A stretch of DNA of 64,000 nucleotides. Source: an uncultured Planctomycetaceae bacterium. Its GTDB lineage: Bacteria > Planctomycetota > Planctomycetia > Planctomycetales > Planctomycetaceae. The notes beneath the pieces were generated by a model that worked only from the letters and a program-made list of their open reading frames with translations, searched no databases and was not told the DNA's origin. Where the stretch lies: NCBI GenBank assembly GCA_963813715.1, contig CAWFAK010000005.1, positions 224,001 to 288,000 of the forward strand. Reading direction: 5' to 3'. The position numbers and the translations under genes are program-made. This document shows, piece by piece, positions 1 to 64,000 of the stretch (position 1 is the stretch's first letter; each line of letters begins with the position of its first letter).

Positions 1-43
1 GGGAAGCCGGGGGAAGAAGGGTGACGCCAGCGGCGTTTCCGGT

Positions 44-248
44 GCGTGGCAGTGGTGGCTTGTCCGAGACTGTCCGAGAATTCGGAGGGAAGATCTGCAT
101 TGGGTGCCACGGTTTGAGCTTGCTCAACTGTGCTCTTAACGGGTCAGAAACCGTCATCAGCAGCCGGAAAGAGCACGGCTGAGCCGAAGCGTCTCAGCCG
201 TGGCACCCGAATTTCCGGACGCCCTCGGGCGAGCCGCCAGTGCCACCC
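44..248. repeat. Nested palindromic element: truncated REP-A halves / IS-TIR-like ends / REP-B doublet
   Basis: GTGGCAGTGGTGGCTTGTCC (46-65), then GAGACTGTCCGAGAATTC (66-83), REP-B doublet (102-208), GAATTTCCGGACGCCCTC (209-226) and GGGCGAGCCGCCAGTGCCACCC (227-248). Confidence 0.75.
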
Positions 249-292
249 AAGAGCCGCGATTCGGCGCCCACGATTCAGCCCGGGGCAGTCCG

Positions 293-2533
293 CTATTCCT
301 CCGCGACCACGATGCCGCTCAGCGTCGTCACATCCTGCCGGATCAAGTGCGAGAGCCAGAACAGACACGGCAGTCCCAGCAGGCCGACGATGCTGAAGAT
401 GGCCATCGACTTTTCTGCGCTGGCTGGCAGCACGTCGTCGTTGATCAGGCTGTCGGCCACCAGTGCGGCGATCGCCAAGAGCGGCCCCAAGGCGGCCACC
501 ACGAGGTAGACGGAATTGCGGCGTTGCGTTTTCCGCAAGAGGGGCGCGTCGGCCGCGGCCTGGTCGAAGTCGGCCAACAGGAAGACCGGGTACAGCGAGC
601 GCAGCGAGAACAGCGTCACCACGAAAAACGGATAGGACGCCGCCACCAGTCCGCACAACAGCAGCGAAAAGAAGAAGCGGAGCATCGCCGAGGTGGGCAG
701 TTGGGCGTTGACCAGTCGCAGGCTGATCGGATACGCGCAGGCGGCGATCCCCCATTCCACGAGGCTCACGAGCGCCACCAGCCAACCCAGCTCTAAACAG
801 CGGCGGCGCAGCCGGCGGCTGCGCTCGGGATCCAATTGCCCCGCTTGGCACTGTTTCAAACCGCGGTAGACCGAGAAGCCCAGAAACCAGAACAGCATGG
901 CTCCGACAGGATAGGCCACACCGTTGATCGCAGTCTGAGTGCGCTCGAAGAGGGGCCACATCGGTCCGAGTTTCGACACGATTTCGGACGAATTGTGAAC
1001 ATAATTAAACACGCCGGCAAGCACGTTCGGCAGGCCGGCCGCCACGAACACGATCAGCACGGCGTATTTTCGCAGCCGGACGCGCAGGCCTTTGCGCGGC
1101 GGGAACAACAGCTCGCACGCCTTGGGGTTGGTGCACAGATCGAGGCGACGGGCCATCTCGAGGCCGCTCGACCAGCGCTGGTTGCGATCGAAGGCCAGCG
1201 TCGTTTCCAAGAGCGGCGGCAAACCTTCGGGACATCCGGGCAACTCGGCGAGCGGGCCCGTGTCGAGCGGCCCGCGGCGCCGCTCCACCATTTGGTCCAA
1301 CGTGGCCGACCAATCTCCCTCGACGGCTTCGTCGCGGAACGGCCGAAATCCCGTCAACAGCTCCCACAACACGATGCCCAGCGAATACAAATCGCTGCGT
1401 CGATCGAGCTCCTGGGCCCGGTGCGCGCCGCTCGGCTTGCAGGCTTCGAGCTGCTCGGGCGACATGTAAGCCAGGCTGCCGCCGAAATACGCTTCGGGAG
1501 TGGCGCCGGTGACCGCGCCGCTATAACTCACGTTGAAGTCGGCCAGCTTGGGGGAGCCTTCGGGCGTGACCAGAATGTTGGCCGGCTTGATGTCGCGATG
1601 CAGCACGTCGAGCCGATGGGCATAGTCGAGCGCACGGGCGATCTTCGCCCCCAGTCGGCAGACCGCTTCGGGCCAGGTCGCGGCCCCCATCCAAGTCCGC
1701 AGCGACGATTCGCTCGGCCGCGATTCGCCCCGCCGCGCGAGCGCTTCGTCGATCGCCTGCAAGAGGAGTCCGCCCGTCCGCTTTTCGGGGGGCGTCTGCC
1801 GGACGCGCTGGACCACCGCCTGCAGCGTGCCGCCGGCGATGTACTCCATGTAGAGCAGTCGCAGCTTGCGGTCGGCGACCGCCCGCTGGTCGAACACGCG
1901 GACGATGTGATCGTGATCGAGCTGGGCCAGCGTTTGCGGCTCGGTGCTGGTGTCGGTCGCCACCTTGAGGGCGACGAGCCGCTGCATCGACCGCTGCCGG
2001 GCGAGAAAGACCTTGGCGAAGGCCCCGCTGCCCAACTCGACGAGCAGGTCGAAGTCGTCGATCGTGTCGCCCGGTTGGACGCCGGCCAGTTTTCGCGCGT
2101 GGTTGTTCTTGTGGAACGACGTGGTTTCGTACGGCTTGAGCCCCAGGATCGAAGCCAGCTCAACCGTTTGCCCGGGGAATTCGCGCAGGTAGTCCTCGGC
2201 CGAAACGTTCTGGCCGCTCTGTTTGCGGATGTGGAACTCTTCGTAGATCAGGTCGCAGGGAACGTGGCCGGCCTGCAGCTCGGCAAATTCCGCGACGTAT
2301 TCGGGGAGCCGTTTCGGGCAGCCGCGGCTGAGCCAGCGGTACTCGAGGTCGACCTTGATCAGCTCGATCAGCGTGAGCCGACGAATCTCACCCGCCTGCG
2401 GGAGATGGGGATTGAGGTCGGGCGGCGTGGGCGAGGCTTCCCAGGCGGCGACGAACGCGTCGAGAAAGCTGGCGAGCACGTCCATCGACTGGCGCGCCTG
2501 ATCCAGCGCCATGCTGCCATCTGTTTTCGACAC
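293..2533 (-). CDS. Ser/Thr protein kinase with C-terminal membrane domain
   Basis: Motifs GSGAFAKV, VALK, HRDIKPAN, DFN (at the DFG position), YMSPEQ and DLYSLG; several C-terminal hydrophobic helices. Confidence 0.93.
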   Translation of the reverse strand: MSKTDGSMALDQARQSMDVLASFLDAFVAAWEASPTPPDLNPHLPQAGEIRRLTLIELIKVDLEYRWLSRGCPKRLPEYVAEFAELQAGHVPCDLIYEEFHIRKQSGQNVSAEDYLREFPGQTVELASILGLKPYETTSFHKNNHARKLAGVQPGDTIDDFDLLVELGSGAFAKVFLARQRSMQRLVALKVATDTSTEPQTLAQLDHDHIVRVFDQRAVADRKLRLLYMEYIAGGTLQAVVQRVRQTPPEKRTGGLLLQAIDEALARRGESRPSESSLRTWMGAATWPEAVCRLGAKIARALDYAHRLDVLHRDIKPANILVTPEGSPKLADFNVSYSGAVTGATPEAYFGGSLAYMSPEQLEACKPSGAHRAQELDRRSDLYSLGIVLWELLTGFRPFRDEAVEGDWSATLDQMVERRRGPLDTGPLAELPGCPEGLPPLLETTLAFDRNQRWSSGLEMARRLDLCTNPKACELLFPPRKGLRVRLRKYAVLIVFVAAGLPNVLAGVFNYVHNSSEIVSKLGPMWPLFERTQTAINGVAYPVGAMLFWFLGFSVYRGLKQCQAGQLDPERSRRLRRRCLELGWLVALVSLVEWGIAACAYPISLRLVNAQLPTSAMLRFFFSLLLCGLVAASYPFFVVTLFSLRSLYPVFLLADFDQAAADAPLLRKTQRRNSVYLVVAALGPLLAIAALVADSLINDDVLPASAEKSMAIFSIVGLLGLPCLFWLSHLIRQDVTTLSGIVVAEE

Positions 2534-2567
2534 GCCAGCCTCGGTCGTGTATCACGCTGCCCGCAGT

Positions 2568-2642
2568 AGGAATCTCAACCGTATGAATCTCAACTGTATG
2601 AATCTCAACTGCGGGAATCTCGACGGTGTGCATCTCGAACGC
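2568..2642. repeat. 15-bp tandem repeat, about 5 copies
   Basis: AGGAATCTCAACCGT ATGAATCTCAACTGT ATGAATCTCAACTGC GGGAATCTCGACGGT GTGCATCTCGAACGC, between the divergent kinase and ECF genes. Confidence 0.9.
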
Positions 2643-2715
2643 GGTGTGAATCGTTCGGGGCGTTTATTCTAGCAACGTCCGTCGGGGCGAGAGAATGCGG
2701 GCCAATTTCCTGGAA

Positions 2716-2781
2716 GATCCCGCGCTCACGCTTCGGGTTAGTAAATTCTCCGGACCAACCCGAAGCGTCAGGGAGGGATCC
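2716..2781. repeat. REP-D inverted doublet
   Basis: GATCCCGCGCTCACGCTTCGGGTT ... AACCCGAAGCGTCAGGGAGGGATC; same family recurs near 23285, 25257/26254 and 45407-45583. Confidence 0.85.
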
Positions 2782-2908
2782 GCGATCGCGCCGGAAATTC
2801 CCGGACGCTTTTTGGACAGCTCTCGCCGCGTAATCTTCTCGACCCAGCGGGACGTTGCCACTATGCTGGGGCAGCTTCCGAGACTTTGGTCGAACCCAAG
2901 AGGTCGTG

Positions 2909-3589
2909 ATGGACGAGGTTGCCGCCCAGTTCGCCGCGAGGATCCGCGACAAGGATCCGCAGGCCCTCGTGGAGTTCATCGAGCTGCGCAAGCCGCAGTT
3001 GCTGGCGTTCATCGAACGCAATCTGAGCGCATCGCTCGGGCGCAAGCTCGAAGGGACCGACATCCTACAGGAAGTGAGCCTGAGCGCCGTCGGCTCGTTG
3101 CCCACGTTCGAGCTGGGCGATCGCGATCCCTTTTCGTGGCTCTGCCAGCTGGCCGAGCACAAGATCATCGACGCGCATCGCAAGCTGGTCGCCGCCCAGA
3201 AGCGCTCCGCCGATCGCGAGCAGCAGTCGCCGGCCTCCAGCACGGAAACTCAGCGGGGCGGCTTCATCGACATGCTCGTGGTCAGCATGACGACGCCCAG
3301 CGGGGCTCTTTCACGCGACCAACGGGAGTTCCGCCTGCAGGAGGCGCTCAAGAACCTGCCGCAGGAATCGCAAGACGCACTGCGGCTGCGTTATGTCGAA
3401 GGGCTGCCGTCGAAGGAGATCGCCAGCCGCCTCAACAAGACCGACGGCGCCACGCGCGTGCTTCTAACGCGGTCGCTGGCCCGGCTGCAGGAACTGCTGC
3501 GGCACGACAGCGAGTTTGCCAGCTTCATCAATCCGCCCCGCATGCCGTCTGGGTTCGATTCGCCGAGCGGGCCCGACGACGCGGACTAA
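2909..3589 (+). CDS. ECF sigma-70 factor, planctomycete kinase-associated type
   Basis: Region 2 (DILQEV, SWLCQLAEHKIID), linker SMTTPS, region 4 HTH (LRLRYVEGLPSKEIA); divergent from the kinase gene. Confidence 0.88.
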   Translation: MDEVAAQFAARIRDKDPQALVEFIELRKPQLLAFIERNLSASLGRKLEGTDILQEVSLSAVGSLPTFELGDRDPFSWLCQLAEHKIIDAHRKLVAAQKRSADREQQSPASSTETQRGGFIDMLVVSMTTPSGALSRDQREFRLQEALKNLPQESQDALRLRYVEGLPSKEIASRLNKTDGATRVLLTRSLARLQELLRHDSEFASFINPPRMPSGFDSPSGPDDAD

Positions 3590-3989
3590 AAAAGCGGAAT
3601 AAAAAACAACGGCCGGGAGATCAATGATCCCCCGGCCGCGTTCGGCCGGCTGCCCCTCCGGCCAACCCACTTGTTAACGAGCGGCGACAGCTCGCGGGCC
3701 ATTCCCTGGGCCACGCTCGGAGCTCTGTTTTGTTCGCGTCGTCCATTTCTCTCAGCGAGGAACCCGCGGACTTGTTACAGGGGAGAAATCTGCCGCTAGG
3801 GCCAAACGAGTCGAAGAGGAATGACCCGGGCGAGCGTAACTCGTGAAGCCGCCAGACCATGGGAACAGCCGAACAATGGAAGCCGTGCGCCCGAATTGGT
3901 ACCCTCAGCGATCGAATGAGCCCGGTGCCGGAAGATTGTCGTTCCGGCGGGGCTCACTTTGCGGACGGTTGCCTACTTTGAGGTGCTGC

Positions 3990-5275
3990 ATGAAAGTCGC
4001 GCGGTTTCTGGCGGCGGCAAGCGGTCTGGTGCTCTCGTTGCCGGCAGTGCAGGCGGCCGATTGGCCGCAATGGCGCGGCCCGGAACGCAACGGCATTTCG
4101 CAGGAGAAAGGCTTGCTGTCCGAATGGCCCAAAGAGGGACCGCGGCTCAACTGGCAGGTGAAAGATCTGGGCGACGGCTACTCGACTCCGTCGATCGTCG
4201 GCGACCACATCTACCTGATCGCCAACAAGGGGATTCAAGACGAAAATGCCCTCGCGCTGAGCGCGAATGACGGCCGCGTGATCTGGACGCAGCGGCTGGG
4301 CAAAGTCGGCCCCAACACGAAACAAATGCCCTACCCCGGCGCCCGCTCCACGCCGACTGCCGACGGTGACCGGCTCTATGCCCTGGGATCCGATGGTGAC
4401 CTGGTTTGCCTCGATGCAAAGACCGGCCAGATCCACTGGCAGAAGAGTCTCCGCAAAGACTTTGGCGGCGCGCCCGGCATGTGGGCCTACTCCGAGTCTC
4501 CGCTGATCGACGGCGACGTGCTCGTCTGCACTCCCGGCGGCAAGACGGCCACGATCGTGGCGCTCGACAAGACTTCGGGAAAGACGATCTGGAAGTCGCC
4601 GTTGCCGGAGGCCGATCAGGCGGCCTACGCGTCGGTCATCGTGGTCACGGTCGGGGGCATCAAGCAGTACGTGCAGTTCCTGCAGAAGGGACTGGCCGGC
4701 GTCGACGCGTCGACCGGCAAATTGCTGTGGCGCTACGACAAGACGTCGAAAAGCCCGGCCAACATTCCGACCGCAGTCGCCTATCAGAACTACATCTATA
4801 GCGCCTCCGGCCGCGGCGGTTGCGGCGTGGTCGAGCTCAAGGCCAAGGATCACGAGGTCGAAGCCGAGCCGGTCTACTTCAACATGAAGCTTCCCAATGC
4901 CATCGGCGGCTCGGTCGAAGTCGGCGGCTTTCTGTACGGAACGTCCACGGGCGGCCTGCAGTGCGTGGACTTCATCACGGGCACGCAGAAATGGCAAAAC
5001 CACGGGATCGGCGTTGGCTCGGTCTGCTACGCCGACGGTCGGCTCTACTTGCACGGCGAAGAAAGGGAGACGTCGCGCTCGTCGAATGCTCGTCGGACGG
5101 TTACCACGAGAAGGGACGCTTCTCACCGCCGAACCCGCCGGAGAAGCGCAAGGGGAAGGCCTGGGCTTATCCCTCGATCGCCAACGGCACGCTCTACATC
5201 TACGACTTCGGCACGCTCTGGTCGTACAACGTGAAGAACAGCGCGGCCGCGGTCGAGACACGGGTGCTGCGCTAA
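3990..5275 (+). CDS. PQQ-like beta-propeller protein (frameshift near 5065)
   Basis: Signal peptide, DWPQWRGP motif, repeated GxxxW blades; C-terminus continues in ORF 4820..5275 (WAYPSIANG). Confidence 0.88.
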
Positions 5276-5374
5276 GCGAGCTCCAGTACTGCGCGGTCGC
5301 GCAGTGAGCGCTCACGTGCAGCGTGTCGAATTGAAGCACCCGCCGGCTCACACCGGCGGCTCGCCAATGTCATC

Positions 5375-5410
5375 CGCCCGGCGAGCGTCGGGCGTGAGCC
5401 CGATGGTGCT
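5375..5410. repeat. REP-E element
   Basis: CGCCCGGCGAGCGTCGGGCGTGAGCCCGATGGTGCT; near-identical copy at 25214-25249 and degenerate copy at 36034-36076. Confidence 0.8.
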
Positions 5411-5446
5411 TGATCCCTGTCATCTTTTGCGCGGTCGATAAAAGCG

Positions 5447-6085
5447 ATGGCCCGAGTAACGCGGATCCTCCTCGCAAAACTGCTGCTGCTCGCGGCGTTC
5501 ACGTCAGCCGTCCGCGCGGACGATGCCGCCGACCTGGTCTCCAAGGGCATGCAGAAGTTCCGCGACAATGACGTCGCCGGGGCGCTAACCGACTTCGATC
5601 GCGCGGCAAAGGTCGACCCGCAGTCGGCGCCGCAGCTTTGGCAGCGGGGCATTGCCGACTATTACGCGGGAAAATTCCGCGACGGTCGTAAGCAGTTCGA
5701 GCTGCACCAGACGGTCAATCCGCACGACGTCGAGAACGCGGCCTGGCATTTTCTCTGCGTGGCCCGCACGGACGGCCTGGCGGCGGCCAAGAAATCGCTG
5801 CTGAAAATCGACACGACCCGCGATACCCGGCCGCCCATGGCCGAAATTTACGAACTGTATGCCGGCCGCGGTTCGCCCGAAGCCGTGCTCCGCGCCGCCG
5901 CGCAGGCCGCCACGCCGCAAGCGTCGATGTACGCGAACCTCTACTTGGGCCTGTATTACGAAGCGGCCGGCGACGCGGATCGGGCGCGAGCCTGCCTGCG
6001 CAAGGCGGCCGCCGCCGACACTCCCGACAACTTCATGCAGGACGTGGCGAAGGTTCATCTGCGCCAGCGTCATTGGGACCGTTGA
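5447..6085 (+). CDS. TPR protein (NlpI-like)
   Basis: Signal peptide; LWQRGIADYYAG, NPHDVENAAW and YANLYLGLYYEA TPR motifs. Confidence 0.82.
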   Translation: MARVTRILLAKLLLLAAFTSAVRADDAADLVSKGMQKFRDNDVAGALTDFDRAAKVDPQSAPQLWQRGIADYYAGKFRDGRKQFELHQTVNPHDVENAAWHFLCVARTDGLAAAKKSLLKIDTTRDTRPPMAEIYELYAGRGSPEAVLRAAAQAATPQASMYANLYLGLYYEAAGDADRARACLRKAAAADTPDNFMQDVAKVHLRQRHWDR

Positions 6086-6204
6086 CTCCCGCCGCGCCGC
6101 ATCGCGCGCCACGAGCGGGGGTCGAATTCCCGCCTTGCCGCTGGTAAAGTCTCAAGCAGCGAAGCGATGCGCCACTCGACTCTGGAGGAGAGCGCGAACT
6201 CGCC

Positions 6205-6862
6205 ATGAGCCGATCGTTCTTTCTGGTTCGCTGGGGCTTGCTGCTGGTGCTGGCGGCGACGGCTGTCGGACTCCGCGCAGCCGCCGCGAGCGGACGCGCT
6301 CGGTCCGCTGCGCGCCCAGTTGCTGGTCGAGCTGCAATTCGTGCGGAAAATCTGTGCCCCGTCGAAGCCGCAGATGCAGGCGATCACGAAAGATCTGGAG
6401 AAATGCCTCGCGGACGCCGCCAAGAGGACGGGGCCGTCTTCGTGCGACTTGCTTCCGCCGGCACTGGCCGACAGCGTGGCGAATCATTTGTCGAAATCAG
6501 ACGCCGCCCGCTATCGCGCCGAGGTGCTCAAACGCGATGCGCAGGAGCGCGAGGCCTGCGTCTACACCTTCGTCACACTGGTCGATCCGGACTTGGGCTT
6601 ATCCGACCACCAGCGGAAGGCGCTGGTGGCCGCGCTGCTCCCCGTGTGGAAGCCCGTCTGGTCCCAGATGATCGAAATGGACGTTCGCTGGGCAACCCGC
6701 CGCGTTCCGCCGATTCCCGACGACTTTATCCTGCCGCTCTTGAATGCTGACCAGGCCCAGGCGTGGAAACGATTGCCCAAGAACCTCGAGACTCGGCAGG
6801 CTTTCGACGCCCAACGGATCGGCGCGATCGGCACGCCTAATCCGCTACCCGACGACGAATAG
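6205..6862 (+). CDS. Hypothetical exported protein (frameshift near 6270-6310)
   Basis: Signal-like N-terminus in ORF 6205 joins helical ORF 6320..6862. Confidence 0.55.
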
Positions 6863-6869
6863 GAACGAC

Positions 6870-7820
6870 ATGCTCTGGTCGATCGGACGATTCGGTTTGC
6901 GGGCTGTCGCCGCGGCGATCGTCGGGTTCTCCCTCGCAGGCGCGGCCCCTCCGCCCGCGGACGACGATTTAGTGGACGAGTCAGCGAAAAAGGCCGCGGT
7001 AGAAGAACTCGTCATCAATCCGAATGGCATTAATGGGATTGTCGACGTCGCCGCCAGCATCGATCAGGCGGTGTTTGGAACTGAGGGGGCCCAGAACCAT
7101 TCGCCGCAAGAGCGGCTGGAGCTGCGGCTGCAAAAGAGAGTCGACCTCCTGGCCCGCGATGCCGTACTTTCGGAGGATCAAAAGCAGAAGCTGCTGTTCG
7201 CCGGAAAGGGGGACATCGGGCGATTCGTCGAGCGAGTCGAACATTTCAAAACTCGCCGTCAAACCGCCAAGGCCGACGTCAACCGCTTCGATTGGGATCA
7301 GCTCTTCAAAGAGACTCAGCCCTTGGTCGCCGCGCGGGTCAGCCTCTTCGCGAACGAGTCGCTGTTCGCCAAGACGCTGGCGAAAGTGCTGACCGCCGAG
7401 CAACTGGCCCGCTATGAGAAAATCGAGCGCGAGCGTGCCGAGTTTCAGCACCGCACCGGCGTGCAGCTCACCGTTTTGCGGATGTCGACCGCCCTCGGGC
7501 TGAGCGGTGATCAGCGGCAACGATTGGAGCAACTCTTGCTCACAGAGACGCGCCCGGGCCGCGGTGCCAATCGAATTTATCCAACGACCAGTTTCAATAT
7601 CGTTTATGTCCAAATGGCTCACCTGCCCGCCGAGCGGCTGAGACCGCTGTTCGAGCCTTGGCAGTGGCGGGCCCTCAAACGCAAACTCGAAAACGCTGTG
7701 CGGTTTGAGGAGGGCCTGGTGCGCAACGGAGTCGTACTCGACGGCGGAAAAGGCCCGCAGTTCGGCCGGCGTGGCCAAAAACAAGAGCCCGCCTCCGGTC
7801 TCGGAGCGACCACCAAATAG
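6870..7820 (+). CDS. Hypothetical exported helical protein
   Basis: ATG after AGGA; signal peptide; repeated LSxDQxxxL helical motifs. Confidence 0.7.
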   Translation: MLWSIGRFGLRAVAAAIVGFSLAGAAPPPADDDLVDESAKKAAVEELVINPNGINGIVDVAASIDQAVFGTEGAQNHSPQERLELRLQKRVDLLARDAVLSEDQKQKLLFAGKGDIGRFVERVEHFKTRRQTAKADVNRFDWDQLFKETQPLVAARVSLFANESLFAKTLAKVLTAEQLARYEKIERERAEFQHRTGVQLTVLRMSTALGLSGDQRQRLEQLLLTETRPGRGANRIYPTTSFNIVYVQMAHLPAERLRPLFEPWQWRALKRKLENAVRFEEGLVRNGVVLDGGKGPQFGRRGQKQEPASGLGATTK

Positions 7821-7975
7821 CCATTCCGCCGCGCTCGTCGGATCACCGCGGCGTCTGGCTTCTCTCGTTCTGCACGGCTTGGTAAAACCGCCGATATGTC
7901 CGGCGAGGTTTTTTACCGCGACCGCCCGTGATTCGCCGTGAGGATGGAACCGTTGACGTCTGAGGCAAGCCCCCG

Positions 7976-8782
7976 GTGAATGAGACGCCGGCTGAACCAT
8001 TCCCCGGGCCGTTGACCGAGCTGCCCCTGCAGCGGGTCGACGTTTGGATCGTTTCGCTGGGCGAGACGGGGCTGTCGCCCGATCCGGCCGATTGGCTCTC
8101 GGCCGACGAACGCGCCCGGGCCGCGCGATATGCCTTCGAGCGCGATCGGCGGCGTTACAGTCTGGGTCGCGGCGCGTTGCGGGGCATCCTCGCCACGTAT
8201 TTACGCTGCGACCGGAACGAGATCGTGTTTGCCTACGGCGAAACGGGCAAGCCGCGCTTGGCCGGAGCGGACGCGGCGTCCGGTTTGCAATTCAACGCCT
8301 CCGGATCGGCCGACACGGCCGTGTGCGCGGTGACTTATGGCCGCCGCGTCGGCATCGACATCGAACAGCTGCGCGTCGAATGCGATCCGGACCTCGTGCA
8401 ATACGCGCTGACCGATGGCGAGCGTGCCGAGTTCCGCCGCATTCCGCTCGACCAGCAGGCGACGACCTTTTATCGCGTGTGGACCCGCAAAGAAGCCTTT
8501 CTCAAGGCGACCGGCTGCGGACTGTCGCGGCCGCTGACCTCGTTCGCGGTCAGCGTTGCGCCCGACAAACCCCCGCGCCTTGTGCACGACGAGTGGGCCA
8601 GTGAGTCGCGAACCGACGAACGGACTCCCCGCTCCAGCAACAGCGAGCGTGTGACCTGGTCGACTTATGACGAGCAGGCGACGTGGTCGTTTGCCGACTT
8701 CGATCCCGCAGCCGGCCTCGTGGGGACGCTCGTCCACTCGGGCGAACCGCGGCCTGTGCGAACGCTCGAGTGGCACGGCTGA
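7976..8782 (+). CDS. Sfp-type 4'-phosphopantetheinyl transferase
   Basis: GKP, VGIDIE and WTRKEAFLKATG motifs. Confidence 0.92.
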   Translation: MNETPAEPFPGPLTELPLQRVDVWIVSLGETGLSPDPADWLSADERARAARYAFERDRRRYSLGRGALRGILATYLRCDRNEIVFAYGETGKPRLAGADAASGLQFNASGSADTAVCAVTYGRRVGIDIEQLRVECDPDLVQYALTDGERAEFRRIPLDQQATTFYRVWTRKEAFLKATGCGLSRPLTSFAVSVAPDKPPRLVHDEWASESRTDERTPRSSNSERVTWSTYDEQATWSFADFDPAAGLVGTLVHSGEPRPVRTLEWHG

Positions 8783-8820
8783 GCGGGGCACGCAGCGCTC
8801 CGGCCGTCCGGACACTTCGT

Positions 8821-8940
8821 CAGACTGTCCGGCAATTCGGGTGCCACGGCTGAGACGCTTCGGCTCAGCCGTGCGCTTTCCAGCGGCTGATGAAGGTTGC
8901 TGAACCGTCAAGAGCACGGTGTTGAGCAAGCTCAACCGTG
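8821..8940. repeat. REP-B doublet with TIR-like end; inverted copy of about 108-226
   Basis: CAGACTGTCCGGCAATTCGGGTGCCACGGCTGAGACGCTTCGGCTCAGCCGTGC ... GAGCAAGCTCAACCGTG. Confidence 0.85.
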
Positions 8941-8949
8941 AGGCGCGCG

Positions 8950-11754
8950 TCAGCTCGACTTCTTCGCCTTCTTGGTCGCGGCGGCTTTCGGCTTCGCGCT
9001 CGCTTTTGCCGGCTTGACTGGCACGCGGGGCAGATCCCACAACATTCGCGAGACGAGCGCCGTCCAGCCGGTCTGATGACTGGCGCCGCAGCCGCGGCCG
9101 TTGTCGCCGTGGAAATATTCGTAGAAAAGGACGTGCTCGCGCCAGTGCGGATCTTCGAATTGCTTTACCGATCCGTTGCACGGCCGCCGCCCCTTCGAGT
9201 CGGCCAGGAAGATCTGAGCGACGCGGGCCTCGATCTCGCGGGCGCACTCCTTCAGCGTCAGTTTTTGCCCGGAGCCGACCGGGCACTCCACTTTGAAGTC
9301 GTCGCCGTAGAAGTGGTGATAGCGCTCGAGCGCCTCGACCAGCAAAAAGTTGATCGGCATCCAGATCGGGCCGCGCCAGTTGGAGTTGCCGCCGAAGATG
9401 CCCGTCGTCGATTCGCCCGGCTCATAGTCGACGCGGTAGTCCTGCCCGTCCGACCGGAACACGAACGGGTGGTCCTTGTGAATCCGCGAGACCGAGCGGA
9501 TGCCGTAGTCCGAGAGAAATTCTTTCTCGTCGAGCGCGTAGTGCAGCACCCGCTCCAGCCGCTCCTTCGAGGGGATGGCCAAGAGTCGCCGGCCGCGCGG
9601 CGTCGTGTCGTCGGCCTGTCCGTCGCGTGCCTGTCCGTCTCCGCCCTTTCCGTCTGCGGGCTGCCCATCTCCAGCCGGCGGGTCACTGTCGGACTCGCAG
9701 TAGGAGATGTAAGCGGCCAGATCCTTTCGATGGTCGAGGAACCACTGCATCCGTTTCTTGAAACCGGGCAAGTGGTCGATCTGGTCGTCGTCGAGCACCT
9801 CCACCGCAAACAGCGGGATCAGCCCGACGATCGAGCGAATCTTGAGCCGCGTGCTCTGGCCCTGCACGTGCAGCTGGTCGTAATAGAAGCCGTCCTCTTC
9901 GTCCCACAGGCCCGAGCCGCCGAGCGAATTCATCGCGTCGACGATGGCGACGAAGTGCTCGAAGAACTTGGAGGCGATGTCCTCATACTCGGGACTCTCG
10001 GCCGCCAGCTCGAGCGCCATCGCCAGCATGGTCGAGCAATAAAAGGCCATCCAAGCGGTGCCGTCGGCCTGCTCGAGAACTCCGCCGCCGGGCAACGGCT
10101 TCGAGCGATCGAAGACGCCGATGTTGTCGAGGCCGAGGAAGCCGCCGGAGAAGAGATTGTTGCCCTCGATATCCTTGCGATTCACCCACCAGGTGAAATT
10201 GATCAACAGCTTCTGAAACGTGCGGGCCAGAAACATGCGGTCGCGCTGGCCGCGCGGCGCCGTCATTTTGTAAACGCGCCAGCAGGCCCACGCGTGCACG
10301 GGCGGATTGACGTCCGAGAAGGCGAACTCGTAGGCGGGGATCTGCCCGTTGGGATGCATGTACCATTCGCGCAAGAACAGGATCAGCTGGCTCTTGGCGT
10401 ACTCGGGATCGATCCGGGCAAGCGGCAGCATGTGGAACGACAGGTCCCACGCCGCGTACCACGGATACTCCCACTTGTCGGGCATCGAGATCACGTCGCG
10501 GTTGAACAGGTGCTGCCAATCGACGTTGCGGGTGTGCTGATGGCCGGGGGGCGGCGGGGGCTGGTCGGGATCGCCCTCGAGCCAGTTCTTCACCGAATAG
10601 AAATAAAACTGCTTGCTCCACAACAGGCCGGCGGACGATTGCCGCGAAATGCTGCGGGCCTGCGGCGTCAGGTCTTTTGACAGGAGCGCGTCGTAAAACT
10701 CGTCGGTGTCGGCGATCCGCTGGGCGAAGACGCGATCGAACTCGGCCCCGAACGGCGCGGCCGGCGCCTGGTCGGCGGCATAGAGTCGCATCCGCACCGT
10801 GATTTCCTGTCCGGCCGGAATGTTGAGCCGATAGTAAGGGGCCGCCTTCGTGCCGGCGGTCCGCGCGTTGACCGCGTCCTTGTTGCCGTCGATCACGAAG
10901 TCGTTGAAGCCGTCCTTGAACCGGAGCGTGGGATCCTCGGGGAACTTGAAGACCCGCACGAAATTCGTCTCGTTCTCCGTGAACAGAAACTCGGGCTTCG
11001 TCCCGTCGGTGGCCGCGTCGGCGAAAAACCGGAAGCTGCCCAGCGTCGCGTGCGTGGTCTTGAGGCCGCCGTCGGCGTCGAGATCGATGTGCGGCTTGAG
11101 CTCGCAACCCTCGTGTCCGCAGCCCCACGACCACGAGTTGCGAAACCACAGCGTCGGCAACAAATGCAGCTCGGCCGCGTCGGGCCCGCGGTTGGCCGCC
11201 GTGATGCGGATCAAAATGTCGTCGGTGTTGGCCTTGGCGTACTCGACCTGCACGTCGAAGTAGCGGCCCTCGTCGAAGACGTTCGTGTCGGTGATCTCGA
11301 ACTCGGGATCGCTTCGCGAGCGGCGGCGGTTTTCCGCGACGAGCAAATCGTAGGGGTACTCGGCCTGCGGATATTTGTAGAGCGCCTTGAGGTACGAGTG
11401 CGTGGGGGACGAATCGAGATAGAAATAAATCTCCTTCACGTCCTCCGCGTGGTTCCCCTCGTTGCCGTTGAGGCCAAACAGCCGCTCCTTGAGGATCGGG
11501 TCCTTGCCGTTCCACATCGCGAGCGCAAAGCACAGCCGGCATTCGCGATCGCAGATGCCCAAGAGGCCGTCCTCGCCCCAGCGATAGGCGCGGCTGCGGG
11601 CGTGATCGTGCGGGAAATAATCCCAACACTCGCCAGTGGCCGAGTAATCCTCGCGGACCGTCCCCCATTGCCGCTCGGAAAGATACGGACCCCACCGCTG
11701 CCAATTGGCCTTGCGGCTCTGAGACTCTTGCAAGCGCTGCTCTTCAGCCGTCAT
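8950..11754 (-). CDS. GH63/MGH1-like glucosidase
   Basis: WGPYLSERQWGTVREDYS, MPDKWEYPWYAAWD, NWRGPIW and GASHQTGWT motifs. Confidence 0.92.
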   Translation of the reverse strand: MTAEEQRLQESQSRKANWQRWGPYLSERQWGTVREDYSATGECWDYFPHDHARSRAYRWGEDGLLGICDRECRLCFALAMWNGKDPILKERLFGLNGNEGNHAEDVKEIYFYLDSSPTHSYLKALYKYPQAEYPYDLLVAENRRRSRSDPEFEITDTNVFDEGRYFDVQVEYAKANTDDILIRITAANRGPDAAELHLLPTLWFRNSWSWGCGHEGCELKPHIDLDADGGLKTTHATLGSFRFFADAATDGTKPEFLFTENETNFVRVFKFPEDPTLRFKDGFNDFVIDGNKDAVNARTAGTKAAPYYRLNIPAGQEITVRMRLYAADQAPAAPFGAEFDRVFAQRIADTDEFYDALLSKDLTPQARSISRQSSAGLLWSKQFYFYSVKNWLEGDPDQPPPPPGHQHTRNVDWQHLFNRDVISMPDKWEYPWYAAWDLSFHMLPLARIDPEYAKSQLILFLREWYMHPNGQIPAYEFAFSDVNPPVHAWACWRVYKMTAPRGQRDRMFLARTFQKLLINFTWWVNRKDIEGNNLFSGGFLGLDNIGVFDRSKPLPGGGVLEQADGTAWMAFYCSTMLAMALELAAESPEYEDIASKFFEHFVAIVDAMNSLGGSGLWDEEDGFYYDQLHVQGQSTRLKIRSIVGLIPLFAVEVLDDDQIDHLPGFKKRMQWFLDHRKDLAAYISYCESDSDPPAGDGQPADGKGGDGQARDGQADDTTPRGRRLLAIPSKERLERVLHYALDEKEFLSDYGIRSVSRIHKDHPFVFRSDGQDYRVDYEPGESTTGIFGGNSNWRGPIWMPINFLLVEALERYHHFYGDDFKVECPVGSGQKLTLKECAREIEARVAQIFLADSKGRRPCNGSVKQFEDPHWREHVLFYEYFHGDNGRGCGASHQTGWTALVSRMLWDLPRVPVKPAKASAKPKAAATKKAKKSS

Positions 11755-11836
11755 GCGGACCAGTATAAGTTGGGGAGGGCCGGATTAGCAGCACTAATGA
11801 CGAGGCACGGAGGCCGAAGCATCGGACCTCCCGGAG

Positions 11837-11940
11837 ATGGTGTGCCTGCGGCCGTAAGACGCCTGGTCACACCCTACGCCGCGTCGCTGCTCGTTTTGTA
11901 GAGTGTGACCAGTCCGCCGCAGGCGGCGCAGGCACACCAT
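11837..11940. repeat. GTAG-type REP doublet (REPIN), copy 1
   Basis: Outer IR ATGGTGTGCCTGCG/CGCAGGCACACCAT; inner IR CTGGTCACACCCTAC/GTAGAGTGTGACCAG. Confidence 0.88.
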
Positions 11941-11984
11941 CTGGAATTCCACTCGCGGCCCTCAGTTGCAGAGGCACGAATCAG

Positions 11985-12531
11985 TCAATCACCAAAAACG
12001 ACGAGATCCGTCCCGTGGTCTCGGGCGGTTTCCAACCAGACGCGCAAATCGTCGCGCGCGTCGGCCACCCAGTTGTCCATGTCCGGGTCTTCTTTGTCGG
12101 GGCGGGCCAGCCCTTCTTCGATCTCCTCGAGGGTCAGGTAGCTGATCCAGGGCTGCCCGCCGCCATCCGGCCGCGACGGCAGCGGGACCGGGAGACGCGG
12201 CTCCTTGAGCTGTTCGCACACGCCACCCCCCATCCCGGCCTCCAACGCCTCGTAGAGGCCGAGGAGATGCACGTCCTCGAAAAATACGGACTCGATCGGC
12301 ACTCCCCGGAGCATGCAAATTATTTCCAGCAGTGTTCCTTCGGTGTCGGACTTGAGAAACTCGATCAACTGCTCCCTTGTCGACGGGCCCGAAGCCTTAG
12401 CCTTCGGGTCGAATACTTGCCCTGCGTGTCAAGCGTTCGCGGATCTCGTCATGCAAGTTCGCCGGCGGATTGGTCAGCATCGATCGAAGATCGCTGAGCT
12501 TGATGCAGTAGCCACGGAATGATCGGCTCAC
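11985..12531 (-). CDS. Hypothetical acidic protein, immunity-like (frameshift near 12420)
   Basis: GAGGAGG SD then GTG (MSRSFRGYCIKL...) joins ORF 11985..12368, ending WLETARDHGTDLVVFGD. Confidence 0.55.
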
Positions 12532-12601
12532 GTGCGCCTCCTCTTGAAGGACTTTTTTTCGAGGTTCTGGCCTTTTCTCGACGGCGACCGGGTCGTCGCT
12601 G

Positions 12602-13433
12602 CTACGGCCGGGCGATCATGAGCATTTCGTCCGCCGAAAGCGGAATCTCGCCGAGCCCGCGCCGCCGAGCCAGGTGCCAAAGAACCGTTCCATCCAGGGA
12701 AATTCCCTCCCGAACCGGACGCCCATATGGCTTTGGCGCAGGTCAATCTCCCGCTTGCGGTAGTATTTCAGGTAGTCCGACAGCGTCTTAACGAATAGGT
12801 CGGGCTCGGCGGCGAACAAGGCGTCTGCCGCGACGGCCAGCAACTTGGGTCGCTGCCGGGAACGCCGCGCCATCAAATCCCGCCGAGCGTCGACTTCGGA
12901 ACCCGATTCGCCGCGGAGCCGCATCGCCAGCCAGATCTGGTAGGCATTGTCCTCGGCGGTGTGGTCATCGAACCCTTCGTCGTCGTTCAAGTCCGGGCCC
13001 GGCCATTCGAGCAGGCGGTCCGCAGAGCTCCAGTCACTTGACGACAACGCGATCATCAACGCATTGCGGTAATAGCAGATCCACGGCAGCTTGGCCCGCG
13101 CCTGCTCGCGATCGATCAGTTTGCCGCCCCAAAGAAATTTTTCCCTCCAGGGACCGAAAAAAAAGTGCACGGTGGCAGTGACGAGCTGCCGACCTGCCTC
13201 GCGCCAATCCCGCAGGACCGGGTGTTCGATCGTGTAACCTAAAACTCCCATTGCGAAAGTACGCGATGCAACAGAGTAGACGTTAAATAGCCAGTGCCAC
13301 ACATCTTCAGGCACCTGGGGCGGACCGTTCCAGCCTTGAAAGATCACGATCGCTCGCTCTTCGCTTTCGTCGAGATCCCGCTTTTCAAATCCCAGCGCCT
13401 CCAGGGCGCAGTTTGAGGGGTCTGTTCAGCCAT
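12602..13433 (-). CDS. Imm49-like putative immunity protein (2 frameshifts)
   Basis: ORF 12616..13347 plus a shifted C-terminus EGISLDGTVLWHLARRRGLGEIPLSADEMLMIARP*; family call is by resemblance only. Confidence 0.5.
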
Positions 13434-13479
13434 CAAAATGTCACTCCCGCTGAAGACTTCCGGTGCCGCGACGGCACCA

Positions 13480-13571
13480 CTACGGTCGGGCGATCATGAG
13501 CATATCGTCCGCCTGGAGCGGAATCTCACCCATTCCGCGCCGCCGATCCGGATGCCAAAGAGCCGTCGCAT
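13480..13571 (-). pseudogene. 3' remnant of a paralog of the Imm49-like gene
   Basis: Encodes ATALWHPDRRRGMGEIPLQADDMLMIARP*, aligning with 12602-12693; truncated next to the REPIN. Confidence 0.8.
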
Positions 13572-13580
13572 TTTCCGGTG

Positions 13581-13684
13581 ATGGTGTGCCTGCGGCCGCA
13601 AGGCGGCCTGGTCACACCCTACGCCGCGGCGCCGCTCGTTTTGTAGGGTGTGACCAGTCCGCCGCAGGCGGGCGCAGGCACACC
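13581..13684. repeat. GTAG-type REP doublet (REPIN), copy 2
   Basis: Direct repeat of 11837-11940 including the spacer GCCGCGxCGCxGCTCGTTTT. Confidence 0.88.
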
Positions 13685-13786
13685 GCGACGACCCGCAAGA
13701 CCCACGGCGGCGATCTTTCCTTGGCCCGTTCGCTCGGGCTGTCCTTCTCGTGAGTGCCACCACGAGTTTGCAGTCGCTCGCCTCGT

Positions 13787-14134
13787 TTATCCGCCTGGGT
13801 TCGTGCCCTCTAGGGCATAGGCAAGGAACCACATGACAGCGTTGTATGCGTTGAGGAGAATCCCAAACAATGCGCCGGGGATGATCAGCAGGGCGCTCTG
13901 CCGAGAGCGAATGCCGAAGAGACTGACTGCCGCCGCCAAGCCTGCCGCCACGCTTGCCGAAAAGAGCAGGAGGCTAAAAAACAAAACGCCGCGTGGCCGT
14001 TCGCCCCGCATTCCGACGTGGTTTGCAATCCAGATCCAAAAGACGACGGAAATCACAACTGCGACGAGCGAACTCGCCCATGCCATCAGGACGTACGTGG
14101 TCCGGCCAGCGGGGGTGTTTGAAAGGTCGCTCAT
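13787..14134 (-). CDS. Small membrane protein
   Basis: 115 aa with three hydrophobic segments. Confidence 0.65.
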   Translation of the reverse strand: MSDLSNTPAGRTTYVLMAWASSLVAVVISVVFWIWIANHVGMRGERPRGVLFFSLLLFSASVAAGLAAAVSLFGIRSRQSALLIIPGALFGILLNAYNAVMWFLAYALEGTNPGG

Positions 14135-14175
14135 GTGTCATTCTAGCGGCAGCGCGACCGGCGGGACGCAGTAAA

Positions 14176-14879
14176 TTAAGGTGTCTCCAGCATTTCGAGC
14201 AGCTCGGCCAGCGGTAGCCCCACCACGTTGCTCAGGCTGCCTTCGACTTTCGAGATGAAGACGCTGCCTGCACCTTGCAGGGCGTAGCCGCCGGCTTTCC
14301 CGCGCGGTTCGCCGGTGGCGAGGTACCAGTCGAGCCAACGGTCGACATCGGCGACGAAGGTGACTCGCGACGTGACGACGCGGGAGGCACGCTTGCCGCT
14401 GGCGACCTGTTCGAGAATGAGCGCGGTCGCGACGAGATGCGTCTTGCCGGCGAAGTCTTCGCGGAACCAGCGGCGGACGGTGTCCTGCCATGAGTCGTCG
14501 GCAGGCGGCTGGCCCAGCACGTGCAAGTCTTCGCCGCGCTCGACGATGACGACCGTGTCGGCGGCCATGACGATTGGCGGCGTGGCGTCGGCGAGCGATG
14601 TCGAGTGAGCGTCCGCCCCCTCACCCCCAGCCCCTCTCCCGCGAGGGGAGAGGGGGGAAAGAGCACTGCGCACTTGGCCCACCACGTCGTCGCACTTCGT
14701 GGCGGCGATCTCGAGCAAGCGGGCCTCGATTGACGGCCAGTCGTGCAGCCCCGCGAAACCCGCCTCGGCGGTCGACGTCGGCGGCACGACTTCGATCAAA
14801 TCGGCGGGATGAACTTGTCGCAGCAGTTCCAGCCGACGCGGCGAGCGCGAGCCGAGCACCAAGTGCGTGGCGGCGGGGT

Positions 14880-14883
<4 letters not shown>
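14176..14883 (-). CDS. maf: Maf-family nucleotide pyrophosphatase with in-frame REP insertion
   Basis: [23 protein letters not shown] and SNVVGLP motifs; GTGA overlap with the carB stop. Confidence 0.88.
14616..14657. repeat. REP-F palindrome inside maf
   Basis: CCCCCTCACCCCCAGCCCCTCTCCCGCGAGGGGAGAGGGGGG, read as [14 protein letters not shown]. Confidence 0.8.
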
Positions 14884-18162
<3,279 letters not shown>

Positions 18163-18367
18163 GGCGGCTAATTCCTCGCTTTTCGGTCCGCGCGAATGCG
18201 CGCAGGGCTTCCTTTCAGTCTAACCGTATCAGGTGTCCGGCGTTTATCAACTTAACTCGCCGCCGACCGGCTCCCAAAGACGAACGCGGCCGCGAAAGTC
18301 AAGCGACAGTTGAGTTTCCGTTGTTCGGGAGCGAAGTTGCAAAGGGGCCGCTGCCACATCAAGGGAA

Positions 18368-18420
18368 AATGACGAAGCACGAATGACGAAGGAATGACCG
18401 AATGACCTAAGCACGAAATG
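18368..18420. repeat. Heptamer-type (GAATGAC) array, left arm
   Basis: AATGACGAAGCACGAATGACGAA (18368-18390) is the exact reverse complement of 18972-18994. Confidence 0.85.
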
Positions 18421-18507
18421 GAACGCTTGGTGTTCTCCAAGAAGGGCGATCATCCAGGGATCGAATTCGTAATCCAGTGAAGCGACAGACGCCGTTAGAA
18501 TGACGGC

Positions 18508-18888
18508 ATGAGCGAATCCGCAGCGGCATGGGTAATTCTGACGAGCAGATATGGAGGGGACACACGCCAGCCATCGGAGGGCGATCTGGCCCAAGCAATT
18601 GATGAGCTTCTCAATGAGAACATCGCAGGAACGACCGAAGCCGCCTATGCCGAGCACCCGAATGCTTGGTTGAGATATGGCTTTAGTGAAGGGCCGGTGC
18701 TTTTGCTCGAGGCGAATCGAAAACGCACGGTCACATTCTCAAAACTCTCCGACCAAGATGCCCCCGACGCGCTGACCGCGTACACCGTGCGGAACATGGA
18801 GAGAGACGCGATGCTTTCGTTGTGGAAGCGCCTTGCCAAAGGCGAAATCGAGAAGATTGTCGCCGACTACCCCGCTTGTGGCTGGTGA
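18508..18888 (+). CDS. Hypothetical protein, immunity-like orphan
   Basis: 126 aa, lower GC than its flanks, lies between inverted heptamer arrays. Confidence 0.65.
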   Translation: MSESAAAWVILTSRYGGDTRQPSEGDLAQAIDELLNENIAGTTEAAYAEHPNAWLRYGFSEGPVLLLEANRKRTVTFSKLSDQDAPDALTAYTVRNMERDAMLSLWKRLAKGEIEKIVADYPACGW

Positions 18889-18942
18889 ACTCCCGTGCCA
18901 ACTGCCAAAAACCGTGTTTCAACCGCCCCACTTCCGGAACGC

Positions 18943-19002
18943 TTCATTCGGGTTTCGAGCTTCGTGCTTCTTTCGTCATTCGTGCTTCGTCATTCGAGCT
19001 TT
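18943..19002. repeat. Heptamer-type array, right arm
   Basis: TTCATTCGGGTTTCGAGCTTCGTGCTTCTTTCGTCATTCGTGCTTCGTCATTCGAGC. Confidence 0.85.
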
Positions 19003-19615
19003 ACGCTCCGCTGGCTGGGCCGAGGCGGGCGATTTGCTGCCAGACGTCGCCGGAGAAGAGGTCGATGGGCCGGGCCAGGCCGGCTTCGACCATTTCGGCT
19101 CCGCTGACGAAGCGGCCGGGCCGCGTCCATTGGGTCAGCGTTTCGAGGGGGCAGTCGAACATTTTGGCGAGCAGTTGGTCCAGCTCGGCCTCCAGTTGTT
19201 TGAAGTGCCGGGCCCATTCCGACGCCTCCTCCAACCGAACATTCTCTTCGCTCTGCCAGCGGATGGGGTGAAAGAGCAGCGTCGACTGCATGGTGACGAA
19301 CCTGCGGGCGCAGGCGGCAAACGGCATCAGCGCGGCCGACGAGCATTCCCCGGCGACGACGGCGTCGGCCTGCAAGCCGCGGAGGCGGATCAGGCTCGCC
19401 AGTGCCAGGCCGACGTACGCGCTGCCGCCGCACGAGTCGAAATAGATCGTCCCCCGGCTCTTGCGGGGAACTTCGAGCAGCCGGCTCACCAGGTCCGACT
19501 GCTTGTCGGTGAGATCGCCATGAATCGCCAGCTCCCAATCGCGCTCGGAGCGGTCCGATCGCGGCCGGGGCACGCCCTCGGCCGCCGGATAGGGTCTCAC
19601 ACGTGGCACGTTCAT
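19001..19615 (-). CDS. ClpP/crotonase-like protease subunit
   Basis: [15 protein letters not shown] (Ser), LLFHP (His), AEMVEAGL. Confidence 0.78.
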
Positions 19616-19621
19616 CGGTTG

Positions 19622-19712
19622 AGTCCAAAGTCCAAGGTCCAAGGTTGAAGAGGCGAGACGCAGCCGCGCGCCCGTTGTTCGACTTTGGACCTTGGACGTT
19701 GGACTTTGGACT
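19622..19712. repeat. Inverted heptamer (GTCCAAR) array with short spacer
   Basis: AGTCCAAAGTCCAAGGTCCAAGGT ... ACTTTGGACCTTGGACGTTGGACTTTGGACT. Confidence 0.88.
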
Positions 19713-19817
19713 AATACAGACGTTTTGACTCGACTGCAAGCAGGGCGGCTTGCACAATGAATCGGCCGTGAACGGCACACTCAATTCGCGAGACATTCTC
19801 GACGAGGAGACCTTGAA

Positions 19818-20777
19818 GTGCGTGTTTTGCCCGTGGTCCTGCTGGCGTTGGCAGTTTCATTCCTCTCAACGCCTGCCGGCGAGCGCCTGCGTGCCGCCGA
19901 CAAAGACGTCAGCCTGAGCCTCAAGGCCGACACGTTGGAAGTGGCCGTCGGCGGCGAGCCGTTCACGACCTACCACTTCGGCAAGGAGCAGAAGAAGCCC
20001 TACTTCTGGCCGATCCGCGATGGCGCAGGGCAGATCATCACGCGGGCGCTCGTCAAACCGACCGATCGTCCGAAGCCCGATCATCCGCACCACCGGGGCT
20101 TGTGGTTCTCGGTCGACGAGGTCGACAGGAGCGATGCACCGCCGCCGCACATCAAGTTCTGGGCGGAAGGCGGCCGGATTATCAATGTGTCGGTCGATCC
20201 GCTCGTGCCCAAGGGGAACCCCGCGCGGTTCAAAGTCGTCAACCACTGGCTCGACCGTCAACGACAGCCGCTGTTAATCGAAACGACGACGATCAGCATC
20301 TACGACAATCGCCTGATCGCTTATGACGCCACGCTGGCGGCCGCCAAGGACCCGGTGACGTTTGGCGACACCAAAGAGGGGCTGTTCGGCTTCCGCATGG
20401 TGAACTCGATGCGCGGCTCTGCCGGCAAGATCGTGAGCGCCGACGGCCACCACGGCGAGACCGAGTGCTGGGGCAAGCCCTTCGAGTGGATCGACTACGA
20501 TGGGCCGGTCGACGGCAAGCTGGTCGGCGTGGCCATCTTCGACAACCCGCACAACTTTCGGCCGTCGCGGTATCACGTCCGCAGTTATGGGCTGTTTTCG
20601 ATCAGCCCCTTCGGCGAGCACGAGTACACGAACAAACAGAATCCGGCCAAGCCCGTGAACCTGGCCCCCGGCGCGAACCTGCGGCTGCGGTACGCCATCT
20701 ATATTCACGACGGCGACACCAAGGCGGCCGACGTGGCCGGCGTCTATCACAAGTACGTCGCCGAATCGGGGGGTTGA
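19818..20777 (+). CDS. PmoA/DUF6807-family exported protein
   Basis: KPYFWP, DHPHHRGLWF, FGDTKEG and HVRSYGLF motifs. Confidence 0.8.
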   Translation: MRVLPVVLLALAVSFLSTPAGERLRAADKDVSLSLKADTLEVAVGGEPFTTYHFGKEQKKPYFWPIRDGAGQIITRALVKPTDRPKPDHPHHRGLWFSVDEVDRSDAPPPHIKFWAEGGRIINVSVDPLVPKGNPARFKVVNHWLDRQRQPLLIETTTISIYDNRLIAYDATLAAAKDPVTFGDTKEGLFGFRMVNSMRGSAGKIVSADGHHGETECWGKPFEWIDYDGPVDGKLVGVAIFDNPHNFRPSRYHVRSYGLFSISPFGEHEYTNKQNPAKPVNLAPGANLRLRYAIYIHDGDTKAADVAGVYHKYVAESGG

Positions 20778-20799
20778 TTCACCAGCAGGAGCCTGACCC

Positions 20800-21270
20800 A
20801 TGAATCGCGAGCTGATCGAGCGCTATGCGGCCGGAGCCGACGTCCTGGGCAAGGCCATTCAAGGCCTCGACCGCGCGGAGCTCTTGGCCTTTCCCGTGCC
20901 GGGAACCTGGAGCATCCAGCAGATCGTCCTGCACATGATGGACAGCGACCTGATCGCCTCCGACCGCATGAAACGCGTGGCCGCCGAAGACCACCCCACG
21001 CTCATCGGCTACAACGAAACGGCCTTCGCCAAAACCCTGGCCTACGACCACATCCCGGCGCAAGACGCGTGCGAAGTCTTTCGGCTCAATCGGCGAATCA
21101 CGGCCGAACTCCTGCGACGCCTGCCCGACGCCGCGTTTTCGCGCACGGGCCACCACAACGAACGCGGCGAGGTCTCGCTCGAACACTTCGTGGTCGACTA
21201 CACGGGGCACCTCGACCACCACATGAAGTTTTTGCGCGAAAAGCGCAAACTCCTCGGCAAGCCGCTGTGA
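20800..21270 (+). CDS. DinB family protein
   Basis: WSIQQIVLHMMDSD ... HLDHH. Confidence 0.88.
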   Translation: MNRELIERYAAGADVLGKAIQGLDRAELLAFPVPGTWSIQQIVLHMMDSDLIASDRMKRVAAEDHPTLIGYNETAFAKTLAYDHIPAQDACEVFRLNRRITAELLRRLPDAAFSRTGHHNERGEVSLEHFVVDYTGHLDHHMKFLREKRKLLGKPL

Positions 21271-21318
21271 GCGGAGACCGACACCGCGCCTCTTTTGTCG
21301 ATCTCGATTGTCGTGGCC

Positions 21319-21524
21319 GAGCCCCGTGAGGGGCGACACTCCTCTAGCCACGGGTGCGAACCCGTGGATCTCGCGATCTCCGTGAATGACCCAAGCCCCC
21401 GAATGGGGGTGACACTCTTCCACGAACGGAGTGTCGCCCCCGTCCGGGGGCTGAAACGTGAGGGAGTATCCGCATTCCACCCGCTCGCGCGGGTGGCAAG
21501 CGGAGTGCCACCCCTTCGGGGTTA
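21319..21524. repeat. Multi-hairpin REPIN-like element
   Basis: Hairpins GCCCCGTGAGGGGC, CCACGGGTGCGAACCCGTGG, CCCCCGAATGGGGG, GCCCCCGTCCGGGGGC, CCACCCGCTCGCGCGGGTGG and ACCCCTTCGGGGT; similar element at 50524-50630. Confidence 0.75.
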
Positions 21525-21568
21525 AGAGTCGGAAAACGAACAACCAGTTTCGCAGACCACGAGCGATG

Positions 21569-22342
21569 TCACCCCCCTGAATCACGAATCACTGCGGGTG
21601 GCTTGACCGCTGGTTGAGGCGGCCGAGCGGGTTCTTCAATTGCCTTCGTCCCCTGCTGCAGCTTCTGCAACTCGTCCCGTCTTTCTTGCGGGTCGAGGTT
21701 CGATTCCTCGAGGCAGCCTTGTCGCAGCGCGCCGCGTCCCTCAACGCCAGGGCTGCCAATCCCTGCCTCGCGTGCGGCTTTGCGGTTCACGCGGTAGATG
21801 CCGTCGCCGCAGGGCGGCAAGATGGTCTCCGCGGGAAAACAGATCAACTGGATGTTCCCGACAATCTCCTGGTGATCGCCAGGTTTTTCGAGGTCGTTGA
21901 TGTCGGTCACTCCGACCAGCCCGTCGTTTGTGATTTCGATCAGCGCCGATTCGTGTCGCACCTGGAGCGACGGGGTCAGGATCCAATCGCGCTTCGCCGC
22001 GTGCAACACGATGTGGCCTTGATTGTCCAACTGAAATCGTCCGCGGCGCGTGACATACATTCCGAGATCCTGCGGGTCGTCGGCCCGCATTAGCTGGAAA
22101 TAGCCTTCGCCATCAATGGCGAGATCAAGCGCGCGGCCCGTCTTGCGGATTTTTGTTGGTCGAGCGACAGGTCTGGGTGGAACCGCTTGTACTGCTTTAG
22201 CGACGACGGCTGCAGATTTGGGAGTAACGGAAGGGGACGCGTCCCTCTTTTGTGTGGAGTCAGAGCCGTCGGAGCCGAGAGCGGCTCTTGTAGCGAGCAA
22301 ACTCGCCGCCATAATTCCGACAACACGCGTTCGCCGCGCCAT
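21569..22342 (-). CDS. FlgG/FlgF-like rod-domain protein, atypical
   Basis: TGRALDLAIDGEGYFQ, TRRGRFQLD and LRQGCLEESN; lacks the N-terminal ANNLAN helix and has a signal-like N-terminus. Confidence 0.75.
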   Translation of the reverse strand: MARRTRVVGIMAASLLATRAALGSDGSDSTQKRDASPSVTPKSAAVVAKAVQAVPPRPVARPTKIRKTGRALDLAIDGEGYFQLMRADDPQDLGMYVTRRGRFQLDNQGHIVLHAAKRDWILTPSLQVRHESALIEITNDGLVGVTDINDLEKPGDHQEIVGNIQLICFPAETILPPCGDGIYRVNRKAAREAGIGSPGVEGRGALRQGCLEESNLDPQERRDELQKLQQGTKAIEEPARPPQPAVKPPAVIRDSGG

Positions 22343-22410
22343 CGAGCGACTCCGGAAAGTTCAAAGCGGTGAGGCGTCCCCGCGAACTGCCAGACGGGCT
22401 CGCTCGCGAT

Positions 22411-22977
22411 TCACGGTTCGCCGCCGTCTTCCGGGAAGTATCTCCGCATCGTCTTCGCGCCGGAAGAGTCGTTGCGGATCGGGCGGACGCGGCCGTCGCG
22501 GAGTGTGAACATCTGGTCGTATTGGACGGCCGCTCCGACCTGGTTGCGAGCGCGGTACTTGAGTCGGCAGACCCGCTGCGGTCCTTCGTGTTCCAGATCC
22601 TCGACGTAGTCGAAGAATTCCGGATCGTCCTCGGCCGCCTCCTTGGCCGACATCAGCTGCTGACGATAAAACTCGTCGAGCGTGCGGGCCGGCCACCAGC
22701 GGATTTCGCGGGGGTGCGGATCGCGGCAGTTGGCCTGCACCCACGCGCGGACCGCGTCGCGATCGGGATCGGGCTTGATGTCGCCGCTGATCTCGACCCG
22801 GCGGCCCTCCGGGGGCAGGTCGTGCTTGAGGTAGGGAAGGCCGACCAGCACGAAGACGATCACGCCGATCACCGTGGCGATGATCACGACACGGTCGCGG
22901 AGCGAAGAGCCGTCGCTGCCGCGTCGACGGCGCGTGACGGGCCGCTCTGCCTCATTGAGTGTTTCGATCGTCCTCAT
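22411..22977 (-). CDS. Hypothetical single-TM protein
   Basis: 188 aa with one N-terminal hydrophobic helix. Confidence 0.7.
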   Translation of the reverse strand: MRTIETLNEAERPVTRRRRGSDGSSLRDRVVIIATVIGVIVFVLVGLPYLKHDLPPEGRRVEISGDIKPDPDRDAVRAWVQANCRDPHPREIRWWPARTLDEFYRQQLMSAKEAAEDDPEFFDYVEDLEHEGPQRVCRLKYRARNQVGAAVQYDQMFTLRDGRVRPIRNDSSGAKTMRRYFPEDGGEP

Positions 22978-23192
22978 CGGTCTTCCCTAACCAGCTTCCG
23001 CGCGAGAATCGGGCGAATTCTGCCGAGAAAGGGCCTCTGCGCCAAGATGTTTCGCCGCGGGGCGCGTTCCGGCGCGAACCTCGGCCGCCGCGCGCGTCTC
23101 GCCCTTGAACGCGGATTGTGGGGGTTCCGGGCCGGTCCTATAATCCCCGGCGACTGCGAAGGCCGCGTCGCGTGGATGGCGCGATGACTGGT

Positions 23193-23395
23193 GGGTGGCA
23201 CTGGCGGCTTGCCCGCCAGTGTCCGGGATTCAGCGTCTTAGCTCCGCCAGGCCCTCGCGATGCGTCGGGTTGAGACTTCCGACCAACCCGAAGCGTGAGG
23301 GACGGAAGCAACACGAATTCTCGGCCATTGGCTTAGCTGCCAGCGCCGAGCGTAACGACTAAAAACCACTGGCGGACAAGCCGCCAGTGCCACCC
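23193..23395. repeat. REP-A inverted pair enclosing a REP-D variant
   Basis: GGGTGGCACTGGCGGCTTGCCCGCCAGTG (23193-23221), AACCCGAAGCGTGAGGG (about 23285) and CACTGGCGGACAAGCCGCCAGTGCCACCC (23367-23395). Confidence 0.88.
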
Positions 23396-23435
23396 CGGAT
23401 GGAAGAACACTTCCGGGTTGATTAAGGATTGTCCT

Positions 23436-25210
<1,775 letters not shown>

Positions 25211-25270
25211 CTGCGCCCGGCGAGCGTCGGGCGTCAGCCCGATGGTGCTCGATACCAACCCGAAGCGTGA

Positions 25271-26253
25271 CAGCTTTTTGCGCGAGGAGTCATAAAGACT
25301 TGCGCAATAAAAAGTTGGTGCTACACATAGTCTCAATCGTAACCACACGAAAGGAGACGGATGTGGAACACCAACTCTGGAAGGCGATTTTGATCCTTCT
25401 CAAACAGGCGAGCAAGCGTCGTCGGCGCACGCGAGAACGATACGGGGCAGACGACATTGTGCAGGTTTGGCTGTGGGCCGTTCTGCACGGTCGGCCTGTG
25501 TCCTGGGCGTGCGATCTTCGGAACTGGCCGCTGCATGAGCGTCGCCGCAAATTGCCATCGTCGAGCACCATGTCGAGACGACTGCGGAGTGCCGAGGTCC
25601 AGCAAATGCTGCAAGAGATCGAACGTTCTGAACTGGCTCCTCGTGGGAACAAACCCCTGTATTGGATGATCGATGGCAAGCCTCTGCCGATCGGCGGTTG
25701 CTCGAAAGACCGGCAAGCTGGGTACGGCCGCGCCGCGGGCTGCAAAGCCAAAGGGTACAAGCTACACGCGGTGGTCGGCAGCGATGGCTCGATCGCTGCC
25801 TGGCGCGTGGCTCCCATGCAAAAGGATGAGCGGGCGATGGGGCGGCGGATGTTGAAGCAAGCGGCTGTGCAAGGGTACTTGCTCGCCGATGCAAATTTCG
25901 ACTCGAACCAGTTACACGACGTCTGCCTCGAACGCGGCGTGCAACTGGTGGCACCTCCGCGTTACGGATTTGGCCGTCGCCGTGGCCATCGGCGTCAGAG
26001 TCCCGCTCGGCTGCGATCTCTTGAACTGCTCTCGAATCCGCAAAGCTCGTTCGGCCGTGCCCTCCATCAAGAACGTAACGCGATCGAACGCTACTTCGGA
26101 TACTTGAGCACTTGGAGCGCCGGATTGCAGGCACTGCCCGCTTGGGTTCGCGGCCACCGACGCGTCCACCGCTGGGTGCAAGGCAAGCTCATCTTTACCG
26201 CCTTGCGACGGCGATGCCAAAAAACGACTTACGTCACGAGATGAAAAAAGTTG
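25271..26253 (+). mobile_element. IS-1: 983-bp DDE insertion sequence in a REP-D loop
   Basis: Imperfect TIRs CAGCTTTTTGC / GAAAAAAGTTG; flanks AACCCGAAGC-GTGA | GTCA-GCGAGGGATC (4-bp TSD with one mismatch). Confidence 0.85.
25363..26244 (+). CDS. DDE transposase (DDE_Tnp_1-like; IS982/IS5-like), intact, 293 aa
   Basis: AAGGAG SD then GTG; IDGKPL, GYKLH, LADANFDS and RNAIERYF. Confidence 0.9.
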   Translation: MEHQLWKAILILLKQASKRRRRTRERYGADDIVQVWLWAVLHGRPVSWACDLRNWPLHERRRKLPSSSTMSRRLRSAEVQQMLQEIERSELAPRGNKPLYWMIDGKPLPIGGCSKDRQAGYGRAAGCKAKGYKLHAVVGSDGSIAAWRVAPMQKDERAMGRRMLKQAAVQGYLLADANFDSNQLHDVCLERGVQLVAPPRYGFGRRRGHRRQSPARLRSLELLSNPQSSFGRALHQERNAIERYFGYLSTWSAGLQALPAWVRGHRRVHRWVQGKLIFTALRRRCQKTTYVTR

Positions 26254-26294
26254 GTCAGCGAGGGATCTTCGTATTTCCTCGGTCCCAAGCTCCC

Positions 26295-27276
26295 GAGCAT
26301 TTTTCATGAATTGACGTAAGTTCGTGTCGAGGCCCGCTTGATTGCGTTGAGAATCAGCTTCGCCTGCACCCAACGGTGAACTCTTCGGTGAGTGCGGACC
26401 CAAGGCGGCAGGTGCGTGAGTCCGCCTCCCCAATTGGTCAGATTCGCGAGGGATCGTTCGATGGTGTTCCGGAGCAGCATCAGGTCTCTCGCGAATTGCG
26501 GGTTCGGATTGTCAAACAGTTCGGCGGCCCGTCTTCGTCCGAGGCTCATTTTGGGTCGTCGGGACTCACACTTGCGGCCACCACGCAAGGGCGCCACGAG
26601 TTGAAGATCACCGCGCCGGCACAAACCTCGTGAAGTGGATTGGAGTCGTAGTTGGCATCGGCCAAGAGGTAGCCCTGGATGTCGGCTGTTCGCACCATGC
26701 GACGAGCCATCACCCGCTCGTCTTTGTTCATGGGCGCGATCCGCCAGGCGGCGACAAGCCCGTCAATTCCCTGGATTAAGTGCAGTTTATAACCCCGAGC
26801 GTTGCCGCGCTGGGCACGGCCAAATCCCGCCTGACGATCGCCGCTTGCGCCGCTCACTATCAGAGGTTTTCCGTCGATGACCCAAACCAGCGGCTTGTTG
26901 TCGGAAGGCTCGAAGACTGTCTGCTCCAAGACCGTGATCAAGCCCTGAACCTCCGGGTCGCGAAGTCTTCGACTCATCGTGCTGGAGGATGGAAGCGTTC
27001 GTCGCCTTTCGTGGATCGGCCAATTCGCTTTCAAAGTCGCCCAGAAGACCGGACGGTCGTGCACAACCGCCCAAAACCAGACCGCCGATGTCCTCGACGC
27101 TGAATTTCTCCCTCGCCCGACGCCTCGGCTTGTGCATCTCCTTCAACAGTCGCCAAATCGCCTTCCAGAGTTGGTCTTCCATGACCCCCCTCCTGCTTGT
27201 ATGGAAACAACAAAGGGCATCATCGAAGCCAACTCGTTTTTACGCAAGGCCTAACGTCGGTTCATGCAAAATCCTC
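26295..27276 (-). mobile_element. IS-2: 982-bp DDE insertion sequence in a REP-C loop
   Basis: 16-bp TIRs GAGCATTTTTCATGAA / TTCATGCAAAATCCTC (14/16); TSD TCCC; empty site GGTCCCAAGC-TCCC-GCTTGGGACC. Confidence 0.92.
26304..27182 (-). CDS. DDE transposase, paralog of the IS-1 enzyme (frameshifted)
   Basis: MEDQLWKAI, LPSSSTMSRRL, IDGKPL, GYKLH, LADANYDSN and RNTIERS spread over three frames. Confidence 0.88.
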
Positions 27277-27280
27277 TCCC

Positions 27281-27381
27281 GCTTGGGACCGCAGTCAACC
27301 GAAGCTCCGCTTCGGCCAGTCCGCGTTGGAGCCGACGATCGAAGCAGGAGCTTCGAGGGGATGCGTTCCCAAGCGGAGCTT
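27281..27381. repeat. Core of a four-hairpin REP-C REPIN whose outer hairpins are split by IS-2 and IS-3
   Basis: GCTTGGGACC ... CGAAGCTCCGCTTCG ... CGAAGCAGGAGCTTCG ... CGTTCCCAAGCGGAGCTT. Confidence 0.85.
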
Positions 27382-28565
27382 GAGGGTGTCCGGGAATTGA
27401 ATTGAGCTAAACCCAAGGGCCTCCGGGCGTTTATGTTTTTTCTGCCAAGAAGAAACTAAACGCCGCAGGAGGGCCCAAGGATGGGAACTCGTGCCAAGGC
27501 CGGCACGTCGTTGGAAGCGTTGGTCAAGCTGGCGATGCCGCTTTTGAGGGAAGCCGAGCGGCAATGTCCGAGAACAGGGCCGGGAGCAAAGCCGATCATT
27601 CCGGACTGGTTCGTCGGAGTGTTGATTATGGTGGCTGTGCTGAAACGAAAGAAGACCAAGTCCGCCCAATTTCGTTTCGTAACCGACAGCGCGAACCGGC
27701 ACAGATTCGAGACCTCACCGGAGAAAAGCAGTTTCCCTCGCGAAGCACGTTTTTCAGTCGGTATCGACGCTGTCATCGGCTCTTTACGGAGGCCATCAAG
27801 CGGCAAGGGCAGCAAGCGATCGCGGAGCAGATCGTCGACGCCAGCCAGGTCGCGGTGGACAAGAGCCTGGTTCCCGCCCGAGGTCGTCCGTGGCACAAGC
27901 ACGAAAAGGAACAGGGGAAGATTCCCCGGGGTGTGGATCGCGAGGCGGCGTGGGGCTACTCCGAACATCACGGCTGGGTCTACGGCTACAGCTTCGAGGT
28001 GGTGGTCTCTTGCAAGCGGAAAAACACGGTGTTTCCGCTGCTGGCTTCGGTGGGAACCGGGAGCGCCGCGGAGGTGCGAACGTTCGCGGAAAAAATTGAC
28101 CATTTACCGCGTGAAGTGAAATGCGTCTCAGTGGATGCGCCTACGACGCAGGTTACCTCGGTGAGCGCATCGAATTTGATCAGGCAGGGCGGCGGACCGG
28201 CCGTCGCTTCTTGTGTCCCGAAAATCCCCGCTACCCTCGCAAAAAGACCAAGCGCTGCGGGGCCGACGCGGCGCAGGCCCACGGCCGCGAGCTGCGACGA
28301 GCCAGAAAGAAGTACTTCGAGAGCGCCGCCGGGCGACGCCTCTATCGACGGCGCAGCCGCACGGTCGAGCCCTTCAACAGCTGGTTGAAGTCACTCTTCG
28401 AACTGGACACGCGTGCGTGGCATCGCGGACTCGTCAACAACCAAACTCAGATCCTTGCCGCCATCTTCGTGTATCAATTGCTTGTGCGATACAACCACCG
28501 CTGCGGAAACAACAACGGACGACTTCGTTGGCTCACCGATGCCCTCTGAATTCCCGGACACCCTC
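27382..28565 (+). mobile_element. IS-3: 1184-bp DDE insertion sequence in a REP-C loop
   Basis: Perfect 17-bp TIR GAGGGTGTCCGGGAATT; 11-bp TSD AAGCGGAGCTT (27371-27381 and 28566-28576). Confidence 0.95.
27481..28549 (+). CDS. DDE transposase (IS4/IS5-like; frameshifted)
   Basis: VAVDKS, DREAAWG, WVYGY, AYDAG and RSRTVEPFN across ORFs 27481, 27564 and 28121. Confidence 0.85.
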
Positions 28566-28614
28566 AAGCGGAGCTTGGGAACGAGGAAAGTGCGACCTGC
28601 ATCCCCGCGAGGGA

Positions 28615-29136
28615 TCACTGCGGTCGGTCTGTCCGCGCCAACTGCTCGACTGCATTCTTGCGCAGAATTGGGTCATCGGACTGTGTCAGCCGCTCCAGCT
28701 TCGCGTTGGTCAGACTGCACGGCAGGTTTCCAAGCCCCCAGATTGCCTTTACCGCCAGCGCCCTCGCCTCGTCATAGTCAAGGTACTCGGGAATCCACTG
28801 AGTCGCGAGAAACAGAGCATCAACTGCGGCGGGGGTCCGCAAGTCGTCTAACGCACTAACCACGTCTTCATGAGACGCATGCCAATCTTCGTCGACCAAT
28901 GGGCAGAGAGTCTGAACTTGTTCGGGACGAAAGCCAAACACAAAACCAACGATCAGCGCGCATAACAAATCATCAGCGTCCCGCGCCGCGCACGCTTGTT
29001 CGAGGAGGTGCGAAGCGACTTTGCCCTGCTCCACAGCAGATGGAAAGCGCTGGAGAAAATCTTCGCTGGAAATCCTGCAAGTGCCGTCGGGCTGGGTAAC
29101 GAGGCCCCAACAAAGCTCTCGTTCCTCGTCAGTCAT
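28615..29136 (-). CDS. HEAT-like helical orphan protein, immunity-like
   Basis: WHASHEDVVSAL ... LAVKAIWGLG; lower GC than its flanks. Confidence 0.65.
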   Translation of the reverse strand: MTDEERELCWGLVTQPDGTCRISSEDFLQRFPSAVEQGKVASHLLEQACAARDADDLLCALIVGFVFGFRPEQVQTLCPLVDEDWHASHEDVVSALDDLRTPAAVDALFLATQWIPEYLDYDEARALAVKAIWGLGNLPCSLTNAKLERLTQSDDPILRKNAVEQLARTDRPQ

Positions 29137-29296
29137 TCGCGGCTTCCTATCGTCGCTCGGCATCGTCGAAGCCGCGTAGCTCCAGATCCTGAGCACTGCC
29201 ATCAAGCCAACACAGCCCAAATCCACAACGAGTCTCGAACAAAGCTGCGGGGGAGCCATAAAGCGGCCCGGCCGAGCCGTCTGACGCCCGCCCTAG

Positions 29297-30136
29297 TCAG
29301 TTCCAGCGGCAGATTTGCGTGCTGGCTTCCTGCAGGTGGTGCTCGAGGCTCGCCTTTTCGTCGTTGGGGCAGTTGCGCAGGCAGGAGCGCAACAGGTCGA
29401 GGGCGTGCCCCGGACGGTTGGCGTGGAGCGAGATCAGGGCCAGGTCGCGGCGTTCCTGGTAGGAGGCCGGCTGGAGGGCCGTCAGGCGATGCTGCACCAT
29501 CCAGGCGGCCGTCCAGTTCGACTGCCGGGCGTAGAGCACCTTCAAGTTATTGAGCATGCGGATCACGATGGCCCGCGGGCCGACCGGCTTGAGGGCCACC
29601 CGCAGATCCGAGCGTTTGAGCCCGACGCTTTGGCTCAGCCACCGCGAGCATTCGTTCCGCGAGAGGACGCGGCCGCGGGAAAAAGCGTCGACGAACAGCG
29701 TGCCGCCGACCGATTCGTAGCGAGTCAAAAAATGTTTGGGTGCCGAGACGCCGCGGAGATCGATTCCCACCCGCTGGGCGACGGCCATATACAGCACCGA
29801 GAGCGTGATCGGCAGTCCGCGGCCGGTTTCGATCACGCGGTGCAGGTAACTGCTGTCGGCCCGCTCAAAACACTCATCGTCGCCGAAAATCTTGTGCCGT
29901 TCGGCCAGGCACTCGGATAGGAGTTGCAGGCTCTCGGGCTCGCCGTGCGAGCGGACGATCGAGCTGGAAAGCTGGCTGGCGCAGCAGTCGAGCCAATCGA
30001 GCACGGGGCGAAAATCGAGTCCCGGATAGGCGTCGCGCGCAAGCTCCAGCGCCAAAATCGTCAGATCGACGTCGCCCCGCCGCGTGAGCAGCTTCAAAAA
30101 TTCCGAGTCGCACGCGTAAGCGGGTTCGGCAGCCAT
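29297..30136 (-). CDS. SirB1/YchA family (transglutaminase-like plus TPR)
   Basis: SSYLHRVIETGRGLPITLSVLY, PKHFL and RMLNNLK. Confidence 0.9.
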   Translation of the reverse strand: MAAEPAYACDSEFLKLLTRRGDVDLTILALELARDAYPGLDFRPVLDWLDCCASQLSSSIVRSHGEPESLQLLSECLAERHKIFGDDECFERADSSYLHRVIETGRGLPITLSVLYMAVAQRVGIDLRGVSAPKHFLTRYESVGGTLFVDAFSRGRVLSRNECSRWLSQSVGLKRSDLRVALKPVGPRAIVIRMLNNLKVLYARQSNWTAAWMVQHRLTALQPASYQERRDLALISLHANRPGHALDLLRSCLRNCPNDEKASLEHHLQEASTQICRWN

Positions 30137-30344
30137 CGGCCCTTCTCAAACGGGGCAAGTTGTCATCGAGATGCTGGGAACGAACGCACTCGGAAGCCGG
30201 CAGAAATCGTCGATGGGCCGGCGACGAACGTCAGCGCCCGGTTATAACTTGTCGGCGTCGCTCGGGCAATGCGTTCTCGCGCGGAGAAACTGAGGCGACT
30301 GCATCGCGCGGAGTTTTTCTAGCGCGCGAATGATACAATCACTA

Positions 30345-30409
30345 TTGACGTGCGGGCACTCTTGACGTCAGGGCACTCTTGACGTCAGAGCAATCTTGAC
30401 GTACGGCAA
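30345..30409. promoter_or_regulatory. 17-bp direct repeat x4 upstream of hsp20-lon
   Basis: TTGACGT at 30345, 30362, 30379 and 30396; unit TTGACGTCAGGGCACTC. Confidence 0.6.
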
Positions 30410-30526
30410 CGTGTCGTGATCGGGCGTTGCGGCGCAGGCGCCGCGATCGGGCATGGCGGTCGCAAGGCGGCGCGATCGGACACAGGTCGAAAATTTCGGG
30501 GCGAAGCGAAATCTCGGAGCGAAGCG

Positions 30527-30893
30527 ATGGCCAGGTCCTCGCATCACACGTATCTCAAACATCTGTTGTGGAATTCGCCGGACGTCGGGCGACACGGCTG
30601 GGTGCCGGCCGCCGACGTCTACGAACTGCACGCACGGTTGGATGATCAAAGTCGAACTGGCCGGCATCCGGCCGCAAGACGTGAGCGTGACGCTCGACGG
30701 CGACGTGCTGCGGATCGTCGGCCGTCGCCGCGACTGGGTCGCGCACGAAACGCGCGGCTGCCGCTCGCTCGAAATCTCCTACGAGCGGTTCGAGCGGAAC
30801 TTCGATCTGGCGAGCGTGCCCGACGGTTCGCGGATCACCACCGAATATCGGGACGGTATGCTGCTCATCAAGGTGATCCCGCAAGTGAAATGA
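30527..30893 (+). CDS. Hsp20/alpha-crystallin protein (frameshift near 30630)
   Basis: WVPAADVYE, then VELAGI, EISYERFERNF and YRDGML. Confidence 0.88.
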
Positions 30894-31045
30894 TCCCGCA
30901 GTGAAATGACCCACAATGAGCGGGGCCTGCTCGCGACAGCAGCTGCCCGCTCTCACGATGACTTCAGCTCGCTCACGACGACAACGCCTCGCGACACCCG
31001 CACACCACCGAGAATCTCACTCCGACGAATCGGGGAATCGACGAC

Positions 31046-33388
31046 ATGGCCGACATCGCCTTGCCCCTCTTGCCGCTGAAGAACTCGGTCCTCTTTCCCT
31101 TCGCACTGATGCCGCTGGCCGTCGGGCGACCGCAATCGCTGGCGTCGCTGGAGGCGGCCTCCAAGGGCGAGGAGAAGCTGGTCGCCGTCTTCACGCAGCG
31201 GAATGCCGAGATCGACGATCCCAAGCTCGAGGATCTGTCGCACTTCGGCACCAAGGCCGTCATCCGCCGAATGGGCCGCACCGACGGCGTCGTGCAGGCG
31301 CTGGTCCAGGGCCTCGAGCGGATCGAATTGGTCGGGCTCGACCTGTCGGCCACGCATCCCACCGCCACCGTCCGCTCGTCTCCGCTGCCGGCCGACACCA
31401 GTCCCGAGGCCGAAGGGCTCGAGCGCGAACTGATCGAGCTGGCCGCCGGCATTCAGGACCTCGTTGGGGCCGAGCCGCGGATCGACTTCGCCGAGCTGGC
31501 CTCGCAGCTCGATGAGCCGGGCCAGATCGTCTACCTGTTGGCGTCGATGATCGGCGTCGAGGCGACCAAGGCGCTCGCCATTCTCGAAGCGCCGACGCGG
31601 CTCGAAGCCATGCGGCTGTTGCACGAGGAACTGCTTCGCGAAAAACAGGTGGCCGAGGTTCGCCAGAAGATCAACAAGCAGGCCTCCAGCGAAATGAGCA
31701 AGGAGCAGCGCGAATACCTGCTCCGCCAGCAGCTCCGCGCCATCAACGAAGAGCTGGGCGAAAAAAGCCCCGAGCAGGCCGAAGTCGTCCAGCTCCGCCA
31801 GCGGCTCGACGAGATCAAGCTGCCCGACGAAGTGCGGCAAGAAGCCGAGCGCGAGCTGAAGCGGCTCGAGTCGACGCCCGCGGCAGCTCCCGATTTCCAG
31901 GTGACGCGGGGACATTTGGAACTGTTGATCGAGCTGCCTTGGTCGGAAATGACGATCGACAACCTCGACCTGGTCGCCGCCCGCCGCGTGCTCGACGAAG
32001 ACCACTACGGCCTCACCGACATCAAGGAGCGGATCCTCGAACACCTGGCCGTGATGAAACTCAATCCCGAGGCGCACGCGCCGATTTTGTGCTTCGTCGG
32101 CCCGCCCGGCGTCGGCAAAACGTCGCTCGGCCAGTCGATCGGCCCGGCGCTGGGCCGCAAGTTCGAGCGATTCAGCCTGGGCGGCCTGCACGACGAAGCC
32201 GAGCTGCGCGGACATCGTCGCACATACGTCGGCGCCATGCCCGGCCGCGTGTTGCAATCGCTCCGCCGCGCCAAGGTGAAGAACCCGCTGTTGATGTTGG
32301 ACGAAATCGACAAACTGGGCAGCGACTATCGCGGCGATCCGGCCGCCGCCCTGCTGGAGATTTTGGACCCGGCACAAAACTCGACCTTCCGCGACAACTA
32401 TCTCGACTTGCCCTTCGATCTCTCCCGCGTCTTCTTCATCACGACCGCCAACACGATCGACACCGTTCCGCGGCCCCTCTTGGACCGCATGGAGCTGATC
32501 CGCCTGACCGGCTACAGCGACGAAGAAAAACTCGAGATCGCCAAGCGTTACTTGCTGACCCGTCGCCGCAAGGAGGCGGGACTGTCGCCGGAGCAACTGG
32601 TCGTCCCCGACGAAACGATCCTGGCCATCACTCGCCGTTACACGCGCGAATCGGGCGTGCGCGAGCTGGAACGCACGCTCGGCCGGCTCGCCCGCAAGGT
32701 CGCCCTCCGCATCGCTCAGGGGGACGCCAGCCACGTGACCGTGCAGCCGGCCGACCTCAAAGCATTCCTCGGGCCGGAGCGCGTCTTCCAAGAGCAGGCT
32801 CGCAAAACGCTGCCGCCCGGCGTCGCCACGGGCCTGGCGTGGACGGAGACCGGCGGCGACGTCCTTTACGTCGAAGCTGTGCTCTTGCCCGAGAGCGACC
32901 ACAGCGATCGCTTCATGCTCACCGGTCAGCTCGGCCGCGTGATGCAAGAATCGGCCCACGCCGCGCGGAGTTATATTGTCTCCCACTTCGCTTCGTTGGG
33001 CATCGAGCCTTCGGCCGGCGGCGTGCACGTCCACGTGCCGGCCGGCGCCATCCCCAAAGACGGCCCATCTGCCGGCGTCACGATGGCCACGGCGCTCGCC
33101 TCGCTCTACTCCGGCCTGCCCGTCCGCAACGACACGGCCATGACGGGCGAAATCACGCTCACGGGAATGGTCCTGCCTGTCGGCGGCATCAAAGAAAAAG
33201 TCCTCGCCGCCCGCCGCGCCGGCCTCAAGTGCGTCATCCTCCCCAAAGACAACGCCCGCGACATCGGCGAACTGACCGAAGAAGTGCAAAAAAGCATGCG
33301 CTTCGAGTACGCCGAGCGCATCGAAGACGTGCTGGCGGTGGCCATTCCGCAACTGGCCGAACGCCTGGCGGCAGTGCCCGCCGAATAG
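31046..33388 (+). CDS. lon: Lon protease
   Basis: GPPGVGKTS, HRRTYVGAMPG, PKDGPSAG (Ser) and GGIKEK (Lys). Confidence 0.97.
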   Translation: MADIALPLLPLKNSVLFPFALMPLAVGRPQSLASLEAASKGEEKLVAVFTQRNAEIDDPKLEDLSHFGTKAVIRRMGRTDGVVQALVQGLERIELVGLDLSATHPTATVRSSPLPADTSPEAEGLERELIELAAGIQDLVGAEPRIDFAELASQLDEPGQIVYLLASMIGVEATKALAILEAPTRLEAMRLLHEELLREKQVAEVRQKINKQASSEMSKEQREYLLRQQLRAINEELGEKSPEQAEVVQLRQRLDEIKLPDEVRQEAERELKRLESTPAAAPDFQVTRGHLELLIELPWSEMTIDNLDLVAARRVLDEDHYGLTDIKERILEHLAVMKLNPEAHAPILCFVGPPGVGKTSLGQSIGPALGRKFERFSLGGLHDEAELRGHRRTYVGAMPGRVLQSLRRAKVKNPLLMLDEIDKLGSDYRGDPAAALLEILDPAQNSTFRDNYLDLPFDLSRVFFITTANTIDTVPRPLLDRMELIRLTGYSDEEKLEIAKRYLLTRRRKEAGLSPEQLVVPDETILAITRRYTRESGVRELERTLGRLARKVALRIAQGDASHVTVQPADLKAFLGPERVFQEQARKTLPPGVATGLAWTETGGDVLYVEAVLLPESDHSDRFMLTGQLGRVMQESAHAARSYIVSHFASLGIEPSAGGVHVHVPAGAIPKDGPSAGVTMATALASLYSGLPVRNDTAMTGEITLTGMVLPVGGIKEKVLAARRAGLKCVILPKDNARDIGELTEEVQKSMRFEYAERIEDVLAVAIPQLAERLAAVPAE

Positions 33389-33404
33389 CTTTGACAGCCC
33401 AATG

Positions 33405-33487
33405 GGGTGGCACTGGCGGCTTGTCCGCCAGTGTCTTCCGTCGCGTTCGCAAAGACCCCACTGGCGGACGAGCCGCCAGTGCCACCC
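33405..33487. repeat. REP-A doublet (REPIN)
   Basis: Inverted 29-bp REPs with a 25-bp spacer TCTTCCGTCGCGTTCGCAAAGACCC. Confidence 0.92.
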
Positions 33488-33593
33488 GACCGTTTCTGCC
33501 CGCAACGTCGAGCTCACGGCATCGATGGGATAGGGAGCTGGCGCCGGCGCGACTTTCTTTAGCCCGTTCGGGGCTTTCTGCACTCGCGCGAGA

Positions 33594-34232
33594 TCACTTC
33601 TGTCGCACCGTGTAGTAAGCGGCGAGCACGATCAGCGGCACGCAGATGGCCGGCAGCACGGCGATTTTCGCCAGGTGGGGCCAGTAGAAATCGCACTTAC
33701 GTGCGAGGTAATGGTCCATCGCCACGCACTGCACGCGAAAACTGCCGCTGGAATAAAGCGGAATGCCGAACAGGTAGAAGCAGTGCGTCCGGATCGTCGA
33801 TCCGCAGTCGGGGCAGCGCTCGCTTCGACCGACAAATCGGCCGCCGTTGACCTGATTGAGGGTCGTCAGGTCGAGCGGACTTTGATACTCGGAACTCGCG
33901 CGGAGGCAGGCGTCGCAGAAGTGATCCCGGTACTCGAATTCGCGCGCCCGCCAGCCAAACGCCGCGCAATAAATGAGCGTGCACAAGCCGAACGAGAACG
34001 GCCCGAGCAGCACCAGGGCGATGGCCCACGGGCGGCTCCCTTCATACTTTCGCCGAAAGGCATCGACGATGAAATAAATCATCCCGACGAGCGCCACGGC
34101 AAACAACGCCAGATTGCAGGTTCGACCGACCGTGCTGATATGCCAATCCTCCAGCACGGTGATGTGGCCGAACAGCGTCAGCGTGAAGTAGAGAAAATTG
34201 ACCAACACGATGACGAAGAACGTCGGCTTCAT
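33594..34232 (-). CDS. Membrane protein with CxxC motifs
   Basis: Three TM helices, FCDAC, RCPDCGS and a C-terminal TM. Confidence 0.7.
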   Translation of the reverse strand: MKPTFFVIVLVNFLYFTLTLFGHITVLEDWHISTVGRTCNLALFAVALVGMIYFIVDAFRRKYEGSRPWAIALVLLGPFSFGLCTLIYCAAFGWRAREFEYRDHFCDACLRASSEYQSPLDLTTLNQVNGGRFVGRSERCPDCGSTIRTHCFYLFGIPLYSSGSFRVQCVAMDHYLARKCDFYWPHLAKIAVLPAICVPLIVLAAYYTVRQK

Positions 34233-34364
34233 GCGGGCAATCGCAATGACGAGGTGAGTCGCGACAGGTGACGTCGAGGTCGAGCGGTTCCGTGCCGCGC
34301 AGAATAACCTCGCCATCGGCGGCAGACAAATTGAACCTCCAATGCGCGAAGCGGAATTTGCCTT

Positions 34365-34447
34365 GGGTGCCACTGGCGGGGGCCTTGGCCCGCTAGTGTT
34401 CTCGTCGCGCAAAGAGCCCACTGGCGGACGAGCCGCCAGTGCCACCC
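34365..34447. repeat. REP-A doublet (left copy degenerate)
   Basis: GGGTGCCACTGGCGGG...GCTAGTG / CACTGGCGGACGAGCCGCCAGTGCCACCC. Confidence 0.88.
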
Positions 34448-34542
34448 AACGCGCCAGTCTCACCCGACGCGTAGACAAATCCGCGTCCGCCTCGCGTCTA
34501 CTCTGAGGCCGTCTGGGCGACGAACATCGGCGGGGCGTGGCG

Positions 34543-35947
34543 ATGTCACCCGTGATTCGCATTGTGGCGTTCGAGTTTGCCGGCGGCGACGCCTTCTTCT
34601 GGGGACTCGCGCTGCTGACGGCCGCTGCGCTGGTCGGGCTCCTGCGCGACACTTCGCGCGTGCGCGCTTATTGCCGGCTGACGACGATTGGGGCGGTCAT
34701 CGTGCTTGCCGCCTCGGGAACACCATTGCCGCTCTGGTTCTACGGCATGGGGCTCACGCTGAGCGCGGTGACGCTCATCGCGCGGTGGGGGCGAACGAAT
34801 GACGCTGCCCGGGTGGCACTGGCGGCTCGTCCGCCAGTGGGCTTTGCGGGCGCGTCGGAAGACACTGGCGGACAAGCCGGACAAGCCGCCAGTGCCACCC
34901 AAAACCTCTCCCTAGGCACGCTGTCAGGTCTGCGCACCGCGCCGTTGTTTCGCGCTGCCGCTGTCACGCTTATCGGCTGGTGCGCGGTCGCCGCCGGTTG
35001 GGAATTCTCGTACCGGTTGCCGCCGCACTTCGACGCACAAATGTCCTACGAAACTCTCGTCGTCATCGCCGACTCTGTGAGTTCAGGTTTGAACGGTGTG
35101 GGCGAAGAGACGTGGCCCAAGCAATTCCGCGAACGGTATTTTGGCCGCGTGCTCGATAAATCCGCGCCGGGCGCCACCGCGCACTCCGCACTGAAGCAAG
35201 CCTCTGCCGCGAATCGCGAATTGGACAGCCGCCCGGCCCTCGTCCTGATCGAGATCGGCGGCAACGATTTCTTCGAGCTGATCCCGCCGGCACAGTTCGC
35301 CGCGGACCTCGAACGCCTGCTCACCGAGCTGGAGCGCCCCAACCGCCAACTCGTGATGCTCGAGCTGCCGCTGCCGCCGTTCTACAACGCCTACGGCCGC
35401 ATCCAACGCGACCTGGCGGCCCGCCATCACGTGCCGCTGATCTCCAAACGCGAATTCGCCGCCGTCATCTTCACCCCAAACGCGACGCTCGACACCGTGC
35501 ATCTCTCCAAAATCTGGACACAGCCTCTTCGCCGACATGGTTTGGCGGCACACCGCAACGATCTTCGGTTCGCCGGCCATCGATTCGATGACACTTTATT
35601 CGCTGACGCCTGAGCAAACCTCGACTGCGGACAATTTTGAGAGCTACGTGATTCTGGGAAAGGTTGAAATCGTCTCGCCCGAGGAGCGGACGGCTATTTT
35701 TGCCGCCGTGCAGCGCGGCATCGACCAGGGCCACACGCACGGAGCCTTCGGCTGCTTCGAGCCACACCACGGCGTCCGCCTGCGACGTAACGGCAAAACG
35801 TACGACTATGTCCTCTGCTTTCATTGTCTGAACGTCGACGAGTACGTCGATGACCATTACGTGACGGAAGAAACCATGGACGGGAGCGCGCAAGCCATCA
35901 TCGACAAGCACTTGAAGGCGGCAGGCATTCCGCAGTCCAAAGATTGA
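34543..35947 (+). CDS. Membrane-anchored GDSL/SGNH hydrolase, probably fused to a C-terminal domain (frameshift near 35510)
   Basis: ADSVSSG, EIGGND and DTVH; continues as GHSLFADMVW into ORF 35537..35947. Confidence 0.78.
34811..34900. repeat. REP-A doublet inserted in frame in the GDSL gene
   Basis: 90 bp; the second REP carries the duplication GGACAAGCC-GGACAAGCC. Confidence 0.92.
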
Positions 35948-36115
35948 TGTTCCTCAACCCCGCGCCTCGTCAGAAGACGAAGAGGAAGATAAGCACCCGA
36001 CAGCTTACGCTGTCGGCTCGCCAGGTCGTCTAACCCCGGCGAGCGTACCGCCGCGGCGGATCAGCCCGATGGTGCTTCGGCGCCGCTTCGCTCCGGGTTC
36101 GCTAAAATCAGCTGC

Positions 36116-37091
36116 ATGAAAGCCGCTTACATTGACGCACCCGGGCCTCCCGAGACCATCCATTTCGGCGACTTGCCGATGCCCGTCGCCGGGCCGGGTA
36201 AGGTTCTGGTCAAGGTGACCGCCGTCTGTGTCGATCCGATCGACGTCTACATTCGCTCCGGCACGTTCAAGATTCCGCTGCCGTCGCCGTTCATCATCGG
36301 CCGCGACCTGGCGGGCCGCGTGGAGCAGGTTGGGCCGGGGGTGACGAAGTTCAAACTCGGCGACCGCGTCTGGTGCAATAACCAGGGCTACGACGGTCGG
36401 CAGGGCACGTTCGCCGAGTATGCGGCGGTCGACGAGCGGCTGCTCTATCCGCTGCCGGCCGGCGTCGACGAGCATCAGGCCGTCGGCTTTGTGCACTCGG
36501 CGTTCACCGCGTGCCTCGGGCTCGAGCGGGCTCAGCCGCGGGCCGGGCAGACGCTGTTCGTGAACGGCGGAGCCGGCAACGTCGGCTCGGCCCTGATCCA
36601 GATGGCGGCGGGCGCGGGGCTGCGGGTGGCGGCGACGGCCGGCAATGCGGAAGGCCTCGACTGGTGCCGTTCGGTCGGAGCCGAGGCCGTCGCCAACTAC
36701 AAGACCGACGACGTCGACGCGGTGCTGAAGGCGTTCGCACCCGACGGTGTCGACATCTATTGGGACACGTCCGGCCAGCCCGACTTCGATTCAGCTCTCA
36801 ATCGACTGGCCACGGGCGGACGCATCATCGTGATGGCCGGCCTCAAAGCCCGCCCGCCGTTCCCCGTTGGCCCGTTCTACGTCAAAGGCTGCTCGATGCA
36901 CGGCTTCGCGATCACCCACGCCACCGACGCCGAGCTTTCGCATGAGCGCCGAGGCCATCGTCGGCTGGTTCGGCCAAGGCAAACTCCAAGTCCGCATCGA
37001 CCGCGTGCTCCCGTTGAGCGAAGCCGCAACCGCTCACAGGCTGGTCGAAGAGCGGGCCCCGATCGCCGGCAAGATCGTGCTCGTTCCCTGA
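36116..37091 (+). CDS. NADPH:quinone reductase (MDR family; frameshift near 36940)
   Basis: GRDLAG, NGGAGNVG and C-terminal AGKIVLVP. Confidence 0.9.
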
Positions 37092-37176
37092 GCCGACGCC
37101 GGACGACTGAAATCGGCAGATCGGTTTCACCACAAAGGCACGAAGGCACGAAGGAAAAAATCGCGTGGAATTTTCG

Positions 37177-37222
37177 TTGACACGTGAGTACAAACGTAGT
37201 AAGACTGTGATTACGTTTGTAA
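37177..37222 (+). promoter_or_regulatory. Promoter with two BlaI/CopY-type operators
   Basis: TTGACA at 37177; TACAAACGTA (37189-37198) and its reverse complement TACGTTTGTA (37212-37221), resembling TACA-N2-TGTA. Confidence 0.75.
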
Positions 37223-37236
37223 GCACGGAGTCATCG

Positions 37237-37629
37237 ATGGGACTGGCTGACAATATTTCCGACGCCGAGTGGACCGTGATGCAGGTCCTCTGGGACTTGA
37301 AGCAGGCGACGGCCGGCGAGGTGATCGAGCGGCTCGAAAGCTCGTCCGATTGGAATCACCGCACGATCCGCACGCTGATCCGGCGGCTGGTCGACAAGGG
37401 GCTCGTGCTGCACACGGTCGAGGGGCAACGGCACCTGTATCGCCCCGCGGCCAGCCGGCAATCGTGCGTCCGCGACGAGGGGCGTTCGTTCCTGACGCGA
37501 GTGTTTCAGGGCGACATGTCCTCCTTGTTGACGCACTTTGCCCGCGAGGCCGGGCTCAGCCGCGACAAGATCGACGAGCTGCGGAATCTGCTCGACGACG
37601 ACACGACCAAGGGGAAGGACCATGAGTGA
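37237..37629 (+). CDS. BlaI/MecI/CopY family repressor
   Basis: ISDAEWTVMQVLW and TIRTLIRRLVDKG. Confidence 0.93.
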   Translation: MGLADNISDAEWTVMQVLWDLKQATAGEVIERLESSSDWNHRTIRTLIRRLVDKGLVLHTVEGQRHLYRPAASRQSCVRDEGRSFLTRVFQGDMSSLLTHFAREAGLSRDKIDELRNLLDDDTTKGKDHE

Positions 37630-39696
37630 TACACTGACGGCCTTGGACGCGCTCGGGCGGCTGACGTGGCAGGCTTCGTGGCATGCGGCGGTGCTCGGCC
37701 TGCTGGTCCTGATCAGCTTGCGATTCCGTGCCGTGCGAGGCGCGCTGTCGCCCGGCTGGAGGAGCGCGCTGTGGCTATTGGTCTGCGTGCGGCTCGCGCT
37801 GCCGGTGGCCCCGGCGCTGCCGACCAGTATTCACAACCTTTATCGCGGTGCTGCGCCGGCCGTCAGTGTGGCAGCTTCCAGCGACCGGACTGCGGACGAC
37901 GCGTCGCGGCGATCGCCCTCGTCCGAGCGGCAACCGCCCCAGGAACCGGCGACGTTTCTTAACGTCCCGACCGAAGGGGCGACGCCGGTCGCAGCTGTGC
38001 CCGAGCCCGGCTGGAACATGAGGACGGCGTGGCCTGTCGCGCTATTTGTCTGGCTGGCGGGCTTGATGATGATCGGCACGCGCTACGTCTGGGGCGTCTG
38101 GCGGTTGCAGCGGCTGATTCGGTCATGCCCGGATGTCACCGACTGGGAGGTGTTGTATTTGGCCGACGAATGCCGTCGCGAGTGCAGCCTGGCCGCTCGC
38201 CCCGCGCTCAAACACGTGTCGGGAAAATTGGGGCCGACCGTCGCCGGCTTTCTGCGGCCCCAGTTGCTCCTGTCTGATGCGACGCTGCAAATGGATCGGC
38301 GATCGCTTGCGGTTCATTCTGCTGCACGAGATGCGACACATCCGCACAGGCGATTGCTTCATCGCCTGGCTGCTCCGCGGGCTGACGGCCGTCCATTGGT
38401 TCAACCCATTCAGCTGGCTGGCCGCCCGGTCGTGGCAGGCGGAGCGCGAGCTGGCCTGCGACGCCTGGGTTCTGCGACAAGCCGACGCCGACGAGCGGCG
38501 ACAATACGGTCACACGCTGTTGCGCAGTCCTCGAACAAACGTCGCCAGCCGACCTGGCCCTGTTCGCCACCGGCATGGCCTCCCGCCCGCGGCTGGTGGA
38601 GCAGAGAATTCGCGCGATGAAACGGCCGACGGTCCGTTCGCGCACGCGTCAGGTCGCCAGCATCGCCGTGTTGACCGGCCTGCTGCTGGTGGGCTTCACC
38701 GACGCGGTTCGCTCGCAGCCCGCGCCCGTCACCGATACGGCAAGCCAGCCGAACGCCCCGGCAGCGACCAAGCCGCCAGCAGCGTCTCGCCAGCCGAAGA
38801 ATCGCCGCAGGATCTACATCGTTCTGGCGGAGCATGTCATCCTGGTGCGCGATGCCGTGACGCAGAACGCTGACTTGAGCGAGTTTCGGATCGTGACGTG
38901 GGACCAACTGCTGCAGTTGTTGCGCGACGCGAGCAAGACCGCGCGGATCGTCCCGTGGATTTACGGCACGACTGGCGGCTTTAAGCAATTTGAGCCACGT
39001 GCGCTCGAGCTCACGAAGCTCGCCAAGGAACTCAAGGCGCCGACCTGGCTGCTCGCCTTCGCCCAATACGACGGGTCGCAGGTTTACGATGCGATCCGCG
39101 GGCCCGACGATCTCAAACCCGATCCGTCCCGCCTCCGCGAAGGGACCGTCCGCCTGGCGAACGGGCAGCCGGCCGTCGGCGCCACCGTCGTGATGCATGT
39201 CCGTCGCGAATTCGAGGGCCTGATTTACATCAACGGCAAGGAGCTAAGCGATTCGCTCGACGAAGTGTGGATGAAGACCGATGACCATGGACGGTTTCAT
39301 TTCTATCCGAAAACCGACGATTTCACCGTCGCCGCGCTGCATCCGACGGGATTCGGTCTGGCGACCGGAGTGCAGCTTGCAAAGGGGCAGGCGATCGCGC
39401 TGGCTCCGTGGGGCCAGATTGAGATGAAGGGTAATTCGGAGACGGGCATTTCGGCGACACGCACCGGTGAGGGCAAGAACCCGGTCAAGATTAACCTGCA
39501 AACGTTCAGCCACACGGGCAAGACCGTCCCCATGCCGGCCGGTCGCGTCTGGATCCAGCGACTGACCGAAAGCAAAATCACTGGCGACACACTGGTCGTC
39601 GTCGGCCCCGGCGAGACCAAAGCCGTCACCATCCAACCCCCGACGGCCGCCGAGCGAGCCAAGCCCGTCAAAGACGCGACGCCCAAGCCGCACTAA
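37622..39696 (+). CDS. M56 (BlaR1-like) metallopeptidase sensor (2 frameshifts)
   Basis: LWLLVCVRL, ILLHEMRH, HWFNP, ERELACD and EQRI; extracytoplasmic C-terminal domain. Confidence 0.88.
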
Positions 39697-39721
39697 CGGC
39701 TTGCGGAAAACGCAGGACTTG

Positions 39722-39832
39722 AACCACCAAGTCACCAAGAAATTAAGAAACGACGGCGGTTCCGATCGGCGATCCCAATCGCCGGGAATTTCGCCGGCTT
39801 TTGCTTGGTGTCCTTGGTGCCTTTGTGGTTCA
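39722..39832. repeat. Inverted short-unit repeat (ACCAAG/CTTGGT type)
   Basis: AACCACCAAGTCACCAAG ... CTTGGTGTCCTTGGTGCCTTTGTGGTT; related half-element at 37128-37154. Confidence 0.7.
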
Positions 39833-39906
39833 ATCTCTATTGATTCTCCGCATTTGATTCTGCTTCCCGTTCGCGTCCTGGCGTTCTCTTGAAAAGGCAT
39901 TCGCGC

Positions 39907-41619
39907 ATGAGCCTGTTCCGGAGTCGGTTGGTGGCTGTGTGGTTGATCGTGATCGCGGCTCTCGCATCGCGCGTTGCCGTCGCGGCTGACGACGCGAGCG
40001 TCAAAAAAACCACCGTCATGGTGCCGATGCACGACGGCGTGCGTCTGGCGACCGACATTTATCGGCCAGCCGGCGAGGTCAAGCCGTTGCCCGTGATTTT
40101 TTCGCGCGGGCCGTACGGCAAAAGCGGTGGGGCGGGGGCATTGAGCACGGCGGTGGCGGCCAAGTCCGCGTGCAAGCGGGGTTATGTCTTCGTCTCGCAG
40201 GATATGCGGGGCCGATTTGCTTCCGAGGGCAAAGACTGGGTCATCTTCCATAACGACGGCTGGGGCGAACGCCGCGACGGGCAGGATTCGCTCGAGTGGA
40301 TCGCGAAACAGCCCTGGTGCAACGGCGCGATCGGCACGACGGGCGGCTCGGCCCTGGGCATCACGCAAACGATGATGGCTCCCGGCGCCCCCGCCTGCCT
40401 CAAAGCCCAATTCATCGTCGTCGCATTCGACGACATGTATTCGCAAGGCTCCTACGAAGGGGGCGTGTGGCGGAAGTCGCTGATCGAGAACTGGGTGACG
40501 CTCACCGGCCTCGATCACAAGAACATCGACATCCCCATTCAGCACCCGCGACGCGACGCCTTTTGGGCCGAGACCGATGCGCGAGCCCACGCCGACCAGG
40601 TGAACGTGCCGGCCATTTTTCTGGGCGGCTGGTACGACATCTTCGAGCAGGGCACGCTCGACTCGTTCGTCACGATTCACAATCACGGCGGTCCGCTCGC
40701 CCGCGGCAAGTGCCGGCTGGTGATGGGGCCCTTCGGGCACGGCCCGTTCCTCGCCCTCAAATATCCGAAGAATTCGCAGCAGTTCCCGAAGGCCGGCGAT
40801 GCCGACCGCTTCTTCGATCACTATCTGAAGGGGATCGCCAACGGCGTCGAGCAGGATCGGCCCGTCCATTACTACGTGATGGGCGACCCGACCGATCCGC
40901 ACGCGCCGGGCAACGTCTGGCGAGCGGCCGACAACTGGCCGCCGCCGTCGCGGGCCACGCCATACTACTTTCACCAGGACGGCCGACTGAGCCCCGACCA
41001 CCCGGCCGCCGCCGACAAGGCGCGATCATATAAATACGACCCGGAAAAGCCGGTGCCGACGTTGGGCGGGCAGAACCTGTTTGGCGGGAAAGGCCCGGCC
41101 GACCTGCGGACGATCGAATCGCGGCCGGACGTTCTGGTCTTCACCACCGAGGTGTTAAAAGAGCCGGTCGAAGTGACGGGCCGCATCCGGGCCGAATTGG
41201 CCATTTCCTCCGACTGCCCCGACACCGATTTCGCCGCCCTGTTGACCGACGTCTATCCCGACGGCCGTTCGATGCTCGTCACCGACGGCATCCTGCGAGC
41301 CCGCTTCCGCAAGTCGTTCGAGAAAGAAGAATTCCTGAAGCCTGGCGAAACGAGCGAGCTGACGGTCGACCTGTGGAGCACGTCGCTGGTGTTCAACAAG
41401 GGCCACAAGATCCGCGTGCTGATCACGTCCTCCAATTCGCCGCGGTTCGAGCCGAATCCGAATACGGGCCACGAATTCCGCGCCGACAAAGAGACGCGCA
41501 TGGCGAACAACACAATTCACCTGTCGCCCGATCACGCCTCGAAGATCGTGCTGCCGATCCTGGACGAATCGACGCTGAAAGAATCGAATCGCCCGGTGGC
41601 GGCAGCGCCGGCCCGATAG
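39907..41619 (+). CDS. CocE/NonD family hydrolase
   Basis: MHDGVRLATDIY, QDMRGRFASEG, GGSALG, GGWYD and SSNSPRF. Confidence 0.92.
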   Translation: MSLFRSRLVAVWLIVIAALASRVAVAADDASVKKTTVMVPMHDGVRLATDIYRPAGEVKPLPVIFSRGPYGKSGGAGALSTAVAAKSACKRGYVFVSQDMRGRFASEGKDWVIFHNDGWGERRDGQDSLEWIAKQPWCNGAIGTTGGSALGITQTMMAPGAPACLKAQFIVVAFDDMYSQGSYEGGVWRKSLIENWVTLTGLDHKNIDIPIQHPRRDAFWAETDARAHADQVNVPAIFLGGWYDIFEQGTLDSFVTIHNHGGPLARGKCRLVMGPFGHGPFLALKYPKNSQQFPKAGDADRFFDHYLKGIANGVEQDRPVHYYVMGDPTDPHAPGNVWRAADNWPPPSRATPYYFHQDGRLSPDHPAAADKARSYKYDPEKPVPTLGGQNLFGGKGPADLRTIESRPDVLVFTTEVLKEPVEVTGRIRAELAISSDCPDTDFAALLTDVYPDGRSMLVTDGILRARFRKSFEKEEFLKPGETSELTVDLWSTSLVFNKGHKIRVLITSSNSPRFEPNPNTGHEFRADKETRMANNTIHLSPDHASKIVLPILDESTLKESNRPVAAAPAR

Positions 41620-41625
41620 CCGGTC

Positions 41626-42388
41626 GGGTGGCACTGGCGGCTCGTCCGCCAGTGGACTTTTTCATTGCGACAATAGTGCGTGGTTGGTCACTGCCCTCGA
41701 TGGCAAGCGCCGGCAATGGGTGACGATCACAAGCGACTGAAGCATTTCCACTCACCAGGGGACCTTCACGAGCTCACGTTTTCTTGCAACGGTCGCCGCC
41801 CATTGCTCGCTGACGAATCGACTTGCAAGCTCCTCTGTCAGAGCATCGATCAGGCAATGAGTCGCCATCGGCATCGGCTCATCGCGTTTGTGCTCATGCC
41901 GGAGCACGTGCATCTCTTGGTGCTTCCCACCTCGATCGAGTGCGACATTGCCGGTTTGCTGTTTTCAATCAAGAGACCGTTCTCGTATCGCGTGAAGCAG
42001 TACTACGAAGCAACGCGAAGCGACTTGCGATCCGGACTGGTCGTGCGCGAGCGCGCAGGAAAGTCCGCGTTTCGCTTTTGGCAAGAAGGAGCCGGCTACG
42101 ATCGCAATCTTTTCGAGCCCCAATCGGTTCTCGCGGCGATCGATTACATCCATCTGAATCCGGTGCGACGGGGCTTGGTTACTCGAGCCAAAGATTGGAA
42201 GTGGTCGAGCTGTCGGTGGTATCTGAGCGATCGACGAGACGTTGATCCCGACTTGCCCACAATCCACGGCTTGCCTGGCGAGTTGGGCTAGGGAAAAAGA
42301 CGAGTGGGGGCAAGTCGGACGAGCCGTGCGCCACGGAACTGGGATCCGCGCCAAAAGACCACTGGCGGGCAAGCCGCCAGTGCCACCC
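41626..42388. mobile_element. RAYT locus flanked by inverted REP-A copies
   Basis: REP-A at 41626-41654 and 42360-42388 brackets the Y1 transposase. Confidence 0.88.
41716..42291 (+). CDS. REP-associated tyrosine transposase (RAYT/TnpA-REP)
   Basis: LTFSC, FVLMPEHVHLL (HUH), FWQ..YDR, YIHLNPVRRGL and WKWSS. Confidence 0.92.
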   Translation: MGDDHKRLKHFHSPGDLHELTFSCNGRRPLLADESTCKLLCQSIDQAMSRHRHRLIAFVLMPEHVHLLVLPTSIECDIAGLLFSIKRPFSYRVKQYYEATRSDLRSGLVVRERAGKSAFRFWQEGAGYDRNLFEPQSVLAAIDYIHLNPVRRGLVTRAKDWKWSSCRWYLSDRRDVDPDLPTIHGLPGELG

Positions 42389-42440
42389 GGCGGCACACCA
42401 TCTCGAGCTAGAGCACCCGGCGCATCGCTAGAATGTCGGC

Positions 42441-42782
42441 ATGAGGCCAGAATTTGCTCTGTGGGCGTTCGAGGCGGTCGGCGTCCTGATCCTGTTGTGG
42501 TTCAAGGTGCCCCTGTCGTACGCGATCGAGGTCGTGGCCGCGGCGGTGATCCTCGACTGGATCGTCGACCGCTGGATTCTCCGACGGAAACCCGTTGAAC
42601 CCCGGCAACTCCTGCCGAATCGGCGATTGCTCACGGCCATCATCTGCGGATCGCTCGGCGCGGCGGCCGGCGTCGGCATGGGCCTCTTCATGCAGTGCGA
42701 CGCGACCACGCTGCTGTGGCTGGGGATTCTGCCGGGCGCCGTGGGGTTTTTCTTTGGACTCGTGTTCAAAATGACGGCGTAG
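42441..42782 (+). CDS. Small membrane protein
   Basis: 113 aa with about four hydrophobic segments. Confidence 0.65.
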   Translation: MRPEFALWAFEAVGVLILLWFKVPLSYAIEVVAAAVILDWIVDRWILRRKPVEPRQLLPNRRLLTAIICGSLGAAAGVGMGLFMQCDATTLLWLGILPGAVGFFFGLVFKMTA

Positions 42783-42807
42783 AGGGCGCGAAGACTCACG
42801 GGCGGGC

Positions 42808-43119
42808 TTAAATTCTACGCAAGCCGATCCTGCCAGAATCCGGGGCGCCGACTCGTGTGGGCGACAGCCAACGCCAGGAGGATTTTGTCGGCCTGGAGCT
42901 CGAACAGGACCCTAAGACGTCGCGGCAGGCCCTGTCGCAGTTCGCGCGAGCCAGCGTAATCTCCGGCCGCGAGAAGCTTTCTGGAGCCTCCTCAATCCGC
43001 TCAAAGAGATGCGACAGCGAGTCGAGGAATTCCGTTCCCAATCCGGCGCGTCGCGCTTCGTACCACTGGTATGCGACTTCGATGTCCTGTTGCGCCTCCT
43101 GCGTCAGTTGGAGCCGCAT
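42808..43119 (-). CDS. RelE/ParE toxin (frameshifted)
   Basis: MRLQLTQEAQQDIEVAYQWYE..GLGTEF; C-terminal AVAHTSRRPGFW in another frame. Confidence 0.82.
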   Translation of the reverse strand: MRLQLTQEAQQDIEVAYQWYEARRAGLGTEFLDSLSHLFERIEEAPESFSRPEITLARANCDRACRDVLGSCSSSRPTKSSWRWLSPTRVGAPDSGRIGLRRI

Positions 43120-43361
43120 CGCTTCGCGTCTGCCGATTCACGAGTGCGAAGTCGCGAAAGCACGGTTCGCCAATCCTCGGCGGTCGTTTCGCCTCGCTCG
43201 TAAGCCCGAGCGCGGTTTTCGATTTCCGTCATCCAGGCGGCTGCGATTTCGGGCGTGGCGAAGTCGCCGCGGAAGCTTTGCTCGATGACGTCGGCCACGT
43301 AAGCCCGATCCTCGGGGGAGAGGGATAAGGCTTGCTGTGCAATCTCTTCGCGACTCGACAT
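43104..43361 (-). CDS. Addiction-module antitoxin (TIGR02574-like)
   Basis: ALSLSPEDRA ... AWMTEIENR ... W; overlaps the toxin gene. Confidence 0.85.
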   Translation of the reverse strand: MSSREEIAQQALSLSPEDRAYVADVIEQSFRGDFATPEIAAAWMTEIENRARAYERGETTAEDWRTVLSRLRTRESADAKRCGSN

Positions 43362-43613
43362 GACCGGCTCCCAGCGTTCCTAGATTAAGCCAATTCTCCC
43401 ATGTTTTCCCCTGGTCTGCGAGGGGTTTGCGGAATGACGAAATTTTTTGAAATCTTTCGCAATTTGCGCGAACCCGGGTCATCCACTAGTCGTCTTGTGG
43501 TCGTTGGAGATAATGTTGCAATGCAGGCCACGGGCCTGTAGACTTTGACGGAGTAGTGTTCTTCTGTTTAGTTTCCCTGAGCGACTGCGGTTCTAGCCGC
43601 AGGAGGTCGTGCC

Positions 43614-44000
43614 ATGCATCCGAATTTTGACAACGCCTGCCAAAACGTCGTCAATCACGTCTCGAACGCCAACGCGTTCGTCGGACATTCGGTGGCTTGC
43701 GTCGACGCGACCTCGAAACGCCTGCTCGGCAGGAAACGTTCGTCGATGCGGCCCCAGCACCTACTGGGCGACTCGCTGTCGGACTATCAGCCCGACATGT
43801 CGAGTCCGCGGGATGCCATGTCCCGCGGAGCACGCCCAACCACGCCAACGCGTTCATTACGAACGCAGACGTGGCAGGCGCAGGGCACGCCAGCCGCCAT
43901 TGCGGCGGCAGGTACCGAGCTTGCCGCCACAAGGGCGGCAGGTACTCAGCCAGCCGCCATTTGGGCGGCGCTGGTGATCGCGAGAGCGCTCGCCAGTTAG
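43614..44000 (+). CDS. Low-complexity ORF upstream of the ECF sigma
   Basis: AGGAGG SD then ATG; 128 aa with a 10-aa repeat; no recognisable family. Confidence 0.45.
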   Translation: MHPNFDNACQNVVNHVSNANAFVGHSVACVDATSKRLLGRKRSSMRPQHLLGDSLSDYQPDMSSPRDAMSRGARPTTPTRSLRTQTWQAQGTPAAIAAAGTELAATRAAGTQPAAIWAALVIARALAS

Positions 44001-44269
44001 GGCAACACGGTCGACGAGTCGTTTTTGGCTTTGAGCGAACGGGTTTCCCGGCCTCCCGGCGTCTGATTCCGGTTGCCGTCGTCTCCCCGTTCCTTCCCGC
44101 GTGGTTCTGTTGCTTTCCGGCTGTGGACTTCGTTCCCAGCCTGCGAGCAACGCCGAACCTCACGGCCGGCTGCGGAAAATTTCACCCCGCAGCTCGGCAA
44201 GCCGTTCCTGTTTCAGCGGTTTGCAGCGTTTCAACGCATCAGGCCGCTCCCAGGTGGGAGCAAACGAAA

Positions 44270-44821
44270 ATGGAAGAGCAACGAACCATCCGGTTGGTGT
44301 TGGAAGCCCAAGCCGGCAGCCGCGAAGCTTTCGGGCAGCTCGTGACCCAGTTCGAGACCACGGTCTTCGCGACCGTGATGTCGCGGCTGCGGAACCGGGC
44401 CGAGGCCCGCGAAGTGACGCAGGACGTGTTCGTGCAGGCCATGCGCAAGCTCGCGCAGCTCCGCGAGCCCGAACGGTTCGGGGGCTGGCTGCGGCAGATC
44501 GCGGTGCGGATGTCGATCAACCGCGCCGTGCGGCGGCCGCCGGAGATGACGCTCAGCCCGGAAACGTTCACGTCGCTGAAGACCGAGCCGCGAACCCCGC
44601 TCGACGACCTGCTCCGCATGGAGCGGTCGACGCAGGTCTGGGGCGGACTGTCGAAGCTTCGCGACCTCGACCGCCGAACGCTGATCGCGTTCTACGTCGA
44701 GGGGCAGTCGCTCAAGCAAATGAGCGACAAGTTCGACAGCCCGATCGGCACGATCAAGCGCCGGCTGCACACGGCTCGGACCCGGCTCCGCAAGGAGCTG
44801 ACCGAGGCGATCCCGGCGTGA
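44270..44821 (+). CDS. ECF sigma-70 factor
   Basis: EVTQDVF, QLREPERFGGWL and PIGTIKRRLHTAR. Confidence 0.93.
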   Translation: MEEQRTIRLVLEAQAGSREAFGQLVTQFETTVFATVMSRLRNRAEAREVTQDVFVQAMRKLAQLREPERFGGWLRQIAVRMSINRAVRRPPEMTLSPETFTSLKTEPRTPLDDLLRMERSTQVWGGLSKLRDLDRRTLIAFYVEGQSLKQMSDKFDSPIGTIKRRLHTARTRLRKELTEAIPA

Positions 44822-44859
44822 CGGATCGAAGCGCGTGATGATCGGCACGCGTCAGAACG

Positions 44860-44895
44860 AAGCACGGGCGGTTTAGGCCGCCCGTGCTTTTTTTT
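44860..44895 (+). terminator. Rho-independent terminator
   Basis: AAGCACGGGCGG-TTTAGG-CCGCCCGTGCTT followed by a T run. Confidence 0.88.
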
Positions 44896-44944
44896 GACGT
44901 TCTTTTGACGGAAGGCGGATCCCTCGGGGTCGCCGCGAACCGGG

Positions 44945-45298
44945 CTATCGCTTCGCGATATCCCTGCGACGGACGGCGATCAGTTTTTTCACGAGCGTTT
45001 TGGGAAGCGGTTTGTCGATCGAAAACTGCAACGCACCTTTCGAGGTCACATAGCCGGCGACGTCATCCGCCAGCTCCGCGAGGACGGAACCACTGTGAGG
45101 CAGGTAACTCAGGTGGTTTTTGAAGGCGGCGAATCCGGCAATCACCTTGCCGTCCAGCCGAAACGCCGGCATGCCATACGAGATGCCTTCCTCCGCCTTC
45201 GGGATGATGCTCTGAATGGTCCGCCGCAAATGCCGCAGGGTGCTCCGCTTCGGCTCGTCGAGATTCGCCAGATAGTCGTCAATCTCTTTCTGAGACAT
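44945..45298 (-). CDS. DUF1801/YdhG-like protein
   Basis: IDDYLA, EGISYGMPAF, AAFKNHLS and SKGALQF. Confidence 0.88.
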   Translation of the reverse strand: MSQKEIDDYLANLDEPKRSTLRHLRRTIQSIIPKAEEGISYGMPAFRLDGKVIAGFAAFKNHLSYLPHSGSVLAELADDVAGYVTSKGALQFSIDKPLPKTLVKKLIAVRRRDIAKR

Positions 45299-45420
45299 GC
45301 GGTCATTTTAGGCGGCGTACAGACACCGTCAATTTGGCTGTGTGGCCCCGGCGTCTTAAAGCTCGGATCGTTTGAGAGCTGGTGGTCTCGTGATTAGCAC
45401 CCGGGGGATCCCTCGCTCAC

Positions 45421-45525
45421 CAACAAATTGCATTAGCGATACTAAGTGTTGCGCCGAGAAGAGTTTTGCGTACACCTTCGAAAGCTATGTCGGTAAGGAC
45501 TTACGTCGTCACATGCAATTGGTTG
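45421..45525. mobile_element. 105-bp MITE inserted in a REP-D loop
   Basis: TIRs CAACAAATTGCAT / ATGCAATTGGTTG (12/13); TSD TCAC; empty site CCCTCGC-TCAC-GCTTCGGGTT; partner REP-D at 45554-45583. Confidence 0.88.
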
Positions 45526-45609
45526 TCACGCTTCGGGTTAGTGAATTCATCATACCAACCCGAAGTGTCAGCGAGGGATCTTCATCGCAGCGAAGTGTGT
45601 CGGGCGGCC

Positions 45610-46627
45610 TCACGCAGATCCGTGCGCACGGCACTCGGCGTTCAAAGCCGGGCGGCCGACTTGGGGATGATGTGGTCGGCCGGCTTTTGCAGGTCGCGGT
45701 TCTTTTTCTCGTTCGACCACCAACGCCGCCAGTCGTCCCGGTTGTAGCCCAACTTTTGATCGGTGATCTTGGACAGCGTGTCCATGACCGCCAGATTTCG
45801 ATCCTTCACCGCCATCGGCAAATTTTGCGGCCGTTTCTCGACCAGGTGGTACGTCAAAACGGCGGCACGGCTTTCCGAAACAGGAGGGGCACAACAGGAC
45901 AAACACGGTCGACGGCGAGAGCTCCACCGCCTGCGCCGTGCGGAACGTCATCGCCTCGATCAAATAGGGAACCGCGTCGCGGTGGGATCGCCGATTTCAG
46001 CAATGCCCTTCGCCGCCAGGCTGACGAGCTGTTGGTCGCGGGTCTTGAGAGCCTCGATGTACAACGGACGCGCGAAGTCGGCTCGATCGGAACCGATCGC
46101 CTGGCGGGCCGCCTCGCGGACCTGCGGCGACGGATCGTAAAGCGACAGCGCGACGAGATAGTAAACCGGCTTCGCGCCGGGAATCCCGCGGGCGATCATC
46201 ACGAACAAGAGCCGCGCCTCTTCCAGCGGGCTGCTGGCCAGATAACGGGTGAGGGCCGGCAGCGCGTCGGGATCTTCAATCCGCAAAAGTTCCGCTCGCG
46301 CGCTGCGGCTTTGATCGCGCTTGGTCCCCAACAGCCGTGAGACGAGCGACCGGATTTTCGGCATCCACGCCTCTTCCTCGGCCGTTAGACGCAGCCTCCG
46401 GGAACTCGCCTTGGCACCGGCGGCCTGCGCGGATCGGCGCCGTGCTTCACTTGCTTGACCGAGTCCCGATCGAAAACGATCACCGTCCCGCAGGACGTGC
46501 AGAGCGTGACCGACTTCGCGGTTCCGGAATAGCCGACGAGACGGCCGTGGACCACGCCGCCGTTATTCAGCGTGACACTATCGGCCCGCCCCATCGCGAG
46601 CGGCAGCAGAATGGAGAACGCAATCAC
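45610..46627 (-). CDS. Exported HEAT-repeat protein (frameshifted)
   Basis: Signal peptide and ADSVTLNNGG; HEAT motifs; DWRRWW; ORFs 46385, 45960 and 45642. Confidence 0.65.
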
Positions 46628-46930
46628 TGCCAGCGGGCGCGCTGAACACCAGCTCGAAAGCGCATCGGAATGTCTCCATTCGGAGGCAGCTGGTCGAGAA
46701 CGCTACGGAGCAACCCTTCGCGGTGGGCAGCGGCCCGAAAAATTCGCGCGACACCTAAGCTTAATCGTACGAACCGAGCGCCCAAAAGCAATAAAAGTTT
46801 GTTGCCAGCCCGGTGGCAAGCGGAGTGTCACGCCTGCGTGGTTTCAATCCCGGCAAACGCGGTCGCACGCGCCGCGGTACAATTTCCGCGGCAGCAAGTG
46901 ACCCTGAGGATCCGTCTGCGGCGAGGCGAA

Positions 46931-47291
46931 ATGCTGTTTATCTATCCGATGTGGGATTCCGAAAGTCAGCGCCTCGGACTCAAAGCCTGCACGCCGCGCG
47001 GCTATGTGCACTTCACTGCCTGGCAGAGGCGATAGGAGTTGTTGGCTTGTTCTGTTGCCTGTCACAGGGATCTTTTTGATTGGCCTGGCGTGCCTTGGTT
47101 GGTTTCACACTGAATATTTTGGGTTGTTCCTCGCGCCATTCGCGGCGGGCGTCCTCTCGGAATCAACCATGTGCGTTTCTCGGGTCTGTGCAAAAAGAAA
47201 GCGTTTCGACTATGACGCTGAAACCCGGACGGCCAGCTGGATTGAGCAGGGTGTCGCTCAAGAATTCCAATGGAAACAGGTGAAGCGTTAA
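46931..47291 (+). CDS. Small membrane protein (frameshifted)
   Basis: GAGG SD then MLFIYPMWDSESQR; TM segments; ends RTASWIEQG..KQVKR. Confidence 0.5.
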
Positions 47292-47321
47292 TCCGACCAA
47301 CGCGCGTACGCCGCAAAACTG

Positions 47322-47361
47322 AAGACATGCCCACGCGGAGCCGTGGGGATGGCACCCGGCG
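47322..47361. repeat. REP-H, left arm of an inverted pair
   Basis: AAGACATGCCCACGCGGAGCCGTGGGGATGGCACCCGGCG, near reverse complement of 48399-48438; a third copy runs to about 48483. Confidence 0.82.
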
Positions 47362-47388
47362 CCCTGACACCTTTGTTACGGCCGTAGC

Positions 47389-48391
47389 ATGAGCGACTCA
47401 ACCTGGATCTTTACGTATGTTGGAATTGCCGCGGATTGGCCCACGATGCATTGGCTGATCGCCCGTGACGGGGCACTTCGAGGAATGTGGTTGCGCCAAG
47501 CCGACGGATTGATTGGGTCGGCACTGAGCCCGTGCTTAAGGAACTCGGGATCGAAACGAGTAAGGAGAAGGTTGCGAAGCTTGCTCAGCTAACCCAGCGC
47601 TTCCAGGAAGAGCGGAACTCGCGCCTTTCGAAATTGACCCCGAAGGAACTCAACCGGAGGGGGCCTACGATTCAAAAGGAGCTGCGAGCGAAGGCCAATC
47701 TCGAACTGCAGCAGATCTTTGACGAGACGCGAATACGCCCGCCTCGAACAGATCGATTGGCAGGCAGCGGGTCCACGGGCGTTGCAATATGTTGAAATCG
47801 TCAGAGGCGCTGGCCCTCAGGAAAAAGCAGAGACAAAGTCTCTCGTCGCTGGCTCGCAAGACCTCGCGGCTCGTGAAGACACTCCTGAGTGCAGGCGGCA
47901 CGCCTCGCCCCAAAAAAGATAAAGAGCTCAACTCAGTCTTCGTTGCCCTCAAGGCCGAGCACGAGAAGGAAGCCGGCAAGATTCTCAGCCCGACACAACG
48001 AAAGAAATTCGCCCGGCTGAAAGGGAAGCCCGCATCCATTCCTCTCGAGCACTTGAGACCCTCTACCGAAGTCCGTGGAACGACCGTCGTCATCGACATC
48101 AAAAACGCAGGCCTCATGGTGACCTTAGAGACGCGAGGGTGGTCGTCTCTCGTCACGGCAGCGACCGGACCGCATCGACACGAAGTGATCACCACCCCGG
48201 GCGAGCAATCGGTCACCATCACCGTGTTTTCGAGCCGCCCAATCAGGCATCTCAGCTCGAACGAAAGCTTCAGCGTTCAAAGCGACCAAACTCGAACTCT
48301 TGTGGTATCGCTCGTCGGCGGACAAGTAAGCGCGAGGGTCGATAATGATTCGCCGTTAACGTTCCGAAGGGGACTCGCACGGCAAAGGTAA
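47389..48391 (+). CDS. Hypothetical protein (frameshifted; start uncertain)
   Basis: ORFs 47487, 47719 and 47789 form a helical protein (LEQIDWQAAG, ILSPTQRKKF). Confidence 0.5.
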
Positions 48392-48731
48392 AGCCATGCG
48401 CCGGGTGCCATGCCCACGGCTCGGCGTGGGCATGTCTTGCCGCTCGCCGCATGCTCACGCAAAGCCGTGAGCATGGCATACACTCAGCGCCAACTTGGCG
48501 GACGCGCTCGCTATTCGTTCCGGTCCAGCAAAACTGATCTTCGCAAATCTCAGGAACTGGTATAATGGAAGCGTGACAACCTGATGTCGCATGACGGAGA
48601 CGCGTAAAGCGTCGCAAGTCTCTTAACGAGAGCCGTCGCCTTTTCAGCCGCTGGGCTGGGCGATGGCTTTGTTTGTTTGCAAGCCGGTCTCGCTCAGCAA
48701 GGCGGTGCAACAACCAATTTGCGAGACTGGT

Positions 48732-50471
48732 ATGCAGCACGAAAACGAAAATGAGATCGGGACGGTCGCGGGTAACGGCGCAGCGACGGGCAACGGCGCA
48801 GCAACAGAAAATCGGACCGCGACAAGCCATGGGATCGGAAACGGGGCAGGCAACAAGCCGCTCGGGACGTGGACGCTGGCCGGCCACACGTACACGAATT
48901 ACGCCGAGTTTTGCGAGGCGCGCGATCGGCGGCAGCGGGAGTTTCTGACGCGGAGCGGCGGGGCTAAGTCGGACGAGCTGGGGCCACCGTTGGTCGTGCC
49001 CGAGGACGCAACGCCTGAGAATTTCAATCCGGAGAGCGAGTGGCCCGTCTCCTCGGAGATCAATGCGGCCCTCAAGAATCGCTTTCGGCTCTTCAACGGG
49101 GCTCAGCTCAAGTCGGCCAAAGCCACTCGCTACTTGATTCCCGGCATTCTGGCGGCCGGGCAGCCCGGGGGCATCTACGGCGGGTTCAAGACGCTCAAGA
49201 CGTCGCTGGCGGCCGATCTCTTGATCTCGCTGGCCAGCGGCACGCCGTTTCTCGGGCGGTTTCCGGTCGCGAAGCCGGGGCGAGTGGTGTTTCTGTCGGG
49301 CGAGGCCGGGCTCGAGGCGCTCAAGGCGACCGCGGACCGCATCTGTCGCGAGCGCGGCTTATCGCTGGAGTCACTCGAGAATTTTCATCTTTCGCCCGAT
49401 CTCCCGCGGCTCGATCGGCCAGTCGACGTGATGGCCCTCCGCGAATTGATCGAGATTCAACAGCCGATCTGCCTGGTAATCGACCCGATCTCGCTGGCGA
49501 TGGGCGACTCCAACAGCCGCAACCCGTTCGCCGTCGGAGCGCTGCTGCGGGAACTGGTCGAGCTGTGCGACACGACGGGCTGCGCGATCCTCGTCGTACA
49601 TCATGCCAAGCGTTCGCACAAAGCGGGCAGCCCGCCCATGCTCGACGACATTGCCTGGAGCGGCTTTGCCGAGTTCTCCGCCCAGTGGCTGTTGGTCTCG
49701 CGCCGCCGGCCGTACAACCCCGACACGGGCCATCACGAGTTGTGGCTCTCCTCGGGCGGCCGCGCGGGACATGCCGGCTTGTGGGCTCTCGACGTCGACG
49801 AAGGCGCCCCACCCGCGCTGCCGGACGAGGGACCGCTGCCATCCGCCCCCGAAGACCACCGCACTTGGAGAACAGCCCTGCGCTCGGTCGCCTGGGCCGA
49901 GGCTCAAGCGGACGAACAGTTCGTCGCCACTCGGGAAGATCGCCAATTGCGTCGCCGAGCGATGGCCGTCGAGCGTCAGAGCCAGCGCATGTTGGAGTTT
50001 CTCGCCGCCTACCCGGACGGCTGCACGGCCCGCTTCATGCGGGACCCGTTGGGCGTCAGCGGCGACCGGATGACGCGGCTGCTCGACCGCCTGATCGAGC
50101 AAGGCCAGATCGTCAAAAACGAAGATCGATCATTCGACAGCCGTCGCCCGATTGTGACGTACAGCCGCGTGAAAGTCATGGACCTGTCGGCGGCCGCCAT
50201 CAAAGCCGGCCGCGTGTCACGCCCGGACGAAAAGACCTACGACCCCAAGACCGGCTGGGGCAATGCCCCAGGCCCCGGTGCGGGCGGGGTCGGGGGTCGT
50301 GGAATGCATTGTGCCGCGGCACGCGGGATGGGCGATGAGTCGACCCGCGCGGTGGGACGGGACGCGGGACGGGACACGGTGTTTCATCGGGAAAATAGCG
50401 GTGTTTTGCCTGCCACCAACGACCAGCGTGAGGCGGCAGCCAGCGTGCCGTCACAGTCCGAATCGGCGTGA
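48732..50471 (+). CDS. AAA_25/RepA-like ATPase with probable C-terminal wHTH
   Basis: Walker A GGFKTLKT, LSGEAG, Walker B LVIDP, VVHH and AWSGFAEF. Confidence 0.82.
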   Translation: MQHENENEIGTVAGNGAATGNGAATENRTATSHGIGNGAGNKPLGTWTLAGHTYTNYAEFCEARDRRQREFLTRSGGAKSDELGPPLVVPEDATPENFNPESEWPVSSEINAALKNRFRLFNGAQLKSAKATRYLIPGILAAGQPGGIYGGFKTLKTSLAADLLISLASGTPFLGRFPVAKPGRVVFLSGEAGLEALKATADRICRERGLSLESLENFHLSPDLPRLDRPVDVMALRELIEIQQPICLVIDPISLAMGDSNSRNPFAVGALLRELVELCDTTGCAILVVHHAKRSHKAGSPPMLDDIAWSGFAEFSAQWLLVSRRRPYNPDTGHHELWLSSGGRAGHAGLWALDVDEGAPPALPDEGPLPSAPEDHRTWRTALRSVAWAEAQADEQFVATREDRQLRRRAMAVERQSQRMLEFLAAYPDGCTARFMRDPLGVSGDRMTRLLDRLIEQGQIVKNEDRSFDSRRPIVTYSRVKVMDLSAAAIKAGRVSRPDEKTYDPKTGWGNAPGPGAGGVGGRGMHCAAARGMGDESTRAVGRDAGRDTVFHRENSGVLPATNDQREAAASVPSQSESA

Positions 50472-50856
50472 GTCAGGGCGTAGTTGCGAAGGAAGGGGGT
50501 GTCGCTCGCGGCGACCGAAATTTGTCTCGCCCCGTTGGGGCTTCAGGGGAGGGAATTGGTGGTTCCCGGATCCCAGGCCTGCGCTGCGCTCCGACCTGGG
50601 CTATCGAATCTCGCCCCGTTGGGGCTTAACGGCAGCAGGGGCTCAGAGGACGACGCGGAGGCGGCAGCCAGCATGTCATCGCAACCGAGTGCGGCCGCAG
50701 CGGGTCCAGGGGCGTTGCCCCTGGGACGGGACACGTTGTTTCATCGGGAAAACAGCGGTGTTTTGCCTTCCACCAACGACCAGCGTGAAGCGGCAGCCGG
50801 CGTGCCATCACACCCGAGTCTGGCCGCACCGGGTCCAGGGGCACTGCCCCTGGGAT
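50366..50856. repeat. Overlapping direct repeats plus a palindromic element
   Basis: 50366-50455 matches 50723-50812; 50658-50727 matches 50787-50856; REP-like hairpins at 50524-50630. Confidence 0.85.
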
Positions 50857-50946
50857 TTCGGATCTATCGAGGCTCGGGGTCATCCCTTAAACTGCATCCC
50901 TTGCTGACTGGCCCCTTTGGTGGGCAGGCGGAGGATGCAGGGAACC

Positions 50947-51273
50947 ATGCCGCGACGTGCGAACTATCTCAATGTTTATCAGACCGGCAAGCTGACGGTG
51001 GTCAGCTTTGTGAGTGCCGAGCTGTTGGATCAGATCGTGGTCAGCGAGTGTCGGAAGGAGATTGCCGAGCTGATTCAGCAGCATCAGTGCGAGACACTGG
51101 CGTTCGATCTCACCGGCGTGAAGCTGGTGCCCAGCGGCATGTTGGGGATGCTGGCTTCGCTCGGGCGGCTGGGTGTGCAGGTGTTGGTCTACAATCCTTC
51201 CGACGATATTCGCGAAGTGCTCGAGATCACGCGGCTCGACTCGTTGCTGCAGGTGCAGAGGGTCGACGTGTGA
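50947..51273 (+). CDS. STAS domain protein
   Basis: FDLTGVKLVPSGMLG and IREVLEITRLD. Confidence 0.88.
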   Translation: MPRRANYLNVYQTGKLTVVSFVSAELLDQIVVSECRKEIAELIQQHQCETLAFDLTGVKLVPSGMLGMLASLGRLGVQVLVYNPSDDIREVLEITRLDSLLQVQRVDV

Positions 51274-51348
51274 GGCGTCGCGCGCGGGGCGGTGCGGGTT
51301 TTTGCCTGCCGATGCGTCCCGCAGTCTCGTTTTTGGCGACCGATTGAG

Positions 51349-52500
51349 ATGCCGGCGACTGGAATAGAGGACGACGCCCGAGCGGTGGGACTCGATCCGC
51401 GGCAGTGGCAGCGGACCCTCGAACTGCTCGACGACTGGTGCCGTCGCAGGCTGATCCCGTCGGCGGCGATTATCTGCGGTCGGTCGGACCGGGCCACGCG
51501 GACGCACGTGTTCGGCAATCAGACGCTCGACCCGGCGTCGCCTCCCGTGCGTGACGACGTCATTTTTCTGGTGGCGTCGATCACCAAGCCGATCGTGGCG
51601 ATGGGTGCGCTGCTGTTGGTCGAGCGCGGCCAGCTCTCGCTCGACGATCGGGTGTGCGAGATCGTGTCGCAGTTTCGCGGCACCAAGAAGTACGGCGTGA
51701 CCGTGCGGCACTTGCTGACGCATTCCTCCGGGCTGCCCGACATGCTGCCTCGCAATCGCGAGCTGCGTGAGTCGCACGCTTCGCTCGAGGAATTTGTGGC
51801 CGGCACTTGCGCGGCCGAGATGGGTTTTCCGCCCGGCCGCGGCGTGCGTTATCAGAGCATGGGGTTCGGGTTGCTGGGCGAGATCATCCGCACGCTCTCC
51901 GGTCGCAGCTGTGCCGACTTTCTACGGACGGAGATCTTTCAGCAGCTGTGGATGAACGATACGTCGCTGGGTGCTCCGGCCGAGTGGTACGACGAGCAAA
52001 ACGGACGGGCGGCCCGCGTCGCCGAAATCCGCGTGCCCGACGATCAGCGCGACGCGGCCAACGACTGGGGCTGGAACAGCCGCTACTGGCGCGGGCTGGG
52101 GGCACCGTGGGGCGGGGTGCTGTCGACGCCCGCGGATCTCGCGCGCTTCGCCCAGGCCATGCTCTCCGGCGGCACGATTGACGGCACGCGGATCTTCTCG
52201 AAAGCGACGGTCGAAGCGGCGACGAAGAACCAGTTGGCTGGCATGCTCGGAGTTCCGGCCGCCGACCGCGAGGGGCGGCCGTGGGGGTTCGGCTGGCGTT
52301 TGAGCTGGCCCGGTTCGTCTCCCTATTTCGGCGATCTGCTGGGCCCCCGGATGTACGGCCACATGGGGGCGACGGGGACGGTGCTCTGGCTCGATCCCGA
52401 TCGCGACGCCTTCGCCGTCGTCCTCACGACGCAGCCGCAGGATCCGCAGGGGGCGTATCTGGCCCGGCTGTCGAACTCGATCGCCGCGTCGCTGGTCTGA
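51349..52500 (+). CDS. Serine hydrolase (class C beta-lactamase-like)
   Basis: ASITK (SxxK), LLTHSSGL, YQS and GHMGATG. Confidence 0.92.
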   Translation: MPATGIEDDARAVGLDPRQWQRTLELLDDWCRRRLIPSAAIICGRSDRATRTHVFGNQTLDPASPPVRDDVIFLVASITKPIVAMGALLLVERGQLSLDDRVCEIVSQFRGTKKYGVTVRHLLTHSSGLPDMLPRNRELRESHASLEEFVAGTCAAEMGFPPGRGVRYQSMGFGLLGEIIRTLSGRSCADFLRTEIFQQLWMNDTSLGAPAEWYDEQNGRAARVAEIRVPDDQRDAANDWGWNSRYWRGLGAPWGGVLSTPADLARFAQAMLSGGTIDGTRIFSKATVEAATKNQLAGMLGVPAADREGRPWGFGWRLSWPGSSPYFGDLLGPRMYGHMGATGTVLWLDPDRDAFAVVLTTQPQDPQGAYLARLSNSIAASLV

Positions 52501-53005
52501 TTTTGCGGGCTTGTTTGGGGGCGCGTTCGGCCGTTGCGATCGGACTAGTCGTTATCGTCGCACCGGCGAGTCGGTCGAAGGTGCGCGTTAGGTCGAGCGT
52601 GCTGAACTTGCGGTCGGCTCTCCCAGATTGTGGACCAGGAACAATTTGACGCACTGAGAATGCGGCCTATGTTTGGGCAAATCGCGTTGAGCGTGCTGGC
52701 GGTACGAGAAAACAATTACGGCCAACGCTTGGGCGCGGCAAGGAAAGCTGGGAGCTTTGAGGGGACCTTGCCGCGCCCTTTTTCTTTGCGCCGTGCTCGG
52801 CGCGGCTTCTTGTGCGGTTCTGTGTGCGACGGCGAAGCTGAAAACTGGCCCCGACTTGCCCAGGCCACCTGTTGCGCGAATTCCCAACTTGCCGACTCTA
52901 ACGCAACTTCCGTTTGCGCCGTTGCCGAAATAATCCGGGAAGTTTTGGTCTGCGCTCGCCTCTCCGCGCTCCGCTGCGCCCCTGCCAAGGAAGGATCAGG
53001 TCGCC

Positions 53006-53557
53006 GTGCCACTGCCGGCCGAGTTATCGCAAACCGTGTCACGACCAGCCGAGTCGCTGGCAGCCCTGTCAGTGCAACCATCTGCTCGGGCGATCGGCGA
53101 CCGATTGCGGCGTGTCGCGTGGATCGGGCTCTTCGTGCTGGGGCTCTGCTTTTGGATTCCCGCGCTGTTACGCGCTCGGCTTGGTGCTTCGGCCATGACC
53201 GGCAGCGGGGCCAGCGACGCGCGGATGCCCGTTACCGCTCCCGCGTGTCTGACGGAAACGGCGGCGACAACTCCGAACGCAGCGTCGCAGGGCGAAGGTC
53301 ACCCGGTCGCCGCGCTCACCAGCCGTTTGCTCGTCACGACGACGATCTTGGGCAAGACCCGGCGGGCGGCGATTGTGAATGGGCGGCTCTATCGCGAGGG
53401 GGACAAGATCGTCGCGGGGAGCGAGCAGTATCGCCTGACGAGCGTCGCCGAGGACCGCATCGATCTGGTGGCACTTGCCCCGTCGGCCGGCACGAAGCGC
53501 TCGGTGATGCTGCAGACGACCGCAGAGTCCAAGAGCGATCCCTCCGGATCGCGCTAA
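53006..53557 (+). CDS. Single-TM protein, pilus/T2SS accessory-like
   Basis: TM plus TTILGKTRRAAIVNGRLYREGD. Confidence 0.6.
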   Translation: MPLPAELSQTVSRPAESLAALSVQPSARAIGDRLRRVAWIGLFVLGLCFWIPALLRARLGASAMTGSGASDARMPVTAPACLTETAATTPNAASQGEGHPVAALTSRLLVTTTILGKTRRAAIVNGRLYREGDKIVAGSEQYRLTSVAEDRIDLVALAPSAGTKRSVMLQTTAESKSDPSGSR

Positions 53558-53577
53558 GGACCGGATGGTTTCGCGAT

Positions 53578-55004
53578 ATGGCTCATAGCCGGTATCAATC
53601 GAGGGCGGGGCGTCCGACGTCGCAGGCGTCGGTGCGACCGTTGCGGACAGCCATCGGCGCGCTCGGGGTCGGTTCGCTGCTGCTGGCGGCCGTGGCCCTG
53701 ATGCACGACGACGCGCCTGTTGCGCGACTGGTCGCCGAACGTGTGGCCGAGGTCAACAAGCACCGCGGGATGCTGCGGCCAACCGCGCCCGACATCGTGC
53801 CGCCCAGCATTGCGCAGTCGCCTTCGGTTGCTGGCGTTTCGCGCACCGAGAACAGCACTCGCCCGTCGGCCGCTAAAGCGTCGGCCCACTTTTGGAATGC
53901 CGCGCAGGTGAGCCCGAATGCCAAGCAGGGCTCAATGGTCCAACTCGATCCACCGGTGGTCAGTCGCGACGCCACGGACGCCGACAACTCGCGAGCTCCT
54001 CTCAACAAGTCGGCCATCGACAGCACGCCGCTGATGACGCGGACCTATCGTCCCGTTTTGATGTCCGCCGTCAGCCTGGAGCGATTGGTGCGGCCGTTGC
54101 TGACCGCGCGGGGACAGATGGTTGCGTCGAACGCCGCCGCGAGTGCCGTAAGCACGCCCGTGCCCGTGCCAGCGGTCACACAGTCACCGCTCACCGCTGC
54201 CGCGGCCGATGCGACGCTGCCGGGCGTGCTGGTCGTCTCCGATCGGCCGGAGGCGATTGGCCGGATCGACGCGCTGTGCCGCGATCTGGAATCGATGTCG
54301 CCGAGGATCGCGATCGATTTGGTCGTCGTCAACGTCGTGCCGACCAGCGGCGAGCAGCTTCCCTGGGAACAGTGGCGGAACAGCTTCGGCACCGTCGAAT
54401 CCGATTTGCCCTCCGTGCTCAAGCAGATCCGCAGCCTGGGCCGAGCGACGGTTAGTACTCGCAGCCAGCTGCAAAGTTTGGGCGGCACTTGGACTGAATT
54501 GGCTTGGAGCGAGCAAAGCATGGGCGGGAGCCCGCGCACCGATGCAGCCGCTCCGGACGAGGAAGATCGCGAGCCCCCGACCCCGCCGGTGAACAACACA
54601 GCCGGGGCGACCGCCCTGACGACGCTGCACGTCCGCCCCAGCATTCAGCCCGACGGGGCCATCCGCCTGGAAGTCCGCGCCCAGTCCGGCCGGATCGAGA
54701 ACCGTGGGCAACCGCAGCACCCGCAACTGGTGAGCGTCCGCTTCAATACCGAGGTCGTCCTGCACGAGGGAGCGACCGGCGTCGTCAACCTGTTCGTCGA
54801 CGAACCCGGCCATCGGCCGCGAGCGCCTCGATCGGTTCCGCCACCGCGACGCTGATGATCCCCGGCGGATCGCTGCTCCCCGCGGCCAAGATCGTGCCGC
54901 AGCCCGGCCAACGCGAACAGACGCTGTTACTGCTCATGCCGCGAATCGTCCGACCGGCGCGGCCCGGCAAGATCGCCGTCTCAAAACCGCGCGATCCGGC
55001 TTGA
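53578..55004 (+). CDS. Divergent secretin-like protein (frameshift near 54815)
   Basis: LVVSDRPEAIGRID..L, IAIDLVVV, LHVRPSIQPDGAIRLEV and LLLLMPRIV. Confidence 0.65.
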
Positions 55005-55183
55005 GCCCGGACCGCGCTGGCGAACGGGTCTTTTCCTCGTCATCACCTCGACGAATAATCTAGTGCAACCCTGACAGCTGGCGGGCCGTCGGGTCACTGG
55101 GGTGATTGTCGTACGAGAGGAAGATAGAGCTGGCTGACATCGCGCAGGGCACGAAAGAGGTGTTGGACCAGGGGCAGCGCCGG

Positions 55184-55804
55184 TCACTTGTCGTTCATGC
55201 ATTGCCACTTCCCGTCGGCCTGCTTTTCGTAGGCGAATCCAAAGCCGTTGCCGCGGGTGATGATGCCCGTGCCCTCATTGTGATTCATGCGGATGACGGC
55301 GCTCGTCAAGTGAGCGGCTTCGGCATTGTTCTTGAAGATTTCCCAAATCTCGTCGACCTCTTTTCGCAGCTCGGCCCGCTGCTCCATTGGAATCTCGGTG
55401 TCGCACTCCATCACGAAAAACGGCGGACCTTCCGAAAAATAGACCGGACCCGCGAACTTGACCCGAATCTTGTGACCCGAAGGCAACGTGTCCCACGGTT
55501 GCGGGCGACCGAACAAGGTTGCGCCGATGAAAAGTAGCAGCGGCGCGGCATTGATCGCCAATCCGGCGACGCCCCATTTCCGCTCTATTGGCGACACGAC
55601 GGCGATTACCGCCAGAACACCGGCAATCAGGTTGATCAACAAGACCAGCGGTGCGATCAGCAACCAGTGCAGGCCTCCAACCCCCGACGCAATCCCCGCA
55701 AGAACGAGCACCGCGGCGAACGCGCCGAGCACGACGGAGGCGGGGCCGCTACGACCGCGCGGTATTGCCGGTGGGTCAATTTCGCTCGCTGTTTCGATCG
55801 TCAA
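55184..55804 (-). CDS. Hypothetical membrane protein
   Basis: Three TM helices plus a soluble domain; start overlaps the upstream stop. Confidence 0.65.
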   Translation of the reverse strand: MTIETASEIDPPAIPRGRSGPASVVLGAFAAVLVLAGIASGVGGLHWLLIAPLVLLINLIAGVLAVIAVVSPIERKWGVAGLAINAAPLLLFIGATLFGRPQPWDTLPSGHKIRVKFAGPVYFSEGPPFFVMECDTEIPMEQRAELRKEVDEIWEIFKNNAEAAHLTSAVIRMNHNEGTGIITRGNGFGFAYEKQADGKWQCMNDK

Positions 55805-58800
55805 TTGATCCCCGGCAATCGTCGGGCCGCTGGGTCGCTGGGATGTTTGTCGTACGACAGAAACGTGAACAGGTCGACGATCTCCTGCGGCTTCATCTGG
55901 TTTTCGATCTGTTCGGGCATGAGCGAAATGTTGCTGACGTGGACGGTGTCGATGTCGTTGCGGGGAATCGTTTCGGTCTTGCCCCCCTGTATCTTGAGCA
56001 CCACCCGCTGGGGACTGTCCTCGGCGAGCAAGCCGGTCAGCACGCGGCCGTCATTCGTTACGACGACGACGGCCCGATAGCCGGCGCCGATGACCAGGTT
56101 CGGGTCGAAGACGTTCGACAGGAGCTGCTCGAACGAGCTGCGGCCGTTATTGGTGATTTCCGGACCGACGTCGTTCCCTTTGCCGTGAATCTTGTGGCAC
56201 TGACCGCAGATTCGCTGAAAGACTTTTTCGCCGGCGGCCGCGTTGCCGTGACCGTCGCGAATCAGCTTGCGCATGCGGGCGATCACGCGCTCGCGCTGCG
56301 GGTCGCGCGCGTCGCGAATGCTTCCCCACCGGGCGTGGACCTGGTCGATGAGCTCGTTGTCGCCGAACGCGAGCAACTTGCGGACCTGGGAAAGATTGAG
56401 ATCGTGCGCGGGCAAGCGACCGGCGCCGATGGCGGCGAGCAGTTGCTTGCTCCAGCCGACGCGCTGAGTGAGCAGCTGCAGCGCGAGTGGTTTTTCCTCC
56501 GAAGCGAGGCGGTCGTAAGCCGACAACACCACGTCGGCAACCTGCGGTGCGTCGAGACGGGCCAGGGCTGCGATCAACCGCGCGCGGAAGCCGGGCGACC
56601 ACGAACGGCGGGGAGCGAGCATCGTTTCGACCAGTTTCAGGGTCCACGGATCGTTAGCGCCGGCGAGGGCTTCGATCGCGGCAAGCTTGCGGCGCTCGGA
56701 CGCTTTGGCGTCGGTCGCCAGCATGCGCGCCACCTCGGTTCCGGCGGGATCGTGCCAACTCGCGGCGAGCAGTGCAGCATCGAGAAACAAGGGCCCTTCG
56801 CGGGGCCCCGCCAGAACCGCCCGTAGGCCCGGCTTGAGCGCGCTCTTCACGGCTTCGAGTGGAGGTCCTGAAAGTTCGCGATTCTGAATATGCTCGCTCA
56901 ATAGCCGCAGACAGCGCTGGGCCGCCGTGGGCCGCCGCGCGTAGATGGCGAGGTGGAACAGGTCACGCAGGGCCACGCGCTTTGATCGCGTCCAACGGAG
57001 GAGCAGCCGGTCGAACAGGCGCGGAGTGAACTCAGCGAAGCTCGGATTGTCGTCAAATTTAGAGGCGGCTAAGCCGTCGACGATCGTGTCACTGCTCTCC
57101 ACGAGCCACGGCTGTAGATTGTTCCAGACGATATGGGGAATGAGCGGATCGTCGCCCGAATGAGACAGAATCTCGATCAACACGGCAACTGCTTCGACGC
57201 CCGCTACTTTCGGCGAGGCGATTGCCGCTTGCAGACGCACATCGGGCGAGATGTCGTGCGCGGTGGCGAGCACCAGCCGACGCACGGCCGGCGAAACGCG
57301 GTGCGCCCCCCGCTCGTTTTCCGGCGCGTACGCGGCCTCCGCGTCGTTGTTGCCGGCAAGCCGCACGCCCCAGGCGCGCATCGCCGGATGGGAATCGGAC
57401 ATCAAGGCACTGAGGAACTCATCGTCGGTCCGCGCGCCTCCGGCGACGAGCGAGCCGGCGAGTGCCCGCAGTGCATACAGGCGCGTCCTAAAATCCGTAT
57501 AGCCTCTGAGGACGATTTGTTGGAGCTTCGGCCGAGTCGCTGGGTCGTGTCGTTCAGCGAGCAATCGGAAAATCGTGTCCGCGAAGTAGGTGTTGGTCGT
57601 ACTATCCATCTGGGCCAGCAAGTCGTCATCGCTGTCCTTCGCGAGATCGAAGTTCCAAACGCGCCGAGTGTCTTTGTAGCGGACACGGTAGAGCCGTCCC
57701 TTCAAGCGGTCGATCCCCGCCGGGTCGCGGCCCGCGTCCTGGTAGCAGTGGTAGCGGTCGTACCAGTCGAGGATGTAGAGGCAGCCGTCAGGCCCCGTCT
57801 GCTGCGAGACGGGCATGAACCACGCGTCGTTGGCGGTCAGAAAATCGGGAGCGGGCTCGGACGCGTAGGTCGAGCCGTCGCGCTTCAGCGTGTCGACGTT
57901 GATGCAGCCCCCGTGGATGTTGCCCATGTAGAGCCGCCGGCGATACTCGGGCGGGTAGGCCTCGCTGTCGAAATAATGGAGCCCGCAGTAAGCGGCTTTT
58001 TGATGCTTGAAAGACGCGATCGAGCCGATCTGCCAGGTGAAGGGCGGATAAGGTCCCCCCTGCCGGTGGTAGTAGCCAGACTCGGTCAGGTGCCAGAGGT
58101 GATCGATCACGCACGCGCTGACGAACGCGCTGCCGATGTCGTCGAATGCGATGCCCCAGGGGTTGCTCGTCCCCTCGCAAAAGAGTTCGAATCGTCGCGT
58201 CCGCGGATTGATGCGGAACATGGCGCACGTGAAGTCGAATTGGCGATCGCCCGAGCGCACGTGGGCCGGGTTGAAGACGCCGTTGAGGCCATAGAGGTAG
58301 CCGTCCGGACCCCAGGTGAGCGAGTTGGGCAGCTCATGCGTGTCGTCGCGGCCGAAGCCGGTGACGACGACTTCGCGGCGATCGGCCTTGCCGTCACCGT
58401 CGGTGTCCTGCAGGAAGAGGATGTCGGGCGAGTTCGCGACCCAGACGCCGCCGTGGCCGACGGCGATTCCCGAGGGAATATTGAGTCCATCTGCAAAGAT
58501 GGTCACCTTGTCGACCTTGCCGTCGCCGTCGGTGTCTTCCAGGATCTTGATGCGGTCGCGTCCAGGACCGGCAGAGTGCCGCGGATATTCGAGACTTTCG
58601 GTGACCCAGATCCGGCCGCGCTCGTCGAATGTCATGGCGACCGGATTGACGAGATCGGGCTCGGCCGCGACCAGCTCGACGTGAAAGCCGTCCGGCACTT
58701 TCATCCGGGCGATCGCCTCGGCCGGAGAGAGCGCGGGACCGGGCGGACGATCCTGGCCATGAGGAACTTGCTGCCGACCCGGAGTCGGTTGCTCCGCACG

Positions 58801-58860
58801 CGCGGGCCCGGTGGCAACCGACATCGCGATCACAAACAAGATGCTGAGGCGTGCAATCAT
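55801..58860 (-). CDS. PVC-type membrane-bound dehydrogenase-domain / heme CxxCH protein
   Basis: ELVAAEP..NPVAMTFDERGRIWV, DTDGDGK, HEAT region and ICGQCH. Confidence 0.92.
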   Translation of the reverse strand: MIARLSILFVIAMSVATGPARAEQPTPGRQQVPHGQDRPPGPALSPAEAIARMKVPDGFHVELVAAEPDLVNPVAMTFDERGRIWVTESLEYPRHSAGPGRDRIKILEDTDGDGKVDKVTIFADGLNIPSGIAVGHGGVWVANSPDILFLQDTDGDGKADRREVVVTGFGRDDTHELPNSLTWGPDGYLYGLNGVFNPAHVRSGDRQFDFTCAMFRINPRTRRFELFCEGTSNPWGIAFDDIGSAFVSACVIDHLWHLTESGYYHRQGGPYPPFTWQIGSIASFKHQKAAYCGLHYFDSEAYPPEYRRRLYMGNIHGGCINVDTLKRDGSTYASEPAPDFLTANDAWFMPVSQQTGPDGCLYILDWYDRYHCYQDAGRDPAGIDRLKGRLYRVRYKDTRRVWNFDLAKDSDDDLLAQMDSTTNTYFADTIFRLLAERHDPATRPKLQQIVLRGYTDFRTRLYALRALAGSLVAGGARTDDEFLSALMSDSHPAMRAWGVRLAGNNDAEAAYAPENERGAHRVSPAVRRLVLATAHDISPDVRLQAAIASPKVAGVEAVAVLIEILSHSGDDPLIPHIVWNNLQPWLVESSDTIVDGLAASKFDDNPSFAEFTPRLFDRLLLRWTRSKRVALRDLFHLAIYARRPTAAQRCLRLLSEHIQNRELSGPPLEAVKSALKPGLRAVLAGPREGPLFLDAALLAASWHDPAGTEVARMLATDAKASERRKLAAIEALAGANDPWTLKLVETMLAPRRSWSPGFRARLIAALARLDAPQVADVVLSAYDRLASEEKPLALQLLTQRVGWSKQLLAAIGAGRLPAHDLNLSQVRKLLAFGDNELIDQVHARWGSIRDARDPQRERVIARMRKLIRDGHGNAAAGEKVFQRICGQCHKIHGKGNDVGPEITNNGRSSFEQLLSNVFDPNLVIGAGYRAVVVVTNDGRVLTGLLAEDSPQRVVLKIQGGKTETIPRNDIDTVHVSNISLMPEQIENQMKPQEIVDLFTFLSYDKHPSDPAARRLPGIN

Positions 58861-58969
58861 TCGGAAAGCTCATCGGCCAGGAATTTTATTTGAACTTACC
58901 AATCCTGCGCGTTACCGTGACCAGCATGATGTTGCTTCCCGGATCGCGTCTACCAAAAGGAAATCCGCC

Positions 58970-59401
58970 GTGGGCACTACGATTTGGGTCGACGTCGAAG
59001 GGCGTCCCGACGACGACGTTCCGCCCGATCATTCGATTATGCTGCGGCTCATGGACGAGCTCGATGACCTCTCCGATCGGCTCAAGGTCGCCAAGCTGAG
59101 CGAGTTCTGTGATTACAGCGTGATCGAAGCCGAGTACGCCGACGAGTTGGAGGGGCTGGAAAGACCGTTGAACGACAAAAACTACCCCTGTGACAGGTGG
59201 TTCGATCCAGGTCGGCCGCTCGAGGCGGTCCGCGCGGTTCACGATCGGCTTGCGGCAGACTTCACGGCGCTACGCTGGGTGCCCGACCGTTCGCGAGACC
59301 ATTGGCCCGAGGCACTGATCGAAGAACTGAAGCACTGTCGAACGGTGCTCGAGGAGGCCTCGGCTCGCGGGAGAAAGTTTCGCCTTCTCGTCGTGCCCTA
59401 G
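58970..59401 (+). CDS. Hypothetical acidic protein
   Basis: AAGGA then GTG; WFDP and KFRLLVVP. Confidence 0.65.
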   Translation: MGTTIWVDVEGRPDDDVPPDHSIMLRLMDELDDLSDRLKVAKLSEFCDYSVIEAEYADELEGLERPLNDKNYPCDRWFDPGRPLEAVRAVHDRLAADFTALRWVPDRSRDHWPEALIEELKHCRTVLEEASARGRKFRLLVVP

Positions 59402-59583
59402 CCGCCGCGCTGAACGTGAGCCGACTGCTCGAACCGCCGCATCTGCATCGGAGCCTTATTCGCTGCCGCCGGCACCACGGCCGCGGTGTGTGCACGCTGG
59501 GCAGTGGTCGGTTGTTGAGCGGGAGCATGCGTCGCGGCAACGAGCACCGCGAGCAAAAGCGGAATCGAAAGGCGTGATGTCAT
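59398..59583 (-). CDS. Small exported peptide
   Basis: 61 aa with a signal peptide (LLLAVLVAATHAPA). Confidence 0.45.
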   Translation of the reverse strand: MTSRLSIPLLLAVLVAATHAPAQQPTTAQRAHTAAVVPAAANKAPMQMRRFEQSAHVQRGG

Positions 59584-59636
59584 CGGGGAGTGCAGGTTGG
59601 CAGGTTGGCGGCGGGGTGCTGGGAAGCCGAGCGGCT

Positions 59637-60695
59637 TTACTCTCGGTCGGGGCCTAGGCTGGCAATGATCTTCTCGAAGACGGGCTCGACGTCCTTGAAC
59701 TGGGCCGGGGAGCATTTGCAGACGATGCTGTACTGGTGCTCGCGATGGACGACACTGGCCCGGCAACCTTTGACCGTGCTACTAAAGATGCTTTCCTTCC
59801 CCGTGAAGTCGGAGATTCGTCCTTCGCCAAAGCCGGCCGTTTCGATGGCCCGTCCGGGCCCCTCTTTGTACGACGAGAAGTTCTTCATCACCACTCCGCG
59901 GTGGTATTCATGAGTGGACGCGACGGCCGGGGCATCGCCAACGCGGCCGATGGAGGGACCGCCGATCTGATGGACTTCCTGGCCCGAGGCGATAGCTTTC
60001 TTCATCTTGCCCTTGGCGGAGGAGCCCTCGCTCTCGCGAATGTCGATCGAGATCGAATCGCCGTCGGAGATCCGGACGTAAATCGGAACGCCGCTCACAC
60101 CGCCTCCTGCGGTCGATTCCCAGCCTTCCGGCTTCATGCCGCTCATGGGAACGATCCCCATCTTGATCGCCACATATTTTTGGGGAGGCTCGAATTTCGC
60201 GGCCGCCCCGAGACCCGACTGGCGCAAATAGATGAAGCCACCCACGGCCCCGCCGGCCACCAGGAGCACGCCGCCGCAGATCAGGGCAATCAAGAGCGGG
60301 CTTTGCTTGCTCTTGCGGGGCGGCGATTTGCTCCGGCGTTTTTCGAGGGGAGAGTCGGGAGCCTCTTCGTCCTCGGCCGGCCTTGCCGCCTTCTTCGGCA
60401 ATTTGGCGCGACGGGCCGGCGGGCGATAGGCCTCGGTCTCGTCGAGGGCGAACTCGTCGTCCGCACTCGGGACGTCGTCGATGACGGACGATTCGTCGAG
60501 CAGGAAGCCCTCGTCCTCCGCATCGAGGATCTCGACTTCGTCGGCCTTTCGTCGGGAGGCCGGCTGCGAGGGATCGTGGACGCGGATTGTGTAGCCACAA
60601 TCGCGGCAGACGATCTTGCGGCCGTCCAGCCGTTCGACGTTGTTGATTTTGATCCGCGCTTTGCACCGCGGACAAAGCCCGAAGACTTTCGTCAT
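59637..60695 (-). CDS. Zn-ribbon / TM protein
   Basis: CPRC..CRDC, acidic linker and one TM. Confidence 0.78.
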   Translation of the reverse strand: MTKVFGLCPRCKARIKINNVERLDGRKIVCRDCGYTIRVHDPSQPASRRKADEVEILDAEDEGFLLDESSVIDDVPSADDEFALDETEAYRPPARRAKLPKKAARPAEDEEAPDSPLEKRRSKSPPRKSKQSPLLIALICGGVLLVAGGAVGGFIYLRQSGLGAAAKFEPPQKYVAIKMGIVPMSGMKPEGWESTAGGGVSGVPIYVRISDGDSISIDIRESEGSSAKGKMKKAIASGQEVHQIGGPSIGRVGDAPAVASTHEYHRGVVMKNFSSYKEGPGRAIETAGFGEGRISDFTGKESIFSSTVKGCRASVVHREHQYSIVCKCSPAQFKDVEPVFEKIIASLGPDRE

Positions 60696-60809
60696 GGTTC
60701 GCGGCTGACCTTGGAAAATCGGGGACAGATCGGCCTGCACCTTCGGCTCGATCCTAACGCTCCCGGCGCGCCGCATGCAACAATGATCGGCCCATTGCCG
60801 GCGGTCCGG

Positions 60810-62639
60810 CTAGGCGGCCGCGCACTCGGTAAAGCGGCGGTAGAGGCCGGCGTAGACGCCGTCGGCGGCGAGCAAGTCGTAGTGCGTGCCCCGCTCCACG
60901 ATCTGCCCGTGATCGAGCACGAGCACCTGGTCGGCATTGCGGATCGTGCTCAGGCGGTGGGCCACGACGAAGGCGGTCCGTCCGGCCAGCAGCACTTCGA
61001 GGGCACGCTGGATGCGGGCTTCGGTCATGCTGTCGACGCTGCTGGTGGCTTCGTCGAGGATCAGGATCCGCGGATCGGCCAACAGGGCGCGGGCGAAGCA
61101 GACGAGCTGCCGTTGCCCCGACGAAATGCCCACGCCCCGTTCGCCCACGATCGTGTTCAGGCCGTCGGGCAGGCTTTCGACCAGATCCGTGGCATCCAAA
61201 CGGCGGAGCACGTCGTGCAGGTCGGCGTCGGTGGCGTCGGGCCGGCCCACGCGGATGTTGTCGGCGACGGTGCCGCTGAAGAGGAAATTCTGCTGCACGA
61301 CGATGCCCAGCTGCCGATGCAGCGAGTCGGCCGAGACGTCGGTGATGTCGAACTCGTCGATCAAGCAGCCGGCCCGAGCCGGGCAGGTAGAACTTGGCGA
61401 TCAGGTTGATGATGGTCGTTTTGCCGCTGCCCGTTTGGCCGACGAGCGCGATCGTTTGTCCGGCTTCGGCGACGAAGTCGATTTCGCGGAGCACGGGGCG
61501 CTCGGGGTCGTAGGCGAACGAGACCCGCTCGAAGGCGACGCGGCCGCGGATGCGTCCCAGCTCGATTGCGTCGGGCCGGTCGCACCACTCGGGGGGCGAG
61601 TCGAGCAGATTGAACAGCCGCTCGGCGCCGGCCATCGCCGTCAGTGCCTGGTTGTATTGTGTCCCCAAGTTGGAGATCGGGGAGAAAAACATGTTGGCCA
61701 TGAACAGGAAGCCGACCAGGTCGCCGAGCTGCGTGGTGTGTGCAGGAGCCAGGGCCCGCGTCCCGCCGACCAGCAGCAACACGGCGATGAAGAACTGGTT
61801 GTTCAGATCGAGCAGCGGCAGAAACAGTCCGTACGTGCGGAGCACCGTGTAGTTGTAGGCCGAGTGGTCGGTCGCCAGCTCGCGGAACAGGCGGGCGTTC
61901 TCGTCCTGCCGCACGAAGCCCTGCGTCACCCGCACGCCCAGCACCGATTCGGCCAGCGTCGCGGTGACGCGGCTGAACGAATCGCGCATTGCCCGCAACG
62001 ACTCGCTCAGCTTGCGATGAAAGACGTGGTTGATGCCCCACAGCACCGGCGCCAGGCCAAGCACGATCAGAAACAGGAACTTGTCGTACCAGAGCATGAA
62101 AGTCGCGGCGACGGCCATCTGCCCGACCTGCACCAGGCTGACGAACAGCACTTCCTGCACGCCGACGCGGACGTCTTCGATGTCGGACGTCATCCGGCTG
62201 ATGATCCGGCCGACTTTCGTGCGGTGGAAAAAGCTCATCGGCATCCGCTGCAGATGGGTGAAGAGCGCGATCCGCAGGTCGCGGACGACGGCCTCACCCA
62301 GCTCCAGGGCGTAGAGCTGGCGATAGTGCATCACCCACTGCGTCGACAGGGCCAGCACCGTGAAGCCGACGGCTCCCCAGATCACGCCGACGCCGTCGCG
62401 CCGCTGAATGGGGCCGTTGATCACGGCGGCGATCACCCAGGTGAGCGCGGGCAACTGGATCGAGCGGACGATCACCCAAATGCAGAGCCAATTCCGCATC
62501 GAGGCATACGGGCGTGTGTACTGAAATAGCCGGGCGATCAGCCGAAAGTCGAGCGGACGCTGATCGGCTTCGCGATCCTCGTTGCGCGAGAGCTGCGTCA
62601 GGCTGCGGAGAATCGGCCGGCCGGCCGCGGGCGACTCAT
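60810..62639 (-). CDS. ABC transporter TMD+NBD (frameshifted)
   Basis: GQTGSGKT, ISSGQRQ, ILDEATSS and AHRLST. Confidence 0.9.
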
Positions 62640-64000
62640 GCCGGCACTCTCGTCATTCTGCCGTGGAGTGCTCGTCGTGCCAGCGGCGGGCGTTTCGTTC
62701 ATCAAGTCGGCAAACTGCAGTTCGGCCAGGCGGCGATAGGGGCCGGAGCCCGCCATCAACTCGCTATGAGTGCCCGATTCGACGATGCGTCCCTGCTCCA
62801 GCACGAAGATGCGGTCGGCCCGCCGGAGCGTGCTGATGCGGTTGGACACCAGGATGGTGGTGCGGCCCTCGAGGCGCGTTTTCGATCGCCTGCTGAATCT
62901 CGTGTTCGGTCTCGGCATCGACGGAGGCTGTGGCGTCGTCGAGCAGCAAGATGGGCGGATCGAGCAGCAGGGCCCGCGCGATCGACAGCCGTTGCCGCTG
63001 GCCGCCGGAAAGGTTGGACCCCTGCTCGCCGATCAGCGTCGCGTAGCCGTCGGGCGTTTCGGCGATGAATTCGTGGGCGGCCGCAATCTCGGCGGCGCGG
63101 CGGATTTCGGCTTCGGTCGCGGCCGGGTGTCCGAAGGCGATATTCGCCTCGATCGTGTTGCTGAAGAGAAAGTTTTCCTGGAAGACGATGCCGATGTTCC
63201 GCCGCAGGTCGTCGAGATCGAGCCGGCGGACGTCGACGCCGTCGAGCAGGACGTTGCCACCTTGCACGTCGTAATAACGCGGCACGAGGTTGAGCAACGT
63301 GCTCTTGCCGGAGCCCGTTTCGCCGACCACGCCCACGCATTCGCCGGGGGCGATCTCCAGGCACAGATCGTCGAAGACGGGCTCGCCGGTTTTATAGGCG
63401 AAGCGGACGTGTTCGAAGCGGATCGATCCGCGAGCCCGTTCGAGTCGCACCGGATGCAGCGGACTGAGGATTTCGAGGGGAGCGTCGAGCACTTCGAATA
63501 CGCGTTGGGCCCCCGTGATGCTGGTCTGGATGCTGTTGGCGATGTTCGTGATCTGCCCGACCTGGTTGGCGAACTCGTAGAGCAAGTTGGCAAAGACGAA
63601 CAGGCCGGCCCCCAGCGCCAGCTGTCCCGTCACCACCAAGTGGCCGCCGTAGCCCAACAGCACGATCATGTTGATCTGCGTCATGAACCCGGTGATCGGC
63701 TGGAAGATGGCCAGCTTATGAAAGATGCCGTATTTCTGATCGCAGATGGCCCGGTTGGCCGCGGAGAATTTTTCGACCTCTTGCGATTCGCGGGCGAACC
63801 CTTTGACGACCGAGATGCCTTGCACGTTTTCGACCAGCGTGAGGACCATGCGGTCGACCAGCTCGCCCCCTTTGATGTATTCCGGCTGCACGATCCGCGA
63901 GAACCGCGCCGCGGCCCACCACAAGAAGGGCGACGTCGCCAGGCAAACCAGCGTCAGCGGCACGTGCATCGACCACATGTAGGCCACGTACACGCCCAGC
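62598..64000 (-). CDS. ABC transporter TMD+NBD partner, 5'-truncated by the window edge
   Basis: GETGSGKS, LSGGQRQ, LLDDAT (degenerate Walker B) and VSNR (H-switch replaced); frameshift near 62875. Confidence 0.9.

Follow-up and report, generated by a model that had tools for sequence, protein, structure and literature searches.

The window analysed here, a 64,000-nucleotide stretch from the 7.49-Mb genome of a soil planctomycete (G000), contains a synthetase-type gene whose stop codon marks the start of a spacer bearing three insertion sequences (ISs). The convergent gene on the other side of the spacer yields only a sub-threshold Pfam match, to HEAT_2. The features are as follows (positions of the window):

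23429..25210, + strand: class II aminoacyl-tRNA synthetase with a GAD domain, aspartyl-tRNA synthetase type (Pfam tRNA-synt_2, 5e-111; GAD, 2.2e-27)
25214..25248: copy of repeat family D, a separate family (BLAST coverage profile)
25254..25270, + strand: left half of the REP-A target, ACCAACCCGAAGC, and first 4-bp duplication copy, GTGA (25267-25270)
25271..26253, + strand: IS-1, 983 bp, imperfect terminal inverted repeats
25363-26244, + strand: IS-1 transposase gene, intact, 293 aa, GTG start (Pfam DDE_Tnp_1)
26254..26264, + strand: second duplication copy, GTCA (one mismatch), and REP-A right half, GCGAGGG
26281..26294, + strand: REP-B outer hairpin 1, left arm GGTCCCAAGC and first TCCC
26295..27276, - strand: IS-2, 982 bp, IS-1 paralog, transposase frame broken twice (ORFs in three frames)
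27277..27290, + strand: second TCCC and hairpin 1 right arm, GCTTGGGACC
27299..27356: inner hairpin pair of the four-hairpin REP-B unit
27299-27315: inner hairpin CCGAAGC-TCC-GCTTCGG
27339-27356: inner hairpin TCGAAGC-AGGA-GCTTCGA
27364..27381, + strand: outer hairpin 4, left arm CGTTCCC and first 11-bp duplication copy, AAGCGGAGCTT
27382..28565, + strand: IS-3, 1184 bp, transposase frame broken twice
28566..28583, + strand: second AAGCGGAGCTT copy and right arm GGGAACG
28615..29259, - strand: downstream gene, convergent with the synthetase gene (ORF)

The three ISs, their ends and their duplications lie, to the base, where a preliminary description of this DNA had placed them. Each interrupts a short palindromic repeat, and the duplications (4, 4 and 11 bp) are centred on the dyad. 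The IS-1 site reads ACCAACCCGAAGC-GTGA(25271..26253)GTCA-GCGAGGG, with one mismatch between the 4-bp copies; the IS-2 site reads GGTCCCAAGC-TCCC(26295..27276)TCCC-GCTTGGGACC, both copies of the 4-nt hairpin spacer TCCC being present; and the IS-3 site reads CGTTCCC-AAGCGGAGCTT(27382..28565)AAGCGGAGCTT-GGGAACG, the 11 bp repeated on both sides being centred on the hairpin. As proposed, a single four-hairpin unit holds IS-2 in one outer hairpin and IS-3 in the other, and the inner hairpins were found between them. The same arrangement stands without interruption at G000:C12:6190-6330, with an empty paralog of the IS-3 site at C12:6203. In four independent soil runs, unitigs end precisely at 25271/26253 (IS-1) and 26295/27276 (IS-2), and one unitig in run X3 consists of exactly 25271-26253; for IS-3, unitigs end at 27378/28569 and include GCTT..AAGC in addition to the element. 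The IS ends are thereby fixed by independent evidence. A search of relatives revealed no orthologous empty site for the three window insertions: in all five genomes of the same genus that were examined, the synthetase gene lies next to another gene, and no REP is present there.

The IS-1 transposase matches Pfam DDE_Tnp_1 at 1.4e-12 (48.2 bits; gathering cut-off, 23). The IS-2 enzyme is its paralog, as claimed before, with approximately 58-62% identity; the central piece of its broken frame matches DDE_Tnp_1 and DDE_Tnp_1_3. Relative to the window, soil contigs have extra bases behind 26617, 27082 and 27085 in IS-2 and behind 27700/27701 and 28136 in IS-3. IS-3 ends in perfect 17-bp terminal inverted repeats (GAGGGTGTCCGGGAATT), and an intact 356-aa transposase gene is found in the copy at G000:C14:31905-33090, matching DDE_Tnp_1 at 1.4e-9 (38.4 bits against the cut-off of 23) and DDE_Tnp_1_6 at 3.5e-6. 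The enzymes of IS-1/IS-2 and of IS-3 are thus Pfam DDE_Tnp_1 (PF01609) transposases. Residues D104, D176 and E242, invariant across six aligned transposases, are presumably catalytic. Scores stayed below the NCBIfam cut-offs for IS982 (NF033520, 130 bits; IS-1, 52.2, IS-3, 31.2), IS5 (NF033580/579/581, 110-140 bits; IS-1, 37.1, 29.7 and 16.4), IS1182 (NF033551, 270 bits; IS-3, 54.1, over the C-terminal part of the model only) and IS4 (21 bits against 115). The IS-1/IS-2 enzymes (293 aa, elements of ~0.98 kb) are nearest to IS982/IS5; the IS-3 enzyme (a 356-aa DDE protein from a 1.18-kb element) has its best NCBIfam match in IS1182 and is nearest to that family.

Inspection of the flanks of all genomic copies revealed the same nucleotide position and the same motifs throughout. 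The nine full copies of IS-1 in G000 (99.4-100% identity) all lie between ...CCCGAAGC-N4 and N4-GCGAGGG, five in one orientation within this asymmetric motif and four in the other. The duplicated N4 varies together with the site (GTCC/GTCC at C9), and it is imperfect in the window copy and one other among eight readable pairs. Both IS-2 copies reside inside CCCAAGC-N4-GCTTGGG hairpins, and the five IS-3 copies with a readable flank are all in the same hairpin family, two of them (C5 and C14) with perfect 11-bp repeats; pairing the flanks of the two C7 copies crosswise gives 12 bp. IS-3b, a fourth paralog (51% amino acid identity to IS-3), was found in all four copies at the tip of the hairpin CACGG(C/T)TGAGC-AA-GCTCA..CCGTG, within a 130-nt repeat. 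Three IS-3b copies have a 10-bp repeat, and the copy at G000:C18 has a perfect 77-bp repeat that runs from one hairpin tip to the next, beginning and finishing at equivalent positions of two different hairpins. In the terms of Tobes & Pareja (2006), this is a "type 1 association", placement inside REPs, for 9/9, 2/2, 5/5 and 4/4 copies of IS-1, IS-2, IS-3 and IS-3b. The rebuilt sites match repeats standing uninterrupted elsewhere in G000 (REP-A, REP-B and family C, of which intact copies are present). Two unrelated control IS families in G000 lie in any target motif in 0/8 and 0/5 cases, with unrelated flanks. The shared position is far beyond chance.

The intact REP-A 24-mer occurs 36 times in G000 at four mismatches or fewer, giving approximately 45 sites (36 intact plus 9 occupied) in the genome; approximately five REP-B hairpins are intact and seven occupied. 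An intact hairpin of the REP-B family folds at -9.8 kcal/mol (z -5.6). The REP-A target alone forms a weak hairpin (-5.3 kcal/mol, z -2.0), and in the inverted-pair form in which it usually occurs the 4 nt are base-paired in the stem, not looped. Thus, of the insertion "in a hairpin loop" originally described, the fixed position at the dyad holds, and the loop wording suits IS-1 poorly.

With a cut-off of E <= 1e-10, 3410 proteins in the protein database searched match the IS-1 transposase. Homologs with 45-59% identity in four other genomes occupy a homologous site with 4-bp repeats (TTGC twice in G038, GCAA in G019), and homologs from other Planctomycetota genera, families and classes occupy the homologous motif. 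With every G000 copy in its motif, homologs in the homologous one and control ISs elsewhere, the earlier label of REP-specialist ISs is borne out. The half-site CCC-N2-3-GC-N4 is shared between homologs from Planctomycetota genome sequences and from soil metagenomes. Among 31 loci on genome contigs, 25 had confident ends, and a palindrome or REP half stands beside at least one IS end in all of these except L077 (on the right side only in L054). From 79 metagenome loci examined, 36 were usable; the half-site was present on both sides in 27, on one side in 5 and on neither in 4, and GC occupies positions -6/-5 in 70-71 of 72 half-sites. Direct versus inverted flanks in the metagenome (17 versus 15) are unreliable counts, the contigs of ~1 kb being possibly chimeric owing to collapsed repeats. 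An IS-2-like element of G002 is flanked by TCCC/TCCC in a hairpin with a 4-nt loop and by CGACG/CGACG in one with a 5-nt loop. Duplications in the IS-3 clade measure 8 bp (AACTAGTT, no loop), 10 bp (2-nt loop) or 11 bp (3-nt loop), and in more distant homologs the duplicated palindromes differ again (AACTAGTT and an AT-rich sequence). Duplication length tracks the palindrome: IS-2-type elements duplicate the spacer, of 4 or 5 bp, and the IS-3 clade 8, 10, 11, 12 and once 77 bp. Judged from these flanks, insertion at palindrome tips is common to relatives of these ISs across the phylum.

REP-A is short, palindromic and multicopy, and forms inverted pairs in G000, where its motif (one mismatch or fewer) has 54 matches against 5 for the reversed control; 20 of 61 related genomes contain 20-299 copies, against 0-6 for the control. 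The preliminary description had regarded the repeats as RAYT-propagated. This is partly borne out. Two other G000 families, C and D, flank two of the eight RAYT-like genes (Y1_Tnp matches) in this genome, copies of family D (approximately 35 BLAST matches) bracketing the Y1_Tnp-like ORF at G000:C7:398229-398885. REP-A adjoins none of the eight Y1_Tnp genes in G000; its motif flanks 4 of 30 RAYT-like loci, in inverted orientation, in G019, G038 and G035, three of the four other genomes tested. For the IS-2/IS-3 hairpin no such association was found, REP-B near RAYT-like genes being represented by a degenerate half at G000:C8:601714-602280. REPs may offer harmless landing sites ("safe harbours") that let the elements persist.

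On the evidence of extant copies, IS-1, IS-2 and IS-3 are very probably target-specific ISs with the dyad of host-resident REP-type palindromes as their preferred site. Three of them would be stacked in a single 300-bp spacer between convergent genes because that spacer had one REP-A and one four-hairpin REP-B unit. For the IS-1/IS-2 enzymes, the joints with the IS ends would flank the short spacer that separates ...CCC-N2-3-GC from GC-N2-3-GGG..., which would leave this spacer (the hairpin "loop") in two copies. With the IS-3 enzyme the joints would lie 4 bp farther out in each arm (at the slashes in CCC/AAGC-loop-GCTT/GGG), so that 4+loop+4 = 11 bp are duplicated. Each IS end would then be positioned by one palindrome arm, acting as a half-site, and not by a fixed stagger. 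We lean towards the arms being read as half-sites in ordinary duplex DNA over an extruded hairpin.

It is possible, but less likely than not, that the enzymes recognise structure and not base sequence, the 3' ends attacking a fixed position of an extruded hairpin or cruciform or of a flexible, unpaired tip. The duplications found speak for such a mechanism, being equal to the loop, or to 4+loop+4, at any loop length, as does the 77-bp repeat at C18 with its equivalent positions in two hairpins. IS-3 and IS-3b display identical geometry on unrelated target sequences, distant homologs use still other palindromes, and Wan et al. (2017; PMC5678879) present a model of this kind for the IS1182-family element IS1272. 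Against this, the IS-1 site lacks symmetry and forms a weak fold by itself, with its 4 nt paired in the inverted-pair fold; the half-sites CCCGAAGC and CCCTCGC are conserved across classes, with an invariant GC beside the spacer, which is what sequence reading predicts; and the reading of duplex half-sites accounts for the same duplication lengths. A more speculative scheme, which we consider unlikely, dispenses with a fixed stagger altogether: each end would be docked on one REP arm or hairpin tip of an extruded or looped target, the duplication being the DNA between (the loop, 4+loop+4, or 77 bp if two adjacent hairpins serve), in a family-wide partnership, as old as the phylum, with a REP motif conserved across planctomycete classes. 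If true, the four enzymes would offer a natural setting in which to study the reading of DNA structure by DDE transposases.

In several IS-2-type copies lying in perfect palindromes, the 4-nt flanks are inverted instead of direct (TCCC..GGGA at two of four G002 copies, TCCC..CGGA at G000:C7, and TCT..GGA twice in another genome), with identical polarity relative to the IS in all. Recombination between copies, by which PMC1525189 accounts for the hybrid repeats of ISRm22, predicts both polarities, unlike the uniform polarity found here. This counts against the main reading above, as do the imperfect IS-1 duplications, the small number of intact REP-B hairpins, the weak folding of REP-A alone and the absence of an orthologous empty site for the window insertions. 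Inverted flanks in IS-2- and IS-3b-type copies (TCCC..GGGA; GAGCAAGCTC..GAGCTTGCTC) do resemble extended inverted repeats, and occupied REP-B hairpins outnumber empty ones, as if the repeat halves belonged to the elements and removal of the interior "restored" a palindrome trivially. This is most improbable. IS-1 is found in both orientations within an asymmetric motif; the duplication covaries with the site; identity falls from >99% to repeat level at the IS ends, with which the unitig breaks coincide; the arms beside >99%-identical ISs vary (CGTTCCC, CGGTCCC, TGGTCCC, TTTCCC) in their native repeat context, with inner hairpins at the usual spacing; and intact repeats exist in G000 and, by the hundred, in genomes that lack the IS. 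The refuting condition set beforehand, that REP halves travel with the element, is thus contradicted, and the halves are target. Hardly more credible is an origin of the "intact REPs" as footprints or miniature derivatives of these ISs: it has no direct support beyond the co-occurrence of motif and IS (6/20 motif-rich versus 1/41 motif-poor genomes), and is contradicted by intact sites in which the spacer is single and IS end sequence is absent, by the 14 of 20 motif-rich genomes that lack an IS-1-clade match and by the inverted flanking of RAYT-like genes, a REP/RAYT signature. Random insertion with survival only in harmless repeats can practically be dismissed, for while insertions into intergenic REPs, here between convergent genes, should be tolerated, selection cannot fix one phosphodiester of a 24-bp motif in 9/9 copies or across genera, a single-nucleotide precision that contradicts it, and other G000 IS families persist at unrelated sites.

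REP-specific ISs are known already, and the biology described here is not new in kind. The IS3 family and some IS110 elements, previously cited as the known cases, are correct, and to them Tobes & Pareja (2006; PMC1525189) add IS4 (ISRm22), IS5 and IS256; palindrome targeting is also published for IS1182-family elements (PMC5678879). Our search found no paper describing a REP-targeting IS of planctomycetes. The present work adds a new phylum and four elements, in two DDE_Tnp_1 clades, that lie outside all curated IS family models. The target motif CCCGAAGC-N4-GCGAGGG is conserved across families and classes, which is unusual among REPs, and the natural series of duplication lengths bears on sequence versus structure reading by DDE transposases. 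Such elements account for assembly breaks and IS pile-ups at planctomycete REP clusters, and their enzymes are candidate site-specific insertion tools for a phylum with few genetic tools.

The closest parallel is ISRm22 of Sinorhizobium meliloti 1021 (IS4 family, PF01609), all copies of which, according to PMC1525189, lie in REPs by insertion at the palindrome axis with a short direct repeat, some with hybrid repeats for which the authors invoke recombination between copies. It resembles the present elements in its DDE_Tnp_1-type enzyme, REP-axis insertion and short direct repeat; it differs in phylum, in REP and in repeat length (6 bp, versus 4 for IS-1/IS-2 or 11 for IS-3). Furthermore, the present proteins fall below every NCBIfam IS-family cut-off, and their target is conserved with the IS clade over several classes of a phylum. 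IS1397 and ISKpn1 (IS3 family) insert in the loop with a 3-4-bp repeat and have a two-ORF, frameshifted rve-type transposase of the copy-out-paste-in kind, tested experimentally, whereas the present elements are single-ORF DDE_Tnp_1 ISs known here from extant copies. The specificity of IS1397 and ISKpn1 for enterobacterial palindromic units (REPs) resides in the transposase, in work cited in PMC1525189.

Unlike the present elements, with their DDE_Tnp_1 enzymes and terminal inverted repeats, in which nothing so far hints at a guide RNA, IS110/IS1111 elements use DEDD recombinases guided by bridge or seek RNAs and produce no classical duplication. IS621, ISPpu9, ISPpu10 and ISPa11 of this group take one fixed REP position in all copies, according to PMC1525189 (see also PMC11208160 and PMC11187229). 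IS1272, as presented by Wan et al. (2017; PMC5678879), deletes a stem-loop, leaves no duplication and uses targets without common sequence; the model given there predicts duplication of the loop only or of the whole stem-loop, depending on whether the ends attack 5' of loop or stem. The inverted-repeat target, the best NCBIfam match of IS-3 (IS1182) and duplications of the predicted kind are common ground with that system. In contrast to IS1272, IS-3 and IS-3b leave duplications of 8-12 bp (77 bp in one case), a single REP family serves as target for the IS-3 copies, and the IS-3 score is far under the IS1182 family cut-off (54 versus 270).

The three insertion sequences lie in a single spacer, as the preliminary description had it, and their ends and flanks were confirmed in the window sequence. 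The elements of this locus are as follows:

ending at 25210, class II aminoacyl-tRNA synthetase gene with tRNA-synt_2 and GAD domains
25271-26253, IS-1, 983 bp, with an intact 293-aa gene starting at a GTG at 25363
26295-27276, IS-2, 982 bp, gene on the minus strand
27299-27315 and 27339-27356, two smaller hairpins between IS-2 and IS-3
27382-28565, IS-3, 1184 bp, with perfect 17-bp terminal inverted repeats
28615-29259, minus strand, convergent neighbour gene forming the other border of the spacer

IS-1 has ACCAACCCGAAGC-GTGA on its left and GTCA-GCGAGGG on its right; IS-2 is flanked by GGTCCCAAGC-TCCC and TCCC-GCTTGGGACC, and IS-3 by CGTTCCC-AAGCGGAGCTT and AAGCGGAGCTT-GGGAACG. The two smaller hairpins indicate that IS-2 and IS-3 occupy the outer hairpins of one four-hairpin unit (REP-B), and a unit of the same build is found uninterrupted at G000:C12:6190-6330 in the source assembly (G000). 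The IS-2 and IS-3 genes of the window carry two frameshifts each. An Rfam search of 24900-28900 gave zero matches at E <= 1. Next to the synthetase gene, at 25214-25248, lies a repeat that is common in the genus and is matched about 35 times in this genome.

Copies of the elements were collected by BLAST from the source assembly (7.49 Mb, 18 contigs), in which the window spans C5:224001-288000. IS-1 is present in nine full copies, 99.4-100% identical, and one partial copy. Every full copy (9/9) is inserted at the identical phosphodiester of one asymmetric motif (REP-A), five one way and four the other. The 4-nt duplication varies with the site (GTCC/GTCC on contig C9) and shows one mismatch in two of the eight readable pairs. 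IS-2 was found in two copies and IS-3 in five, plus one 86% variant, with three lying at contig ends; CCCAAGC-loop-GCTTGGG hairpins hold the two IS-2 copies as well as every IS-3 copy whose flank is readable (five). Perfect 11-bp repeats flank the IS-3 copies on C5 and C14. On C7, two inverted copies separated by 7.5 kb have exchanged flanks: the 12-bp AAGCTCCCCCTT stands to the left of one copy and to the right of its partner, as an inversion between both copies would give. A fourth element, IS-3b, whose transposase is 51% identical to that of IS-3, has all four of its copies at the tip of one hairpin in a 130-nt repeat (family C). The 10-bp repeat GAGCAAGCTC flanks three of them. The copy at G000:C18:63135-64444 is flanked by a perfect direct repeat of 77 bp that spans the interval between two successive REP hairpin tips: the repeat starts 5' of GAGA in the first hairpin and stops 3' of GCTC in the second, both hairpins belonging to one repeat unit. 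With the flanks of all genomic copies in hand, the same motifs recur at the same position each time. The original observation of three DDE elements, each splitting a REP, is confirmed, and its interpretation as REP-specialist elements supported.

In another pile-up, at G000:C8:41043-43846, IS-3b is followed by a partial IS-1 (positions 482-982) and this by a further IS-1 copy, in which the 17 bases found 3' of the right end also stand in place of the first 17 bases of the element.

The other multi-copy elements of this genome, obtained by self-comparison, served as controls. A 1.44-kb family (eight copies) and a 1.38-kb family (five copies) have unrelated flanks. The third, a 1.5-kb family with ends reading GAATGGCACTAACTC..., lies in all six cases within GGGACGGGACACG, the end motif of a different repeat of 1.3 kb (C5:1088358-1089875, C5:443965-445482, C8:69252-70769, C17:682372-683888, C16:394037-395554 and C11:44419-45937). 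It is a separate target-specific insertion sequence, bearing no relation to the REP finding.

The targets are resident repeats. The REP-A 24-mer has 36 uninterrupted copies in the genome (<=4 mismatches), mostly inverted pairs about 11 nt apart. A single REP-A folds weakly (-5.3 kcal/mol, z -2.0), the four nucleotides forming the loop; the inverted pair reaches -23.4 kcal/mol (z -4.5), with the four nucleotides within the stem. The REP-B hairpin gives -9.8 kcal/mol (z -5.6) and has only about five intact copies. A hairpin split by IS-3 on C7 stays intact on C12, and the IS junction falls precisely between TCCC and AAGC; C12:1-6180 and C7:1110978-1117125 are diverged duplicates (94.6% identity overall, 96.8% outside the insertion sequences), which reflects segmental duplication or else the presence of a second strain within the assembly. 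One of these duplicate segments terminates in IS-3 and the other in the 86% variant, and C7 carries an additional 1.3 kb at 1109649-1110978 relative to C12. The idea that the REP halves travel with the elements as their ends fails, given the resident intact REPs and the two orientations of IS-1. A general enrichment of the bare AAGC-N3-5-GCTT core was rejected: its 706 matches on both strands approximate the roughly 690 expected from eight fixed bases, and only longer motifs are enriched. The pattern CCCGAAGC-N4-GCGAGGG (<=1 mismatch) has 54 matches in the source assembly; among 61 related genomes, 20, which represent at least four families, have 20 to 299 matches each. The reversed control pattern gives 0-6. 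Such conservation of a REP across several families of a class is unusual. Fourteen of these 20 motif-rich genomes have no match to the IS-1 clade, which shows that the motif is independent of the insertion sequence. The converse dependence, of the insertion sequence on the motif, is suggested by the presence of the clade in 6/20 motif-rich vs 1/41 motif-poor genomes, a comparison that is descriptive only, as the cut-off of 20 was set after the data were seen and related genomes are non-independent.

The repeats had been described as propagated by RAYTs, and this holds in part. Eight matches to Y1_Tnp (RAYT-like) are found in the source assembly. Two other repeat families of the genome flank such genes: the IS-3b target family lies on both sides of C3:72420-73178, and copies of the 25214-25248 repeat lie on both sides of the ORF C7:398229-398885 (G000:C7:398140-399030). 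REP-A adjoins none of the eight. The match inside the window (41773-42024, 27.9 bits) has no REP-A, REP-B or family-C motif within 1.5 kb. Among 30 loci examined elsewhere, REP-A flanks RAYT-like genes in inverted orientation at four, in genomes G019, G038 and G035, where the flanked Y1_Tnp matches are weak; none of the RAYT-like loci examined in G052 has REP-A flanks.

Homologs in other genomes mostly have a homologous motif at their flanks. IS-1-clade transposases (E <= 1e-40) occur in 7 of the 61 related genomes, the source included. G038, from another family (52% identity), has two copies, both inserted in CCCTCGC-TTGC-GCTGCGGGCTAGTT and flanked by a repeat of TTGC. One copy in G019 (47%) occupies ACCAACCCGACGC-GCAA-GCGTCGG and has GCAA as its repeat, and the right end of the second adjoins TTGC-GCTTCGGG. 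A scan of species-representative genomes gave 31 loci, Planctomycetota throughout (Pirellulales, Planctomycetaceae, Gemmataceae, Phycisphaerae). Ends could be placed confidently at 25 of them, and a palindrome or REP half stands beside at least one end in all except L077 (40% identity), where the repeat AGTA lies in non-palindromic DNA; at L054 it is on the right side only. In one long-contig genome, 9/9 copies of one element occupy the variant motif CCGCGACC-GTAA-GGGAGCGG. A metagenome scan gave 80 loci, of which 79 were examined (L157 is without a left flank); ends were located in 48, and 36 were usable. The pattern CCC-N2-3-GC-N4 is at both ends in 27 of these, at one end in 5 and at neither in 4, and GC occupies -6/-5 in 70 and 71 of 72 half-sites. 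At E <= 1e-10, 3410 relatives were found in a protein database; most come from contigs of about IS length and are named simply "hypothetical" or "DDE transposase". The IS-3 clade is rarer: a match at E <= 1e-30 is found in only 4/400 further genomes of the class, so that few cases bear on the target choice of the clade as a whole. One of the four duplicates the loop-less palindrome AACTAGTT; others have palindromic flanks. A 3-bp duplication, GCC, at L064/L011 was dropped, because the right flank there is identical to the sequence on the left of L080 and a hybrid copy is more likely.

Empty sites were sought as well, and they exist as paralogous intact REPs within the genome. For the orthologous locus none was found in five relatives. 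The synthetase gene was recovered in 11/11 same-genus genomes; downstream of it, five relatives (G003, G009, G002, G006, G010; L180-L184) have no repeat, no REP and no insertion sequence. The next gene differs from that of the window in 5/5, which places the REP/IS cluster at a synteny break and rules out the comparison for the three window insertions. Part of the window stretch is present in 20 soil runs from 12 studies, and contigs were compared for four runs from four studies. Unitigs stop exactly at the boundaries of IS-1 and IS-2, and 4 nt outside those of IS-3, indicating that copies in the samples differ directly outside the elements. Among the loose ends, IS-1 is followed by TCAC-GCTTCGGGTT (opposite orientation), and CCAAGCTCT-GCTT precedes IS-3 (another hairpin). 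In the contigs of these four runs, no join across an insertion sequence gives the empty form of the locus. The single clean joint, from 27276 to 28570 (run X2), was rejected as an empty site because it represents a further IS-2 copy inserted in a hairpin of similar kind. Run X4 has a loose end at 25270 that reads an uninterrupted ...GTGA-GCGAGGG... and diverges after 12 bases; given this divergence, it is probably another locus and not an empty allele. In all four runs the contigs have an extra base behind 26617, 27082 and 27085 of IS-2 and behind 27700/27701 and 28136 of IS-3. These five places coincide with the frame breaks of the window copies. The latter are therefore either decayed or affected by assembly indels, and intact versions of the elements exist elsewhere, in this genome the C14 copy of IS-3.

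Taken together, the flanks show site choice at single-nucleotide precision, in both orientations and with a short dyad-centred duplication, as well as a target conserved together with the enzyme clade. They also show that the length of the duplication tracks the palindrome and is not constant. An IS-2-like element of G002 has a 4-bp repeat in a hairpin with a 4-nt loop and a 5-bp repeat in one with a 5-nt loop. In the IS-3 clade, repeats of 8, 10, 11 or 12 bp go with loops of 0, 2, 3 or 4 nt, the 12-bp case depending on an inferred inversion. Probably one arm of the palindrome positions each end of the element, and the stagger would then be set by the target. The arms may be recognised in duplex form, as half-sites, or in the form of an extruded hairpin. 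The asymmetry and poor folding of the IS-1 site and the conservation of half-site sequences speak for the duplex; the IS-3 clade, with unrelated sequences of common geometry, and the 77-bp IS-3b repeat speak for the hairpin. That REPs might provide the insertion sequences with a "safe harbour" is plausible: 9 of about 45 REP-A sites are occupied with no sign of harm, and the REPs are intergenic.

Some copies depart from direct duplication. Two of four IS-2-type copies in G002 (L010, L028) lie in perfect palindromes with inverted 4-nt flanks (TCCC..GGGA), as does one in the source genome (C7:471825-472807, one mismatch); inverted 4-nt or 3-nt flanks in perfect palindromes also occur at L073/L074, two copies of a 42%-identical element. 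All these IS-2-type copies have the polarity 5'-TCC(C/T) beside each IS end. An IS-3b-type copy in G002 has a like flank. Recombination between copies was put forward for 3/9 ISRm22 copies (Tobes & Pareja, PMC1525189), and hybrid copies exist here (IS-3 on C7), but such exchange would give both polarities. For G002, a single reciprocal inversion is ruled out by the equal polarity of both copies, and double insertion followed by deletion by the inner hairpins still present. Mixed flanks on metagenome contigs of about 1 kb, where collapsed repeats are expected to produce them, were given no weight.

Both transposase types pass the Pfam DDE_Tnp_1 model, and D104, D176 and E242 are invariant in a six-sequence alignment. 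None reaches the curated NCBIfam cut-offs for IS families: IS-1 scores 52 vs 130 for IS982 and 37 vs 110 for IS5, and IS-3 scores 54 vs 270 for IS1182. REP targeting is listed in five families (IS3, IS110, IS4, IS256, IS5); one example is ISRm22, a PF01609 enzyme whose insertions in S. meliloti REPs fall on the axis of the palindrome (Tobes & Pareja 2006, PMC1525189). Structure-targeted insertion is reported for an IS1182-family element by Wan et al. 2017 (PMC5678879), who credit Siguier et al. with palindrome targeting in that family; in their IS1272 cruciform model, loop-only and whole-stem-loop duplications are alternative outcomes. REPs and many tyrosine-transposase genes are known from R. 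baltica (Di Nocera et al. 2013, PMC3733652). The preliminary description supposed that such elements may be undescribed in planctomycetes, and no description of a REP-targeting insertion sequence was met in the full-text passages returned by searches on planctomycetes with REPIN/RAYT or with insertion sequence/palindrome. REP-targeting insertion sequences are already a known kind, to which the present elements add well-documented members; they are of some further interest because an IS clade and a conserved REP motif go together across the phylum, and because the duplications track the palindrome.
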